Under the pieces are notes generated by a model. The model did no database searches. It had not been told where the DNA came from and was given only the letters and a program-made list of their open reading frames with translations. Source: Nymphaea colorata (lineage: Eukaryota). From it: a stretch of 64,000 bases of DNA. Numbering within the stretch: position 1 is the stretch's first letter; each line of letters begins with the position of its first letter. Location: assembly GCF_008831285.2 (NCBI RefSeq), contig NC_045138.2, positions 22,816,001 to 22,880,000 of the forward strand. The letters run 5' to 3'. Shown piece by piece: positions 1-64,000 of the stretch. Position numbers and translations under genes: made by a program.

Positions 1-623
1 CATGATCAATATACGGAACACCCTACAATTTGTAACTTAGGAATTGATCGTAGAGGGCTAGAAGACATAATATTATTGCATTTTAAATGAACGACACCAG
101 AGAATACTAAAGTGAAAGCCATGACACAAGTATCAGCCTCGGGATTTTCAATCTTAATTTAAAGAGATACAACATTCATCAAAATAGGTACTAGAATAAT
201 ATTTGCAAGTAAAGAAGGTATAAAACCAATAAATTGTGGGGTATTCATCGATCATCTCATTTTTACTAAAGTTTTTTCTAATCACACATTAGTTATTGGG
301 TCGTACAGTTCTCAACTACATGCGAGGACATTTTAAAAAGTGCTTCAAAACTTGATGACTGACGTTTTACCAAAAAAACAAATGTTGACTCAAAGTCTCA
401 TTTTTACATCTAATGAACAAGGGAATAAAAGTTATTCAACGCATCTGTACGTTTACATTGAGTCATCACAAACATGCACATGATCTTTTTCACCTCATTC
501 ATTTCAAACTTTTTTTTTTTTCATGCATCCATTAGAACTAAATCAATGACCTACATTATTCTTGATGGGTCTATCACTTGACACCAGCCACAAGCACACG
601 TTTGTACATATGTGTGTGTGTCT

Positions 624-812
624 CACTGGTGGAGCCAGAAATTTTTGGTTATGGGGCGCTGTTATATAAATTCTCATTTTTGAATGGGAACAACATATAT
701 AAATAAGTAAATAATTGTAAGAAATTTATGTAAAAATATGTAAAAATAAATAAAAAATTTGTTGCCGAGGTGGGCAACTGCCCACACCAGCCTATATGTA
801 GCTATGCTAGTG
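624..812. mobile_element. Harbinger/Tourist-like MITE, CAGTGGCGGAGCCA family
   Basis: Ends CACTGGTGGAGCCA ... TAGCTATGCTAGTG are degenerate TIRs. AT-rich core, and internal GGTGGGCAACTGCCCACACCAGCC shared with other copies in the window. Confidence 0.65.
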
Positions 813-935
813 GTGTGTGTGTGTTTGTGTGTAAGAGAGAGAGAGAGAGAATCGAAAAGTGTTAGCTGCTGAATGGTGTTGAACAGATTATTTTAAAAAG
901 GTGCATGAGCAATGGTTTTTTGGGAACAGTCATTT

Positions 936-1146
936 AGAAGGCATTTGATATACATAGAATTATGAAATTTTAGAATCAAAATGCTCATTTTTTAAGAAAT
1001 CGGAATTATTAAACAAACAGGCCATTTTGTTTCCAAAATTAAGAAATTGAAACCTGAAATTTTGACTCCATTCCAGTTTGAGGAGAAAATATGATTATGG
1101 AATTTTCATTCTCCAATCAAAATTTCAAACCATTACATGCCCCATA
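936..1146. mobile_element. Degenerate Tourist-like MITE related to 20880-21298 (opposite orientation)
   Basis: Starts TAGAAGGCATTTGAT and ends ATTACATGCCCCATAA. Internal AAAATGCTCATTTTT and GGAATTTTCATTC motifs resemble the reverse complement of the 20880 element. Confidence 0.4.
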
Positions 1147-1251
1147 AGGTTAATTTTAAGGTCGACATTTTTTTTGGGTTTTCAGTGGAGGATATTTAAA
1201 AATATCCTTCCCACACTATACAATAGCCGACAAATTTCAGTATCCCCTTCT

Positions 1252-1255
<4 letters not shown>

Positions 1256-1314
<59 letters not shown>
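1256..1314. repeat. Compound (TG)n(GA)n microsatellite
   Basis: Directly visible. Similar SSRs at about 815-850, 2390-2420, 2607-2645, 3775-3808, 11888-11928, 18128-18162, 18855-18898, 26512-26535 and 45219-45300. Confidence 0.95.
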
Positions 1315-1454
1315 ATAAAAATTTTTGTCATTAATGTTTAGTACAAATAGAATTAATATTCTAGTAGCTTTCCCCTCCAGTTGCAAACACATACATGCCT
1401 GAGATATTGTCAATCCACCAATATTTGGAACAATGGCGTTTAAGGGGAGGGAGC

Positions 1455-2386
1455 TTAGGAGTACCCATTCTTGTGCTCTGTCTCGTTGATGGAACTTGCT
1501 TCTTCTACTTCTACCAATGAATTTGCTGACACAACGGAATTAGATGTGCCTCAATTAGGACGTGCCAAGGCAGCCACAAAGATCAACTTGCAGACTACAT
1601 ACTCCACCTCTTCATTGCACAATTCCAAGTAACATTACTTCAACAAGATTGACAAAAAAATGTGCAACCGATCTTCCCTTTATCCTTTTATTTTGGTTCT
1701 ATTCTTTTAAAACCAACTCAAGGCATGTTCTTCCAAATGAACTATATATGCAGTTATACTAATCGTTAGTTGGTTTCTTTTGAGAAGTAGCAGTAGAGTC
1801 ATGTCCAGGTGGGTCCCATCATCAATTATGGGGCTCATTGCCTATATAATATTTTTTTTTACTGGGGGAAAATATATTTAATTTTCAATTTGATTATATT
1901 AGGAGGTGTTTGATCGATTAGTTTAGTTTTCATAACTACATTTTCCAATAATTAACCCCTTTGCTAATGTAGCAAAAGTTTCGCCCTAGTGGTTCATCAA
2001 ACAGAGAATTTTAGGCCAGACTTAAGGTCCACATTTGAAATCCTCACTTTTACTTTCAGCTTTGGGAAAGCTGTGATCTAAGATAGGTGGAGATTCCAGA
2101 GACACCAAATCCTGAAGATATACACCAGAATAGATCAGAGGCAGTCAAATATGTTGCACATATGTAGTTTCTTGCAGCCACGTAAAGATGGTTCCTATCC
2201 TAATAAAACTGTATACATCATTAAATTTTCCTTAATTAACCTGAACCTAAATCAATCATGCTTCTATTAAATAATGGATGCTCAGCGTCTCAATCGAATT
2301 CTATGTTTGAATTTCCATACAATTTATAATGTGATACACATTAGGGGATGCAATGAGGGAATGGTAGCGTGCAAATATGTTTTTAC

Positions 2387-2420
<34 letters not shown>

Positions 2421-2607
2421 GGAGAATTAAAATCAACCAGATATAGTTATTTTTTGTTTTGTATTACTAAAACCCATCATCAAGTGTGCATTCTGTCACT
2501 AAAAACTATGGCCAAGAAATCGACCGTCACAAATACATCTTTTCAGATTATTTTTAGCGATATAAAATAAAAAAATAATTTTTTCAGCTACAGAAGTAGC
2601 CAGCAGC

Positions 2608-2643
<36 letters not shown>

Positions 2644-3443
2644 TGCATGCACGCACACAGCTCTATATGCTTGTACACACAAGCTCACACACACAAAGGA
2701 TGTGAATGTGTTGTAATGCTGACTCCATTTGGTAGGTTCAGCCGAAAATCCTTATGAAGATCATATTCAGTGAGGAACCAGCCGGTGGCTTGACCATTAC
2801 TTTCCTTAACATGGTACCGGAGCAGCTTCTTGGCCCCAATTAGTTCCCCTCCATCGTATATTTGCTCAGGTGGACTTCGAGCATTTAATACCCAATAACC
2901 CATCCTGTTACTTCTTTCCTCAGTCTTCTTTGTAAAGAAGCAAAAATCTGCTTCCTTAGTATTATTGATCTCTGTAGAAAAATCAAAAAAGGAAATGTTA
3001 TGACAAAGGCCTAAAAGGCATTGTTCCAAATCTACATCACGTGAATATATATGTGGACAAGTTTTTTTCTTTTTTAATTACTTGTAAAAGATTAGAATTA
3101 GTAGCTACAAAATCGATCACATCACAAGAAGCTTTGGCAGGTCTAGAGCTGAACCAACACAAGAAACCTTCAAGCCAACTATTTTGGCTAAAAAAGAAAG
3201 CAGATAAAACTATGCCACATTGTAGTCAAAACCATGAAAATTAGAGAGAGATAGAGTTCATATTCACTAGGTCCCACGGATTAAAATTGTAGATTTCAGC
3301 TTCTTTAATCAACTGGTCCTTATTGATGTCCCTATGTTTTGGAACCAAGTGAGAGAGAATCAAATTCTTGCCTTTTAGACTCATGGCTTAAAAACCAATA
3401 TTGCTTGCTCTCTTGCCTCTAGAATGAGTGTTTCAGCCGTCAT
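1455..3443 (-). pseudogene. Divergent NAC (NAM-domain) transcription factor, probably pseudogenised, 3 exons
   Basis: Exon 1 (~3443-3268): VFKP..KGKNLILSHLVPK..LIKEAEIYNFNPWDL (subdomains A/B). Exon 2 (2971-2724): EADFCFFTKK..RSNRMGYW..IGAKKLLRYH..TGWFLTEYDL (C/D). Exon 3 (from ~1607): VEYVVCKL (E). Typical NAC exon layout. Lesions: 8-nt frame disruption after FKP, intron phase mismatch, weak exon-3 acceptor, TGA at 1553-1551. Confidence 0.75.
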
Positions 3444-3708
3444 GATGAGCGCCTATTCATAAATAGAAATTTAAGAAGGTGAAACAATCTTCTTGTTTTG
3501 GTTGCTTTCATTGCATATGGTCTTTCCTTCCATAATTGAAGCAAATCTAATTCAATTTTATTGCACGACATTTTAACCCCCACTTAGAGAGCATGGCTTT
3601 TTTTTTCCTTTTTTTGAATTTCCACCAAAGGAATCTTTTTTATCCATATATGCTTCTTAAAGGTCTTATATAATTAGTTACAGACTAAGATCATGTAAGA
3701 TCAATTAC

Positions 3709-3772
3709 ATGTTGGGAGAACAACACTTTCTATATAAAAGATGTTGGGAGAACATCACTTTCTATATGAAAG
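3709..3772. repeat. 32-bp tandem duplication upstream of the NAC-like gene
   Basis: ATGTTGGGAGAACA(A/T)CACTTTCTATAT(A/G)AAAG x2. Confidence 0.9.
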
Positions 3773-3807
<35 letters not shown>

Positions 3808-5046
3808 AGCGGTCTCTGAAGGGATGCCCTAATTAAGCAGCTTATTGAACCTGAAATTCTAATTACATGGGAGAGTTTGGAAAAAACAGGCTACAAAATT
3901 AGCATTAGAGTAATCATGATACATTTTTTTTTTCTTTTGTAAGTGAATTGGGGTCATCCAAACCCTTGTGGAGTTTGATTGGAATCAAACTGGATATATT
4001 GTAGTTTACCATATTTGACTTGCCATATTCCAATTGGATGTATCCTTTGCCATATTCAATTTAGGAGAGTACTGGATTTTTAAGCAGGTGAAGGATATAA
4101 TCTGAGACCATATTGGAGAGGCTTTTTAATTCACAATATGAATATAATCTGAATCCGACTTCTAGAATTACGACCTAATCCAAACCACAGTATAATATGT
4201 TAAGAACTGGCATCCAAAATCTATGGATATTATATACAGAAAACTTTATCTAGCTATCTTAATGCTTATCATGGAACCAGATATTTATTGTTATCAGATG
4301 CCATTCCTTAAGTCTGATTCAATCTAATTTTTCAACTCATATTTGACTTATTTAAAGCAATTTGATTGCATTGTCTAATTTGAATTGATCCATTTACTTC
4401 TCTAACCAAGACGTCATACATAATCATTTTCCCCAACAATTTCCATCTAAAGTAATACTAAGAAATGTGCACTTCCATTGGACTCTTGATTACGTTCAAC
4501 TTAAGATGAAATGCAGTGTTTTGATGACGATCAATATATGTGGTGAATTGATCACCAACACCATGCCATAATTTTCCAACCCTCAGTGTATGATAACAAC
4601 GCATGTCCAGAATGTGAGATAAACAAATGAACATGAAATAATGCGATAAGAAAATGACACTTTACATACATATAAATGAAATAGTATAAGCAGACATTTG
4701 TTATCTCACATTATTCACAGGCATTAGTTATCTCACATCATTCACTAACCATACTTACCATTATTAAGAAGCTCTTAACTCATCTCACACAATGGAAACA
4801 CGGTCCTTATCTTACACAATTAACAAACATTATAGACACACCAATAAAGACATTTGTTATTAATAAAATGCATTTATTATCGATCATCTTGTTCGTGTCG
4901 TTTTGGTTTTGATAGATTTTGATTCAAATCATCAATTTTGAGAGTGAAAACAGTAACATGCCTAATCAACGTGTTTATTGCTGCCAACAATTTGTTTTCC
5001 CCATCAAGGATAGGATGTTAGGCTGCAGTCCCTTCATTCTCCTTAC

Positions 5047-6090
5047 CTCGTTTTGCTGTAGATCTCCCTCTCAGCAAGCTCTTCCCTTGGAGTTGGTGGA
5101 AGTGATGATGATGATGATGAGACATGATGTGCATCTATGGATGACAACAAACACATGCAAATTTCTCCATGTGGAGATGGTGATGGGAGTGGGAAAATCT
5201 CCTGTTGTTGTGGACGGTGGTGGAGATGGTGATGGGAGTGGGAAAATCTCCTGTTGTTGTGGACGGTGGCAACTCGATTAAAAAGCTTTCGGGTATGCAA
5301 GTATGAACTACATCCTAATACTGCTCGCGGTGTCCTGGTGCAAACCTCTCACCATCGTAAGCAACGGCCCCTGATGAAACCAATTATAGAGGTCCTTATG
5401 AAACAATGATTGTCAGTCAATTCCAACCCCAAAAACAGTTTTGTTCCTTGCTCTCGTGTAGAGCTGAGGTGGCTGCGGAATTGACTAGCCCAAACTGGTG
5501 CTGCATGAGGACTCACCTATCGTGCTACAATTCTACCTTGTTTATGAAGAACAACCAGATATCTTTGGATAACCGCTCAAGCACTTTTACGATATTCCAA
5601 TATTGCTCTTTTATAAGGTCATATGGTCTAAATTGCGCCTGCACATAAATAAAATGGTGCACTGTACACAAGTATTCTATTATCCTTATTGAGCAAAATA
5701 TGAAACACTATTTGCGAAACATACCCCACTCATTGAAGATTCAATATGATTGACCTTGATGCATCTGCATCATTATAATCTATAGAACTGATACATTTTC
5801 ATTGTACATGCAATGGGTGTGCCTCTATATATAAACGGTCTACGACTGGTTTAATAGATGATATGTGCTTCCACATTCATAACTGCAGAGCAAATAAAGA
5901 TATTACAAGGTGAAGAGTAGTAATTTTTGCAATAAAATTACATGATGAATGCACTATCTATACTTGTATCAACAACCAACATCCTCCCACGGATGCAACC
6001 TCTCTCCTAATTCGTTCCAGCTGGCTACACAAGTATGCAAACACAGTTGTCCTCGTATGTAGCTGCATCTAGTTTAAATCTTCCAAAAAT
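5047..6090 (-). pseudogene. Plant mobile domain (PMD, MAIN-like) pseudogene with introns, probably MULE-derived
   Basis: Exon ending 5964: FLEDLN..VFAYLCSQLERIRREVASVGGCWLLIQ|GT. Exon 5882-5725: AG|L*MWKHISSIKP..HPLHVQ*. Exon 5638-5047: AG|AQFRPY..WLFFINKVEL*HDR*VLMQHQFGL..IPQPP..ID*..HKDLYNW..HTRKLF. PMD motifs are in the expected order. Many stops and frameshifts. Confidence 0.75.
5172..5269. repeat. Perfect 49-bp tandem duplication
   Basis: TGGAGATGGTGATGGGAGTGGGAAAATCTCCTGTTGTTGTGGACGGTGG at 5172-5220 and 5221-5269. Confidence 0.97.
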
Positions 6091-6149
6091 TAGACGTGCC
6101 GACTAAAAAACTAGGCAATGCATGTGTTTCAGCTCCACACGTTTAACAA

Positions 6150-6216
6150 AAGGGCGGGCACGAACTCGTGTTTGAGTCGAGTTTTCTCGAGTTGCTCGGC
6201 TCATTGTGCAGGCCTA
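6150..6216. mobile_element. Short hAT-type MITE remnant
   Basis: AGGGCGGGCACGA ... TGTGCAGGCCTA ends with CTCGAG/GAGTCGAG subterminal repeats, like the 19643 element. Confidence 0.4.
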
Positions 6217-9200
6217 TTGACTGGACTAGATCACGACAACTCTAGTTGTTCATGACCATTTGGAACTTGTTTTGTTTAAAGTGGGATTTTTTCATAAACT
6301 CAGCTGTTACCATTACCCAATCACTCCATGGTTGCCATTTTGAACAAAAAACTGTATTTTGTGGTTTAATGATGTAAGTAACAAAGGGTAATGTCGAAAA
6401 TGTTTTTGGCATATCAGAATCACACTTCCACTCCTTATTTGATCATTTTTCAATCAGTGAAACTCTTATTAAAAGAAAAAACATAATAAGAAATTGAAAT
6501 TATAAGAAAAAGGGAAAAAATATTGTGGCTATTGATGCACTAGGGATACAGTACAATTGTGGCTATTGATACATGTATCTCTTGTAACATTATTGGTGGT
6601 CAAATAATTGCCCGTGTCATTAATGTCTCTCCACATGGTAGCCTCTCAATCGATATAAATCATAACAGATATATGTAAGGTCGATATAGCCTTGTTTTTT
6701 ATTGTCAATGTACTGGGTTTAAAATATTTCAAGTTATTTTCGAAATTCAAAAAAAAAGGAAGGAGAAAAAAAAGAGCGACATAGGCGTATACGGCCTACT
6801 GGTAAGCAAACGATCGAATTCAGAGCTAGCCGCCGTACCTTTTCTCACAACGTTCATAATTGCAGTAATCTTGCTGCAATTGGGCGGTCAAACTGTTGAT
6901 GCAAGTTACTACTGTAATCTTGAGAATGCATCTTCTGGTTACAGTATTCTAAAGATCATTCAAAAAAAATGAGGCATGTACGACTCAATCATAAAACATG
7001 CACAGTTGGAACACCACCACATATGAAGCTTAGCTATCTAATAATTTGAAGCAGTTATTTCATGTCTTTCACTAGGAAAGACTAATTCGTCGACCTAATT
7101 GCAGTTTCCATTCTTTGTCAGTTTTGGTCATGCACAAATTTCTGTCAAGATAGTATTAGAAAGTCCCATGACAGACAAAGATATTCCATTGAACAAATGA
7201 AGTATTTTCGGGTGGGAGAGCAACGACCCACCGCCCAAAAAGGCCCTTCCATTCTCCTTTCCTCTAGGATCTGCACTCGTATATATAGTATGTCAAATCC
7301 TCCATTTTATTTGCAAGCAGACCCCAACCTCTTCCTTTCATTGCCCTCAAGGTCTAGAGCTATACTTGTACTAGTGCCTGGTCTGATAACTTAGTATCAA
7401 GTTGCCACACCATTCATACAAAGGCATGAAAATAGCAACTAACCAGGCTATACCCGTTAGATGCTATTTAGCAGGCACAAGGTGTGAGTTTTCATGGATT
7501 TACCTCAAAATTGAGATACATTCATGAGACACTTAAATAAGTGTCTATGAGTTTATCTTAATTTTAACACAAATTCATGTATCACTCGCACCGTGTTCCG
7601 ATAGCAAAGCGACCATGTCACTGGAGTGGACCATTGCCCACCCCAGGCCATCAAAGCTTCTATTGAAACTGTGCTGGACCAGGGTCCAGTCATGTACAGT
7701 GCCCTTGTTAAACCAAGGTCTGTGCCCACATATGCCCAATCTAGTAAGCCAAAGGCTAAGGAATAAGTGCCCTTTAGCTAAAATGTTTAGGGTTCCTCCG
7801 TTGCCTTGTTCCTAATGTCAAACGGGTCCTTAGAGTATCTATACTCTTTAAGTCTTTGATATTTCACAGCAACCATATAATGCTAAATGCTTGGTCCACA
7901 AATCGTGGATTATGGTTTGAGGGATATATATATATATATATATCATCCACTAACACTTGTTCGCTAAACCGAGGCATTAACTGGGTCTCCTTAATTTCAG
8001 TTTAAAAACACGAGATGGGGGTCGGAATCTTCATGAAGACTTCTAATGGCATCCTAAAACATTTGGTTCTAATTGCGGCAAACGAGTCCCATGGAACCAA
8101 AACCAAGAATGTTGCAGGGACAGTGGCGTGGCCAAAACCGACGAAGACATGAATGTTGGCCTATAACAGTAGGTTTATATATGTAGCCATCGTGTTGGAT
8201 TTCCTTTGGAATTTGGGTTGTGTTTTGGTGGTGAACGAGAGTGTCGAGGCCAAGCGGGCAGCCTGCCGTTGGGAGTGTTCTGTTGAAGTCTGATGGGACA
8301 GGCGGCGCTCATTTTCTTGCAGATTTTGCTTCTTGAGTGCGGAGTTTCACGATCTGAGTAAAAAATCATTTTTCTTGCTTTTTTAAATTTAACTGCTGTC
8401 GTAGAAGTACTTTTTTTTCTTCCTGTTCTTCTTTTCTGATTCTTTTTTCGTGAACGGGGGGGGGAGAGAGAGAGAGTGGGAGTGATTCGAATTTCAAAAT
8501 GGAATAAATTACAAAAACCAGCTCAATGTTTCGAAGATTTACAAATCAGTGCCAAATTAGACGTTTACTCGCTCAATATGTGGGGGTAATTGATTCTCAA
8601 ATAGCCACTCCTACTGCTTGTAATTCATGTAGTTTGAGCAACAGATAGATGCAAAAACCACAAACATATACCGCTTTTGTTGTTTGGAGGACCATCTTCT
8701 CTTCTGCCTCTCTCTCTACACTCTATACTGTGTGTATGGGTTCATTTGCTAGATGTAGAGTTGAATTCTACGTGCAGACGACATGAACAATATTGGTACG
8801 AGCTGAGCTTGTGGTCTTGCAGTTATTGTACAATGTCCAGAGAAGGTGTAATTCATAAGTTCTTGTTTTGATTGCCTGTTGTTTCATGTTAGGTGCATTT
8901 GGTTAATTCGTGGTTTTTCTTCAATGACAAAGAGCAAAGACCTCCTTCATTATTCTTGTCTTTTAAACGCTGAAATTTTACATTTAAGGTAAATCATGTT
9001 TCCCTCAACAAAGTTGTTTTACTTTGTAAACTAATTGGGTGCTATTGCTTTGGACTGCAACCCCGGTGAAAGGTGTTCTGCTTTTTACTCACGTCCTAAA
9101 GCAGTCTTGAGACTCCAATATGACAGGAAAGATGGGTTTAGCCTCCTTCTTCGATTTTCTCATATTTTTCAAAAATAGTTACTACTTTTTCTTGTGTATT

Positions 9201-11680
9201 GAGAGCGAAGAACTACATGCAAATGAATGAAAAAACAAGTACTACCCAGTAGTATTTGTACATGATAATTATTGGCTTTTAGCCATGTCCCATCCAAGGG
9301 CGAAGGGAGTGGGGGCCGGCCTAGGCCGTGGCCCCACCCCCAACTAAAAAATACCTTAAAAAAATTAAAAAATTTTAATTGCGTAGTGTATTTTTTATAT
9401 TCGGGTTTAGTTTGACTCCCATTAAAGGTTTATAGGTTTAAGTAAGAAATATGATGTGAACTGGCACCATGTTTCAAGAGGGCCTCTTAGTGGAGCTTTG
9501 AATCTCTTCCTTTAGCGGCGACCCCCACAAGAAGACTTTTATTGATCAAACAACTAATTAATGGAGAAAAAGAGAAAGGCTAATTAAGTCTGGAAGAGAG
9601 AGAAAGCGTGTAACGCTTTTGGATGAACGCATAATGCAAAAAGTGGGGAAGAATTACCCAAAACATCAGAACTTTCTAAAGAAGAGTATGGTAAATTCCC
9701 GAACAGCATAGTATTTTTCCCTTGTTTGCCCTATGAGTTCAAATGTAAATATTTGAAGGTTAGGTTGTCATTTGTAAATCATTTATATGTTGAGAACTTT
9801 TTTTTTTTTGGAATTATATGTACAAACGCGATGCAGCTTTTAAAATATGTAAGCCCATGTTGGGAAAGTTATAACCAAAAACTCTATTATTGTAATCAAT
9901 CCAAAATATGATTGGAAGATCTGACAGGCTGTTTGGAATAGTAACAAATTGTTTATGTACAGATTTATGAATCCAAGTAAGATAGTATTTCATGAATTTA
10001 TCCCAAATTTTAAGCAAAATCACTAGACAATAACAATTTGTGAGCACCAAGCAACTCCTGAAGGAACACTTACTCCATCATATAAAAAATTACTTTTCAT
10101 AAGCAATTGTTTTTTTTTTATCCATCCACCCTTACAGATATTATCTACATGCTTCTTTTATCCAAAAAAAAAAACGGAAAAATTAAATCAAGCAATGTGA
10201 GGTTAATTAAATTTGTCTGGTACCAAACGTAAGTCTCCAAAATTCAGTTTTTTCATGTCCAGACAACAAGATCTGAAACACCATATGTATCAACAAGTCA
10301 AGTTGGATTTTAGTTATAGTTTCCACAACATGGGTGTAGAGACAACGGAAACACCAAATGATGATACCAATAATAATAATTGTTATTATCATATGAAATG
10401 TATTAACTCATTCCTAAATTAGAAAATGGTCTTATAAGAGTCTTTTTAATTATTCTTTCTAAAAATCTTCACATTTAAAAGCAGGCACATTGTCATCAAA
10501 ATCATGTTAAGGTGAATTATGGAAGGAAAAAATATGGTTGATTTCAAAACTAACCAAATCTTATCTATACCTTTATAGAGCATCCTTGCTTTCCCATTTC
10601 TAATGTTTTGAATGGAGAAACTCACATTCATAGGCAGATTTTCGAGAAAAAAGAGTGAGAAATGTTGAAAATGGAGCAAACTTCAAACAAGACGGCTCTC
10701 CCTTCTCTTTTTTCATAAATTGAATAAAAGGCCTGACCGGTAGGCACCGTCAGCATAGTTGAAACTTTGATTCTTGAAAAGACAACTCTCCGCCCATTTT
10801 AATTAACCATGAAAAAATTTATGTCTTTTTACTAATATATATTCAAACAATAAGTGCGTTTATTTGGTATTGTGAAAAACATAAAGTGTCTTTTGTAAAT
10901 CTTCCTCGGCTAAAGTCTAAAACCACTCTCTTTTTCTTTACCCTTTGCGGTCGAACTGTCATATGTAATTTCCAGAAAAAGTGATTAGGGTTAAGAAGTT
11001 TTCACAAGGACATTTAATTTTTTTTAAAGAACCTTTTCAAAAGAGGTCTAAAGTTTGAATATTTTCCAAATGCATGCCTGAAATTTGAAAAGAAATTGAA
11101 TCCGACGGCTAAATTTTGGTGTATTTACAAAGACATGGGAAATTAAGTCACATCTGATATCGGCTAAGTTAGTCTGCTTGGCCTGATAGCAACGCGAGTC
11201 AAGAGAAGCCTGTTCCTAAGACCTAAGAGTCTATTTCCTAAAACACCACGCAAATGTAACCTTTAGAAAATTAAAGGTGCTTCTGTTAAATATGTTAAAA
11301 CTTAGACCCGTGTTTGACTTTTTTCCTTTCCCTTTCGGGTTTGGCGGAGGAACGACACGACCATCACCAGCCTTTCTTTTAGTGCTGTATACGACATGCT
11401 GCCTTCACCTTAATGTGAATTATAAAAGAAATTTAAGTCATTTCCGCAATTTCTTTTACTTTCCGGAGATAGATAAGTGTAGACGCTGCGTGATTAAATC
11501 TAATTGCTGACAATTGAACCCAATCCACTTCTCAATCCTTGAATATTTTTAAAGGTTTCCTTATTTTGAAAATTTTACATATTTCTTATTTTATTTTTCA
11601 TTATATATGTATATGTAAAAAAATTGAATGGTAACTCTATCTTTTTATAGTAATCCAACCATCTAATATGTACTATTTGA

Positions 11681-11835
11681 TCTAATATGTTGGATGGTTA
11701 AGAGAAAAAGATGAACAAAAGTGAAAAAGATATTTCGTCGCCTAATATTAGTTTGCATCTAATATGTTTGATGGTTAAGAAAAAAATATGAACAAAAGTG
11801 AAATAGATATTTCCGTCTTCTAATATTAGTTTGCA
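11681..11835. repeat. ~77-bp tandem duplication
   Basis: TCTAATATGTT(G/T)GATGGTTAAGA..ATGAACAAAAGTGAAA..AGATATTTC..TAATATTAGTTTGCA x2. Confidence 0.9.
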
Positions 11836-11883
11836 TTTTTGTTCTTGCTTTTTTAATAGAGTAGGTAGATGGCTGAATATTGT

Positions 11884-11931
<48 letters not shown>

Positions 11932-13283
11932 TCGGCACCCTGGCCCATTGAATTTACGATTCTGAATAAGGCAGGGTAAAGACCTTATCCAATACAAAGT
12001 TGCAGAAGGTGACTGGATTTTCGAATAAGTTGGATAAAACCCTTCGTTATATGTCTCTGACCCAGAGTTGCAGAAGATGACAGTCCCAATAACACGCACA
12101 GCTCAAAAGAAGCAGCACATGCATCTCTCTCTCTCTCTCTCATTGGGGGCACCGGACACAAGATTACCTTAGTGGCAGGCGCAGAGCATCCAAGGGAAGA
12201 TCAGTCCGGTCAAAATGAAAATCCTCTGGTAAACGTTATTATTCAGTCGCAGCAGCCATTTGTTTAGAAATAAATTTGTTTGATCCCCCTGTTCACCTTC
12301 TGTACGTATCAACTCTTATCCTTCATTGCTGCCGCTGCTACTCATTCATTACATGATTCGCTACTTTTTTTAAAACGTTTCTGACTTATGCTTTCGCCAT
12401 CGTTCAATCACTGTGCAACAAATGACCTCCAGAGCAGGTGATCCTGACTCGATATTTGGACTTGTTCAAGTAAAAAATGTGGAGAACAGAAAAGACAGCT
12501 ACCAACCCACATGCCACATTTCCAAGAAAGTTTATTTAAATGCCTTACAGATGGAAGACAGAACTCCATTTGCCCATAGATGCCGACTACCCAAGCCTTA
12601 AAACGCTACAAAAGACAGTAACCTTTGCTCCACAAAAGAGCTTAAGATCATCCACTAGATCCTTTTTAAGTCATCGCCACAAAGACTGCCATGTGTGCTG
12701 GAAAAATAAGGTCGGCTCTATTAACTGTTGCGAGCTTTCGAGAGGTGTATATGTTCCTGTCACACAACCAGTCCTTTTAAAGGTCACTTTTTCTGGTGAT
12801 GATAACGCGACAAAAACTGTTCTTTCGTTTCCTTTCCATGTCCATTCATGCTTTTTGCATTTTTTGCTACATTTTGTTTATTAAAAAAAATCCCAAGTGG
12901 TACTATAGAACTGCTGAGAGACAAACGATGGGACGAACATGTAGTTACATCTACAGGGACAACAACAGATCAGAAGCTCTCACAAATTCATTCATAACCC
13001 GGTAAGCAGGCTCAACAATTTTACAAGGAAAGGCCTAGGTTTTTGGCCTTCCCATATCTTTTACAAGGAGCAAAAGATACACCAAACAAAACAAATACCA
13101 ACAAGAGGGAGAAGATCAGATCACGCATTTTGGCAGCTGCGCTAGGCAAGCACTAAAACATCACATCTTTTTGAGTTGAAAATAGAAAAGATGGGAAGTA
13201 AAAATTAAGGCTTAGCTTTAAGTACATTTTAATGGTACATTCTGTGGGGCTAGAAGGACAGAGAGAGGAATCTTACCCATCTT

Positions 13284-15402
13284 CTACGGGCAATTTGGAT
13301 TCTTACCAGGTCCCCCATAGTAAAAGTAATTACCCCATTCCCCATTATTACCATTCTGAACATCATAGCAACTGGACTGCTCAGTAAAGGTCCCAATATC
13401 CTTAGGGGCTCTGAGATTGTTCGAGGAGTCCACGATCTGAATGTTTCTGAAGTAGCTAGCCTTCCCAAAGCCTTCATCAGGGAAATGGCCACTGCCCATT
13501 TGAGTTGAAGTGTGCTCACCATCGGGCTCTGAGTTCACCACTTCTCCACCCCATTCAATCATGGTAGCACTATCAGCCAAATATGAAAACAAGAAGGAAG
13601 GCCAGTATCCCAGCACGTAGTCGTTCCCAAATTGCATCCACCAATTTCCTTGTTTTGGGTCCTTGCATAGTAAACACAAAACCCAATGAAGAAATGGGAA
13701 ATCACTAATCAAATGCAATAGAAATATATGTCAGATGAATCTCAGATTCTGTGTTTTATTTTTGGACTTTCCTAGTGAATTTGCTTACCTTCCATACGAG
13801 GATACTGATATCATATTGGGAACCACCAAAACCAGAAATCGGCGAAATGCTAGCCCCCATCGCAATTTGGCTATTGATTTGGATAAAGCCAGAGCATAGA
13901 AGATTGTAACATCCTGTTGCTTGATACGCATCACTCTGCTCAAATCACATGACGAAAACACAGGACATCGACATATAAGAAAGTGATACAAACTCGAATG
14001 GAGTTCAAAGAGAAGTAAGGACTCAAAGAACTTACAGTCCAGTAAGTAAACAGTCTAGTGTTGTTGTCACCATAAAGGTCTGGGCTGACCTGCACATTTG
14101 TCAAACTCGGAATTAAAGTGCAGAAAATTACTCCTTGCAACAGAAACAGAAAATATGAGCTCCCTTTATGTAAAGAAAAGGGGAAAAAAGAAGGATGAAA
14201 AGGAAAATAATTGAGCAGAGAAACTTGCTAAAATTATTGCTCTCGGTTCCCTTCTTTTCCTTTTTCTTCATTTTAAGATCTAGCTTACCTGCCAGCCAGC
14301 CTCAATGCTGTTAAGATCTTGACCAAAGGAACCACCTAATATCCAAAGCTGTGAAAGGCTGAACTCATTGGACTGCTGAATTTTTGGCTGCCACACGTTT
14401 ATTGTAGCTTTAGCTCCATAAAATTTATCACCTTCAACGTAAGCAATTGCATGCTATTATGCCAACAAAAGAAATAACATTAGCAAATGGTTACTCAGAA
14501 AAAGAAAGAAAATGAAATGCCTTAAAAGGTTTACGGAAAGGAAAGAGAAACTTTGATACCTGATGACCATTTTCATTAACCAAGTCAGGATTAATGGAGA
14601 TAGGCCGAGGGATTGACCTATGAGACTTTTTCCCAAACCTCTTAACAGAGCTAGCTCTCAGAACATCTTCCTTTGTTGTCCTTCTGATGGGTATGGTTCC
14701 GTCTGGGCACCTTCCATTCGTGTGCCAAAGCTGAGTAATATCGGATTTCTCTGTGCTAGACTCGACCATGCTTGTTCCAAACATACGATCTGGGTGGAAG
14801 CTCGGTTGCATCTATAAAACACCATAAAAGACCCCTAAGAAAAAGATGAAAAACGGCTCTTCTAGAGGTATGGCCTATCAACGACTAGTACATGGAACAA
14901 CAGGTACCAAAAGCAGACCTGAATGGTATGATTCTTGAGGAAAGGATGATCAAAAGCAGGTTGATGGTATGGATGAACGCAATCGATGAGATCCCCATCT
15001 GGGCTCTGGAAGAAAATTCAAAAAAAAAAAAAATTACTAAAAGCAACTGCAATGCCTAAAACCTCGGCTAATTAGCCAACCCAAGTTACAGATATTGTCT
15101 AAAAGAAGTAAATAAAAACAACTTAGTCAAAATGTGCCACCAAAAAGTACATGCAAAACGAGCAAATACGGAACCCCAAATGCTGTAAACACCTTAAACC
15201 TAAAGAGAGAAAGAGAGAGACAGAAGAGAGAAGAGAGACAAACCTCAATGGTTTTGATGGGAGTCTTGTTCAAGCGCTTGAGGTGCTTCCGGACTTCAAA
15301 ATGCTGCCTGGCAGTGAGTCTCCTCGCCTGGGAAGAAGAGACTAGGAGAAGGAGCAAGAGGAAGCAGAGAACTAACAGGCCCTTCCCAGACCTGGTAGCC
15401 AT
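13284..15402 (-). CDS. Neprosin-family secreted glutamic peptidase (signal peptide + Neprosin_AP/DUF4409 + Neprosin/DUF239), 413 aa
   Basis: Seven exons: 15402-15244, 15005-14919, 14811-14560, 14453-14289, 14089-14036, 13935-13789, 13661-13284. All introns are GT-AG and phase 0, and the frame is open. Signal peptide [26 protein letters not shown]. Motifs [35 protein letters not shown] and EWGGEV (catalytic Glu pair), ending [11 protein letters not shown]. Confidence 0.97.
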
Positions 15403-15470
15403 CCGTAAACGGAACAAGGAAGATCTGGGTATCCCCCGAAATGGTTCGAAAAGAAGGAGAGTGGGAGTGA

Positions 15471-15751
15471 GAACCCAAGGAATACCCTCAAACCTTCAAT
15501 AACTTGAGGGTACCGTGAATCTTATGCTCTGCAACTCCAAACCGCTAAGCCCGTGCCGAAAACCGCTTTTCACACGACATAGCAGAGAGAGAGAGAGACA
15601 GAGAGAGAGAGAGACAGAGATAGAGACAGAAATAGGAAGGAGAAGGGGGAAAGAACCCAAAGAATACCCTCAAACTCCTTCAATGGCTGGAGGGTACCAT
15701 GAATCTTATGCCCTGCAACTCCAATCCGCCTAACCAGTGTGTGAAACCGCT
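15471..15751. repeat. Two ~98-bp diverged direct repeats separated by a GA microsatellite in the neprosin 5' region
   Basis: 15471-15567 and 15653-15751 share GAACCCAA.GAATACCCTCAAAC..GAGGGTACC.TGAATCTTATGC.CTGCAACTCCAA..AAACCGCT. Confidence 0.9.
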
Positions 15752-15950
15752 GCTCAGACGCCAAAGCGGTTTGAGAGAGAGAGAAAGACAGAGAAAGCAA
15801 GAGAGAGAGCCGGCTTGCAGGAAAACTTGACAGCATATAAAAAAGGATTAATGAGAAAATTGGGGAAATTCGTGGATAAATCTGGACAGCATTATTAGAA
15901 TGCTTCAGTTTGGCTTAACCCTTGTCGTTTTAATACTGACTCTCCCTCTT

Positions 15951-15985
<35 letters not shown>

Positions 15986-17298
15986 AAATCCCCCTTATGA
16001 ACGCCGGGCCCCCTTCAGCAAAGCAACAAATTAGAGTCACAAGTGAAACAGGAGAAGTTTCTTCCCCATCTTGCCCCTCCTTGATTTTTAGAATTCACCC
16101 ACTGACTTGTAAAGATAAACAAGAAATTTTTATTTTCAAACCTGCTTTTTGCCCACGACTTTTAAAAAGAAATTAACTTTTGTCACGCTCTTAACAAAAC
16201 CATGCTTTTCAGAAAAACTGTTAAATAATAATATAAACTTCCGATAAATTTGAAAGGACAACGACTAAATTATATTCATTTTTGGCTTTTCAGGTGAATG
16301 AAATTTCGACCCATTTAGCAGTTTTATGAACAGTATTATCTTTATCAAAAACTTACCAAAAACTCCTTTAGAATTATTAAAAAAGGATGCCGAAAAAGGA
16401 TTTTGGCACTTGATCGACTGACCTGGCAACCGGAATTAGATATAATTGGAAGTTTTTCAACCAATTACAAGGAATTTCAAGATTTCTGGAATGTCAGTAG
16501 TGACTTTGTGTTAATTTTTGTATAAGAGATAAAAAAAAAGATAAAATTTTTTGACATCATCCATTCATATATCTTCCAATATGGGTTCCATCTCAGGGGA
16601 CATCTAAAAAGGACCTTTTGAGTCCCTCATCATTTTCTCTTTTTTTTTTTTTCTTTTGAAATGAAATGATGTGTATCGGATCATATTAACAACATTATCA
16701 AATAGTTCTCGCTGGTGAATATGGTTTAGACCAACAGCTTAAAAAAAATGTAAAGAAGGAAAAGGGGAAGGAAGAAAGGAGGAGAAAAAGAGAAAACTAG
16801 TTACTTTTTTTGTAGATGTATTGTTGCTAAGTAAGGGATTCCTAGTAAAGTTGCAAATGGGTCCATGGAATAGGAGGATTTGTCCGAAGGGTGGAGCTAG
16901 AAATTTATAGTGTGGACAATTGCCGGCACTTACCTCGGCCCCCGGTTTTGTCACATACTGCAAGACTTCATCCAATCTGGATCTAACTCCCAGTATGTTT
17001 ACAGATGTGTAAAATACCCAACTGGAATCTTACTTCATACATAACCAGATTTGGATAACTTTCAGGATCAGATTAGCTAATGCCATTAGTGCTAACCATA
17101 TCAAGAAGATGCCATCTTATATCAAATCTGAATTCAACTAACAGACTCAGATTTGAAATTTTCTTGTTCATCGGTCCTCTCTGATGAAGCTAATGGTTTG
17201 TTACCAACGGATCAAATAATGGTTGGAAGAGTTGAGTCCTAGTCCAGCTAAGGGATGGACCTAACCATGGCCAAGCCTTGGTCCATACCATTCCTAGC

Positions 17299-17672
17299 CA
17301 GTGGCGGAACCACATGGTGGCTGGTGTGGGCAGTTGCTCACACCAGCCTCACAAAATTAGTTTAATATATATGTTAATGTTTTGATATATTTCACTGTCA
17401 TATGTATAAGTGCCTCAAAGAAATTAAAGATATTGAATGAGTTCTCCTACTAAAAAAAATTTAATGGCTCAATATTGTAAAAGAGCACATATTCTTATAG
17501 GATACTCTGAGGCACTGGCAGAGTCATAAATTTCTAGCTAAGGGACAGTATTTCAAAACGTGTTAAGCACTTCATGGGCACTAATATAATCATAAGCAAA
17601 TGACTTAGAGATAAATTTGCAGGACTGTGTAGGCAGTTGCCCACACAAACACCACATGTGGCTCAGCAGCTA
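17299..17672. mobile_element. Harbinger/Tourist-like MITE, CAGTGGCGG family
   Basis: CAGTGGCGGAACCACATG start. GTGTGGGCAGTTGC(T/C)CACAC-type motif near both ends. CACATGTGGCTCAGCAGCT end. Confidence 0.6.
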
Positions 17673-17931
17673 TGGACATGTCATCCTTTGTTTTACGTCC
17701 CTATATCCCCAGCAAGGGTTGGGGCCAGTATGTAGGGCAGATATTGGGGCTCTTATCTTCATAATTTAGCCTCCTTGTAGCACTATTATTGGACTCATGT
17801 GATGCACTCAACTTGGTTCACACAAACTCCTTAAGTAGCCCCACTAGCTTGCAAAATAAAGGACCACAATGCCTCCTCTCTCTTCTACTAGGGGCAATAG
17901 ACTGGAATATTCGACACATTTGATTTCAAGC

Positions 17932-18022
17932 TAGATGCTGCAAATGGGTCGGATTCAGAATGGATTCAGTACAATGCAATATGACAAAACTCTTAAATTA
18001 GATCCGATCCATTTGCAACCCC
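17932..18022. mobile_element. Small hAT-type MITE
   Basis: TAGATGCTGCAAATGGGTCGGAT ... ATCCGATCCATTTGCAACCCC inverted ends. Confidence 0.55.
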
Positions 18023-18127
18023 GTTTGAAACTCAGAATTAATGCTGCTGCCCACAAGGACGAAGATCTGCCCTGTTTTCCCTGACAGCAAATCTTCCAAG
18101 GCCTGTTGAGTTCTACCCTATTTACAA

Positions 18128-18163
<36 letters not shown>

Positions 18164-18949
18164 GGGACTTTTATCAAGATAGATAAAAAAGCCTAATTAG
18201 AGCTCATTTTTTGTCTGGAAACTTCCAACTAGAAAAAAAATCTCCAATATGCCAAAAATTATACGAGATATGTATATTTTTATAGCAAGAGAGGGAGACC
18301 ATTGATCTTTTTTCCCCATATATAGGTTGAATTTCTCAATCAATGAAGTGCATGTTAATCATATTCTGTTCTACTGCTTGTCTCTTTGTACCAGCAGTGA
18401 CCCTCCTTCCTGCAGTGACCCTTCTTTGCCCACAAACATTTTCCCCCAGAGGCGTTGTCCTCGACGTAACAGACATAGACTGAGTATTCAGCTGTAGACC
18501 TTTAATTTATAGGTAGGTGCCTGAAGCCTATGGCCTAAAGCTTATGATTTTTTTACAAGAACTTTTATAACACATAAAAACACACAGCTTGATGCTAATG
18601 AATCTTGTGCTTTTGGTAGAGTAAAACCCCATGGGTAGTGTAGTTCTCTTGGAGATTTGAACTTTGTTTCCAACAGTCACAGACCGACGAGGCCACAATA
18701 TTTGATTCAAGTTCACGATTATGATTTTTTATTGCGGTTGCAAGGTTGTGAGAAGCGTTTGGCTCATTAAACGACGGAAATCAAACTTAGATTGAATCCA
18801 TAATTCTCATTTAACTCAACAATTAAGGGTCATTTAGGGAAGTAACATAGCTGATATATGTGTGTGTGTGTGTGTGTAGAAAGAGAGAGAGAGAGAGAAA
18901 GCAGGGGTGGACAACTACATCCCCTGTCACTTGAGCTACTTAACACAAC

Positions 18950-20860
18950 CTTTATCAATCCATCTGCATGCAGATTTATGCCTTTGGATGGATCCTTCAC
19001 ATTCTAAGATTGACTAGAATTCATCTTGCAGGAGACCTTCATGATTTTACACTTCTGTCCCACCCTCATTTAATTTTGAATGTTGAGAGATTCACCCTCT
19101 ACTTTCTTATTTCCTCTTTGCTAGGAGACCTATATCATTGATCTTCCTGCCTTATGAAACTTTCTCAACACACTAGTTTTTTTACTGCTTTAAACATGGA
19201 AATGTCAATGATTTCGTTGGTTCCAAGTTGTTCAGATTATTTCGTTACAATTAGGAGGTGCATCCAAAAACTTGCAGAATTTGAATGAAAATTTGACCTA
19301 GGCTTTGCTTTTGGGCTTCTAACCCTAAAGCATTGTGGTTAGAGATGGTTTTAGGAAGAAGCTTAAACAAGGACATAGAAAAACGTGTCAGTGGACTTTT
19401 GTTTATGAAGACTTCAGCAATTATACATGCTCTAAAATTGCAACCACTTTATTTATTGCTCCAAGTGTATATTAAATTGGTAGGGAATTTCCATGAGACC
19501 CGCCTCTACAATGGTACTGTTAATGAAATCATCCATGCCAATGACTCTACAATGACTGCTTCTACTTCAACTTTTCTTGTTAGTTGGGATTCCAATCCCC
19601 AACTAAAATCCAAGGTTCTCTCTTCATGTGCTTGCTTCTTCGTAGGGCTGCACACGAGCCGAGTTGAGCTCGAGTTGGGCCAGTTCAAGCTTCGCTTGAA
19701 CTCAAGTCGTGTTACATAGAACAGGCTCGAGCTCGAGTCGACCCATGCAACTCGTTTCTGTTAAGCCTATCTGGTTTATTTTAACTTGTCTAAATATTCC
19801 CTTATTATGTTTCAGCATTCATTATGTAGTTGGGCTGAGTCGAGTTCTTACAACTTGAACTTGATTCTTTTAACATTTTAAGCATACATTTAAACTCGAG
19901 CCGGACTTCTTTATAAAAAAAATCGAGTTTGAGTCAAATTCGAATGAGCGAGCTCGAGTCGATTTCAATCTGGCTTGACTCACTGTTCATCCCTACTTAA
20001 TAGACTCCATAGGTCCATGAATACCTAACATGACAACTGATTCCATAATTTGCTAGAATAATAATCGTTTAAGTGTTGCTCAAGCAACTTTTACCTTTAC
20101 TAGTGGGTTTTTTTTTTCTAACCATGATATGATAATCTTGCTATGAGTTGAATCATAAGAACATTCATAAACAAGGAATTCCCTAATGAATGAACATTGT
20201 ATCTACCTGAAATTGTCTGAATAGTTGCAGTATCAAGCCTCTAGAACTTCTTATTCTATTCAACACCTAACCCAACTCTTCCTAAGTCAAGCACGTTTTA
20301 AGAAAGAATCTTCATGGAGGGTAGCTGTGGATAAAAGGTCCTTTCCCATGATGTCCCATTTTAGGTTAACTTTTCAATACCTTCATCCATTTGAATAGGA
20401 GCAGGGTTGTCCAAATTTGAAGGAAGGATGTGTGGAAGTTTCCTCATTCTAGTGGTCCTTCGCTCTGGCTGTAAAATTTTACTAAGTAAAATTTTACTAA
20501 AATTGTACACTAATTAAAGGCTTTTGGTTCCTGGTGATTAATTTTACTCTTTTCAAATATTTCTTTTGCTATAATGCTTTCCATTCTTTATATTGGATTT
20601 TAGCGTTGCCTCAATTCCTGCATGTATCCTTGCTAGGCAGAAAGATCCAATGGATAACTGCAAAAAATTAAAGCTTTGCTTAGATTGAACAGATTCACTC
20701 ATTTCTCTTTGCCACCCATTTTGTTCTTTTGCATTTGATTTCTATCTCGAGTCCCTTTCTTATTCCTCCCTTCTTCAAACTTGGGTTTGTAAAACTACAT
20801 GCCCTCCCTTGATGGCTTCCCTTTTGTTGTTGCCTTCTTTATTTTTGCATGAGATGGCAA
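18950..20860 (-). mobile_element. Possible highly decayed L1-type LINE 3' region
   Basis: Only short, weak motifs in L1 order on the - strand (WDIMGK, LGIHG, SKLW, VKF.FKF..LDA.P, PSKGINLHADG). No ORF. Confidence 0.3.
19643..19995. mobile_element. hAT-type MITE
   Basis: TIRs TAGGGCTGCACA / TGTTCATCCCTA. Dense CGAGC/GAGCTCGAG subterminal repeats at both ends. The 8-bp flanks match only partly (CTTCTTCG vs CTTAATAG). Confidence 0.75.
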
Positions 20861-20879
20861 TTGAAATCTATTAGCCTTA

Positions 20880-21298
20880 GGGGGATGTTTGATGGCCTTG
20901 AATTTTTATTCAGAATTAAAATTTTGTTTAGAAACAAAATCCACCTCAAATTGAAATTGGAATAAGAATTCTAATTCTAGTTTTCATTTATGTTTGATAG
21001 TCTAGAATTTTGATTACAGAATAAAAAAAGATGTGTTTCATAAAACATGAATTAAAGTCATAGAAATGATTAATTAAACCATCATGACATATATCCTATA
21101 GAGAGTTGAAAAAATTCTAAAATTGTCGAATCGTAATTCCATCCCCTAAAGTAGAATCACAATTCCAAAATTTTGATTCAAGAATGAGCCGATAATTTTG
21201 GAACAAAAAATATTTATTTGATAACGCAAATTCTCATTTCACCAAAAATGAGAATTTTAATTTTAGCATTTCACAATTCCGGCCTCATCAAACACCCC
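20880..21298. mobile_element. Tourist (PIF/Harbinger) MITE
   Basis: TIRs GGGGATGTTTGATGGCC / GGCCTCATCAAACACCCC, flanked by TTA and TAA. Confidence 0.8.
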
Positions 21299-21396
21299 TA
21301 AGAGTTTCCATTTGATTGAAAATTTTCCTATACCTCTTAGGGTAGAAACACAATTCTAGAATTTTGATTCAAGAATGTGCCTATAAATTCTAGCCA

Positions 21397-21672
21397 AGGA
21401 GCACTAGGTATAAATTTTTAAATTTTTTAAGGGACACTGGTATGTAAATGACTTCGAAACATCAATATGAAAATAAGAACTAAAACTGAAAGGGGAAATG
21501 GCAGAGCTAAAAGTTCAGGATAAGGGACACTAGGTATAAAAATTTTAAATGTTTAAGGGGAACCAGTATGTAAATGAAAAAAATTGTCCTAAAACATCAA
21601 TATAAAAAATAAGAACTTTTCTTTTGTCTATGTGGGCAATTGCCCACACTTGGCCCATGCTCGCCTTCACCT
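21397..21672. mobile_element. CAGTGGCGG-family MITE pieces with ~125-bp internal duplication
   Basis: AAGG..CACTAGGTATAAA..TAAGGG..GTATGTAAATGA..AAACATCAATAT..AATAAGAACT twice, then the perfect palindrome TGTGGGCAATTGCCCACA (21631-21648). Confidence 0.6.
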
Positions 21673-24600
21673 CTATTAAGGGTGAAACATTTTTAATACT
21701 TTTTGGAGAAATGCAGATGTGTGAAGTCTCTCTTGATTAATTTGTTAATGTAAATTATCGCATTTGGATGAATCACCATTTACATTAACCCTTCATTTAT
21801 CACTTTTGCTCTCAATTTGTGGAACTTCTTCTTCATTGGCATCAAAATAGTGGTTGGGCCATTTTTCCAACCCCTTTCATGATTTCTACCATCTTTAGCC
21901 ACTTTGTTTGCACTGACAAAAAATCAAGGGCTCACTAGATATTAAAAAAAATTGCTACTAAATGGGTGGTCTTATGTGAAGAAAAGTATGGGTGATTTTC
22001 AGTGTATGTCTTCTCATGATTCCTGATGCCTTTCATGCCAGGAAAGCTCCTTCACTAACGTGTGCACTTTTTACCATTAACTTATCAACAATCCATCTAC
22101 CAGTAAAATTTTTATGCCACAAGTTGTATCAGTCATACTTTTTTTTTTTCCATGCCAATGAATACTTCATTTCATGTTATTAACTAAAATTTGTGTTCTC
22201 TAGACAAGGTTTGGACATGCATTGACAAGGGTTTTCTATAAAGGAAATAGGGCATTTTGTAAATCTATATTATTTTTAGTGGAGCCTCTTAAGGGATGTT
22301 TGTTAAATGTGGATCTCCAAAAAAAAAAAAAAAAAATTGGTCCTAAAATCCTCATTAATCATGAAGCAATGTTGGATCAACTGAAATCCACTGTTTGCTT
22401 CAACAGTAGGCTTCATGCAACATGTGTTTGTGGGATACCATCATCCTCAATAATCATCAAGCAATGGTCTTCTTGAATGCCATTGCCCACTTCCTCATAC
22501 TTGCAAGACAAGCAATGTAATCATCTTCCACAAAGTAGTTAACTTGTACTTTAGATATGTCAAGGCTACAAACACTGTTAGAAAAGCTCTAGATAACTAA
22601 GATCCTTTTGGTTGTCTCACACTTTCACTCTTGGGATGTTGAAAGGATGGATGACGGAGCGAAAGAGTGGCAACTGAATGTTTGTTTAGGTATTGATACA
22701 CCTCATAGTTAATTTCTCATTTAAATATTGATGCTCATTAAAGGGATTGTTTGGCGGCAGATACATCCTTGAGCATCTTATGAATTTACTTTAAAGATTG
22801 GGCAGATTCACGACACATTAAAACTATTATTCTACAAACCTGTCCTAATTCTTTGGCTCACAAATTGTCCATTCTCTAAACAACTCCTAAAGAACTGTAT
22901 GGAAACATTTTGTTACTGTCTCATAAATCTACCAAAAAAATGAAGAAGATTTGTAAAGCACCATTATAAGTATTTCATAAATGTAATCATACTTCATCTA
23001 ATCAGATTCAGAGGATAGTAACTGTTATAAAACAACTCCTAATAAATTTGAATTCCCTCACCTAAAAATTTGATGGCATCCCAAATGCTGTACCATTAAC
23101 ACAGCCTTGTCATTCCAACGTACGTTTATGAATGTGATTTTATGATCTCTTCTTTTCGGGGAAGGTGAAAAGTTTGCTTGAATTAAATTTTCGAGCATAT
23201 AGTTTTCGACAATTGTATATCCATGGGGCCTCGTCATTCCAACGCGTGTGAATGTGATTTGACGATGGATTCTGTACGTTGCGGATCTGCCCTTACAGTA
23301 ATTTGGACTTCGAAAAACTGACGAGAAGTGGCTCAACTGCCGGATAGCGATTTGAATCTTTTTTTTTTTTTTTTCCCCTAACTGACACGACGTATCGACT
23401 GATATGATCCGATGCTTTCAAATTATAACAAAAACGACTTTATAACCATTTAAAAAGTTGAAATGATAAACATTTTTCTGTTCACATGTCTGCCAATATT
23501 TGATAATGGCCATTCAAGCCCTCGGTTTATTCCATTTATACAATGAAGCAACGAGCAACTCGTCTGATATAATGCAGATAGGCCAGCTGGATTATGGAGT
23601 TTTATGTTTCACCACATTATAACCACGCACTCTAACTTTGGCACTTCTTGACAGATTGATGAGCTTTACATAAGTAGGGAGGCCACAAATTTTGGACTAA
23701 TGTGTAATGTTTCACCAAAAAAAAAAGTTAGGGCTCATTTGGCTAATAGAATGGTAAAATATGGTCTGCTGAGTTGATGCAATGGATTACTCTGACGATT
23801 GGTAAAATGTTAGTCTTCATTTCTAATGTCAATAATGTCAATTTTTTATGTTATGAAAAAAGTAACTATGTGCAAGTTAAAGCTAAAATGCAGTGAGGAC
23901 GATACCCCAAAGTACGGGAAGCTGCTTTTCTACCACATGGAGACAAAGGGATGGATGAAAGTTTCGGCTCTCTACTGATCTATGGGTTTCCCCTGTGAAC
24001 CTGCCCAATAATTGAGGTGGGTTCATGCAACACTATAATTTTTTTGTGCCAAACAACCCCTTTAAAAACTTCCACGATACAAATGAACACATGCACCAAT
24101 ATGAAAATAAACGATCACTTGTCTCTAATAAATGTTCTACTAACATTAAACTGGTTAATCTACTAAGAGATCAATACCAATGGTTCATGTTTTTTGGGTT
24201 GGACACCATGTTTCCCCTGATTTGACCTAATTGGATCCAAAGTAGTCGGCTTCACAAGCCATACGAAGTCTTTCAACATGTGAATGGGTCGGGTTTTAGT
24301 ATCGTTTTCTTTTTTGAAATTCGGGTCATGAATCGGAAAGACATCAGTGATACGAAGTCCGGATCCGATTGCCATTTGGATCTTATTTTCTTTACCAGGT
24401 GATAACGGGTGTAAACCCTACTCGGTCAAGATTCGCATCGCGTGGTAAACGAACTCAGCGCGAGCCGGGATCGCCCGATTCGACACTAAAGTCCATCTCA
24501 GCCGAGTCGTTTCCCACTGTTTTTTTCTTTTTTTTCGTAACATTTATGCGTCTCGGGAGTGAAGCAGGTCAGGATGTATAGCCGTATCGATCCGTACACA

Positions 24601-27600
24601 CGAATCGTCTCGCTTTCCAAGAAGGCAGAGGGCAGAAAAGAGAAAGGTGGGTACCAACCCACAGTATGAAAATGTCTGAAATACCCTCATTCCGTAACCA
24701 AATCCTCCGAAGAGGGTAGGAAAGGAAAAGGCGGCTACTAACCCATTGGATCCAAAGAGTTCATTATGCTCCGAATAGCCGCCTTTCTTCTCCAAATAAT
24801 TGGTAGTATTGATATCACTCTTATCATTCGTCATTTTGGTGACTTATTATTCAAAATGATACTTTTACTTAAAATAATTTAAATATTTATTACTATTTAA
24901 ATTTAAATATTTTATTGTTATTTTAATAGAAAGGTAATAAGAAAGTGAATATATATATATATATATATGTTTATTATATCTATTATCGATGTTTAACAAG
25001 GCAATGACTTGGGCAGAAGACAACCTAAGTGTACACATGTTCTCTGCTCTCTTTTTACTAGCAAACTGCTGAAAGTGAACACAAGTGCAAGTTTATAACA
25101 AGACAAAAGGCGCTTTAAAACCATCATATATTGATATATCTTTTATAATTTACAAAAGGACAAACTCTAGTTTTGAACAATGCACAACAAAAAAAAAAAC
25201 ATGTAAATAGTTGACAATCTCAACAAACTTATAAACATGTAACTAGTTGACGATCATAGCAAACTCAGGAAGTCTGAGCTTGTGATCCAATAAGTGGCGG
25301 AGTGACATTATAGTTGATGTAGGCGCCACAAAATTTACTTCATTTATACATAAAAACTTCAATGAATATGAGTGTTCCTTAAAGTTTAAAATTTAAACTT
25401 AGAGCGCTTTATAACCAAAAAAACAGCGCTTTATAACCAAAAAAATTTTGACTCCACCAGTGGATACAATGAATAAGCATCCCAGATCGACTAATTTGCT
25501 GGGAGATGAAAGCCTACTAAAAAAAGGAACCACCAAAAAAAAGAAAGGAGCTGACACTGGTGGTGGGTTGGCTATTGGAGTGGTCAACTCTGTAATTTAT
25601 GCGTTGAGTAGCGGACAAAGTGGTCAAAACGTGGACCTCGCGATGGACGGCGTCATTGCAGCTTGTTGCCGGAGAGAGTGGTTGGTGGTTGACAAGGCGC
25701 CGTAATTTGCTCGATGACAAAAAAGTCGATAATGCCCTCAGTCAGTGTCCCGTATGACTTTCATGTTCCAACAGGTTCCGACAAAACCGGCAAGTCCGAC
25801 CGCCATCATCATCAACTTAGATGATGAGCACACAAAGTTTTTGTTGGCTGATATTAAGAATGTTGTTAAATAGATCGCATCATAATCTAAATTAACTACA
25901 ATTTATCCTTCAAACAATATGCTCCATGTGTCATCCAACTTGAAGAGTACGTTATTCTTTTATGAATCTGCTTCAAAAAAATGTGGCAAGTTCAAGAAAT
26001 ACTTATTATAACATTTTTGTTCTAATGTTTGGGGGTATATTCATGAGACACTCATGTTATTGTTCAAGTTCATCAAGAGTTAAAACAATTTCTTATGAAA
26101 TTTATACATAAGGGTCCCATAAGTCTCATTCACTTATGTATATACACACACAAAACTTGTCCTATTAAAATTAATTACTCAAATAAATTTTTTTCTACAA
26201 TCTGACCTTACAGATATAATCTTAAGAGTGATGAGTGATTTGGCGAGAAGTATATGTTGAGTTAATCATTTCTTACTTTTACAATGTCTTAAATACTTGA
26301 AAAAATGAACGGTTCTTTATAATATCAAACTTTGATAGTAGAAATGAACAATTTTTTATAACAAAAAATTGAGCTAAAACCTGATTTATATAAAATTAAT
26401 GTCTATAAACACCAAAATTTTTACATTTTGTTTAAAACATTTTTTAACACAAATTTAAGAGGTTTGGTTTTTGTCACTTCTCCAAGCGGTTTGGTAATTA
26501 CAATTATTCTATAATATATATATATATATATATATAACACCCACCCACCCACCTATACACTGACGCATTTATATAATCACAACAATCCATGTTCTATATA
26601 TGTGTATATATATATATATATATAATCGCAACAATCCATGCTCTAAAAATATTCAAATGTGTGGATTTCTCCATTCAAGTTTGGACGGTCATAACTTTCC
26701 CACGTCACACCACTCAATACATTGCATCAGACATTGTCTTTAATCACACCCTCCCTATCTATTCTCTGCTATTTGTAGTAGAGTAAAATGAATGAGTCTC
26801 AACTAAAGTATAGTGCTTGCCAACTTCAAGTCCCAGACATTAGAGCCCACAAAAATCAGACTGGCTATGCGACTTTCACATGCACAACTGCCTAACCTGC
26901 TACACTAACGTCACTAGGGTTAAAGATTCCATTAATTCCAGTGCAGTGTCAAACTTGCAGACTCTTGTGAGGCTGCGCACGCCTGAACTGTGCGGCCCAT
27001 GACTGGTCAAAAAATGTCGAGAAAATTTACTATCAGCGGTTAAAAACATAACCTCACGAGGGGATCAACTTCTGCCACTAACTATTTAGATGGCAGCAAG
27101 CTACCAACGTCTTGGTATTGCTTAAAACTGAGGAAAAACAGAAGGAAGAAGATCAGGAAAGCCACAAACGAGATGACGCCGGCGATCATGGCCAGAGATA
27201 GAGAAGGAGAGACGTACGAGGGGGAGAACCCGTCGAAAAGATACTTTCTGCTTTCTTTTTTTACTTTCAATTAAAATACGAGAGAGAGAGATTGTAGCCA
27301 TCTTCGGTCTCCATGCACATGGGGCTGGCGAAGGCGAATCTTTGAGAGTGGAAGGGCCAACCGTGGCCCACGCCAGCATAGAATTTTTGTCCTCTTTCTC
27401 TCTCTCTCACAAGTGTTAGGTTATGGGAGCTCCCGCTTCTATAAAGTTGCGCAGACTCCGTCACATCATTGGATGGAAACACACGAAAAGTTAAAGAACA
27501 TATGCTGGATTTCATATGAATTATAATACAAATTTTTCCAGCTTGCACGTCAATATTTTCAAATATACTTGTTTAAGTAGTGACCGCCGTAAGGTTGATT

Positions 27601-27787
27601 ATGGTTCAACACAAGTCATACGAGCATCCATTGGATACTTGTTCGTCATTTTAAGGATCATCCAACCCTAATAACCTTTATTTTTTTTTGATTCGGTCTT
27701 CCTACATGAGCCTTCCAATCTATGGATAAGCTATGTTTAAATACAAAGATTATGAGGACAACAAATGTAACTTAACATTTTAAATAT

Positions 27788-29278
27788 TTGATATTGAAGA
27801 AAAGGAGAAAAGAAGCACACAAAAAAATTTTAACGTGGTCCAACTCTAAGAATCAAGATCCAAGAAGGTGTTGTATATCTCACATTATGTCTCCATGTTT
27901 AATACTTTGACAACCATCTATCAGTTTGGCAGTTTCCTTATTTTGTGGAGACTGCCCTTTTACAAAATTTATCTCCTGTAATTGATGAAGTACACAAATT
28001 CTCTTTGATATCATTATTTTCTTGCTTGGCAAGATGGTCACATGAATCCTCAATGCAACTTTCTCAACACCATTCTCTTTTTCAATAGTAGCTAAACTCG
28101 CCAGCTAGCATTGATCCTTATTATCCCCCCTCGAATTGAACATGTGAGGTGCAACACTGAGCTTGACCCAAAGAGCTTCAAGTACAGCAAATTGAACATG
28201 AGCAACAAATAAGCGATTATGCTGAATGTGGTCTCTGATAAAACGAATATCCACTTCAATATGCGTAGTATGTTGATAGAAAACCGGATTAGCACAGACT
28301 AAAGTCTCTTTCTTTGTACCCCTTGGCCACAAGCCTAGATTTATACCTATCAATGTTGTTGTCGGCCTTTCTTTTAATGAGAGCTTGATACTCAACATTC
28401 ATAGTTCTTTGCCCATGTGAAATCTTAGAGGCAGTGGTGTTGGTGGATGAGGCAAGCGAGACGATGGTGAAAAGGAAGGGGGTGCTGGATCTGTGGTTGT
28501 GTCGAGGGAGGAAGCAATAATAGGTGAGGTTGTAGGTGATTGTATAGTGGAAAAGAGATATAAATAAGATCCAGATTGGGTGATGTAGGCAGACTAGGAG
28601 AAGATTGGTGGGGTTGAAAGAGAAAACTGTCTTCATCAAACACAACATTGCAATGCATACATATTTTAGATTGGGTTAGATCATGACAAAGATATTCTTT
28701 GTGCTTAGAAATATAACCCAAAAAAAGTGCATTTTGTACTACAAAACTAAAGTTTATGGGCATTATAGGGAAATAAATGTGGTTAGCAAGCACAACCAAA
28801 GGTTTTAAGCAACTTGTAGTCAGGGTCATGACTGAAAAAAAGTTGATATGGGCTTTTTATGTTGATGACAAGAGAGGGTAGTCTATGTCCAAATATTTAT
28901 ATAGAGCAAAGAATATTGGTGTTGGCATCCAAACTCGTCGAATAAAGAAAAATATACATGAAACACAAAGAAAAAAAGTGGTTCAACTCTAAATAGAGTC
29001 TACATCTATGGAGGTGTTCTCTTTCACGTTTTATATATTACATTCCCATGTTTAATATTTGTTACAATCATCTATCATCTCGACAGATTCTTTTTTTTTA
29101 TGGAGGCTATTCTTTACACAATTTATCTCTTTTAATTGAGGGGTCACATGGATTCTCTTTGATATTGTTATATTCTTACTTGACAAGAAGACCTCATGAA
29201 TCCTCAATGCCAGCTTTCTTAATGTCATCCTCTATTTGAATAGTAACTGAACTCGTCAGCTTATATTGATCCTTATCA
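27788..29278 (-). mobile_element. Internally deleted Ty1/Copia LTR retrotransposon
   Basis: Two diverged ~340-bp LTRs (~27788-28123 and ~28936-29278), both ending ATTGATCCTTAT(T/C)A. PPT GAGGGGGGA at ~28124-28132 (-). Internal fragments FLGY..YLCHD..NVVFDEDSF (post-integrase), RKADNNIDRYKSRLVAKGY (RT), ANPVFYQHTTHIEVDIRFIRD (RNase H). Possible AATAT TSD. Confidence 0.85.
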
Positions 29279-29449
29279 AATATAATATAAGATATCTCAT
29301 AAAGAAAAAAAGAAGAAAAAAAAACCCATGACTTCTCAAAGCAAAAAAACAAAAACCATGAGAGAAAACATCAATTAACAGCCGTCAATATCAAACAGTG
29401 GTTCATCTATAACAATTGATAAATAGAATTCATCTTTATTAGTACCATA

Positions 29450-32300
29450 ACATTAAGGAGTGGTAGAGGTTCTTTGCTGATATAGTGATTTGTCCCCAGA
29501 CCATGCTAGACAGTTTTTTTCTTCTTTTGTTTTTATTTTTCCTTTGTGGTGTTAGAGCATTGATCCTTCTGCTTTGCTTAGGTCTTCCCTAATAGCTAAG
29601 TCTCAGAACTCTACACAAAATGCTTCTACCTAGCTTTATCCATGTAATTTAGGTGTGGTCAACTTTTCCTAGAATTGCATCAAACCTTCATTTCATCTTA
29701 TTTTGCAAGTCTTTCCTTTATATTAATCTATCCAACTTCATGATCATGTACATTGTATCTCTCAATTTGGTAAATTACCAAACTTTGCCTAACTCAATTC
29801 ATGCATTTTACAATATATAATCAGCCTCCTTTATACTTAGCTTGACAATTCTTTAGTTTCAACACCCATATCACATCTTTCTTCTCATTTTTATTTTTTC
29901 TTTGACTTTGTTGGGTCTTCATTTGTCCCAAGTTGATCACCAACCTTTGATTTATTTCAGAGTATTTTATTCTTTTTAACCATTTGACACATGATTTTCA
30001 ACACCTTCATTCACCCAAATTGATTTATTGCTATGAAAACCATTATCTACCAATCATATTTCTATAACAAGTTTCTTTCTTCATGAATTGCACAAACCCT
30101 ATCGCAACTTCTTGTCATTAAAAACAAATCCAAAGAATTTTTTGTACCTAAGTTCATGAACTTAACATTATCTTGTATTTCCATCAGCAAAAAACATCAC
30201 AATCTGTCTTGACATAATCTTATCTGTTTCCTTGCACCAAGGCAATTTTCATTATTTTTTTTTCACACCAATGCCTACCTAGTACATCAATCATCTATCT
30301 TTTACGCAGTACATTGGGTCATTTGTTTTTATTTTGAATATTTTGATGCATTTTCAAAAACTACTTTCTTCTGAAATGTTTTTCCACAGGAATTGTCCAA
30401 ACAATCTTTAAATCATTGCTGTCCATCTAAAAATGTTGCATAACCAAATTAAAGCAACTCAGCTGCTAACTTGAGGATTTGATCAAGAGCAACTAGGCTC
30501 AGGGTAATCTAAAGCTAGCTCAGCCACACTAAGCAAAGGAATCTTGTGGAGCAAGCACAACTTTGCCATTTGGCCAATGACTTTTCAAGTCAAACCCAAC
30601 TGTTAGGTTGGGAATTTTGATAATCAAGTTCAAAATCCAGCTTTTGGTGAAAACAAAAACTTTAATGTAAGGAACTTAAGGTGATAGGGAGTTTTTTTAT
30701 TACAACCAATATATGAACAATAGGGTCTCGCTTCATGCTTCTACAAAGATACTAGTGTTAATGAAGGTTCTTTCCAAGCAATGTCACTTGTTTTTCCAAC
30801 AACTTACTTAGGAAAAAGGTTAAACCTGAAATTATGGACAAAAGAGCAATCCATGCATGTAAAGAGTGAAACTTGCAATGCAAACTGAAGCAACCCATTT
30901 AGATAAGAGGCTAAACTTGAACTCAATTTTGGCAAACTCGTGCAAGTAATGAGTTTAAACCTGCAACATAAGTCCAAACAACTCATTCAAATAAGGGGGT
31001 TAAGCCTGAAATACAATTCCTACGTTTTAATTTTTTAAAGTAAAATTTTGGTTGATCAAAATTGGTGGTGCTTATCTTTGCCACCAAGCACGACATACAT
31101 CGGCTTAGCAGCAAAAAAGGGCATATGTAATCACTCCAAAATTTTCAAAAATTTGTACTCAATAATTTTTTGAACATTTTATGATAAATTTGAAACGAAT
31201 TTCAGATTTTCAGCTTCAAACACTTAATTTCTCATAATTCCGATCAATTTCTTCTTTGATTTGATTATTAACTCTATTCGAGACTTATTTGGATATAATT
31301 TTAGACTTTGGAAACAAATTTCCTTTTACATTTGATTTTTAGTGACTCTTCCAAGAGCTCAAATGATTTTAAAAGTATTTCTTCGAACAATTTATTTTTA
31401 ATATTATTTCTACATTTCAGTCTCAATTTTCTAAAATTGATATCATTTGGGGTTCATCAAAATACCCCCCGGGCTATAGTTCTTCCTTGAGGGCACAATA
31501 TTTTAAGCCAAATATCATTTAAATGTTATGGTTTGGGAGTTATCTGCTCTTGCTGCCTCTGACGGACTATTGCAGTATCTAACACATGATCTAATTTCGT
31601 TAAAATCCTTCTTAATCTTATGAAAATTTTGTTTAATTTGAACACCCATGCATGTAGAATTTAGGATAACACCTTAAAATATTGGAATATGCAAAGCAAA
31701 AGATTAGTTCTTCGTTGGGTTATACCTAATAAAGGCGTTGGGAATGGCAGGACCTCGTACCAACAGGGGAGCCACTTTTTTTCTCTTTTTAAAATAAAAA
31801 TTACATTTTTTTGAAGCACTCTAAAAACCAAAATCAATTTTGAGATGCAAACATAGCCGTAAAACCGTTCAGCCACCCTAAAGATGAAATCCTGGCTTCA
31901 CCCCCAGATACATCGCCCTCTTGCACATACTAATCATACTTCTTTTTCAGAGTCTCCTCTACATTCATTGAACTGCTTCTAGCCTATCTAGAGTATGTAC
32001 TTTCGCATAATTGAATTAATAAAAAATAGCTAGGCGAAAACCTGAAATATACTTGGTAACCTACTACTGATGCTTGGTCTCCATCCACGGTTTTGACTCA
32101 CAATGAAATTTCATAGTATGTTCTATTGTAGATCTTGAGTCCAAATGAAGACTAACATATTCCTTGTATGTTTTCTCTGTTTGATTTGACGAGACAAAAT
32201 TGGTCTATATCAGTCATTGTCTCTCATCGCAAGCTTACATCGACCATTTTCCTTTTCACTCATACTATTTCTAAAGCTGAGTCACCTAGTATATGCTAAT
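29450..32300 (-). mobile_element. Decayed Mutator-like (MuDR) transposase fragments
   Basis: Weak - strand motifs: F..VKSNRE.I.G.C and H.QAS (~32050-32230), C..CKFH.LHAW (~30850), PNSWV (~30590), LVALD..FGYA (~30450), GRPKQSRR (~29575), knuckle-like HGLG..KEPLP (~29480). AT-rich MULE-like end at ~32960-33050. Confidence 0.35.
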
Positions 32301-35300
32301 CCTCTTAATCTGGTTGATTGTAAAGGAGCCTTGATGTTGCATGTCAAACCTGCTCAGGTGGTGGCAATCTAGTGCTCGTGAGGGATCTAGACAAAGGGTT
32401 TCCGTTGCTGAGGCCCTTGAAGAACTGAGGGTTGAGGAATACTGGCTGGATATGGTTAGTTTTAGGTTGAAACTTTATTGTGGGTTGGATCTTGGTTTGA
32501 ATGTGGGTTTGAGTGTAGTTATCGTATGGGTTTGAATTAAGATCCAGGTTTGGGTTTAGACATAGGCATAGGCTCGGGTTTGAGTATGGGTTCAGAGTTT
32601 GATATAGAGATTGATTGTCTAGGTTTTATTGTGGATCTTGGGTTGAACTCAAAGGGAACTCCATTGGTTTTGTTCCTAAACTATCAATCAGACTTCAAAT
32701 CGACTTTTGTGAGTAAAAGGCTCAGAATGAACTCAACCTAGGGCCCACAATGTTGGCTGCAATATCAAAAAAGAAACTTCAGATCCATTCGGGGTTCAGA
32801 ATGGGGTCTTGGTGGATTTCAAGCCAAGGGATGCGACTGGAGAATAGTTTGCATATTTGGTTAGTATGTTCTTGCATGGGCTCCAATAGGATTGAATGAG
32901 GTAGGGTGGTTCGGATATAGATCCGTAGCCCTCAAATGCATCTTCTTGACATTTTTTTCTATTTAGGATGGTGATTTGAAAAAATTTGAAACATGAGCAG
33001 GTATTTGTAATTTAGATAAAACTCAAGTATGTTTTAAAGTTTTTAACCCTCTAGCACCTCTCCTCTCTAAGTTCCATGAAAATAACAAATTTACTTATGA
33101 AGCTGGTAATAACTTAACAAACTAAATGAATCCATAGATCAGGCCAACATTCAAGCTGCGATGTTCAAAGTTGCAAGGGAAAGAAAACGTTACTGGACAT
33201 TAGCCTCTTGAAATGACCGGTTGAGACGCAGCATGAAACCTACCTTATCAATTCAATGCTGGGGCCAATTCTTTATTGAAACCATATGCCCATTCAAAAC
33301 TTTTGAGCCCAACATAAGGAGAGCCACACAAGCAGAACAAAACATCCAATTAATAGTTTAGATGGGTGTAGTATAACTGGTTGAATTGATTGACAGATGA
33401 AAGTGTGATTGTTAATTCGATTGCCGTTAGTGATATTGCAAGTGGTGGATGCGCGACACTTTAGTTGACAGATATTCTGCTTTCTATCCAAATCTCAAAA
33501 AAATCTTAGACCTTGAGAATAAAGGAAAAAGAAAAAAGAAAACAGACTTGAACCAAGTATCACTACAAATGTCAACATTTAATTTTAGTTTTACTTTTCA
33601 TGTTCACAAAAAGAAAAGAAAAAGGTCCTACACCTCTCTCCCTCATGTGAAAACTAAAAAAAACACATACATACAACAAAAGGCGTTCTCTCATACTCTC
33701 ACCATGCATGCAGGATATATCAAAGTACCCCTCAAACGTAAAAACTACCACCACCCCTCTCTCTCTCTCTCTCTCTCTCTCTAAAAGATATTATTTTCCT
33801 TTCAACTCCAAGTTGCTCTCTACCTACCCACAACTTTGAAAGATCCGCCACTTTATCTTTCACAGAAGGATGGAGGACCATCCCCACAGGATCTGCATGC
33901 CCGAAATCTTCACTTTTCCGTAGATCACACAGAAAGCGGGCGGTACTGCTTGCCCTTTCACACTTTTCAAACCCCCCCTTTCAAAATTTTAACAAAGACC
34001 TAAATGTAGTTTTTTATATATTTTTATAAAAATTAATTAAAATTAAAAAATAAAAGAGATCAATACAAAAATTAAAAAAACAAACTAGGTTCCGTGTGGG
34101 CAACTGCTCACACACGTAGCCCACACCTTCACTCGATAGATAGATAAATCGAAGGCACAAAAGTAAAACTTTGTAGAATTACCTCACGCAGTGGCTCCCA
34201 TCATTTTCACTTTGTCGCCCACACTCACGTGGCTTGTCTACCATGTCTCCCACCGAATCCAGCCAATCTCATCATAATGCCTCTCCAGCCCAACGGTAAA
34301 TTTTCACTGCGCTCGTAATTAAACTCCACTGACATCTAAACGCTGCCACTTTATCAGTGCTTACCGACGCGTCGCCGAAAAAACAATTCATAAATCGATA
34401 ACTTTTCATCCTTTTTAATTAATTGCACAACATCATCGGAAAGCACGCCGAGATCTTCAAGGTTCGTTTCGAATCAAGCTAAACTGTACCAAATTCTTGG
34501 GTTTCACCAACGTTTTTCTTAACGTCCATATATTTAATAGCCAATGGTTGCCCTCACCATTTTTGCAGCATGAGTAATTTTATGAAATACCATTCAATTT
34601 AAATGTTGTGCATGTCACTATTTTTATTTCACAAATAATTACAAGAATCAAATATGTCTAAAACGCACCAATCAGCCCGCCCAACCAACAATTTGCACAC
34701 CCCTATTCACTATACGTCGACAATTTATGCAGCTCATGAGTTTAATTAAGCGCTCTTCAAAAGGGGGGATTTGAAAGATAAGTATGGATAGAGCCCGCTA
34801 TAAAGGTGTAAAAAAGAAAGAGGCATATGATCCAGCAGCATTGGGAGAGCCAAACAGAAGAAAGGGAAGGCACGTTGGCCCCTAACTTTTTAAAAGCTAT
34901 GCTGAAAGCGGAGATTTATGTAAAATATTAGCGCCACTTTTCAATTAAGAATTTAATTATATATTAGTGCTCCTGTGACCAACTTGTCTGCACCCCTCAT
35001 GTCATCGACAGCGATTGAAGGCGCGAAGAAAAAACCTAAACGGTGGTAGGCACGCAGGCCAGATATTGATCACAATGGTGGAAAAGGAAAGGCTAGAGAG
35101 GCTTTAGAACGTAATCTTGTTTTCTTTTTCTTTTTTTTCATTTTAAGGTCTGGAGATAACTGGGGCTTTGACAGAAATAGCGTACTGCATAATGCATTCT
35201 GAAATCATCTGTGCATGTGATCGTGATGTGTATATCTCTTTGTATTTATCAGAAGATTACGACGGTGAAAGATATCTCATGACTCTTGTGTTCGGTGGGA

Positions 35301-35716
35301 CAAGCAGTGGCAGAGTCACAGGTGCTTTGATGCGGGCAAATGCCCACACCATCTCCCACAAAATACCTTTATTTTTATATTGATGTCTTCGAATATTTTT
35401 GACTATTTATATTTATTGATGCCCCTCTAATTATGAAAGTTTTGAATTAGTGCTCTTCCAGGAAAAAATTTGTACATCCTCTACTGGGAACAATGTTTGC
35501 ACTGTGGAAAAACCTTCTACTTCTACAATCCCAATCGCTCGAGGACACTAGAGTTTTCAGTTGCCGCTTCTCTCTCTTTTTATTCATCTCAAGTTTCGTA
35601 TATCTATCTTCTGCAACCACCTCTTACGAGAGAAAGTTGTGTCCACCGTGCAAATGGTATGCAGTAAACGAGAGATTTATTAAAAAGAAATGTCTTCCAT
35701 AGTTTTTTTTCACCTC

Positions 35717-36137
35717 TTACTGGTCAGTTGCATGCGGTTTCGCAACTTGTTGTGAGTTGCTTTGCAGGTTCGGACCTTGCCCATCGTGGGCAGATCCAGA
35801 TGTACAAGATCCAACAGCCTTACTCCCTATCCTGTGCTCAAACACTTCTTTGAAAGCTCTTGACATGAAGATGGACGTATAATTGGCTCCTCCACTGGTC
35901 TTTATTAAGTAGACAGCTTCAATTACATGAGAAGAACCAGTACAGATTTCACGGCAACCCATCACTACCATCCATGGATAAGCCGCCTCGAACAAGCGTT
36001 TCTTGAAGGAATTTCTGGCTGAAAATGGTCTGTTCTGGTTTGGCACCAACTGTTAACTTCTTTGAGAACAAATATTGGCTTTCTTCTCTAACTCTGCCAA
36101 TTTTAGACTTTAGACAGATTAACTTATCATGGTTCAT
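35717..36137 (-). pseudogene. Possible B3-like DNA-binding domain pseudogene
   Basis: YLFSKKLTV followed, after a frameshift, by VPNQNRPF resembles the B3/DUF313 K-L-T-x-S-D-V..Q-N-R-L start. The remainder is split over two frames. Two MITEs lie immediately upstream. Confidence 0.4.
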
Positions 36138-36156
36138 TCAGTAACTCTGGATCTGT

Positions 36157-36338
36157 CTGTGGCGGAGCCAAAAAGTTCTGGCTAAGGGAAATTAATTGTT
36201 TTAAGTTTTAAAATTTAAGAGGAACTTATATACATAAATAAGCAAAAATAAAGAAATATTAATATGCGTATAAATAGGGCAATTTTTGTGAGCTGGTGTG
36301 GCTATGGCTCCTTCAGCTCACACCTGCCTCCTCCACTG
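36157..36338. mobile_element. Harbinger/Tourist-like MITE, CAGTGGCGG family
   Basis: CTGTGGCGGAGCCA ... TGCCTCCTCCACTG inverted ends, 182 bp. Confidence 0.7.
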
Positions 36339-36551
36339 CACCTACAGACCATGGCTGCAGTCTGATCTATATTCCCCATAAGGCCATAAATGTCAAGCAG
36401 CAACCCTTCTAAGATAAGAATTCATTTCTTTTCCAGATATAAAGGAGTTAAAAGGAAATTAACTAGTTGGAATCCCATTGAGGAGTCCATGTCTGCACTT
36501 GGGTTTGCTTCAAAAAATGCACAAACATGAGTTTTTTATGTGAGTGCAAAT

Positions 36552-36729
36552 CAGTGGCGAAGCCAAACATATTTGAATGGCAGGCACTAACACTTTAATT
36601 TGAAACTTTTAAGGAGCAGCCAATAAAGAAATAAATAAAAAACATGAGGTATGAATATGTAAATAAACACTTTATATGAGACTGGTGTGGGCAGTTGCCC
36701 CCACCAGCCCACATGTGTCTCGGCCACTG
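36552..36729. mobile_element. Harbinger/Tourist-like MITE, CAGTGGCGG family
   Basis: CAGTGGCGAAGCCA ... TGTCTCGGCCACTG inverted ends. Internal GGTGTGGGCAGTTGCCCCCACCAGCC. Confidence 0.75.
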
Positions 36730-37760
36730 GACTGCAAATATTCAGGCTAAGATTCAAGACAATCTTGAATTGCTAAATCCTACGGAAAATTTTGCCAGCC
36801 GGGTGGTCGCTTATGCACCAACCCACTCTGATGTGCATATGCTTCTGCCACTAGAGCCGGTCTGGTGTAAGACAGGCTTTATGAGCCCCCAGAATGTTGC
36901 TAACAATCTTTACATTTATTAGAATTTGTGCAGCTACTCCTTGATATTTGTGAAAAATCGATAGTTATGTATTTAGTTCTTCTGTTGGCATTTAATAAAA
37001 GTCCTTGAAACGAAATATGCCTTTAACTGTGTTTAAATTTTTTCTAAACTTAAATCTTTTCTAAACATTATAGGAAAAAAGAGGCAACAGAATGTCAGAG
37101 TTGGGACTTTAACTCTGTTTAAAGTGATCAAAGTTATTTCACATCATTTTAGTTGTTCTACTTGGAAAAGTATTTCTTGTTGGCTCCACATCATGTTTCA
37201 ATTAATCTAAATTTAGAAAAGTTCATGTCAGTTATTTTTAATAGTTTAAAATAATGAGGAAACAGAAAAGAAAAGGTTGGTCATGAATTCCCTACTTTTG
37301 TCTTGTCCCTTGAACTTTTTTGGTGTATGTATATAGGGCCGGCTGATAATAGACCAAAGTATAGTTGTCACAATTGGCGGATTTGAACTGGACTGATAGG
37401 AAAATTGATTTAATTCACTGGCCGATCTAGGGTGCCACATGTCATACACCATTTATCTTTGAATTATTTTTAAATGTTTCTGCAGCTTTTCATAAATTTA
37501 TTTATTTATTTACTTTTGAAAGAATGTAGACAGTAATAATTATGTTTTTTCAACGAAAAAAAACTTTTTCCCTTGGAATATTCTAAAAAAAAACATCAAT
37601 TAATTACAACTTGCAGTAGTGATACTTGTGTCAGCATTCAGATTCATGCATCCGCAAGTTAAGTTGTGCCAAGCACACCATTATCATAGATGGCATGTTG
37701 TTTAACCACCTTAACAAGATGACACAAAGGAATCATTTTATCCATCATCATATCCCTTAG

Positions 37761-37964
37761 GTGATTCAATGAGAGGTCGAAACCCCCTGCCATCCGCCAC
37801 TCATGCGGTCCAGGGTTTTGTCGAAATCTGAGTGCAAAACAGGGCATTCATTAATTAGGGTGCATCACATTCACAGTTTGTAGTCCAAACGAGTAGCGTA
37901 TATGAGAATCGAACTGATCCTAATCTTTTACCGACCTGCCAGTCTGACCAGCTGAGGCATAGAC
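37761..37964 (-). mobile_element. Candidate tRNA-derived SINE with 19-bp target-site duplication
   Basis: 204 bp between exact repeats CCATCATCATATCCCTTAG (37742-37760, 37965-37983). The - strand head has A-box-like TGCCTCAGCTGG and B-box-like GTTCGATTC. Confidence 0.55.
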
Positions 37965-38331
37965 CCATCATCATATCCCTTAGCTTCTTCAAGAATGCAC
38001 CTAAAGTATCGCATGCATGCTTGAAAACCTTACTAAATTATTATCTGAACCTTTTCTTGCAAGGTGGGGGGCCATGGTGCGTATGGCGTTGGCTTGCCAA
38101 TGAAGGGAAAAGAGCTTTCAAATGGTGCCCACTTAATTTGTGTCACAGCAGAGGATGCCCATGCCATGAGCACCATGAAAAGTGGGTGGACCAAACACAA
38201 AGATAAAATCATGTCAGCTGTGGACTCTATGTGGGCACCAGCCTACCCAAGTCCACAGCTCATCTAAGGGCACAAGCCAAGAAAGAGGGTGCCTACTTCT
38301 GTTTCTGTTTCCTCTGGGCTTGAGCAATATA

Positions 38332-38362
<31 letters not shown>

Positions 38363-38409
38363 CATATCATGCTTTCTGAATTCTAACATGTAAAAGATTT
38401 GGAAAAGGA

Positions 38410-38513
38410 GGAAAAGGTTGGAGCTCACAGTCGTCCCTTTTACCTATCTAAAGAGTTGTAAAAGAGGGGAAAAGGTGAGAGCTCATAGTCGTCTTTTCTG
38501 CCCATCTCGAGAG
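38410..38513. repeat. Diverged 58-bp-period tandem duplication
   Basis: GGAAAAGGT..GAGCTCA.AGTCGTC..TT...CC.ATCT...GAG at 38410 and 38468. Confidence 0.8.
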
Positions 38514-39889
38514 GGGAAAAAAAATAGAGAGATCTAGAGAGAGAGAGAGAGAGAAGAGAAGAGAGAGAAGCCTAGGTTGGAAAGTATGTAAAGGCAAAAG
38601 ACGTCATGCTTTTTGGAGTGGAGGTTGCATTATGGCTCAAAATGGATGGGCCCTTTGTTTTCTTTATAAGCTCTTGGATGATTATGCCTCCATTCAGGCC
38701 TTAGAGCATTGGCTTATTTAGTTCTTTGCTTTAAATATCTTTTCCACCCATATCGTCAGGCCGTGGAATATTCAAGACACGTAAACTGTACCGTTAAAGA
38801 TCCAAAAAAAGTTGATTGCCAACCAAGATCCCCATGTCGTTTCCTGCATTTTTTTTAAATTTCCCTGGTTTGTGCTCTGGCCAATTAATTTGGCCAAGTT
38901 CTGAGAAACGAGAGCCGTCCACCCTAGTTCAGTCCAGAAAAATATCGAGCATTCAGTGGAGCCCAATTAGGTATACGTACTCTCTTTGTTATATATATAT
39001 ATATATATCATGATCAATTCGGACGGTCTTGATGATTGGATGACTCTAAAAAAAACCAAAGACATCATTCAATGTTTCTATATACGTAATGACCCAGATC
39101 CATGTGAGCTGGGGCAGTCTTTCTTGGTGTTAGAATCTTACCAACTCATTCTGACAATTTGTTGCAAGTCTGACTTTGATTTTGTGCACAACTATATATA
39201 TATATATATGAGTGGTAGCAGCTAAACAGAGAAAATAAAATGAAAATTTTTACAAATTGTTATAACTAGCCACTAATTCATGGATCCATTCATCTCCTTG
39301 TTTCATTTCCTTACAATATTAAATCCTTGCAAGGGAAACCAGACCCTAATATCATGGTGGCGACAAGATGGCTGGTGAAGGGTTATAAAATCTAATGAAC
39401 AACTGAGCTATCCAGCTAGAGGATCGTCCAAACACATTAAAATGAATCTGAAATCGCAGAAGCTAGCGGACCCACGGTGAACCCATTCTGCCCATGCCAC
39501 GTGAGTGCCGGGCCTCAGTAGGCTCAGGTTAATCAGTCCTATCAACTCTGAGTTTGGTTAATTGGGTGGACCTCTGGACAGCCATGCAATAGTACTCAAA
39601 GTAAGCTTTTATGTGCTTTGTTCCTTCCCTGACAGTGACTCTTGACCGTGCAAAGTTGTGAGTCCTGAGCCATGGCTTACTTACTGGGCTAAAGGTTGGA
39701 TTATTATTTTGCTTTACTTAAATATAAAAATATTATTATTTTTTAGCTTTTTTATTTATGAGTGTCCATTCAAGTATAAAATTTAAATCATTCAACCAAA
39801 AATTTCTAGCTCTGCCACTTTTCTTATCTTAACCTTAGAGTAGCTATAAAGGTCAACCTGGTTGCCAGGCTTTGTGTTAGGTAGCAAGC

Positions 39890-40053
39890 CAGTGGCTTGG
39901 CCAAGATTTTTCATCACTGGGGCACTTGTGCAGGTAACACAATGATGTGGGCATTGCATATAAATTTAAAGTCGTAACAATATGAAGTTAACACATTATA
40001 ATAAAATTTTTGATTGCTGGTGTGGGTAGTGGCCCACCCAACCAACACGTAGT
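39890..40053. mobile_element. Degenerate CAGTGGCGG-family MITE
   Basis: CAGTGGCTTGGCCAAGATTTTT start. GCTGGTGTGGGTAGTGGCCCACCC near the end. Confidence 0.55.
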
Positions 40054-42639
40054 AACTTACCGTAGAAAGCCCCCTTTCCAATGTTGGGGTGTTTTCATCC
40101 TTTTATAAAAATATTTTTCCTAATTTCATTCTTGTCTTTATAAAAGGGAAGTCTTCTTGTTTATCATAGGCGATGCTATTTTTGGCTCCTAAAAGACAGT
40201 CTCGTCCTATCATATAACCTGTTCTCAAAGATACAGCTGATTTTAAATATTAAAAAACATGAGCACACATTCTAAACTGATTTCCCCTTGAGAAAGAGTG
40301 AACCGCGTTCACATTTCCGTCACCTTTGTTCGGATAAGAGAAGCCCATTTCTCTGCAGCTGTGTTTGTGTCCTTGCACACACCAACAAGCACATGCGCAT
40401 GTGCATGCATGCGCGTGCAAGTGCCGGCTTCATATAAGTGCGTGCAAAACTGCACTTGTACATGTGCCGATACAGAGGGATTTGCAGCCCGAAGTCCGAC
40501 GGGAAAGGAAAAAACCAAATGTGGACAGGCAGCAGGCATAAGAGTGCACGGAGGAGTCAGGTTTTGTACACATTGATCGGGAAAATGAGGACAGAAGCTG
40601 TGCTTCTGAACGCCCCCAGAGTCCCAGACCTCTTCCAAACCTTTGACCGACGGTCCATCCTACGTACAGCGCCCTCCAGAAAGGGACCCACTTCTCGGCT
40701 CAGACTTAGTAATGAATCGTCGGTCAAATTCTGCAAGTGGGTTCGTGCCATATAAATAATAAGAAAAACAGGGGTCAGACTGCTGAAGCGAATCATACAC
40801 AAAGAGCCATAACTTAATGATACTAAAGCAACGACAGAGCTGCGATGTGGGCTGGCGACAGCGCCTACCAAAGGAACCTCAAGACAAGTTTATAAGGACA
40901 GCTTGACAGTGGTAAAATTTTGTTACCTGGTGAAGTAATTTTTCTTCATTTTTGAGAAGCAAATTCATGAGACATTAACACATTAACAGTATGCCAAGTA
41001 AGTGACACACAACAGTTAAAGCTTAAGTTTTAACCGGTGGCTTAAGGGAGGACAAGTTCAAGACTTCCAACTCTTTTTAGACCGCATGCCTTGCAGCTGT
41101 TCACGGCGAGGCTCTATCAGTTTTTGCAAATTCAACTAGATCTACCTATAAAATGGGAATATAAATTTGTAAATTTGAAATAAAATAATCTAAATCCGAT
41201 GCTCCAACTGGATTTCGAGATGCCCAATTTTTTTTATTAATTTAAAAGTCTAAAATGTCGACTTAAACACTTCATAATATACGCATCAGCCTTCACCTTT
41301 CATCCGGAAAACAGAAATTCAAAAGGCAAGGAAAAATTGGATCTGAGCTAGTTGGATACATGACGCCAAATGACAATATAGTAGTCATTTTTATGAAAAC
41401 GTCCAATTCTTCTGCTTTGATAGCTTATTTATTCTGTCTTGGTTTCCTCGGCTGCCTTGTAATCTGGAATTTGAATCAGTATTTTCATATGTAAGGTTAT
41501 TGGAACTTTATGACCATCAAGCAGTTCAAATCCGAGTGCGTAGAAGTATGCTTTCAAGGCCTCATGTTCATTCATTGGAATCCAAATGAGAAAATACATT
41601 GTTAAAATGTCCGTCGTCTATACGTTTTGATGCCTTATCTGTGCCTGTTGGTGTGGAGAGATGGTTCATTCTTGCACATCTCATGCTGTGGTGATTGATA
41701 GAGGAACGGAGCATATGCTAGAATCAAATGCCAGACAACCCTAGCTGAGGGGCACGCTTAAGTTTAAATTTCAAACTTCAGATAACTCATATCTAAAAAC
41801 TGAAAATTAATGAAGTTGCTATATGTAAATAAAGTGAAATTTGTGAGCTGGTGTCAGCTACAATGTAGATTTGCCACTACCTAAGGGCTTCCACTAAGAA
41901 ATCCTACCACTATGTCAACTGAAATCAACTGGTTTCATGTTGCACTTTTCATAGCGAGTTCGGAAACCAAATGGAGCTGCTTGTGAGCACTGAAACTTCT
42001 CATTCTTCTGTGCCATGGGTGCAGCAATGTCTTCTGATATCATGAAGGGTTATTCGCTTTTCCGAATAGGTTGTAACTTCCATTGCCACAAACGAGCTTG
42101 AATGTGTAGTGTAAATGTGTTCAAGTAGAGTTTGGACTCAGTTAGAGGTGTTCAACCTTACAGTTTGATTATCATTGTACTATTAATAAGGACAAAATCT
42201 AGCTTAAAATAAGCTACCATGTTTTATGTCATTCAAGAAACTTAGGATTCCTTTGAGTAGGTTAATTTGCTTCAACAGGTAAAAGTTCAGTCCTGAAGAG
42301 AATCTTTCCATTGAAGTAATCTGTTAAGTTATACCTCTTAAAGATGGTGAATGCAGTGATTCTTATAAGAGGAAATTGTTACATGTCACAGATGTGTAGC
42401 TAGGAGCAAGTATAGTGAAAGGAATCATCAGACCTGTCGAGTTGTTGACTGTTCCGTCGTGGTGGTTGTTCTGAGCCACTGTGGATAAGATAGATGTGGA
42501 ACTAATATCAAAGATCAAGACCAGATATCAACTCAAAAGCCTTGTATTGCCATGAGAAAAAACCTGAGTTCTAGCTGAAAACACTCTTGGAAGAGCAATA
42601 TATTGAATAAAAATAAAAATAACGAAGAAAAGAGATTGA

Positions 42640-43600
42640 TCGATCATGGGTTTTCACCACAGAAGGCCACCAATGGCAGACACCCTTGTTTAATCTAGGA
42701 GGAAGCTAAATTTACTCCTTGTTCAAGGAGTAGATAATTACAACTTTTTTGTAAAAGCTCCATCATCAAAGCTAATAATGCCCCTTCACTTCCCATAACA
42801 TCTTCATCATCATTATCTCTAGTGCCTAACATTAGCAGATTTGGCACCTTTGCCAGCATCCACTTTTTCCATTTTTTCATGATAATAAGTACTTTTTCAT
42901 TCTCCCTCAAACTGGAGGTCGAATTGCTAAGTCAAGTTTGTTGTAGAGACCACTGCTTTGATGGAAGGCCGTGAACACTTTAGTTGATGTATAGACCTTC
43001 TTCAACAAGCAATTTCATTCTTCACCACCGGACACCAAATTGCTAACTCATATTTGCTTAAGAGATCATGGCTTTGATGGAAGGCAATTAATCTTTGTTT
43101 GATGCATAGACCATTTTCAACAAGAACTTTCATTCTCCATCACTACAAGATCCCAAACTTAAGCATCCCTTTGAAGTTGGGATGTTTTTCTCTGCACCCA
43201 CCACACCTTTGTTTCGGAATATGGAAATCAACTTTGCAGAAAAAGCCAACAATCTCTTGATCCTTTGAAGCTTTCATCAGCGAGAACATGTTCTGGTACC
43301 ATATACAAAAAATAAAAACAACAACACAAAAAGATTGATCTTGGGTTTTCACCATGGAAGGCCACCGTGGGCCTTGAATCCATAGCATAGATGACATCCT
43401 TATTTAATCTAGGAGTAAACTAAATTTACTCCTTGATTCAAGGAGTAGATAGTACTTACAACTTTTTTGTAACAGCTCCATCATTGCAGGTAATAGTGCT
43501 TCACTTTCCATAATAGCTTCATCAATTTTATTTTGTTTGATAACAGTAGCAGAATTGGTGCCCATTGCTAACATCCTCTTTTTCTTTTTCTTTTTTCACG
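42640..43600. repeat. Nested diverged duplications (~260-bp repeat pair flanking a ~117-bp tandem pair)
   Basis: ~42640-42900 resembles ~43335-43600, and ~42915-43025 resembles ~43032-43143. Confidence 0.8.
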
Positions 43601-45212
43601 ATGACACGTATCCTTTTCACAGTATACCACTCCAAAGCTCCACAATTAATGTTTTACTAGCAAAAAAGAAAAATCTGAAGAAAGCAGAAGAAATCTAGAA
43701 ATATCCTCATCTATCCTCCATTAAAAAGAATTTTAAACTCAACAATAACAAAACAACAAGAGAGAGAGTATTTATGGCTTGAGCAAAGATCAAGATGAAG
43801 CAGGAGGTTCTCTTCTTCTTCTTCTCCCTATTCGTTTTCTTCAAGGAGATGAAATCAAAAGGCTGGTGATGGCTTAGAGAAGTGGATGATAACAGTGGAC
43901 GCATGGACGTGAGAGGAGAAGAGGGGAAAAAAATAAGGAAAAGGCTTGCACATTCCTTGTGCAGCATCAACGAAATTCAATGATCCATGGCGACAGGTGA
44001 AGCAGAAATTGGTGTCGACGAATGAACAGCATTGGTGTCATCTAAAACTTTTATAGTGGAAGACGTTGAGGGTGTATGGGAAATGAAAGGAGAAGGTTTA
44101 GAGAAGGAAGAGCTAAATGGGGGAAGAGGACAATGAGTTTCATGGGCTTTTGGACGTGTTCTTAGTTAAGGTAGAGGTTTTGCTTGCATGGAGAGAAAGT
44201 AGGCGAAAGCCGATACAAGCTGTTCTATGTGTTGGCAAAAATGTGTTGGCAAATATGGTAGTGTGCATAGTGTTGTGATCTGTCTCAATCCCTCAACTAG
44301 TCTACACTCTTCTTAATGTTTTTTAAGTTTGTCTTTCTTCACTGAAAGAAAACTGCTATTGGCACTTGTCAAACTTTCATTTATACTTTTAACTTACCAT
44401 GACCATAAAATGGGTAATCGTTAGGAGGCATCATCAAAACATGCCATCCTCCAAGTTTTCCTGCATTAATATGAAAATTTAGATAACAGTTCTAGAATGT
44501 AAGTACGTAGCCAAAGTTGGTTGCTAAATTTATACTTTTCGTGTAGAAAAAATCTTTTCTATTATGGTTCAAAAAAAGAGAGTAATTCCTAGGACTCTAC
44601 ATACCATAGCCAAACTTTAGTTCAAACCTACCATCGTCCAAACTTTATTTCACATCAATATACCATCATACTTTGAAACAATGAGTTTAATTCTCTTAGT
44701 CGTTAGTGCCATTTGTTTCTTCTAAGTTGATTCTAAAGTTAAGTTCCTCATAATAAAAAGCTGCAAGTCTGCCCTCATCCACATTAACTTACTTCCACCA
44801 CTTTGTTGCATCTTGTTCTCAAATTCCCTTCTCCAAAACAGCCATTGCTTCAAGATGACTCGGTATTATATATAGAATCCAACTCACATTAATTAGGAAA
44901 AACATTATTCAGATAATGTCAAAAAAGCAGGAGGTGCACACCGTCGGGCGGTGCCTGGAAGGGAAGGTGCACCATTGGTGGGTGCAGAGGATAGGGGAAA
45001 GGGATTCCCTCCTCCTCCATCCGGTGGCGGAAGAAGGAAGGAGGGGGCGATGGGGTGGTAAGAAGTGTTAGGATGAAAGAAAAAAAAAAGTAGTAATAAA
45101 AAATAGTAATAATGAATAAAAAATGTAAAAAGGAGCTTAAATGAGAACCATCAAAAAGATGGATGGCCTTCATTTGATGTCCCAAGATGTTAACTAAAAG
45201 GTAAAGTCAGGG

Positions 45213-45301
<89 letters not shown>

Positions 45302-46209
45302 TACATAAAAGAAAACAATAATGTGTAAGAAAAATATAATTTACATACTGAAAAAATAAACAAAAACATATAACATATTCAATTACATCACAACGAAAGA
45401 TCAAAGCAACCAAGAATAACAGCTAAACAGATCTTGTGCATTCTGGTTGACTCATGTGGATGCATCAAGCCTGCCCATAGGTTGTGTTCATGTCCATGAA
45501 ATTCTGAATTGCAGGAGTTGCAAGAGTAGGTAGCAACAGTTAGAAGAGTAATTTAAATAGTTGCTAAATTCCTACATAAATAATTGTAGTAAGTACTTAA
45601 ACTATTGATTTTGTATCAAATACAGAGGCAACACAAAATAGATAGGATAATGCCAACCTGTTAAGGTAAAAATGCAAAATCAGTTAAAAACCACGTTCAA
45701 GAATACTTTTGAACTCCACGCCATAGTTTAGAAGAAAACACAGGAGATGTAGTGATGCTTAAGAATGACTTCTTCTTTCTTCTACCCGACCATACCAAAA
45801 TTTAAATTATTTAATATTGTCACCTTGTCATCAAAAGTGAAGCACAAAGCCCTTACCAAAATTCATTATAAAAATAATATTGGTCCTGTTGAAGAAAAAC
45901 CATAAAAATATGTTAGGCTTTTAGGAAAATAAATCACATGCAACGCACTCATAGACATATGTGAGCTTTTTTTTCGATGACGGCATATGAAAGATTAAGA
46001 CAAGCATTCTTCATAGCATTTGTAGAATTACTTGGTACAATAAGAAAATGATCAGTGAGTTTTGACCAACACATGAACTGTAATGTTATTAACTCATAAA
46101 ATTAGCAAAATAACGGAGTAATCATTGTCAAATACCAATAAGAGTATTTGTTCACATGTCTATTTGAACAACCGAATGTAGGAATCGACTAAGATTGAAA
46201 GAACATGAA

Positions 46210-46500
46210 CAATGTAATGTTTGTAGCAATTTGAAAACAAACATCTAGTTCCTTATCCATTTTTCTTTTTAAAATACTAAATTTAAACCATAATATAATC
46301 AAATAACAATATATTGATCTCACACCTTTCAATGTTACACTGGTTTGTAGAATAGGAGGGGCAATGTAATGTTTGTAGCAATTTGAATACAAACATCTAT
46401 TTGGTCATATATTTTTCTTATTAGAACACTAAATTTAACTGGAGTATAATAAAAGAACAATATATTGATGCCTCACCCTTCAATGTGATATTGGCTTATA
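46210..46500. repeat. ~152-bp-period tandem duplication
   Basis: CAATGTAATGTTTGTAGCAATTTGAA.ACAAACATCTA...ACAATATATTGAT..TTCAATGT at 46210 and 46362. Confidence 0.85.
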
Positions 46501-48503
46501 GAAATATTGATGGGCCAAACCTTCAATGTTCAGATACAGCGGCAACCAGGATGAAATAATGAAATTTTCAAAAAGAAATTATCTTGCTTAATTTGATGAA
46601 AAAAGTTACTCCTAGTTGACAAGTTATTTTGTCTAATAGATACTAAATGTTTATGAAAAATAGATCATACCAGTAAGTTGTCAAATTGTAGACAAGGTAA
46701 ATGCACTTTTTGTCAGTAAGACCAAATTTAGTATTCCTGATCATCCCTTAGATGCTTTGAAACTACTAGAAGTCGACTCACAACATCTCTATCCAAGATC
46801 CTTTCTGCAATAGAGAGAGGTTCACATTGAGAGCTACTGTCCACATTTTGGATGATAACCCCCACATGTTAGCTAAATGTCATATATTAAAGACTTTTTC
46901 ACATGTCGAGACAAGAAAATAATGAAAAAGAGTTTTACCTACAATTTAGGCTAACAATGATCCAATTGCTTGTGAGAGAATCTTATAGTTGTTATGGTCA
47001 TGGAAACATTAACAGGAGAAACACTTAGATTAAGTTAATGGAGAGCTTGTTGAGATGAATTTCCACAATCTAGGTACTTTAGTCAGTTGTTTTTGTGACA
47101 TATTCAAAGGTAGTAGGTCTTCGTAAAAGACAACAAATTTGAGGTGTACGAACCACATTAGGTTCTCAAGGGAAGTGGCAACTATTTCGATTATTGAACC
47201 ACTGAACTCCCAAAAAAAAGAAGCTTCCAAAGCCTCTTTTCAACCAATTTTTTGGTTCCAAATTCATACAGTTCTACGTGGATGGCTTCAATATTGCAAT
47301 GTTGATAATAAAATCATTTTCCTATTCCATGTGCAACAACAGATGTTCCACAAATGAGAAAAGTAAATTCCAATGCACAAGCACTTACCATCATGTGGAA
47401 TATCCAAAGAAAAAGTGAGACAAACCTATGAAATCAGTTGCTAGGATTTGCCTTTGTATGATAGGCTAACAAAATTACAAATGTATTAAGGAAAATTCAA
47501 GCTTCACAACAGTCGTACACAATGAGATCCATTATGGCAGTTTATTCTACTAGCAGGTGCATAAACAAGTCATGAGAACAAGAAAGGTCATCAAAAACTT
47601 GAAAACATACTCAAAGAACATAAATCGTTTTTGTTTAAGTAGATTTTATATGGACATAAAAAAAAAAGTGGTTTGAGTTTTTTTCCACTTAAAAAAAATA
47701 GCTATAATATGTTCTCAAACTTGAAGAAAACATCCATGAAAGAGAGAGAGAGAGAGGTACTAATATCTTAACATGCATGATGTTGTGAGTTAAAGATACA
47801 AAAGTGAAGTAGCATAACCAAAATTGCTTGTGTTTAATGACTCAAAGAATCATGAACCCAATTGAAGACTACAAACAAAAGTGACAAGGCTACTAAATAA
47901 ATTACTTCACAGTTTATTTCATTTTTTCAATTCTGCAAGTAACAAACCATGTTGAAGTTGTTGATTTAATATCATAAAATCAAGCAATTATATAGATGTC
48001 TAAATATGTTAAGTGTGTATAATACTGGTCTTTAAATCTTACCAGATGTTGAAGTTTGCCTATGTGTTCATGAACTCCTTGATTATTCGCTCCATGAGAC
48101 ACTCCATATTGAATAATTTTCTATGTTCTATAGCCATTTAAGTCCAAGAGTTCATTTCAACAGATATCAGATTTATGAATAGATTTGTAGTACGAATTTG
48201 GGACCCATTTCTAAATCATGTTTATGTTTCATAACGTTTTTCTTGATAGTTTGTGATGTTATAAGTATGTGTATGGAAGTCTTGCGGATGGTGTAAGTAT
48301 TAAACACTTCCACTCTTGCCTCCCACTCTCCCACGTTCACCAAGTATGGCTGTATGCATTAATCACTTTCGCTCTTGCCTCTCCCTCTCCCATGATCACA
48401 CCTCTCTTTGCCTCTTTTTCTTTCAATTGATGCTTTTTCCTCTCTCTCTCTCTCTCTCGCTCTCTCTCTCTTCCACCATCTCCCAAATATGATTTTCACC
48501 AAC

Positions 48504-50021
48504 TCTTTGCATCCTCAAAAAATCTATTTTGGTCTTTGAAGTGCTCTAGAAAAATGAAGTTTTATTTTGAAATGAGAAAAAAGGAACTCGTTTATCAGTA
48601 CGAGAATTAACCGTTTTCGGTGCCTTTACCGGAAGTAACCAATCCAATGACTATGTTTATTCTTGATGCACTTCATTTTGGCTTAAACATCTTTTTATTC
48701 TAAATGTGGTGTGATGTTTGAAAAATGTTGAAGATTTGATGTTTCAAATTTTTGAGAAAGATGGTGTAAAAAATTTGATGTGTGAAATTTTGAATTGAGA
48801 AATCTTTATAAATATCATTTGGAAACTTTTGAATATCACTTTCTAAAGTCAATTTAGTGTTCTCTTAAGACTTTAAGCAGGTTTTAGATTTTGCTCTAAT
48901 TCGGTTACTACCTACCTAGAGCTTCATCTCATCTTGTTTAAGTGTTTTTAGAGAGGTTTGTGATCATTTATGATGTTAGGTGAATGTGGATGTTGGAATG
49001 CATTGACCCTACATGATTAGAAGCAAATCATTCATTCTTACCACAACATTCATTTAAAAGCATTTCTACCACAACATACATCTAAGTTTCTCATTTTTAT
49101 TTGTATATTTATCATAAATGTTTTTATGAAGAGAGAAAAGTTTTTGAAAATGTTGAGGGGTTGTAGACCATTAATCATGATTCCAATATTTAGTCGTTAG
49201 TTTATTTTTTATATTGCTAAAGTTGGCAAATGGAAAGTTAAAACCTTAGATCTTGGAAGAAAAATATCCAAAAGAATGGAAAATAGAAAATACTTTAATC
49301 CGAGAGGAATAAAGAGAAAGAGATTTTAAAAATTACCAAATAAAAGATTTTAAAAGGGAGAGAGAGAGAGACATATTATTATATGTGTCGTGCGCATTGC
49401 ATGCTATCATGCGACGCACAGTCGCGCGACTAGGTTCAAAAAATAAAAAAAAAATAACAATAATAAAAAAATTAAATTAAATTAAACAAATAAATCCATA
49501 AAAAAGGGGGTCGTTCATAAAAAAACATAAAACTATTTTTTAAATGGATCTAAAATGGTTTTTGTTACAGTTAGGGGAGCCGACTCCTTTTTGAGTGATT
49601 CCATACTTGTTTTAGATCCAGATTGGGTTTGATTAGTTGCCAATGCAATTTAGTGGGTGGTTTAAGTTCAAAAATACATCTTGGCGGGAGAATAAAACGG
49701 AAAACAAAGGGAATGCATGTGTGGCGCTCATAGAATTAAATTTTGTTATTTTGATCTCATCTTTGGATTTCGAGTTTGAAATGCTTGATTTGGATCTAGA
49801 CTTGGGTTTTTAGATCTAATTCAGATCTGAGAGTTGGATTTCGGACTTGAATTTCGTGATTGGGTTCGGTAAGTTTAGAGATTCATTTGGATCAAATAGT
49901 CGCAACTTGTTTTGGGTCTAGGAATGGGATTAGGATTTAAAATTTTAAATCTAAACAACTGAGAGTTTTGTTTGGGTGAAAATAAAAGATAGTCTTTTTG
50001 AAAAAATTTGGGGTGATTACA
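48504..50021 (-). repeat. 3' LTR (~1.52 kb) of the Tat/Ogre element
   Basis: On the - strand it begins TGTAATCACCCC directly after PPT AAAGAGGAG-TATC (50034-50022). 48504-48880 aligns by eye with 63619-64000. Confidence 0.8.
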
Positions 50022-50116
50022 GATACTCCTCTTTGTTATTAAGCATGCACTAGCAGTGCTTAGTGACAAAGATGTGCACCCCAGATTTTTCAAACAAAAC
50101 ATGTTTGTAGTGATGT

Positions 50117-50318
50117 TTCAGGTTTAAACCCTTGAGCTAATTGAGTTCAGGTTTGACCCCTTACTTGAACGGATTTGGGCAAGATTGAGTTTAGGTTTGA
50201 CCTCTTACCTGAGCGGGTTACTTTGCATTGTAGGTTTTAACCCATTACCTGCATGGGTTGCTCTGCATGGGTTGCTCTGCATTTCAAGTTTGACCCCTTA
50301 CCTGCTTGTGTTGCTCTC
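50117..50318. repeat. Degenerate tandem array in the retrotransposon 3' UTR
   Basis: About five units of ~30-50 bp with core (A)GGTTTGACCCCTTACCTG, plus GCATGGGTTGCTCT x2. Confidence 0.8.
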
Positions 50319-50460
50319 AAGTCTTGAGTGATAATAATAAAAAAAAATTGCTCCAGTTTAATCGTTACATTTTACGATTGGGAAGAATCTAAAATGAATA
50401 GTAGATTAAATGTGAAAAACACAAATATTTGTCATTGATTGGAAAGTGAATACAAGGGGA

Positions 50461-51660
50461 CTAATTGTAGAATTTCTTGAAGTGAATAGTGTTAATAGGA
50501 TCGACAAGTTCCACCCCATCAGTATCAATCAACCGGTATGAATTACGGGGCAAGGCTTCCTTAATATGGGCCTTCCTAGTTTGGTGCCCACTTACCCTAT
50601 GGCTGTTCTCCAAGGTATACTACAAATCATAAGACCAAGTCATTCACTTTAAAGTATCTCTTGATAACTGACTTGGTAAATTGTCTAGCTACCTTTTGGT
50701 GATAGGTTTTAGCGTGCTCAGTCGCTTTTAACTTCTTTTCATCTACCAAATCGAGTTGCATTAGTCTCTTCTACTGATATTAAATAGAGGAAGCTCCATG
50801 AGAAAAGCGAACTTCAAGCGAGTTTTAGTACATGTAATAGTAGAACCACTTCCATTCCATAGACTAGCTCTATTGGAGTAGATTGTTGAAGTTCTCATAG
50901 TGGTGCGATATGTCCACTGAGTGTTTCGCATCTTTTCATGTCAGTCTCTTTCAATTTTTACTGCAGGATCTTATTGGTGGCCTCTGCTTGCCCATTATCT
51001 TGGAGGTAATAAGGAGCTAAAAAATGATGTGTGATACAGTATTTGCTACACAACTACCTCATCTTTTCATTTTTGAAATGAGTATCACTTTCAGATACTA
51101 TATCATGAGGGATTCCAAATATGCAAAGAAGATTTTTGTGAATGAATGATACTACATGATGTCCTTCTACTGTTCTGAGTGTGACGACTTATATCCATTT
51201 GATAAAATAGTCCGTTGCAGCAAGAAAATACTTAGACTGTTAGAAGTTGCAAGGTATATTGGTCCAACTACGTCAAATGCCTACATTAGAAATAGTTAAG
51301 AAGATGTTACAAAATGCAAGCGAGATCCTAATGCATGGATTATTGGAGCATATAGTTGACATTCTTTACATCTTTTGACCAATTGATAACAATTTTTGCA
51401 TAGTAGGTCAATAATATCTTGCTCGAATTATTTGCTTGGTGAGGGCTTGGTAACCAACATGGCTCTCACAGTCTCTTTGATGTGACTCTTCGATGACTTC
51501 CTTTGCCTCATCTTCATTAAGGTATCGAGAGTATTTGGTACCAACTCACGCCTATATAACACTCATGCAAGGATAAAGTACTTTGCCGACATGCGTTGGA
51601 TTGCTTTTTGTTCCTTTTTTAGCATTTTAGTCGAGAATTCTCCGCTCTCAATGTACCTTT
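50461..51660 (-). pseudogene. Gypsy integrase (decayed)
   Basis: EAKEVIEESH..CESH..YY*PTM (Zn finger), NGQAEATNKIL, GKWAPN*EGPY, DPINTIHFKKFYN*. Confidence 0.9.
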
Positions 51661-52281
51661 TGAAAAAATTTACAGGATGAAATTTCTCTGTCTTCCAATC
51701 TGAGGCCTTGTTTGATGATAGAGTAGAATTTAACATGGTAAATTTAACCATGTTTGATGCACATGGTAGTTTTTTGTAGAGTAAAATTAGCCATGTTTGA
51801 TGCATAGGGTAGAAATTTTTTCAGGATTGTTAGTAGTTGTTTTTTTTTTCTTCTCCTTCCCAATTTCACATGGGAACAAATTAGAAAATCATCTTCCAAA
51901 ACAACAAAATGTTGAGGTTTACACCTACGCATTAAGCATGCAGCACCAAAAAATTTAAGGTACAAAAAAAAGTAACACAGTTAGAACCATGACATCCACG
52001 AGTTCAATGTAGTTGACCAAATAGAACATAGAACCATAACACAGTTAAACCAATATGAAAGTCATAAAACCTTAACAAAAGTGTGTATTCCCATCCAAAA
52101 TATAAGTTTAATAAGTACATATCCAAAAAAAAAATGGTAATCACAAAACAAGTAATCCAACATTTGTGGTTGCACTTCCGTTCAACAAACTTCGTGCCTT
52201 TTATTTATTGCTTTGCGATGACATTTTCAATGACTGAAGGTCTACGTACTTACACACCATACATGTTGTGGAGATACTCAT

Positions 52282-52431
52282 TCATGTGATACTCAGCTGC
52301 TTCAATGAATCAAACGATCTGGAGAGGGTGCCCTTGTATCGAAATACTAAAGGTTGGCATCGCACCCAACTATCATATATGCCTCGCGACCGACCTTCGA
52401 AAATGACATGGTACTTTTGGCGAGGCATCAT
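52282..52431 (-). CDS. Small ORF3: RNase H1 N-terminal hybrid-binding (Cauli_VI-like) domain; probably once extended to a hydrophobic C-tail (~52095)
   Basis: MMPRQKYHVIFEGRSRGIYDSWVRCQPLVFRYKGTLSRSFDSL fits Y-x-V-x-x-G-R-x-x-G-[IV]-Y-x-x-W-x-x-C-x-x-x-V-x-x-[YF]-x-G..F. A 1-nt shift continues EAAEYHMNEYL..CWITCFVITIFFLDMYLL, with two TAA. Confidence 0.8.
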   Translation of the reverse strand: MMPRQKYHVIFEGRSRGIYDSWVRCQPLVFRYKGTLSRSFDSLKQLSIT

Positions 52432-53812
52432 CTTCGTTGTCCTATTCAAAACAAAAAAAATGTCAAACAATCAAATGAAACGATAGCCAAAATTCATAAA
52501 TAAACTTACTATTCAATTGATAATCTGTAAACATTTGAGTTGTTATTGTTGTTCTCATAGAATTGTTGCTTCATCGCTTATGTGTTTGGCTTGCAATTTC
52601 TGGTTCGCTTAAGACAAAGATATTATTCGAAGGTGCATCTTCATCAACAAATTACTCAACATTTGGATTGTGTTCAATTATGAAGTTGTGCAATGCGCAT
52701 GTAGCAAGAACAATTTGAACTTGTTTTTGAATGGATACTGCAATTGCATTTTCAATATTGAAAAACGACCTTTAAACATGCCGAAAGTTCTTTCTACTGC
52801 ATTTCAAAGTGATGAATGACTATGGTTGAATAATTCTTCTTGAGTTCTAGGTGAGTGTGCCCCCGGGGTGTTAAACTCGGACATATGATAACGATGCCCT
52901 CGATAAGGTGTTAGCAAACCGACAATATTTGGATATCCCCCATCAGCAAGATAATATTTGCCTACAATTGAACACAAATTATTTATACACTGTTACATGC
53001 TTCTAAAAAAATGCATTGGTTGGTGGAACTACGTACCTTCTGGAACAACAAACGGATCAGTTTGATGATCATGTGCATTGTACAATACTCTTGAGTCTGT
53101 TGCACTTCCTTTCCATCCTGCCAAAACGTAGTAGAATCGAGTGTCAAATCCAACTGCAGCCATGACGTTCTGAGAAATGAATCCTTTTCTATTGTGAAAC
53201 CTTGCTTGATCTGAAGCTGGGACCCATGCAGGTACATGGGTACCATCGATTGCTCCTAAACAATTCTATATGCATATATGCAAGTTAGTCATGTTGAGTT
53301 TACGGTTATAAAATTACCTGAAAATATGAAAAGGATCGTTTAGATCGCTGAATATGTGTTGGCATCTCATCATTGGGCCACCGAACGTAATCGTTACCCA
53401 GCATACATACCGCTCGTAGGGCTAGGCTGACATGTTTACTTATTTTTTGTCTGAAATGTTGAAACGTATTTTGAACGGCACCATTTCGTTCATTATATCC
53501 AATTGTCAAAAGAAAAATAGCTACTTGTTCTTCTACATTAATGTCACGAGCGTCCTCCAATAAATTTCTAGCTCTCAGAGTGTTATACAATGTCATATAT
53601 GCGTACCCTTCCATACGGAGTAAGCCCATACAATTTCTAGGATGACCTCAAAGCATAAGTTGAACAAAAGATGTACTAGCATCTCCAAATGGATGAACAA
53701 TCCTGCTAGATTGAGGTAGTCGTCTTAACCAAAAGAAGATGAAGACATAAGCTAGCCGAATGAAGAAAAGTGTTCGTTCATCGTCGTCATCGAACATGTC
53801 AATATCAACCAT
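52428..53812 (-). pseudogene. Harbinger DDE transposase (HARBI1/DDE_Tnp_4-like)
   Basis: Exons 53812-53318, 53265-53037, 52961-52510, 52441-52428. Motifs VEEQVAIFL, NCLGAIDGTH, GWKGSATDSRV, KYYLADGGY, ELFN..HSSL*NAVERTFG, CALHNFI, MRTTITTQMFTDY. Four in-frame stops and a 1-nt deletion at ~52725. Confidence 0.92.
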
Positions 53813-54026
53813 TTCGACTAAACTGCATGTACATATAACAAAACTTATTGAACAACAAAATTTCAAAGATGTGTTTCAGTATGAACAAGAACAGATTGCA
53901 TGAACAACAACCATTTCAAACAACATCGAAGATCATGGGATTATACTAATAACACACAATAAATGTTTTGAATGACATGAATTATACAAATAATGAGCCA
54001 TTGAATGTATAACAATCAACTCTTAC

Positions 54027-55018
54027 CTACGAATCAGCAAGCTTATGCATCAACCATGACACCCGGTTTGAAGGTGGAAGGTTGACAAATATCATGGAGT
54101 TGGTGCCTTCCGCTAACATGTCCATACTCTTCATTCGCGTACGACTATATAGGAGTCTAGTGTCCAACATCTCTTGCAATATTTCACAACATTTGACAAA
54201 TTGAAACCCTCTAAAAGTACGTGTGAGGGTGTTCACATTTTCTGCTATACCGTTCAACAAATTGTAATATTCGTCAGCATTGGTTGACATGTTCCTTTTT
54301 TACCTATGTGTAGTTCTATTAGTTGTCGTTGTCGGATTTTCAGTTGTAGGAGTTGAAGGTACTGGCGATTGTAGGGGAGGACTATCTATATAAAGTATCT
54401 GTGTGAATGATTGTTCACTTTCAGGTTGCATGTACAGTGGAGTCGATTGAGATGCAGGTGTCGAAGGGAGTGGTTCAGTGTCATCATGTAGCATGATGTT
54501 CAATGTGTCTGCGTCTTTTCCAGTTGCATGGGAATCGCCATACACCTTCGTGAACTCATCATAATATCTCTATAACTTTGGCCCTCTGTACTTTTTCTTA
54601 TTCGGATATTCTGAAAAAAATCATGTGTTTATATATTGAACAAGTAAAGACATGTTAGACAAAACCTAACAGTATGAACTCTATATCTTACCTCAATGTA
54701 GTCACTCCATACTTGGGGGTCGACATCAATACATTTGTTAATTGGGTCATAGCGAAACCCGCTTGTATTCAGAATTTCCTTCATGACTGTTAAGTTAGGT
54801 TTGAAATACTTCAATTTGTTTTTTATTTTGTTTTTACTGAGTTCTGGACCGAATCTATCCATCATGTTTTTTTCAATTGTTGTATACGCTTTAGACTTCA
54901 AACTTCCACCAGATTTCATACCAGGCATGCGTGAATGCTCCACAAGAAGCTGGAATAAGTAGTCCATTTGTGGTTCAATCCATGTAAGATTTTCCCTTGA
55001 TGGACCGTTGTCTTCCAT
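54027..55018 (-). pseudogene. Harbinger ORF1, Myb/SANT-like DNA-binding protein (~300 aa)
   Basis: Exon 55018-54692: LTW..LFQLLVE..LKSKAY..KIKNKLK..LNTSGFRYDP..VWSDYIE. Exon 54610-54027: YPN..KYRG..YDEF..VYGDSHATG, S/T/P-rich linker, FVNLPPSNRVSWL. One 1-nt deletion and two stops. Confidence 0.9.
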
Positions 55019-57134
55019 GGTAATGTTTTGTACAATGTTTCTTCACAACTACTGTTTTCATCATGAAAAAACTTGCATGAAGAAAGTTGATAGACGATAA
55101 CAGGGAAAAGAAACCATATTAGGAAGACAAAAGCAAACGAGCACCCATCTCTAGAAAATCTAAACAACAGACATGCTTGTAACGAACTACCAATGTGATG
55201 CATCAAGCAATAGAGATCGACCATTAGACACATTAGAGAAGAATACTGACATAGCACACACCTAGAAAATTGTATACATGTTGTCCTTCAGCAGTTTCGC
55301 TATCTTATTTTTCTCCCCTATTTTGGGATTACCAGTCAAGCCAATTTTTCAATGAAACATAGACAACTAAAGACTACATAATACATAATAAACTCGACCA
55401 AATAGCACGAACTCATGGCCAACATTCAGCTGAACTACAGTTTTACGTTCTTTCGTATGGGATTTCGTTCAAAAAACTAATTGTGTCCTTGAAATTTCCT
55501 ACCAAAGGCATTGCCCATCGCATGGATATGGCTGCAACATGGTGTAATTAACATTGCAGTATGCTATCAATGGAAGGCAATCCAGTAGAAGAGACAAAAA
55601 GAAATAAAATAACAACCAACAATGTCCATGAAGCGGATGGCAGTCTTGAGGTAGAAAGCACAAGATAAAATTTATAGAAATGAGATCAATCAGGTAAAGA
55701 CATGACATTCTAAACATATTGAGGTTGAAAGTGACAAGTTCGGCCATAAAGATCTATGTAGAAGACCAAGCACGACATCCACCATAGACTAGAGAGACTT
55801 TTCAACATAAAGTACTCATATCAGAAGATCAGGGCATTTATCTCTGTGCACCCTACAGTTGTTGTTTCTCTTCATTTTTAAAATCATGGCAACTTCAAAA
55901 TTTTCAACATGTTGAAGTAGCACAAAGTGATATGTTAACTTCAATTCGACATGACTACTCTAGATAATGTAAGATACACTCATTAAATGTGTTGCATCAC
56001 TGACAGTGCCAACTTCACATAAAAGAAAAATAAATAAATAACTTGCACATCAGCTTAGAATTATCAACTTTGAAGCATGTGTCTATGTCCACATTTTCCA
56101 AGGTTCTTTTTTACCATTATTAAATTGATAGAGATCACATTAAAGTTAGCATCACAAGGATCACTATGTCTTACGAAAGAAAACAGAACTTGGTATTTCT
56201 GCATTGATAAGTAGCAGGAGCTAAAGAAATCAAGAAACAAAGCAAAAATTAAAGGAAATTACCTTTTATCTTGTTAACCAGCCACTTTGTGCCTCCTTCG
56301 ATGCTGGTGGACAATGACCATATTAACCAAAAAGAAAAAGATGTTATCAGCACAATACAAGAAAAACAGAAGTTTGAAGAATAATATAACATAATCATGT
56401 AAAAGCACCTCAAAAAATTAACATAACATGAGCACTTTGTACAGGTTACAGGTTTGCATTTTATGAACAAGAACTAAAAACTTGGATATCAGCTAAAAAA
56501 AATGCACAATTGCAATACACAAAATAGCTACCATGTATATGATTAGAGTTCTAAAAAGTAAAAACCTTAAATAACCAGCATGAAAACATAAAACATGGCA
56601 AAGCTGATTTCAAGACCATTTAACGTAGTTTATGGTGTCATGAACATTTGGACGTTTCTCTATAGAGATAGGTTTGACCATTAATATTGCTAAGTTAGCA
56701 GCAACATGAGGATTGTAATGAGCTCTTGATGGCTCTAAAATAATCCATGCACGCAGTGCATACAGAACAAGAGTTAGAGACCATCGGAATGTGGCAGATA
56801 TAATGGATGACACATGATAGTCATGTACTATCTTATTCCTCAAAATTGTCATGGAAAGTGCACCTAAAATAAACGATGTAAAACAGTAAGCAGGGCTAAT
56901 TTCTTGTTCTGATGTATTCAAGAGCAAGGTTAATTTCCTGTTTTGAGAGGTATACCTGAATAAAGGAGCAGCGAAGAGTAAGAAGATCAAATGTCCTACT
57001 GGTATTGAAGGTTTGCATATGAAAAACATCAAAGAGGAAAGATGAGTTTTTGATGGTTTGCGTGTGAGAGAGTGACATGTAGAGGCACGTAGGGCTCACC
57101 TGGCACTGCGATCAGGTGACATTGGGTTTGAGAG

Positions 57135-57595
57135 GAGAGACCTGTGCAGCGTCAGAGGATAGAAACAAGAGTGCAAGAGAGGAGGAGACACAGCGAGAGA
57201 GGAGGAGACACAGCGACATAAGGGAGACGCAGTGACAGAGGAGAGATCTGTGCAGCAGCAAAGGTGAGGAACAAGACAATGAGAGAGGAGGAGACGCAGC
57301 AATGGAGGGGAGACGTAGCGAGAGAGGAGGAAATGCAGCGACAGAGGGGAGATGCAGCGAATAGAGAGGAGACGCAACGAGAGAGGAGACACTATCAACA
57401 GCAAAGGTGAGGAACAAGAGAGTGACAGAGGAGGAGACGTAGTGACAAAGGGGAGACGCAGCGAGAGTGAGAGCGGAGAGACCTGTGCAGCGAGAGAGGA
57501 GAGGTTCCGTAGAGTGCAAGGGAGGAAGAGACGCAGACCTGTGTAGCGAGAGAGGAGAGGTTTCGTCGAGTGCGAGGGAGGAGAAGACGCATCGA
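57135..57595. repeat. Degenerate ~20-bp purine-rich tandem array inside the Harbinger 5' end
   Basis: Repeated GAGAGGAGGAGAC(A/G)CAGCGA-type units with higher-order recurrence (CAGCAAAGGTGAGGAACAAGA and GGAGACCTGTGCAGCG-like blocks recur). Confidence 0.85.
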
Positions 57596-57673
57596 GATTG
57601 TGCTCGACAATGGGTGTCCACGGGAAAGAGGGGAAAAGTTGAGAGTCCTAACAGCTCTTAATTTTTTCTCCAC

Positions 57674-57706
57674 GAAAAAGTCCGACCTCACAGGTCGGAC
57701 TTTTTC
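57674..57706. other. Perfect 15-bp-stem hairpin near the Harbinger right end
   Basis: GAAAAAGTCCGACCT-CAC-AGGTCGGACTTTTTC. Confidence 0.95.
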
Positions 57707-57855
57707 ACACATGAAATTTCACCCGACCACATTTCATTTTTCGACTGAAATTTCATGTCGTTTGATGCATGGTGAAGTGAACGGGTGAAAGTTCACACGC
57801 CCATACAGTTTTCAACCAATGCACAGGGTTTTTTCTATACATCAAACGGGGCCTT

Positions 57856-58120
57856 AATATAGCACCAACTTTTCATCTTTGACTTGTCATTCACTTGAAT
57901 GATGATAAGCTGAGAGTCGTTGAAGGCGTGCACTCTTTTTGTTTGGAAACTCAATAAAAAACAAAGTCCTTGTATAAGGGCCTCATATTCAACCATGTTA
58001 TGGGTAAATGAAAAGTTGAGTTTCAAAGAGTATGGGATCATTTCATCTTCCAGAGTTATAAGTAAAATGCATTTACCTACTCCCATCACGTTCTTGGATC
58101 CATCAAAGTGCATCTTTCAT
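57856..58120 (-). pseudogene. Additional (archaeal-type) RNase H domain of the Tat lineage, C-terminal part missing
   Basis: MHFDGSK..GVG..LNFSFTHNMVEYEALIQGL..DSQLII.QVN..VKDEKL, ending at the Harbinger TIR. Confidence 0.88.
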
Positions 58121-59700
58121 ATCGAAATTGGTTCCAATCCTAATACATGTTTGCATGGAAACTCATCATCTGTTTTCACTTTTTCGTATTGGGGAATGCC
58201 TGTCAATTGATCTGCAATTGCTTGTCCTTTGATTGACTTCTGGGACTCATATTCAAAATCATGTTGCATCAACAAAACATGCCATTTAGTGATGCACCCA
58301 TTAAGGAATGGCTGCTCTAAGATATATTTAAGAGGATTTAGCTTTGAGGGTATCTTTACTTCGCAAGCTAATAAATAATATCTCAAATTCTGACACATTC
58401 AAATCAATGCTTGACAAATTTTTTTCATTAGAGAGTACTTTTTTTCATACTGGACAAAAGTTTTGCTCATGTAATATAATGCATGCTTGATGCTACTTCC
58501 TTTCTCATATTGTACCAAAAAATTACCACATGTTGACTCATTCACTGTGATGTAAAGCAGCAATGGTCTACTCAACACTAGGGGTTTTAAGATTGGTGGA
58601 TTTTAGAAGGTATTCATTAATCCTTTTAAATGACTGTTGGCACTCAAAACTCCATTCAAATTTGATATCCTTCCTCAGCAGCTGGTTGAATGGTTTGTAT
58701 CTCATGGCTAGATTAAAAATGAATCATCTGATGGACTGTATTTGCCCCTACAAACATCGTAGTTCCTTGATGTTGGTAGGTAGTGGCATATCAATGATCG
58801 CTTTGGCTTTGGTCAGATCCATCTCATTCTCCCTCTTACTAACCATGAAACCTAAAAGTTTACCTGATTCAACCCCAAATACACATTTTGGAGATTCAAA
58901 TGAAGCTTGTACTGTAAGAGTCTCTCAAACACCTGGGTAGGGGTTTCAATGTGGTCTTCTCTTGCCGTAGATTTAACTAATATATCATCGATATATGCAT
59001 CCATTATTTTGTGCATTTGGCCGTGGAAGATAGCGGCCATAGCTTTTTGATAAGCTGCTCCTGCATTTTTTAATCCAAATGACATCACTGTATAACAAAA
59101 AGTGTCCTAGGTTGTAATAAAAGTGGTGTTAGGTTGATCATTGACTGTTAATTTTATTTGATTATATCCCGAATATCCATCCCTAAAATAGAATATGGCA
59201 TGGCCTACATACTGTCTACTAACAAATCAATGTTTGGAAGTGGGTAATCACCTTTTGGTGTGGCTTTGTTCAGGTCTCGAAAGTTAATGCATTGTTTGAC
59301 TTTGGCATTCTTCTAGGGGACCACCGCAATATTAGCGAACCACCCAGGGTAATCAATTGCACGAATAAATTTTGCCTTTAGAATGTCTTCTAATCCTTCC
59401 TTTACGATTCCTTCTAGTCGATGATCAAGCTTGCATAATTTTTGTTTAACTGACCTGCAACTACGACTTAGGGGCAAATGATATTCAACCAGCTGGGGGT
59501 CTAAATCCGGCATATTCATAGGTCCATGCGAAAGCCTCTTGGTGCTTTATAAGAAAATCCATCAATTTTTCTTCTCGTCTGCTAACAAACTGGTGCCAAC
59601 TTGAAGGATCTTAGGATTCTCACTAGTTCCAATGTTAATCTCTTCAATTGGGTCGTTAACAAAATACGAGGGTTGTTCTTGTTCTTAAATCTGAGTAAAT
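58117..59700 (-). pseudogene. Gypsy reverse transcriptase + RNase H (decayed)
   Basis: MPDLDPQLVEYHLP..VKQK, INFRDLNKATPK, MSFGLKNAGAAYQKAM..YIDDILVKS, YYMSK..E..Y, KSIKGQAIADQL. Confidence 0.93.
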
Positions 59701-60399
59701 TCTGGTAATTCTGACTCAAGTATTGTCATAGGTTGTATTTCACAAACTGCTTGTTTAATAAATGCTTTTTTGGGGGACTTCTAAAGAAAAAGAAGAAATT
59801 GAGATATATTGAGTTCTGATAACCTGTAAAGAGGAGGGCAAAGGAAAATTGAACAAAATTAAAATTGATAACAAAAGATTACTTGCATTGCATATCGAAA
59901 GCTCTTAGTTCTTAGAGAGGGGTCCTCTCATGAGACCAAATAAGTACAAGCTAAGATTACAAAATTCATGAGAGGATTTGAAAACAAAAGAGAATACTAT
60001 CAGGCAACAAGATCTTCTTCAAATTTCTTTATGATATCCCAATCCTCTGGTGTCCATCTGAAAGGGAATACTGGTCGGCTGTAAGGTACCATCTTCATTC
60101 TTCCCGAGACCTGTGAATGGACGGTAGCCACCTTTCACAAGTAACTGAAATCTCTAAGGGTTTCTCACGAAATGAGCACACAAGAGAAGTTTTTGATAAC
60201 TCGGACGATTACTTGAAATAGTATAGGTACTCCCAGATAATTCACCTATTTCCATGCTCTGCATCCACTCTTCTAAAGGTCTTTCCTTTGTCATTCTTTT
60301 GCTGGGCACATCCACCAACTCAATTGGCGTAGGGCATTGGTTGTACTAACCTCTCAATCGGATTCTCAACGTGTATGGTGGTGACCGATGTGCTAAAAT

Positions 60400-60790
60400 T
60401 CTATTTGAGATATTGATGAAGAGTGGATGGGATTTCTCGTATTTCATGGATTCAAGACTGTCCTAAGAGCAAGTTATATTATGATAGTACATCTACCACA
60501 TGGAACGTAATTTAATGACTTGTGTGTTTGATGATCACTTCCATGTTGAGGGTATCTTTGCTATTCACGCTTCAGCCATCGTATTTGTAGATCTTGGTAT
60601 CATCAAGGCGATACTTATCTTTACGAAGTCACAAAGCGTTGGCCGTGAGATCAGGACAAATATTTAAACCACTTCCTCCATCGATCAATACATGTGATAC
60701 AGTCATTTTATTAATTTGGACGATGATGTAAAGAGCATCTTCATGATAATATTCCCATTTCGAGAGGTCCTTTTATGAAAAAGTAACTGA
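60400..60790 (-). pseudogene. Gypsy aspartic protease
   Basis: VTFS*KDL..HEDALYIIVQINKMTVSHVLIDGGSGLNICP ... LLLGQS*IH..IPSTLHQ. Confidence 0.9.
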
Positions 60791-61376
60791 TTGGCCCATA
60801 AAGGTTTGAATCCAACCTTCGTCAATCATACATTCTTCCAAAGGGATGATATCATCCAAGTAGCATGGATCCTCGTTTGAGGAATCATCTAATGATTCAT
60901 GATCGTCGCCTCACAAGAGAAAAGTTTTTGGAATTATGCAGATTTTTTGGATGAACTTTATACCTTGTTGTTCATCATACCAATAAAACCTAGAGGTTTC
61001 TTACCTTGCTGCTGATAGAGTTAGGTGAACTGCTTTCCTCTATGATTTCTTTTCATTTCTTGCTTTTCTTCATTTTTTTTTTCTTTAGAGCGGAAGCAAT
61101 TCAGGTTTTTCTTCCTTACTAGTTTTTCACCTCGACCCGTAAAAGAGGATTTGTTGTTTTTCTTGTTTCTTTTTTGTTTGGCCGGCTTTTCAATTATTGG
61201 TTTTCGAGTAACCATCAGGGTCTTTTGTTCTTCTTGTTCTATCATGAATCGCTCCATAAATAACTAGAACATATGATAGCCTTCTGGGTCGATTGCTGGG
61301 AAGGCAAGGGCATAGGATCAAAAGATGAAGCCTCATTCTGAGGAACCTGCTTAGCTTGTGCTTTGGTTTCAACCAT
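60791..61376 (-). pseudogene. Short gag-position ORF remnant (N-terminus only; no capsid core recognised)
   Basis: MVETKAQAKQ start typical of gag, then Lys-rich and acidic stretches running directly into the protease leader. Confidence 0.55.
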
Positions 61377-61560
61377 CTTGTTGGCCTTCAAGTATTTACT
61401 TTTTGAGACAGGAAAATGAAGGGTCATTAGAATGAAGTGATGACAAAATGAAGGTTCATATTGCATTAAAAGTTTTAAAAGTTACATCCAAAGAAAACAT
61501 TAACAAAGATGACAACGACTGAAGACGAAATAAGGAGTACAATGTTGACAACAAAAACTT

Positions 61561-62773
61561 TTAAGGAATGATGAATGGTGGTCGGTTGGCATCCTACCAC
61601 TTGGCATATTCCTTCTTTACCAGTGGGCCTGTGAACCAAATGTATGATATATGTGTCTTCCACTTTTGTCGAGCTACTGTGAACAATGCAACCATTGAAG
61701 AAAGCTGAGGTCGAATTCAAGAATAGTTCCAATTAGTGTATGCACAGAAACCATCTTCTGTCTTTGAGAGAATTGTCTTATGCATCTATCAGCACAATAA
61801 TCAACTATGAAATAAAGACCCAAGTACGGCCATGATAATGGTAAGTATATCTAGGTGGATTCTGGTGACGATCATAATATTCCCAAATGATTTCTTCTAC
61901 TCGATCAAACGGCGGTATTGTTCTAAAACTGTCAATGCTCCATTAGCGTTTCTGAATAGGCTGGCTTAGGGTCCCGCGTGCTTGAAAAACCACAATTGTA
62001 AAGCATATGTGCATCATTCTATGAAGTCAGCATCTCCTATGGTGAAGCGGGTGAGTCCTCGGTAAAAAAAAAAAACCCAAGGCTATCATTGCCACTGATA
62101 AGTGTCGAGTCTCGCTATGTCCCCATATCCAAAAAAGTTGTGCAATACGAACATCTAGAAGGTCAGTTCCATTGGAAAAAATGGTCACTTCCACTGTGCA
62201 AAGCATCACACAATGTTTAACTCTTCCTATGGGTTTTTGAGATATGGTGTAATGTTCAACATAGGCTATAAACTCTTCATATAGATTTTTCAGATTTTTC
62301 AGGTTGATGTTTTGACTTTTATGGTTTTCTATTAGGGGCCAAGTTTTTCATCCAGTGAAGTGAGCTATAAAGTCACTTGCATTAACCTTAGTTAGGTTTA
62401 TGAGGAACTGTTTCTCCAATGAGTCATTTGAATCACAAATGGGGATAGGGAGGTCTAGTATTTCAGCAAATTCATCTAATAATACTATCATTTCTCTCGA
62501 AGAAAACCAAAAAGAAGAAGTCTTTGGGTTTTATTGTTCGGCAATTGCATGTACCAAATTCTCATCTACTGATTGCATTCCTCCGGCTGCCACTGTCTCT
62601 AGCCTACATTCTTCAAAATAAGGATACATTCGAGAGAAGGTGAGATGCCAAGACCGATACCATTCGAGAGCTAAAGGTTTAGACTCAATAGAAATATAAG
62701 TAGACCATTTGGATCCTTACCTGAAGAGGATGTGATCATAAGGAAAGGTGACACCACATTGGAAGGAATACAT
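61561..62773 (-). pseudogene. Extra ORF1 upstream of gag encoding an intronless plant mobile domain (PMD)
   Basis: VDENLVHAIAEQ*NPKTSSFWFSSREMIVLLDEFAEILDLP, YRGL..*CTYALQLWFFKH, YCADRCIRQFSQRQ, KEYAKW*. About 400 codons with stops and frameshifts. Confidence 0.85.
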
Positions 62774-63598
62774 CTTAAGTAATGATTCTGAATGATAGAG
62801 ATTAAAATAGTATGAAAGATTGACGAAGTTAATAAGGACGATATGAGGTAGAGGTATATAAGGTTGTAAATTGTCACATAAGATTTCATGCATATCCAAC
62901 ATTCTCTATACTTCTATCATGCCAAATAATTTGGAGACAAAGGGGTATAGGGACCTAATTAAGATAATTTTGCACCACAATAGTCCAATGCCAAGTTATA
63001 TTTATATACCTTAGCTAAATGGTTTAGTATTAACATAGATTCTTCCTTAGGCAAATAAGGGTGAGGTTTGTCTACTTCTTCTTGGACACTCATCGATATA
63101 CTACAAGTTACCACTCATGGTACTAACGAGGGGGCTCTCTCGCCCAAGGTGTGGTCCAGTTGTAAGGCTTAATCTTGTGCTTCTGCATAAGACCAAGTCT
63201 GACAACATGATGACCGGACAAATAAGTATGAGAAGTTTTTGAAATATTAGCAAACATGCAAAAATTGGTTATCTTTAATGCAATGTTTCTTAATATAATG
63301 ATTACAATAGAAGAATGTCATTGGCTTTCAATCAAGTCTTAAATTGAGGAGAGCTGTATTTGATCTTAGATCTAGGTGGACATGATTGATCCTCCTCAAT
63401 TAGTCTTATATGCAAGAAAGCAAACATAATCACCAAGCAAAGTAATAAAATGTTAATGCGGTTAAGGCCAAAGAAGGGGACATGTTTTATCATTGACAAT
63501 ATGGGAGATGTTCAAGTTAGTGGAAATGCGTGGACAATATGAGATATGTTCAAGTTAGTGGAAATGCATCAATGATAATCATAGCCAAACGATGAGGG

Positions 63599-63616
63599 GT
63601 CTCATCATGGTCGTCA
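63599..63616 (-). other. Degenerate primer-binding site, tRNA-Arg-like
   Basis: TGACGACCATGATGAGAC, 2 nt from the inferred LTR end. Resembles TGGCGACCACAGTGGGA (complement of plant tRNA-Arg 3' end, recalled from memory). Confidence 0.55.
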
Positions 63617-63618
63617 TC

Positions 63619-64000
63619 CGTTTGCATCCCTGAAAATCTATTTTGGTCCCTGGAGTGCTCTAGAAAAATGGGGTTTTATTTTGAAATGAGAAAAAAATTG
63701 ACTCTCTCTTTGATACGAGGATTGACCGTTCCTGATGCCATTCTCAGGGATAACCAATCCAAGGGCTATGTTTATTCTTGATGCATTTCATTTTAGCTTA
63801 AACATTTTTTTTATTCTAAATGTGGTATCATGTTTGAAAAATATTGAAGATTTGATGTTTCAAATTTTTGAGAAAGAGAGTGAAAAACATTTTGATTTTA
63901 GAAATTTTGAATTGAAAAATCTTTACAAATAACATTTGGAAACTTTTGAAGATCACTTTTTGAAGTCAATTTAGTATTCTCTTAAGAGTTTACATAGGTT
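63619..64000 (-). repeat. 5' LTR of the Tat/Ogre element (truncated by window edge)
   Basis: Colinear with 48504-48880 (TTTGCATCC..AAATCTATTTTGGTC..GTGCTCTAGAAAAATG..). Confidence 0.9.

Follow-up and report, generated by a model that had tools for sequence, protein, structure and literature searches.

The window, i.e., the whole stretch of 64,000 nucleotides of Nymphaea colorata DNA that was analysed, harbors a PIF/Harbinger element whose genes lie on the minus strand. It spans positions 51704-57853 (6,150 nt) and reaches further than the 52095..57620 proposed by an earlier reading based on the sequence only. Each end is formed by a 14-nt terminal inverted repeat (TIR), the two being identical at 12 of 14 positions; the TIR at the genes' 3' end (51704..51717) adjoins TGA (51701-51703) and the one at their 5' end (57840..57853) adjoins TTA (57854-57856). 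A TAA/TTA target duplication is expected; the flanking trinucleotides are TTA on one side and TGA on the other. The short TIRs, a DDE_Tnp_4 transposase with its catalytic triad, and a separate Myb/SANT ORF are PIF/Harbinger features; as previously claimed, there are three ORFs on the same strand, in which Pfam recognised Myb, DDE, and Cauli_VI domains, respectively. Stops and frameshifts affect all three, in agreement with the decay already noticed, and the nearest relatives come from Nymphaea. No second copy was found within the 64,000-nt window. The element belongs, as a decayed copy, to a Nymphaea PIF/Harbinger family that possesses a third gene.

Starting from the 5' end of the genes, CT-rich subterminal repeats (57100..57600, minus strand) represent a candidate promoter and leader exon whose end is marked by the donor CAG|GTGAG (GT at 57099). 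The sequence-only reading had placed this donor near the right TIR; the site is present and ranks 7 among the 387 GT dinucleotides of the element, but it sits about 740 nt inside that TIR. In the gene model P0001, a sequence similar to the candidate leader is joined to the ORF3 acceptor. The region of about 2 kb separating the candidate leader from ORF1 embeds a captured exon of an At5g01610-like host gene (56262..56317, minus strand; match with PDB 1ydu, E 3.5e-6), and contigs exit the element at either end of it. Captured pieces of host genes are known for grape PIFs (PMC2528002).

The junctions were analysed by means of assembled contigs and of Nymphaea gene models, the latter being predictions. 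Six out of 20 runs were compared (X1, X2, X14, X18, X19, and X20), the other 14 being small-share runs. All the joined forms come from one sample of another organism (K); this sample was treated as RNA solely because several introns are cleanly removed in it and those joints do not occur in DNA runs from organisms A and B. Contigs cannot reveal transcript starts, ends, or whole transcripts, nor was their depth taken as a measure of copy number or expression.

ORF1 (54027..55018, minus strand) codes for a Myb/SANT protein (PF12776, Myb_DNA-bind_3, E 1.5e-13) in two exons (55018-54692 and 54610-54027) separated by an intron (54691-54611), and bears one frameshift and two stops. The intron joint 54610-54692 (CT..AC) was retrieved in runs X14 and X18 and never in the DNA runs X1 and X2. 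ORF1 is followed by spacer 1 (J1; 53823..54026, minus strand), the first of the two GT..AG segments (54026..53823 and 52509..52442) whose lengths of 204 and 68 nt were confirmed. Its GT (54026) comes directly after the ORF1 TAG and its AG is at 53823; removing it leaves, as anticipated, 10 nt (TTTAGTCGAA) between the ORF1 stop and the transposase ATG at 53812. Spacer 1 also contains AATAAG at 53849.

The J1 donor and the J1 acceptor each coincide with contig ends: a spliced transposase contig starts at 53825, that is, with the CAG of the acceptor, and two contigs per run depart from ORF1 exactly at the donor, one of them continuing in a sequence without placement in the element. The direct join 53822-54027 was absent among the joints listed (15 out of 99 in one comparison and 15 out of 27 in another). 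Moreover, unspliced contigs (53577-54371; records 11 and 19) run uninterrupted across J1, connecting ORF1 with the transposase; these are weak evidence against J1 splicing, because PIF cDNAs often keep introns (112 out of 156, PMC5543537). If the contigs that depart at the J1 donor are read as a mixture of two, they yield a consensus that does not fit the transposase start (8-10 conflicts) but fits the ORF3 exon (one conflict, with an equally good fit at 2/56 AG|G sites and 30/6119 positions), a reading that is post hoc and rests on a guess about tie-breaking. Local alignment of the loose end at 54026 with the element did not stand out from shuffled sequences, 41 out of 100 of which aligned as well.

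The second ORF (52428..53812, minus strand; exons 53812-53318, 53265-53037, 52961-52510, and 52441-52428) codes for a DDE transposase (PF13359, DDE_Tnp_4, E 8.8e-7), which keeps the DGTH, DGGY, and ERTF motifs and carries several stops and one frameshift. It is 68-69% identical to the N. colorata model P0005, and its matches are named HARBI1/ALP1-like. The joint of its intron 1 is present in X18, X19, and X20. Both spacers had been regarded as intergenic; this does not fully hold for spacer 2 (J2; 52442..52509, minus strand), a 68-nt intron (GT 52509..AG 52442) with its acceptor 10 nt 5' of the ORF3 ATG, since the transposase frame is interrupted there, four codons before the stop. Once J2 is removed, the transposase ends with ...YQLNRQRR*, and its TGA (52430-52428) overlaps both ATG 52431 (ATGA) and ATG 52428 (TGATG), the overlap with the ORF3 start that the sequence-only reading had described.

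The same arrangement was found in relatives. Two N. colorata models, P0005 (RERR*) and P0004 (GQRR*), end at the overlapping stop, and P0005 and P0046 (DNEDD...) get to the ORF3 acceptor from donors other than that of P0004. In X19, the joint 52440-53036 (CT..AC, side 54, depth 56.7) connects transposase exon 2 with the ORF3 acceptor, leaving out the last catalytic exon, and predicts PEGQRR*, the exact terminus of P0004; it is represented by one contig in one of three runs, flagged 'between: not known', with no occurrence in X18, X20, or the DNA run X2. One X18/X20 contig leads from the transposase end to IRRTDGR*, whose stop is overlapped by ATG AAG; here the spacer differs and the frame is the same. 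A further joint in X18, 52441-52515, would result in another frame (DNEDD); it appears in one comparison and is absent among the joints listed in the second one. At least two donors feed the ORF3 acceptor. Residues preceding the ORF3 Met occur in 13 of 17 models and are TTK, TTM, or TMK in each case, so that all 13 informative models are consistent with the same 10-nt spacer before the ORF3 ATG; the other four begin at Met. The stop-start overlap does not extend to all the models: four of them (P0006, P0013, P0114, and P0109) predict an in-frame transposase-ORF3 fusion via donors 4 nt downstream. In this copy, the +4 donor at 52505 would yield the same fusion; it is weak (rank 95 out of 387), and no fusion joint was found among the joints listed (15/99, 15/27). 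It is well supported that spacer 2 behaves as an intron and that the stop-start overlap recurs in relatives.

ORF3 (52108..52431, minus strand; about 108 aa, with a 3' end placed according to relatives) consists of a Cauli_VI/RNase H1 N-terminal domain (PF01693, E 8.8e-9), a variable linker, and a hydrophobic C-terminal segment; two stops and one frameshift, the latter near 52303, interrupt it. The domain is similar to that of yeast RNase H1 (1qhk, E 9e-4), and the ORF3 proteins scanned with Pfam harbor Cauli_VI only, lacking the RNase H catalytic domain. The mean identity over 10 pairs is 0.80 for the domain vs. 0.43 for the linker, and about 0.75 vs. 0.25 across subfamilies. A hydrophobic tail (hydropathy >1.6) is found in two out of 10 models and in this copy; many of the models are truncated or use other splice sites. 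Small proteins with Cauli_VI only form many Streptophyta clusters, and the domain-plus-hydrophobic-tail build is shared by 4 of the 139 matches outside the transposon family; in a tree of the best 60 of 150 domains (54 columns, without P6), ORF3 groups with domain-plus-tail proteins (86/82, unstarred). DDE or Myb Pfam families were detected in none of the 145 proteins from the representative search, though P0114 visibly includes a short transposase piece. A Cauli_VI ORF was found beside the transposase at none of 80 metagenome loci (many short; the profile is narrow), viral contigs and prokaryote genomes did not retrieve any ORF3 relative, nor viral contigs any transposase relative, and a search of the ESM Atlas yielded no match for ORF3 itself. 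The predicted structure has low confidence (mean pLDDT 55), and the fold searches with this model gave nothing at E 0.001. ORF3 is a genuine third ORF, a conserved gene of the transposon family; the predicted product would be tethered to a membrane and bind RNA:DNA or dsRNA.

The splice sites were scored on our own rough scale. The donors of spacers 1 and 2 rank 5 and 13 among the 387 GT of the element, and their acceptors 10 and 9 among its 266 AG. A GTRAG directly after a stop triplet occurs at 1 of 306 in the element, which is the ORF1 stop, and an acceptor of the strength of the two spacer acceptors (from which the threshold was set) lies within 11 nt of 3 out of 188 ATGs. Other PIFs without an upstream ORF have a similar acceptor before the transposase: an acceptor-like site 0-21 nt 5' of the transposase ATG was found at 5/7 transposase-first, 6/13 ORF1-first, and 3/21 convergent loci, and at 157/1778 ATGs in general, in a survey that includes several near-duplicate loci and start codons chosen by us. 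This suggests that an acceptor just 5' of the start codon may be common in plant-type PIFs.

In our opinion there is an even chance that the element is one alternatively spliced transcription unit, in which the acceptors lying 10 nt 5' of the ATGs of transposase and ORF3 choose the ORF met by the ribosome. The three same-strand ORFs, the joined transposase-ORF3 forms, the multiple donors of the ORF3 acceptor, and the recurring overlap are the basis of this model. Transcription would start near the 5' TIR, where the promoter and the leader exon would lie, and terminate at a common 3' end past ORF3. The transposase mRNA would mostly derive from the non-coding leader spliced to the J1 acceptor, as in PIFs without an upstream ORF; we infer this route, since a leader-to-acceptor join is missing among the joints listed (15/99, 15/27). 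According to the 50-nt rule, an exon junction far behind a stop invites nonsense-mediated decay; the donor at the ORF1 stop would allow the ORF1 mRNA to shed downstream sequence without such a junction and to avoid decay, whereas a tricistronic mRNA with three junctions far past the ORF1 stop would be a target. ORF3 might be translated from isoforms that place it first or, to a lesser extent, through reinitiation at the overlapping ATGA, and its product would act on the fate of the element's RNA rather than in the cut-and-paste chemistry.

The sequence-only reading had instead proposed a single spliced mRNA with the three ORFs, by which the stoichiometry of a transposition or anti-silencing module might be fixed; the transposase-ORF3 part of this mRNA was recovered, and the J1 join is not among the joints listed (15/99, 15/27). 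With this mRNA as the main product, reinitiation would take place at both junctions, possibly with ORF3 aiding it like the caulimovirus TAV. The close stop-start pairs (10 nt at J1, ATGA at J2), of the kind that aid TAV-type reinitiation (PMC5902531), speak for this, as do the A at -3 of all the start codons, the strong start context of ORF1, which argues against leaky scanning, the recurrence of ATGA in P0004, P0005, and one contig, and the rice Ping cDNA, which contains both genes and both of whose proteins were obtained from one construct (PMC2836001). Moreover, the TAV dsR domain has an RNase H1-like motif and binds TOR, eL18, and eL13 (PMC5902531), and in the search against viral folds caulimovirus P6 proteins come out at ranks 1, 4, 8, and 38; these matches, however, are not significant (best E 0.073), and ORF3 has about 108 aa vs. 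about 520 of P6. A long upstream ORF normally demands a special factor for reinitiation, and neither a UGGGA (TURBS-like) motif, checked in ORF1 and transposase exons 2 and 3, nor an unusual fold was found in the 120 nt before either stop, though such a motif is dispensable for TAV-type reinitiation. The ORF3 acceptor is also reached from another donor, by exon skipping. Since the J1 join is not among the listed joints, unspliced contigs cross J1, and other PIFs have the acceptor without an upstream ORF, a tricistronic reinitiating mRNA is unproven; we consider it rather unlikely, and alternative splicing of one transcript likelier. The more specific version, in which the ORF3 Cauli_VI domain recruits TOR/ribosomal proteins or protects the RNA against nonsense-mediated decay and thereby permits reinitiation at both junctions of a tricistronic spliced mRNA, appears very improbable.

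The unspliced contigs over spacer 1 might also reflect a separate ORF1 gene and an internal transposase promoter, located in the ORF1 3' half or in spacer 1, with only transposase and ORF3 sharing a transcript and J1 being a 5'-UTR intron of a monocistronic message. Such a promoter was presumed for Ping by Hancock et al., who call the PIF genes apparently independent (PMC2836001), and both the AATAAG in spacer 1 and the J1-donor contig running into unplaced sequence fit it. On the other hand, 204 nt are tight for a 3' end plus a promoter, and contigs span ORF1 to transposase unbroken (though a contig over two genes does not prove one transcript), so we regard this organization as unlikely. Lastly, the uptake of host sequence by the element (the At5g01610 exon, as in grape PIFs), the lack of a Cauli_VI ORF at the metagenome loci, and the predicted fusions would agree with ORF3 being a rarely translated passenger, i.e., part of a host gene taken up into the 3' UTR, or just a C-terminal transposase extension. 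The much better conservation of the domain relative to the linker across subfamilies, the weak fusion donor with no listed joint, and the many Streptophyta clusters of Cauli_VI-only proteins, some with domain and tail, make this highly doubtful.

The plant PIF/Pong elements (rice Ping and Pong, Medicago MtPH, and grape Pifvine) share with the element studied here the short TIRs, the Myb/SANT ORF1, the DDE transposase with two internal introns, the host gene pieces captured in the 5' region, and, for Ping, a cDNA with both genes; the tandem ORF1-transposase order is known from 5 of 11 MtPH core elements (PMC2213677). With respect to what is described for them, the Nymphaea element adds the conserved Cauli_VI ORF, the spliced transposase-ORF3 stop-start overlap, and the strong donor at the ORF1 stop. 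HarbingerS (SET domain) and PHISTA (TET/JBP) are likewise Harbinger-type elements with an extra gene (PMC12730594); their cargo, reported from oomycetes and rust fungi, consists of chromatin/DNA-modifying enzymes, whereas here a flowering plant element carries a non-catalytic domain of the RNA-duplex-binding type with a hydrophobic tail. In Anopheles, APLG1/APM1, a PIF-derived transposase and a DNA-binding gene, are annotated on one spliced transcript (PMC9710019), but these are domesticated insect genes with two ORFs and no third gene reported. The claim of an undescribed layout thus stands for the third gene and the three-gene layout, of which no description was found in the open-access literature, and not for two-gene PIF transcripts, already known from Ping and APLG1/APM1. 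CACTA/Spm, belonging to another superfamily, obtains several proteins from one DNA transposon transcript by alternative splicing (cited in PMC2836001); since that work sets PIF elements against CACTA/Spm, a PIF working by alternative splicing would be new. Caulimovirus P6/TAV shares PF01693 with ORF3, a motif that in TAV belongs to dsR, the domain that binds TOR and serves in reinitiation (PMC5902531), but the remaining P6 domains are missing from ORF3 and a specific kinship is not supported by the fold search. RNase H1 differs in possessing the catalytic domain.

These data bear on how tandem PIF/Pong elements, among which mPing/Pong serves as a plant engineering tool, express their second gene: the Ping cDNA holds both genes, and the internal promoter was merely presumed (PMC2836001). 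The compact junctions with defined splice sites make this question directly testable in the Nymphaea family. Furthermore, the Nymphaea element offers a possible link between a group of uncharacterised small proteins with Cauli_VI and a transposon. Should ORF3 promote reinitiation, its 108 aa would provide a minimal tool for expressing polycistronic messages in plants. Were the TAV-like helper real, a nuclear plant DNA transposon would have a caulimovirus-style translation strategy, and the numerous small land-plant proteins with Cauli_VI might be transposon helpers of this sort.

Re-reading of the sequence bore out the coordinates that the sequence-only reading had given to the ORFs and spacers of the element, as well as its assignment to PIF/Harbinger with three domains: the minus-strand ORFs match Myb_DNA-bind_3 (ORF1), DDE_Tnp_4 (ORF2, the transposase), and Cauli_VI (ORF3). 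All three are broken in this copy, and at two of the frameshifts related contigs have one base more. Outside the TIRs (51704-51717 and 57840-57853), the 3-bp flanks are unlike each other (TGA and TTA, respectively); given this difference, the insertion site may have changed after insertion. Decayed LTR-retrotransposon pol-like frames flank the element (57835-58940 and 51563-51703), with an RVT_3 match and a weak RT_RNaseH match (E 0.0048) on the 5' side, and the element appears to sit within retrotransposon pol sequence.

A fragment captured from a host At5g01610-like gene lies between the leader and ORF1 (56262-56317 on the minus strand, in the region 55150-57000; PDB 1ydu, E 3.5e-6), and contigs of organism K exit the element at both of its exon ends. 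The 5' subterminal region (57125-57590) harbors several families of CT-rich direct repeats of 39-72 nt, which may serve as promoter elements or as sites bound by ORF1. Near the 3' TIR, a 22-nt motif is found two times (51723-51808), and a single copy in the same orientation lies near the 5' TIR (57748-57769). Many contigs exit at 51717-51769, which suggests other elements having only the end in common. Outside the element, short direct repeats of 28-36 nt, with spacings of 44 and 93, are found at 50117-50312.

The ORF1 TAG (54029-54027, minus strand) is directly followed by GTAAGA, and it is the only one of the 306 stop triplets of the element with GTRAG in this position. The 204-nt segment between ORF1 and the transposase (J1, 53823-54026) ends in CAG (53823), 10 nt ahead of the transposase ATG (53812). 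Excision of the 68-nt segment ahead of ORF3 (J2, GT at 52509 to AG at 52442) yields DYQLNRQRR and a stop, the TGA overlapping two ATGs. According to our own rough scores, the splice sites of both segments score high among all GT and AG of the element.

Six sequencing runs were compared, all as contigs: X1 and X2, guessed to be DNA, and X14, X18, X19, and X20, from one sample of organism K, whose run type is not on record. The latter are taken as RNA since the ORF1 intron (joint 54610-54692, CT..AC; none in X1 and X2) and transposase intron 1 are excised in their contigs, which also pass, at the acceptor of intron 2, from the element into sequence resembling an upstream exon. In one contig of X19, and in none of the other three runs, the J2 acceptor is spliced to the donor of transposase exon 2, with 595 nt skipped (CT..AC); this form encodes PEGQRR-stop, matching the N. 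colorata protein model P0004. Such a skip in the window (53036-52442) truncates the transposase so that two of the three catalytic residues are lost (compare P0004), and the product is a candidate repressor isoform. The C-terminus of model P0005 (YQLNRERR-stop) is that of the proposed junction; in one X18/X20 contig, DYQ continues as IRRTDGR-stop, with ATG AAG overlapping the stop, a different spacer in the same frame, and the next ORF visible for three codons. A frame-changing joint, 52441-52515, appeared in one listing of X18 and was absent from a later one. Other models use a third donor (P0046) or read through J2 unspliced (P0042). The residues ahead of the ORF3 Met are TTK, TTM, or TMK in all 13 models having such residues, which, the models being predictions, fits the same acceptor and a 10-nt spacer. 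Four of these 13 are in-frame fusions rather than stop-start junctions, via a donor 4 nt downstream, a weak site in this copy (rank 95 of 387). Of the two spliced stop-start junctions originally claimed, that between the transposase and ORF3 is supported by the X19 joint, P0004, P0005, and the 13 models, whereas the ORF1-transposase join is unproven, 53822-54027 being absent among the joints listed (15 of 99 in one listing, 15 of 27 in another).

Contigs cross the J1 spacer unspliced; retained introns, on the other hand, are common in PIF cDNAs (PMC5543537), so that J1 splicing may still occur. One spliced transposase contig starts at 53825, the CAG of the J1 acceptor, a weak hint that the exon upstream ends in CAG (like the candidate leader exon at the 57099 donor) rather than TAG. 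Two contigs per run exit ORF1 exactly at the J1 donor. If their printed consensus is read as a letter-by-letter mixture, a post hoc comparison over 30 places gives 8-10 conflicts for the transposase start against 1 for the ORF3 exon, a hint of an ORF1-to-ORF3 isoform bypassing the transposase.

Myb matches place ORF1 first in 13 of 80 metagenome transposase loci and the transposase first in 7; another 21 are convergent, and 39 could not be classified. The tandem order is thus ordinary by itself. An acceptor-like site lies 0-21 nt ahead of the transposase ATG in 6/13, 5/7, and 3/21 of the first three classes, respectively (general rate before ATGs, 157/1778), so that plant-type PIF transposase genes would often have one whatever the gene order. 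Such sites were seen in L045, L068, L043, L052, L027, L033, L038, L024, L051, L014, L009, L006, and L069; L038 and L024 also have one 3-4 nt before the downstream ORF1 ATG, and several of these loci have donor-like sites just past the transposase stop. In transposase-first loci, lacking an upstream ORF1, only a non-coding leader can give the donor, and the J1 acceptor is therefore explainable without reinitiation.

Nymphaea thermarum and N. colorata supply the nearest proteins, with 81-88% identity for a transposase piece and 84% for ORF3. A word-based ORF3 search retrieved ten matches, all from Nymphaea; an exhaustive one added six close models before dropping to general Cauli_VI proteins. 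Linkage in other copies is visible in predicted gene models: P0009 has Myb, then DDE, then a portion of Cauli_VI, which is the order of the element, and P0006, P0013, and P0114 have transposase pieces joined to ORF3. P0007 and P0109, for their part, have consecutive locus tags and contigs of equal length. None of the 80 metagenome loci, many of them short, gave a Cauli_VI ORF with the narrow profile used.

ORF3 identity is 0.80 in the domain versus 0.43 in the linker (10 pairs of five models), and about 0.75 versus 0.25 between subfamilies; on this pattern ORF3 is a gene, and its being a passenger is very improbable. A hydrophobic C-terminal segment is present in this copy, P0006, P0106, and P0110, and the same build in 4 of 139 non-family matches (P0224, P0228, P0241, and P0134; 130-170 aa, N-terminal Cauli_VI). 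With one of these four as the query, the ESM Atlas gave many clusters from Streptophyta, 106-126 aa long and having no domain besides Cauli_VI. Small Cauli_VI-plus-tail proteins are possibly accessory genes of other elements; tree support for grouping them with ORF3 is weak.

The best fit, at about an even chance, is a nested, alternatively spliced transcription unit. Its isoforms would have a common 5' leader and 3' end, with acceptors placed just ahead of start codons; some would lack the transposase and others its last catalytic exon. The retained ATGA overlap may permit some reinitiation at ORF3. Introns at or just before a stop codon need not trigger nonsense-mediated decay; the donor at the ORF1 stop and the junction just ahead of the transposase stop would both be safe positions. 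The tricistronic mRNA translated by reinitiation, proposed originally, would account for the same overlap, but the absence of the J1 join among the joints listed and the lack of a TURBS-like motif count against it, and we consider it unlikely. An internal promoter driving the transposase is a rather doubtful alternative to the nested unit; according to Hancock et al., PIF genes appear independent, unlike those of CACTA, and an internal promoter is presumed, although a Ping cDNA containing both genes was used (PMC2836001).

Comparable known systems include the dicistronic annotation of Anopheles APLG1/APM1 (PMC9710019), SET or TET/JBP cargo in Harbinger-type elements (PMC12730594), and bicistronic nuclear mRNAs of green algae, via leaky scanning (PMC11892635). 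The dsR region of the caulimovirus transactivator TAV (CaMV) contains the same domain as ORF3, a point absent from the sequence-only reading; this does not establish a specific kinship. A TAV-like ORF3 is most doubtful; if it acts so, a translational role would be favored over an anti-silencing one, since dsR binds TOR, eL18, and eL13 during reinitiation, and RNAi suppression does not require it (PMC5902531). Searches of the open-access literature turned up neither a PIF element with a Cauli_VI gene nor an account of the present junction layout; three genes within a known superfamily, with a supported spliced overlap of transposase and ORF3, are a real and new arrangement.

Follow-up and report, generated by a model that had tools for sequence, protein, structure and literature searches.

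What does a small third open reading frame do in a transposon of a group that is held to carry two genes? PIF/Harbinger elements, which are used as plant genome-engineering tools, are described as two-gene elements, and the 64,000-nucleotide stretch of Nymphaea colorata DNA analysed here (the window) contains one with an additional frame, ORF3, behind its transposase. The first-pass annotation of this locus, made from the letters alone, saw in ORF3 the hybrid-binding domain of RNase H1, also found in the caulimovirus protein P6/TAV, with a probable C-terminal membrane anchor, and offered R-loop targeting, suppression of RNA silencing or translational reinitiation as its possible roles. We asked whether ORF3 is a gene of the element family and which of these roles its anatomy favours. 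Papers identified by PMC numbers are cited for the portions of their text available to us.

Structure of the element

The element occupies positions 51704-57853 on the minus strand (6,150 bp) and is a decayed copy, delimited by a pair of terminal inverted repeats (TIRs) with their flanks and recognised by Myb and DDE_Tnp_4 matches and by its lesions. The TIRs are 14 bp long (5' end at 57840-57853, minus strand; 3' end at 51704-51717, plus strand), open with GG and agree at 12 of 14 bases; short TIRs that start with A or G are a feature of PIF/Harbinger elements (PMC4482050). The TWA target site duplication is imperfect, the flanks TGA and TTA on the plus strand matching at two of three bases, and host DNA is apparently missing at the junction. 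The insertion lies in a Ty3/Gypsy-type retrotransposon whose reverse transcriptase and RNase H domains are outside the TIRs (RNase H at 57838-58398). This host copy has two RNase H-type domains, in a Tat-like arrangement. It seems to be short of about 90 codons at the insertion point, a size that we take from the usual layout of Tat elements, and a possible adjacent deletion at 51703/57854 would account for the imperfect target duplication. A direct repeat (48506-48883 and 63621-64000, 84% identity, 15.1 kb spacing) is possibly the LTR pair of the hosting retrotransposon.

The first gene of the element (ORF1) encodes a Myb/SANT protein and has its coding exon 1 at 54692-55018 (minus strand), with a PF12776 match at E 3e-13, as is expected of the second ORF of a PIF/Harbinger element. 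Exon 2 (54027-54610, minus strand) contains two premature stops and a weak match to PF24769 (E 0.085). The stop codon of the Myb gene itself (54029-54027) abuts a splice donor, from which a 204-nt intron predicted from the sequence alone (53823-54026, minus strand) leads to the transposase, whose ATG at 53812 is 10 nt past the acceptor. Such an arrangement may be a general route by which plant PIF elements place both genes on one RNA.

The DDE transposase gene (52510-53812, minus strand) is composed of the exons 53812-53318, 53265-53037 and 52961-52510, to which gene models P0004, P0005, P0011 and P0013 map. Its product matches PF13359 (DDE_Tnp_4) with 29.1 bits (cut-off 24.8, E 8.8e-7), and the gene is broken in this copy: premature stops and a frameshift are found across the Myb and transposase genes, and the element copy in the window is dead. 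In its short G-starting TIRs, its Myb/SANT ORF1 upstream of DDE_Tnp_4 and its size of about 6 kb the element resembles the known PIF/Harbinger elements (PMC4482050, PMC2213677, PMC5543537).

Two further features were observed near the ends. The TIR core (GTTTGATG) occurs three times near the 3' end (51704-51810), forming subterminal repeats that could be binding sites of the Myb protein. At the other end, positions 57100-57600 (minus strand) hold CT-rich degenerate repeats of 40-140 bp, which probably represent a 5' leader exon, as a donor is predicted at 57100/57099 and the N-terminus of gene model P0001 maps there. The same repeats are a source of spurious ORF3 N-termini in gene prediction (P0001).

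ORF3 in the window copy

ORF3 is found on the minus strand from 52431 to about 52108, behind the Myb and transposase genes. The TIRs bracket it, in agreement with the original placement inside the element and straight behind the transposase. An open stretch of 49 codons (52431-52285, minus strand) matches Pfam PF01693 with 37.2 bits (E 3.4e-9, cut-off 21), and it is the only copy of this domain in the 64-kb window; a chance match was rejected. No catalytic RNase H domain follows after 52285, and PF01693 is the sole family on the homologous gene models P0006 and P0010, as the first reading had proposed for this frame. The RNase H domains of the flanking retrotransposon are indeed separate, and descent of ORF3 from them was ruled out, since they belong to a different domain and lie outside the TIRs.

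From the Pfam match, the structure model and the selection tally, the hybrid-binding domain and the helix that follows it can be assigned to 52255-52431, whereas a variable linker corresponds to 52160-52254 and a Cys-rich hydrophobic tail, predicted to be a membrane anchor, to 52108-52159 (all on the minus strand). The tail was delimited using the tails of P0006, P0014 and P0010, hydropathy and conservation. Within this span the window copy has lost one nucleotide at about 52303, bears premature stops at 52252-52250 and 52207-52205 in the linker, and has lost two nucleotides in a T run at about 52125-52134. The one-nucleotide shift had already been noted and is genuine, given that P0001 is continuous across it and that sister contigs have an extra base at 52300-52308 relative to the window copy; the two stops and the loss in the T run had been overlooked. 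A programmed frameshift at 52303 was ruled out, as homologs and sister contigs are in frame. The hydrophobic C-terminus that had been read here is a probable anchor in the family, but the window copy reaches it only through the two stops and the 2-nt loss. Neither does the gene end at 52095, as was thought: the family stop is at 52110-52108. Both P0006 and the ORF3 portion of P0014 have 108 aa, which corresponds to the window span up to this stop plus the three lost bases.

Sister copies and homologs

A protein search returned 17 close homologs, 13 of them named (11 from Nymphaea thermarum and two from N. colorata). For the sister copies, contigs from five public DNA runs of five organisms were aligned to the region in two sets of four runs; run X1, the best source of contigs, is possibly the source of the window itself and hence not independent. 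In four runs between 145 and 287 contigs per run covered ORF3, and in each of them both ORF3 stops are sense codons in 87-100% of the aligned depth. Contig pieces that bridge the transposase end and ORF3, with at least 31 bases on each side, made up six of the 32 among those listed and came from three of four runs. Among the 13 homolog gene models with upstream sequence, five connect ORF3 with the leader, the Myb gene or the transposase of the element; the remaining eight do not map to any part of the window. Since sister copies are open, contigs bridge the two genes and gene models join them, ORF3 is a component of the family and not a one-off capture.

Outside this set the association has not been encountered. 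In a Pfam scan of 65 of the 143 further library matches and three gene models, P0004 was the only PF01693 protein with DDE_Tnp_4, and neither these library matches nor the ESM Atlas clusters listed gave such a linkage beyond the water-lily-like set. Metagenome contigs scanned for related loci gave a single one, a bacterial RNase H gene. Viral contigs gave no locus with an alignment to the ORF3 family and none with the transposase; a wider alignment gave three loci, two complete RNase H genes and a short one. Neither the metagenome locus nor these three have any bearing on the Harbinger linkage, which is seen only for water-lily-like elements.

In a tree built by a quick method on 54 columns, ORF3 groups weakly (SH 85) with small proteins lacking a catalytic domain that were chosen by eye, and not with intact RNase H1 genes. 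No plant RNase H1 or caulimovirus P6 was identified among the rows of this tree, which cannot name a donor.

Selection on the domain

Differences between the window copy and the contigs were classed as family polymorphisms when their mean frequency was below 80% and as private to the window copy otherwise, and 40 of the 74 listed differences were scored. Of the 15 polymorphisms within the domain, 11 are synonymous, where the expected fraction is 0.23 (p 5e-5), and ten fall in third positions (p 0.009). By comparison, one of seven private changes of the window copy and none of five linker polymorphisms are synonymous; the value for the tail (1/7) is uninformative, as these differences were scored in the frame of the window copy and not in that of the family. 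The tally is a coarse count on collapsed contigs and not a dN/dS estimate. The pattern suggests that the domain is under purifying selection in the family and that the window copy is decaying neutrally.

As the domain polymorphisms are mostly synonymous, ORF3 is likely to be a selected gene, and taking all the gene-level evidence together we hold with high confidence that it is real and selected. The first-pass idea of a transposon-borne third gene with the domain shared by the RNase H1 N-terminus and TAV dsR was borne out: the gene occurs in sister elements and shows signs of having been under purifying selection. We found neither a lack of PF01693, nor absence from sisters, nor neutral evolution in the family, nor a single capture of a host RNase H1 exon, plant host RNase H1 lying outside the comparison.

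Fold and binding residues

Profile searches related the ORF3 family to the N-terminal domain of RNase H1 from yeast (1QHK, E 2.5e-9) and human (3BSU, E 1e-3). In the structure model residues 1-60 have pLDDT values of 89-98 and superpose on 3BSU with 0.9 A rmsd over 46 columns; an earlier model from a six-sequence alignment (pLDDT 56) was set aside. The family therefore combines the PF01693 score with the three-strand, two-helix fold of this domain. A viral fold search placed caulimovirus TAV proteins first, with phage and giant-virus RNase H proteins tied with them, and the good-fit TAV matches span only about 50-60 columns.

The residues equivalent to W43 and F58 of human RNase H1 are kept, K59 is present as R or K, and K60 is replaced by S in the family; the aromatic binding residues are invariant in the ORF3 family, the F58 equivalent having been lost in the dead window copy. 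Where the human protein has R32 and R33 the family has F and E, leaving a smaller basic surface, and in one subfamily residues 1-50 carry a net charge of just +1. W43 and the FKK stretch of human RNase H1 are required for duplex binding (PMC6846478), and by homology the ORF3 family may bind an RNA duplex or an RNA:DNA hybrid. Unlike RNase H1, ORF3 has no catalytic domain and fewer basic residues, and its longer helix is followed by the linker and the hydrophobic tail.

Linker and tail

The tail of ORF3 consists of about 16 hydrophobic residues, with three to five Cys in the last 20 residues. Over 19 residues its hydropathy is 2.46 in P0006, 1.74-2.01 in P0002 and P0004, and 1.85 in the window; among the stop-free windows of the element's non-coding DNA 2-10% are equally hydrophobic, because that DNA is T-rich. 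The hydrophobic tail is kept in only five of the 17 homolog gene models, where it is read in two frames: P0002 and P0004 read it in the other frame past the T run, and the remaining models splice the tail away or stop earlier. Between the subfamilies 41 of 60 domain residues, 8 of 32 linker residues and 12 of 16 tail residues are identical (tail versus linker, p 0.002), and the length of 108 codons is constant across the two subfamilies. Similar tails, with a plainer hydrophobic segment, end three of 54 short distant matches (P0030, P0136 and P0138), all of one weak tree group. In the structure model the tail is unstructured (pLDDT about 48). Its conservation against the linker and the similar tails of distant relatives support the tail as an anchor, and on this evidence it is probably one.

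Gene junctions and expression

A characteristic of this family is the predicted tight joining of its three genes. Past the transposase exons the transposase frame is open to 52510, where a consensus donor stands, and an acceptor follows 68 nt on. The predicted 68-nt intron between transposase and ORF3 (52442-52509, minus strand) is 76% AT and 56% T and has two GT donors 4 nt apart. Splicing from the first donor is predicted to add four codons to the transposase, which would then end at the TGA within ATGATG (stop 52430-52428; last codons and overlap at 52426-52441, minus strand), overlapping both ORF3 start codons (52431 and 52428). The second GT, 4 nt downstream, would give an in-frame transposase-ORF3 fusion; of the two donors, the first agrees better with the consensus. 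The ATG of the transposase and that of ORF3 are each 10 nt past their predicted acceptor.

The homologs are consistent with this junction: every gene model that includes sequence upstream of ORF3 (13 of 13) comes in at the corresponding position, from preceding exons that are unrelated. The second residue of ORF3 is M in ten of the 17 homologs, I in five and K in two, and all these codons begin with A, so that the overlapping transposase stop is preserved in 17 of 17, although this variation amounts to just two or three independent changes. The tight joins between Myb and transposase and between transposase and ORF3 suggest a polycistronic or an alternatively spliced RNA, and the layout would be compatible either with one RNA that carries the three genes and is read by reinitiation, or with a common leader that is spliced to the genes one at a time. 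Both linking introns, the overlap of stop and start, a single RNA for three genes and the insertion of the tail into membranes are all predictions from sequence. We lean slightly towards a common transcript for transposase and ORF3.

Overlapping stop and start codons (AUGA, UGAUG) serve termination-reinitiation in the SART1 and LINE-1 retrotransposons, in caliciviruses and in influenza B (PMC5972666), and the predicted overlap between transposase and ORF3 likewise lies between two long ORFs. It differs in arising only after a predicted splice, in belonging to a plant DNA transposon and in its lack of accessory signals: the TURBS core UGGGA is absent from the 115 nt upstream of the overlap in the window copy, and folding of the 112 nt past the acceptor gave a 9-bp stem at the start codon that is not significant (z = -1.33).

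Comparison with known systems

PIF/Harbinger elements are reported to obey a two-ORF rule (PMC4482050, PMC5543537), to which the water-lily family adds a selected third gene behind the transposase, its three genes being linked through predicted introns that leave either 10-nt gaps or an overlap. The portions available of the plant PIF surveys PMC2213677, PMC6327408 and PMC2528002 mention no third ORF, those of PMC13438062 and bioRxiv 10.1101/2024.04.02.587720 hold nothing relevant, and in the full-text literature searched, whose scope leaves out Repbase and most subscription papers, no PF01693 third ORF is reported for PIF/Harbinger. As far as searched, a third, selected PF01693 gene in a PIF/Harbinger family is new, and the predicted 68-nt intron linking transposase to ORF3 is described here for the first time. 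Related cases are a domesticated PIF gene pair annotated as dicistronic in Anopheles (PMC9710019) and a PF01693-type domain captured once by a fungal Helitron (PMC4289320). A third selected gene in elements held to have two would imply an unrecognised step in the PIF/Harbinger life cycle.

Caulimovirus P6/TAV is also a nuclease-less carrier of this domain on a plant mobile element with packed ORFs or fused stop and start codons (PMC5902531, PMC5670102). The dsR domain of TAV is reported to bind TOR, to be required for polycistronic translation and to be dispensable for silencing suppression (PMC5902531), and the minimal active part of TAV comprises residues 111-242 (PMC5670102). TAV, with about 520 aa, has many more domains, whereas ORF3 has 108 aa with a hydrophobic tail and does not contain the full mini-TAV region; a transmembrane tail is not among the P6 domains given in the available text of PMC5670102. 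The likeness in sequence is that of a shared domain, transactivation being known for TAV, and does not speak for descent of ORF3 from TAV.

Possible role of ORF3

We propose that ORF3 is a conserved third gene of a PIF/Harbinger family, whose 108-residue product combines the duplex-binding fold of RNase H1 with a predicted anchor at its C-terminus. The likely place of ORF3 is the final exon of the transposase transcript, and it would be made together with the transposase. The protein would act outside the cut-and-paste reaction, on the RNA of the element in the cytoplasm, most likely as a helper, tethered to a membrane, that promotes translation of this multi-gene RNA much as TAV does; any contact with TOR or ribosomes is presumed from homology. 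Action on the element's RNA, most likely in translation, is our tentative preference, offered by analogy and with less than even confidence. If the selected gene, the anchor and the shared transcript are all granted, a TAV-like translation role would have about one chance in two at best. It is favoured because a TAV dsR-type domain, which binds TOR and serves polycistronic translation, is here paired with tightly packed ORFs, and the stop-start overlap predicted from the sequence gives the reinitiation idea an anatomy. Against it, a shared leader spliced to each acceptor in turn would yield three single-gene RNAs and make reinitiation unnecessary, and only about 45-60 residues are common to ORF3 and TAV. 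Its most complete form, a single spliced mRNA for Myb, transposase and ORF3 with a miniature TAV enabling reinitiation past long ORFs, and with the orphan plant microproteins as the same gene on Harbinger elements, would be quite unlikely to hold in full.

The gene-level evidence (PF01693, open sisters, synonymous excess and fold) would equally suit a counter-defence protein, that is, a membrane-tethered duplex-RNA binder with its own spliced RNA that shields element RNA from Dicer/RDR6 silencing or from decay. Anti-silencing proteins occur on other transposon superfamilies, such as VANC of VANDAL elements. The conserved equivalents of W43, F58 and K59 agree with this role, W43 and FKK being needed for duplex binding (PMC6846478). 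The reduced basic surface (R32/R33 to F/E, K60 to S, net charge +1 in one subfamily) does not, and the reported dispensability of the homologous TAV domain for RNAi suppression (PMC5902531) weakens it further; we regard counter-defence as rather unlikely. The same reduced surface would suit a protein-protein module that contacts the Myb protein, the transposase or a host factor, with a Cys-rich tail that is lipid-modified or metal-binding and forms no transmembrane helix. The three to five Cys, the short hydrophobic run and the lack of structure in the modelled tail are in keeping with such a module, but the invariant aromatic binding residues and the plainer hydrophobic ends of P0030, P0136 and P0138 make it doubtful.

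A different outcome of the junction would be a transposase-ORF3 fusion through the second donor, which could steer insertion to R-loops or hold the transposase at a membrane as a brake. The second donor is in frame and P0013 is a gene model joined in this way, yet the first donor is closer to the consensus, ORF3 keeps an ATG of its own in 17 of 17 homologs, none of the Atlas clusters listed contains both families, and no lead from a query with the fused model reached 0.9. A membrane tail is also poorly compatible with chromatin targeting, and R-loop targeting as such fits badly with it, so that the fusion appears to us a minor prospect. It would be more improbable still for ORF3 to be a captured passenger, a transduplicated host or viral fragment amplified with the element and without a role. 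Grapevine PIF elements do hold transduplicated host sequence (PMC2528002), the linkage is known only from water-lily-like elements, and the selection tally is based on 40 of 74 listed differences in collapsed contigs; but the synonymous excess in the domain, the conservation of domain and tail beside a drifting linker, the 108-codon length kept in two subfamilies and the weak-tree neighbours, which are small catalytic-less proteins and not intact RNase H1 genes, all speak against mere amplification. Returning to the translation helper, the TAV domain lies here in an element with genes seemingly arranged for polycistronic reading, and this expression layout opens the reinitiation idea to test. 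A 2018 review knows of no TAV-like reinitiation activator outside caulimoviruses (PMC5902531), and the ORF3 protein, if it is one, would be the first outside the Caulimoviridae.

Related small proteins

All of the 30 nearest ESM Atlas clusters are PF01693-only, and the top three hold proteins of 80-116 aa in 86-124 members, from Streptophyta where known. These small plant proteins, named 'Ribonuclease H1 N-terminal domain-containing', resemble ORF3 in size, in having PF01693 only and in their Streptophyta origin. We infer that such orphan proteins may be Harbinger cargo, and the finding would give a place to a large group of orphans to which annotation pipelines wrongly attach the name 'Ribonuclease H'.

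Other architectures were also observed among the distant matches. P0030, P0065, P0035, P0052 and P0066 have two to four tandem PF01693 domains with no recognised catalytic domain; the C-terminus is a hydrophobic segment in P0030 and P0065 and resembles a coiled coil in P0035. P0058, P0091 and P0106 are UvrD-type helicases fused with two PF01693 domains.
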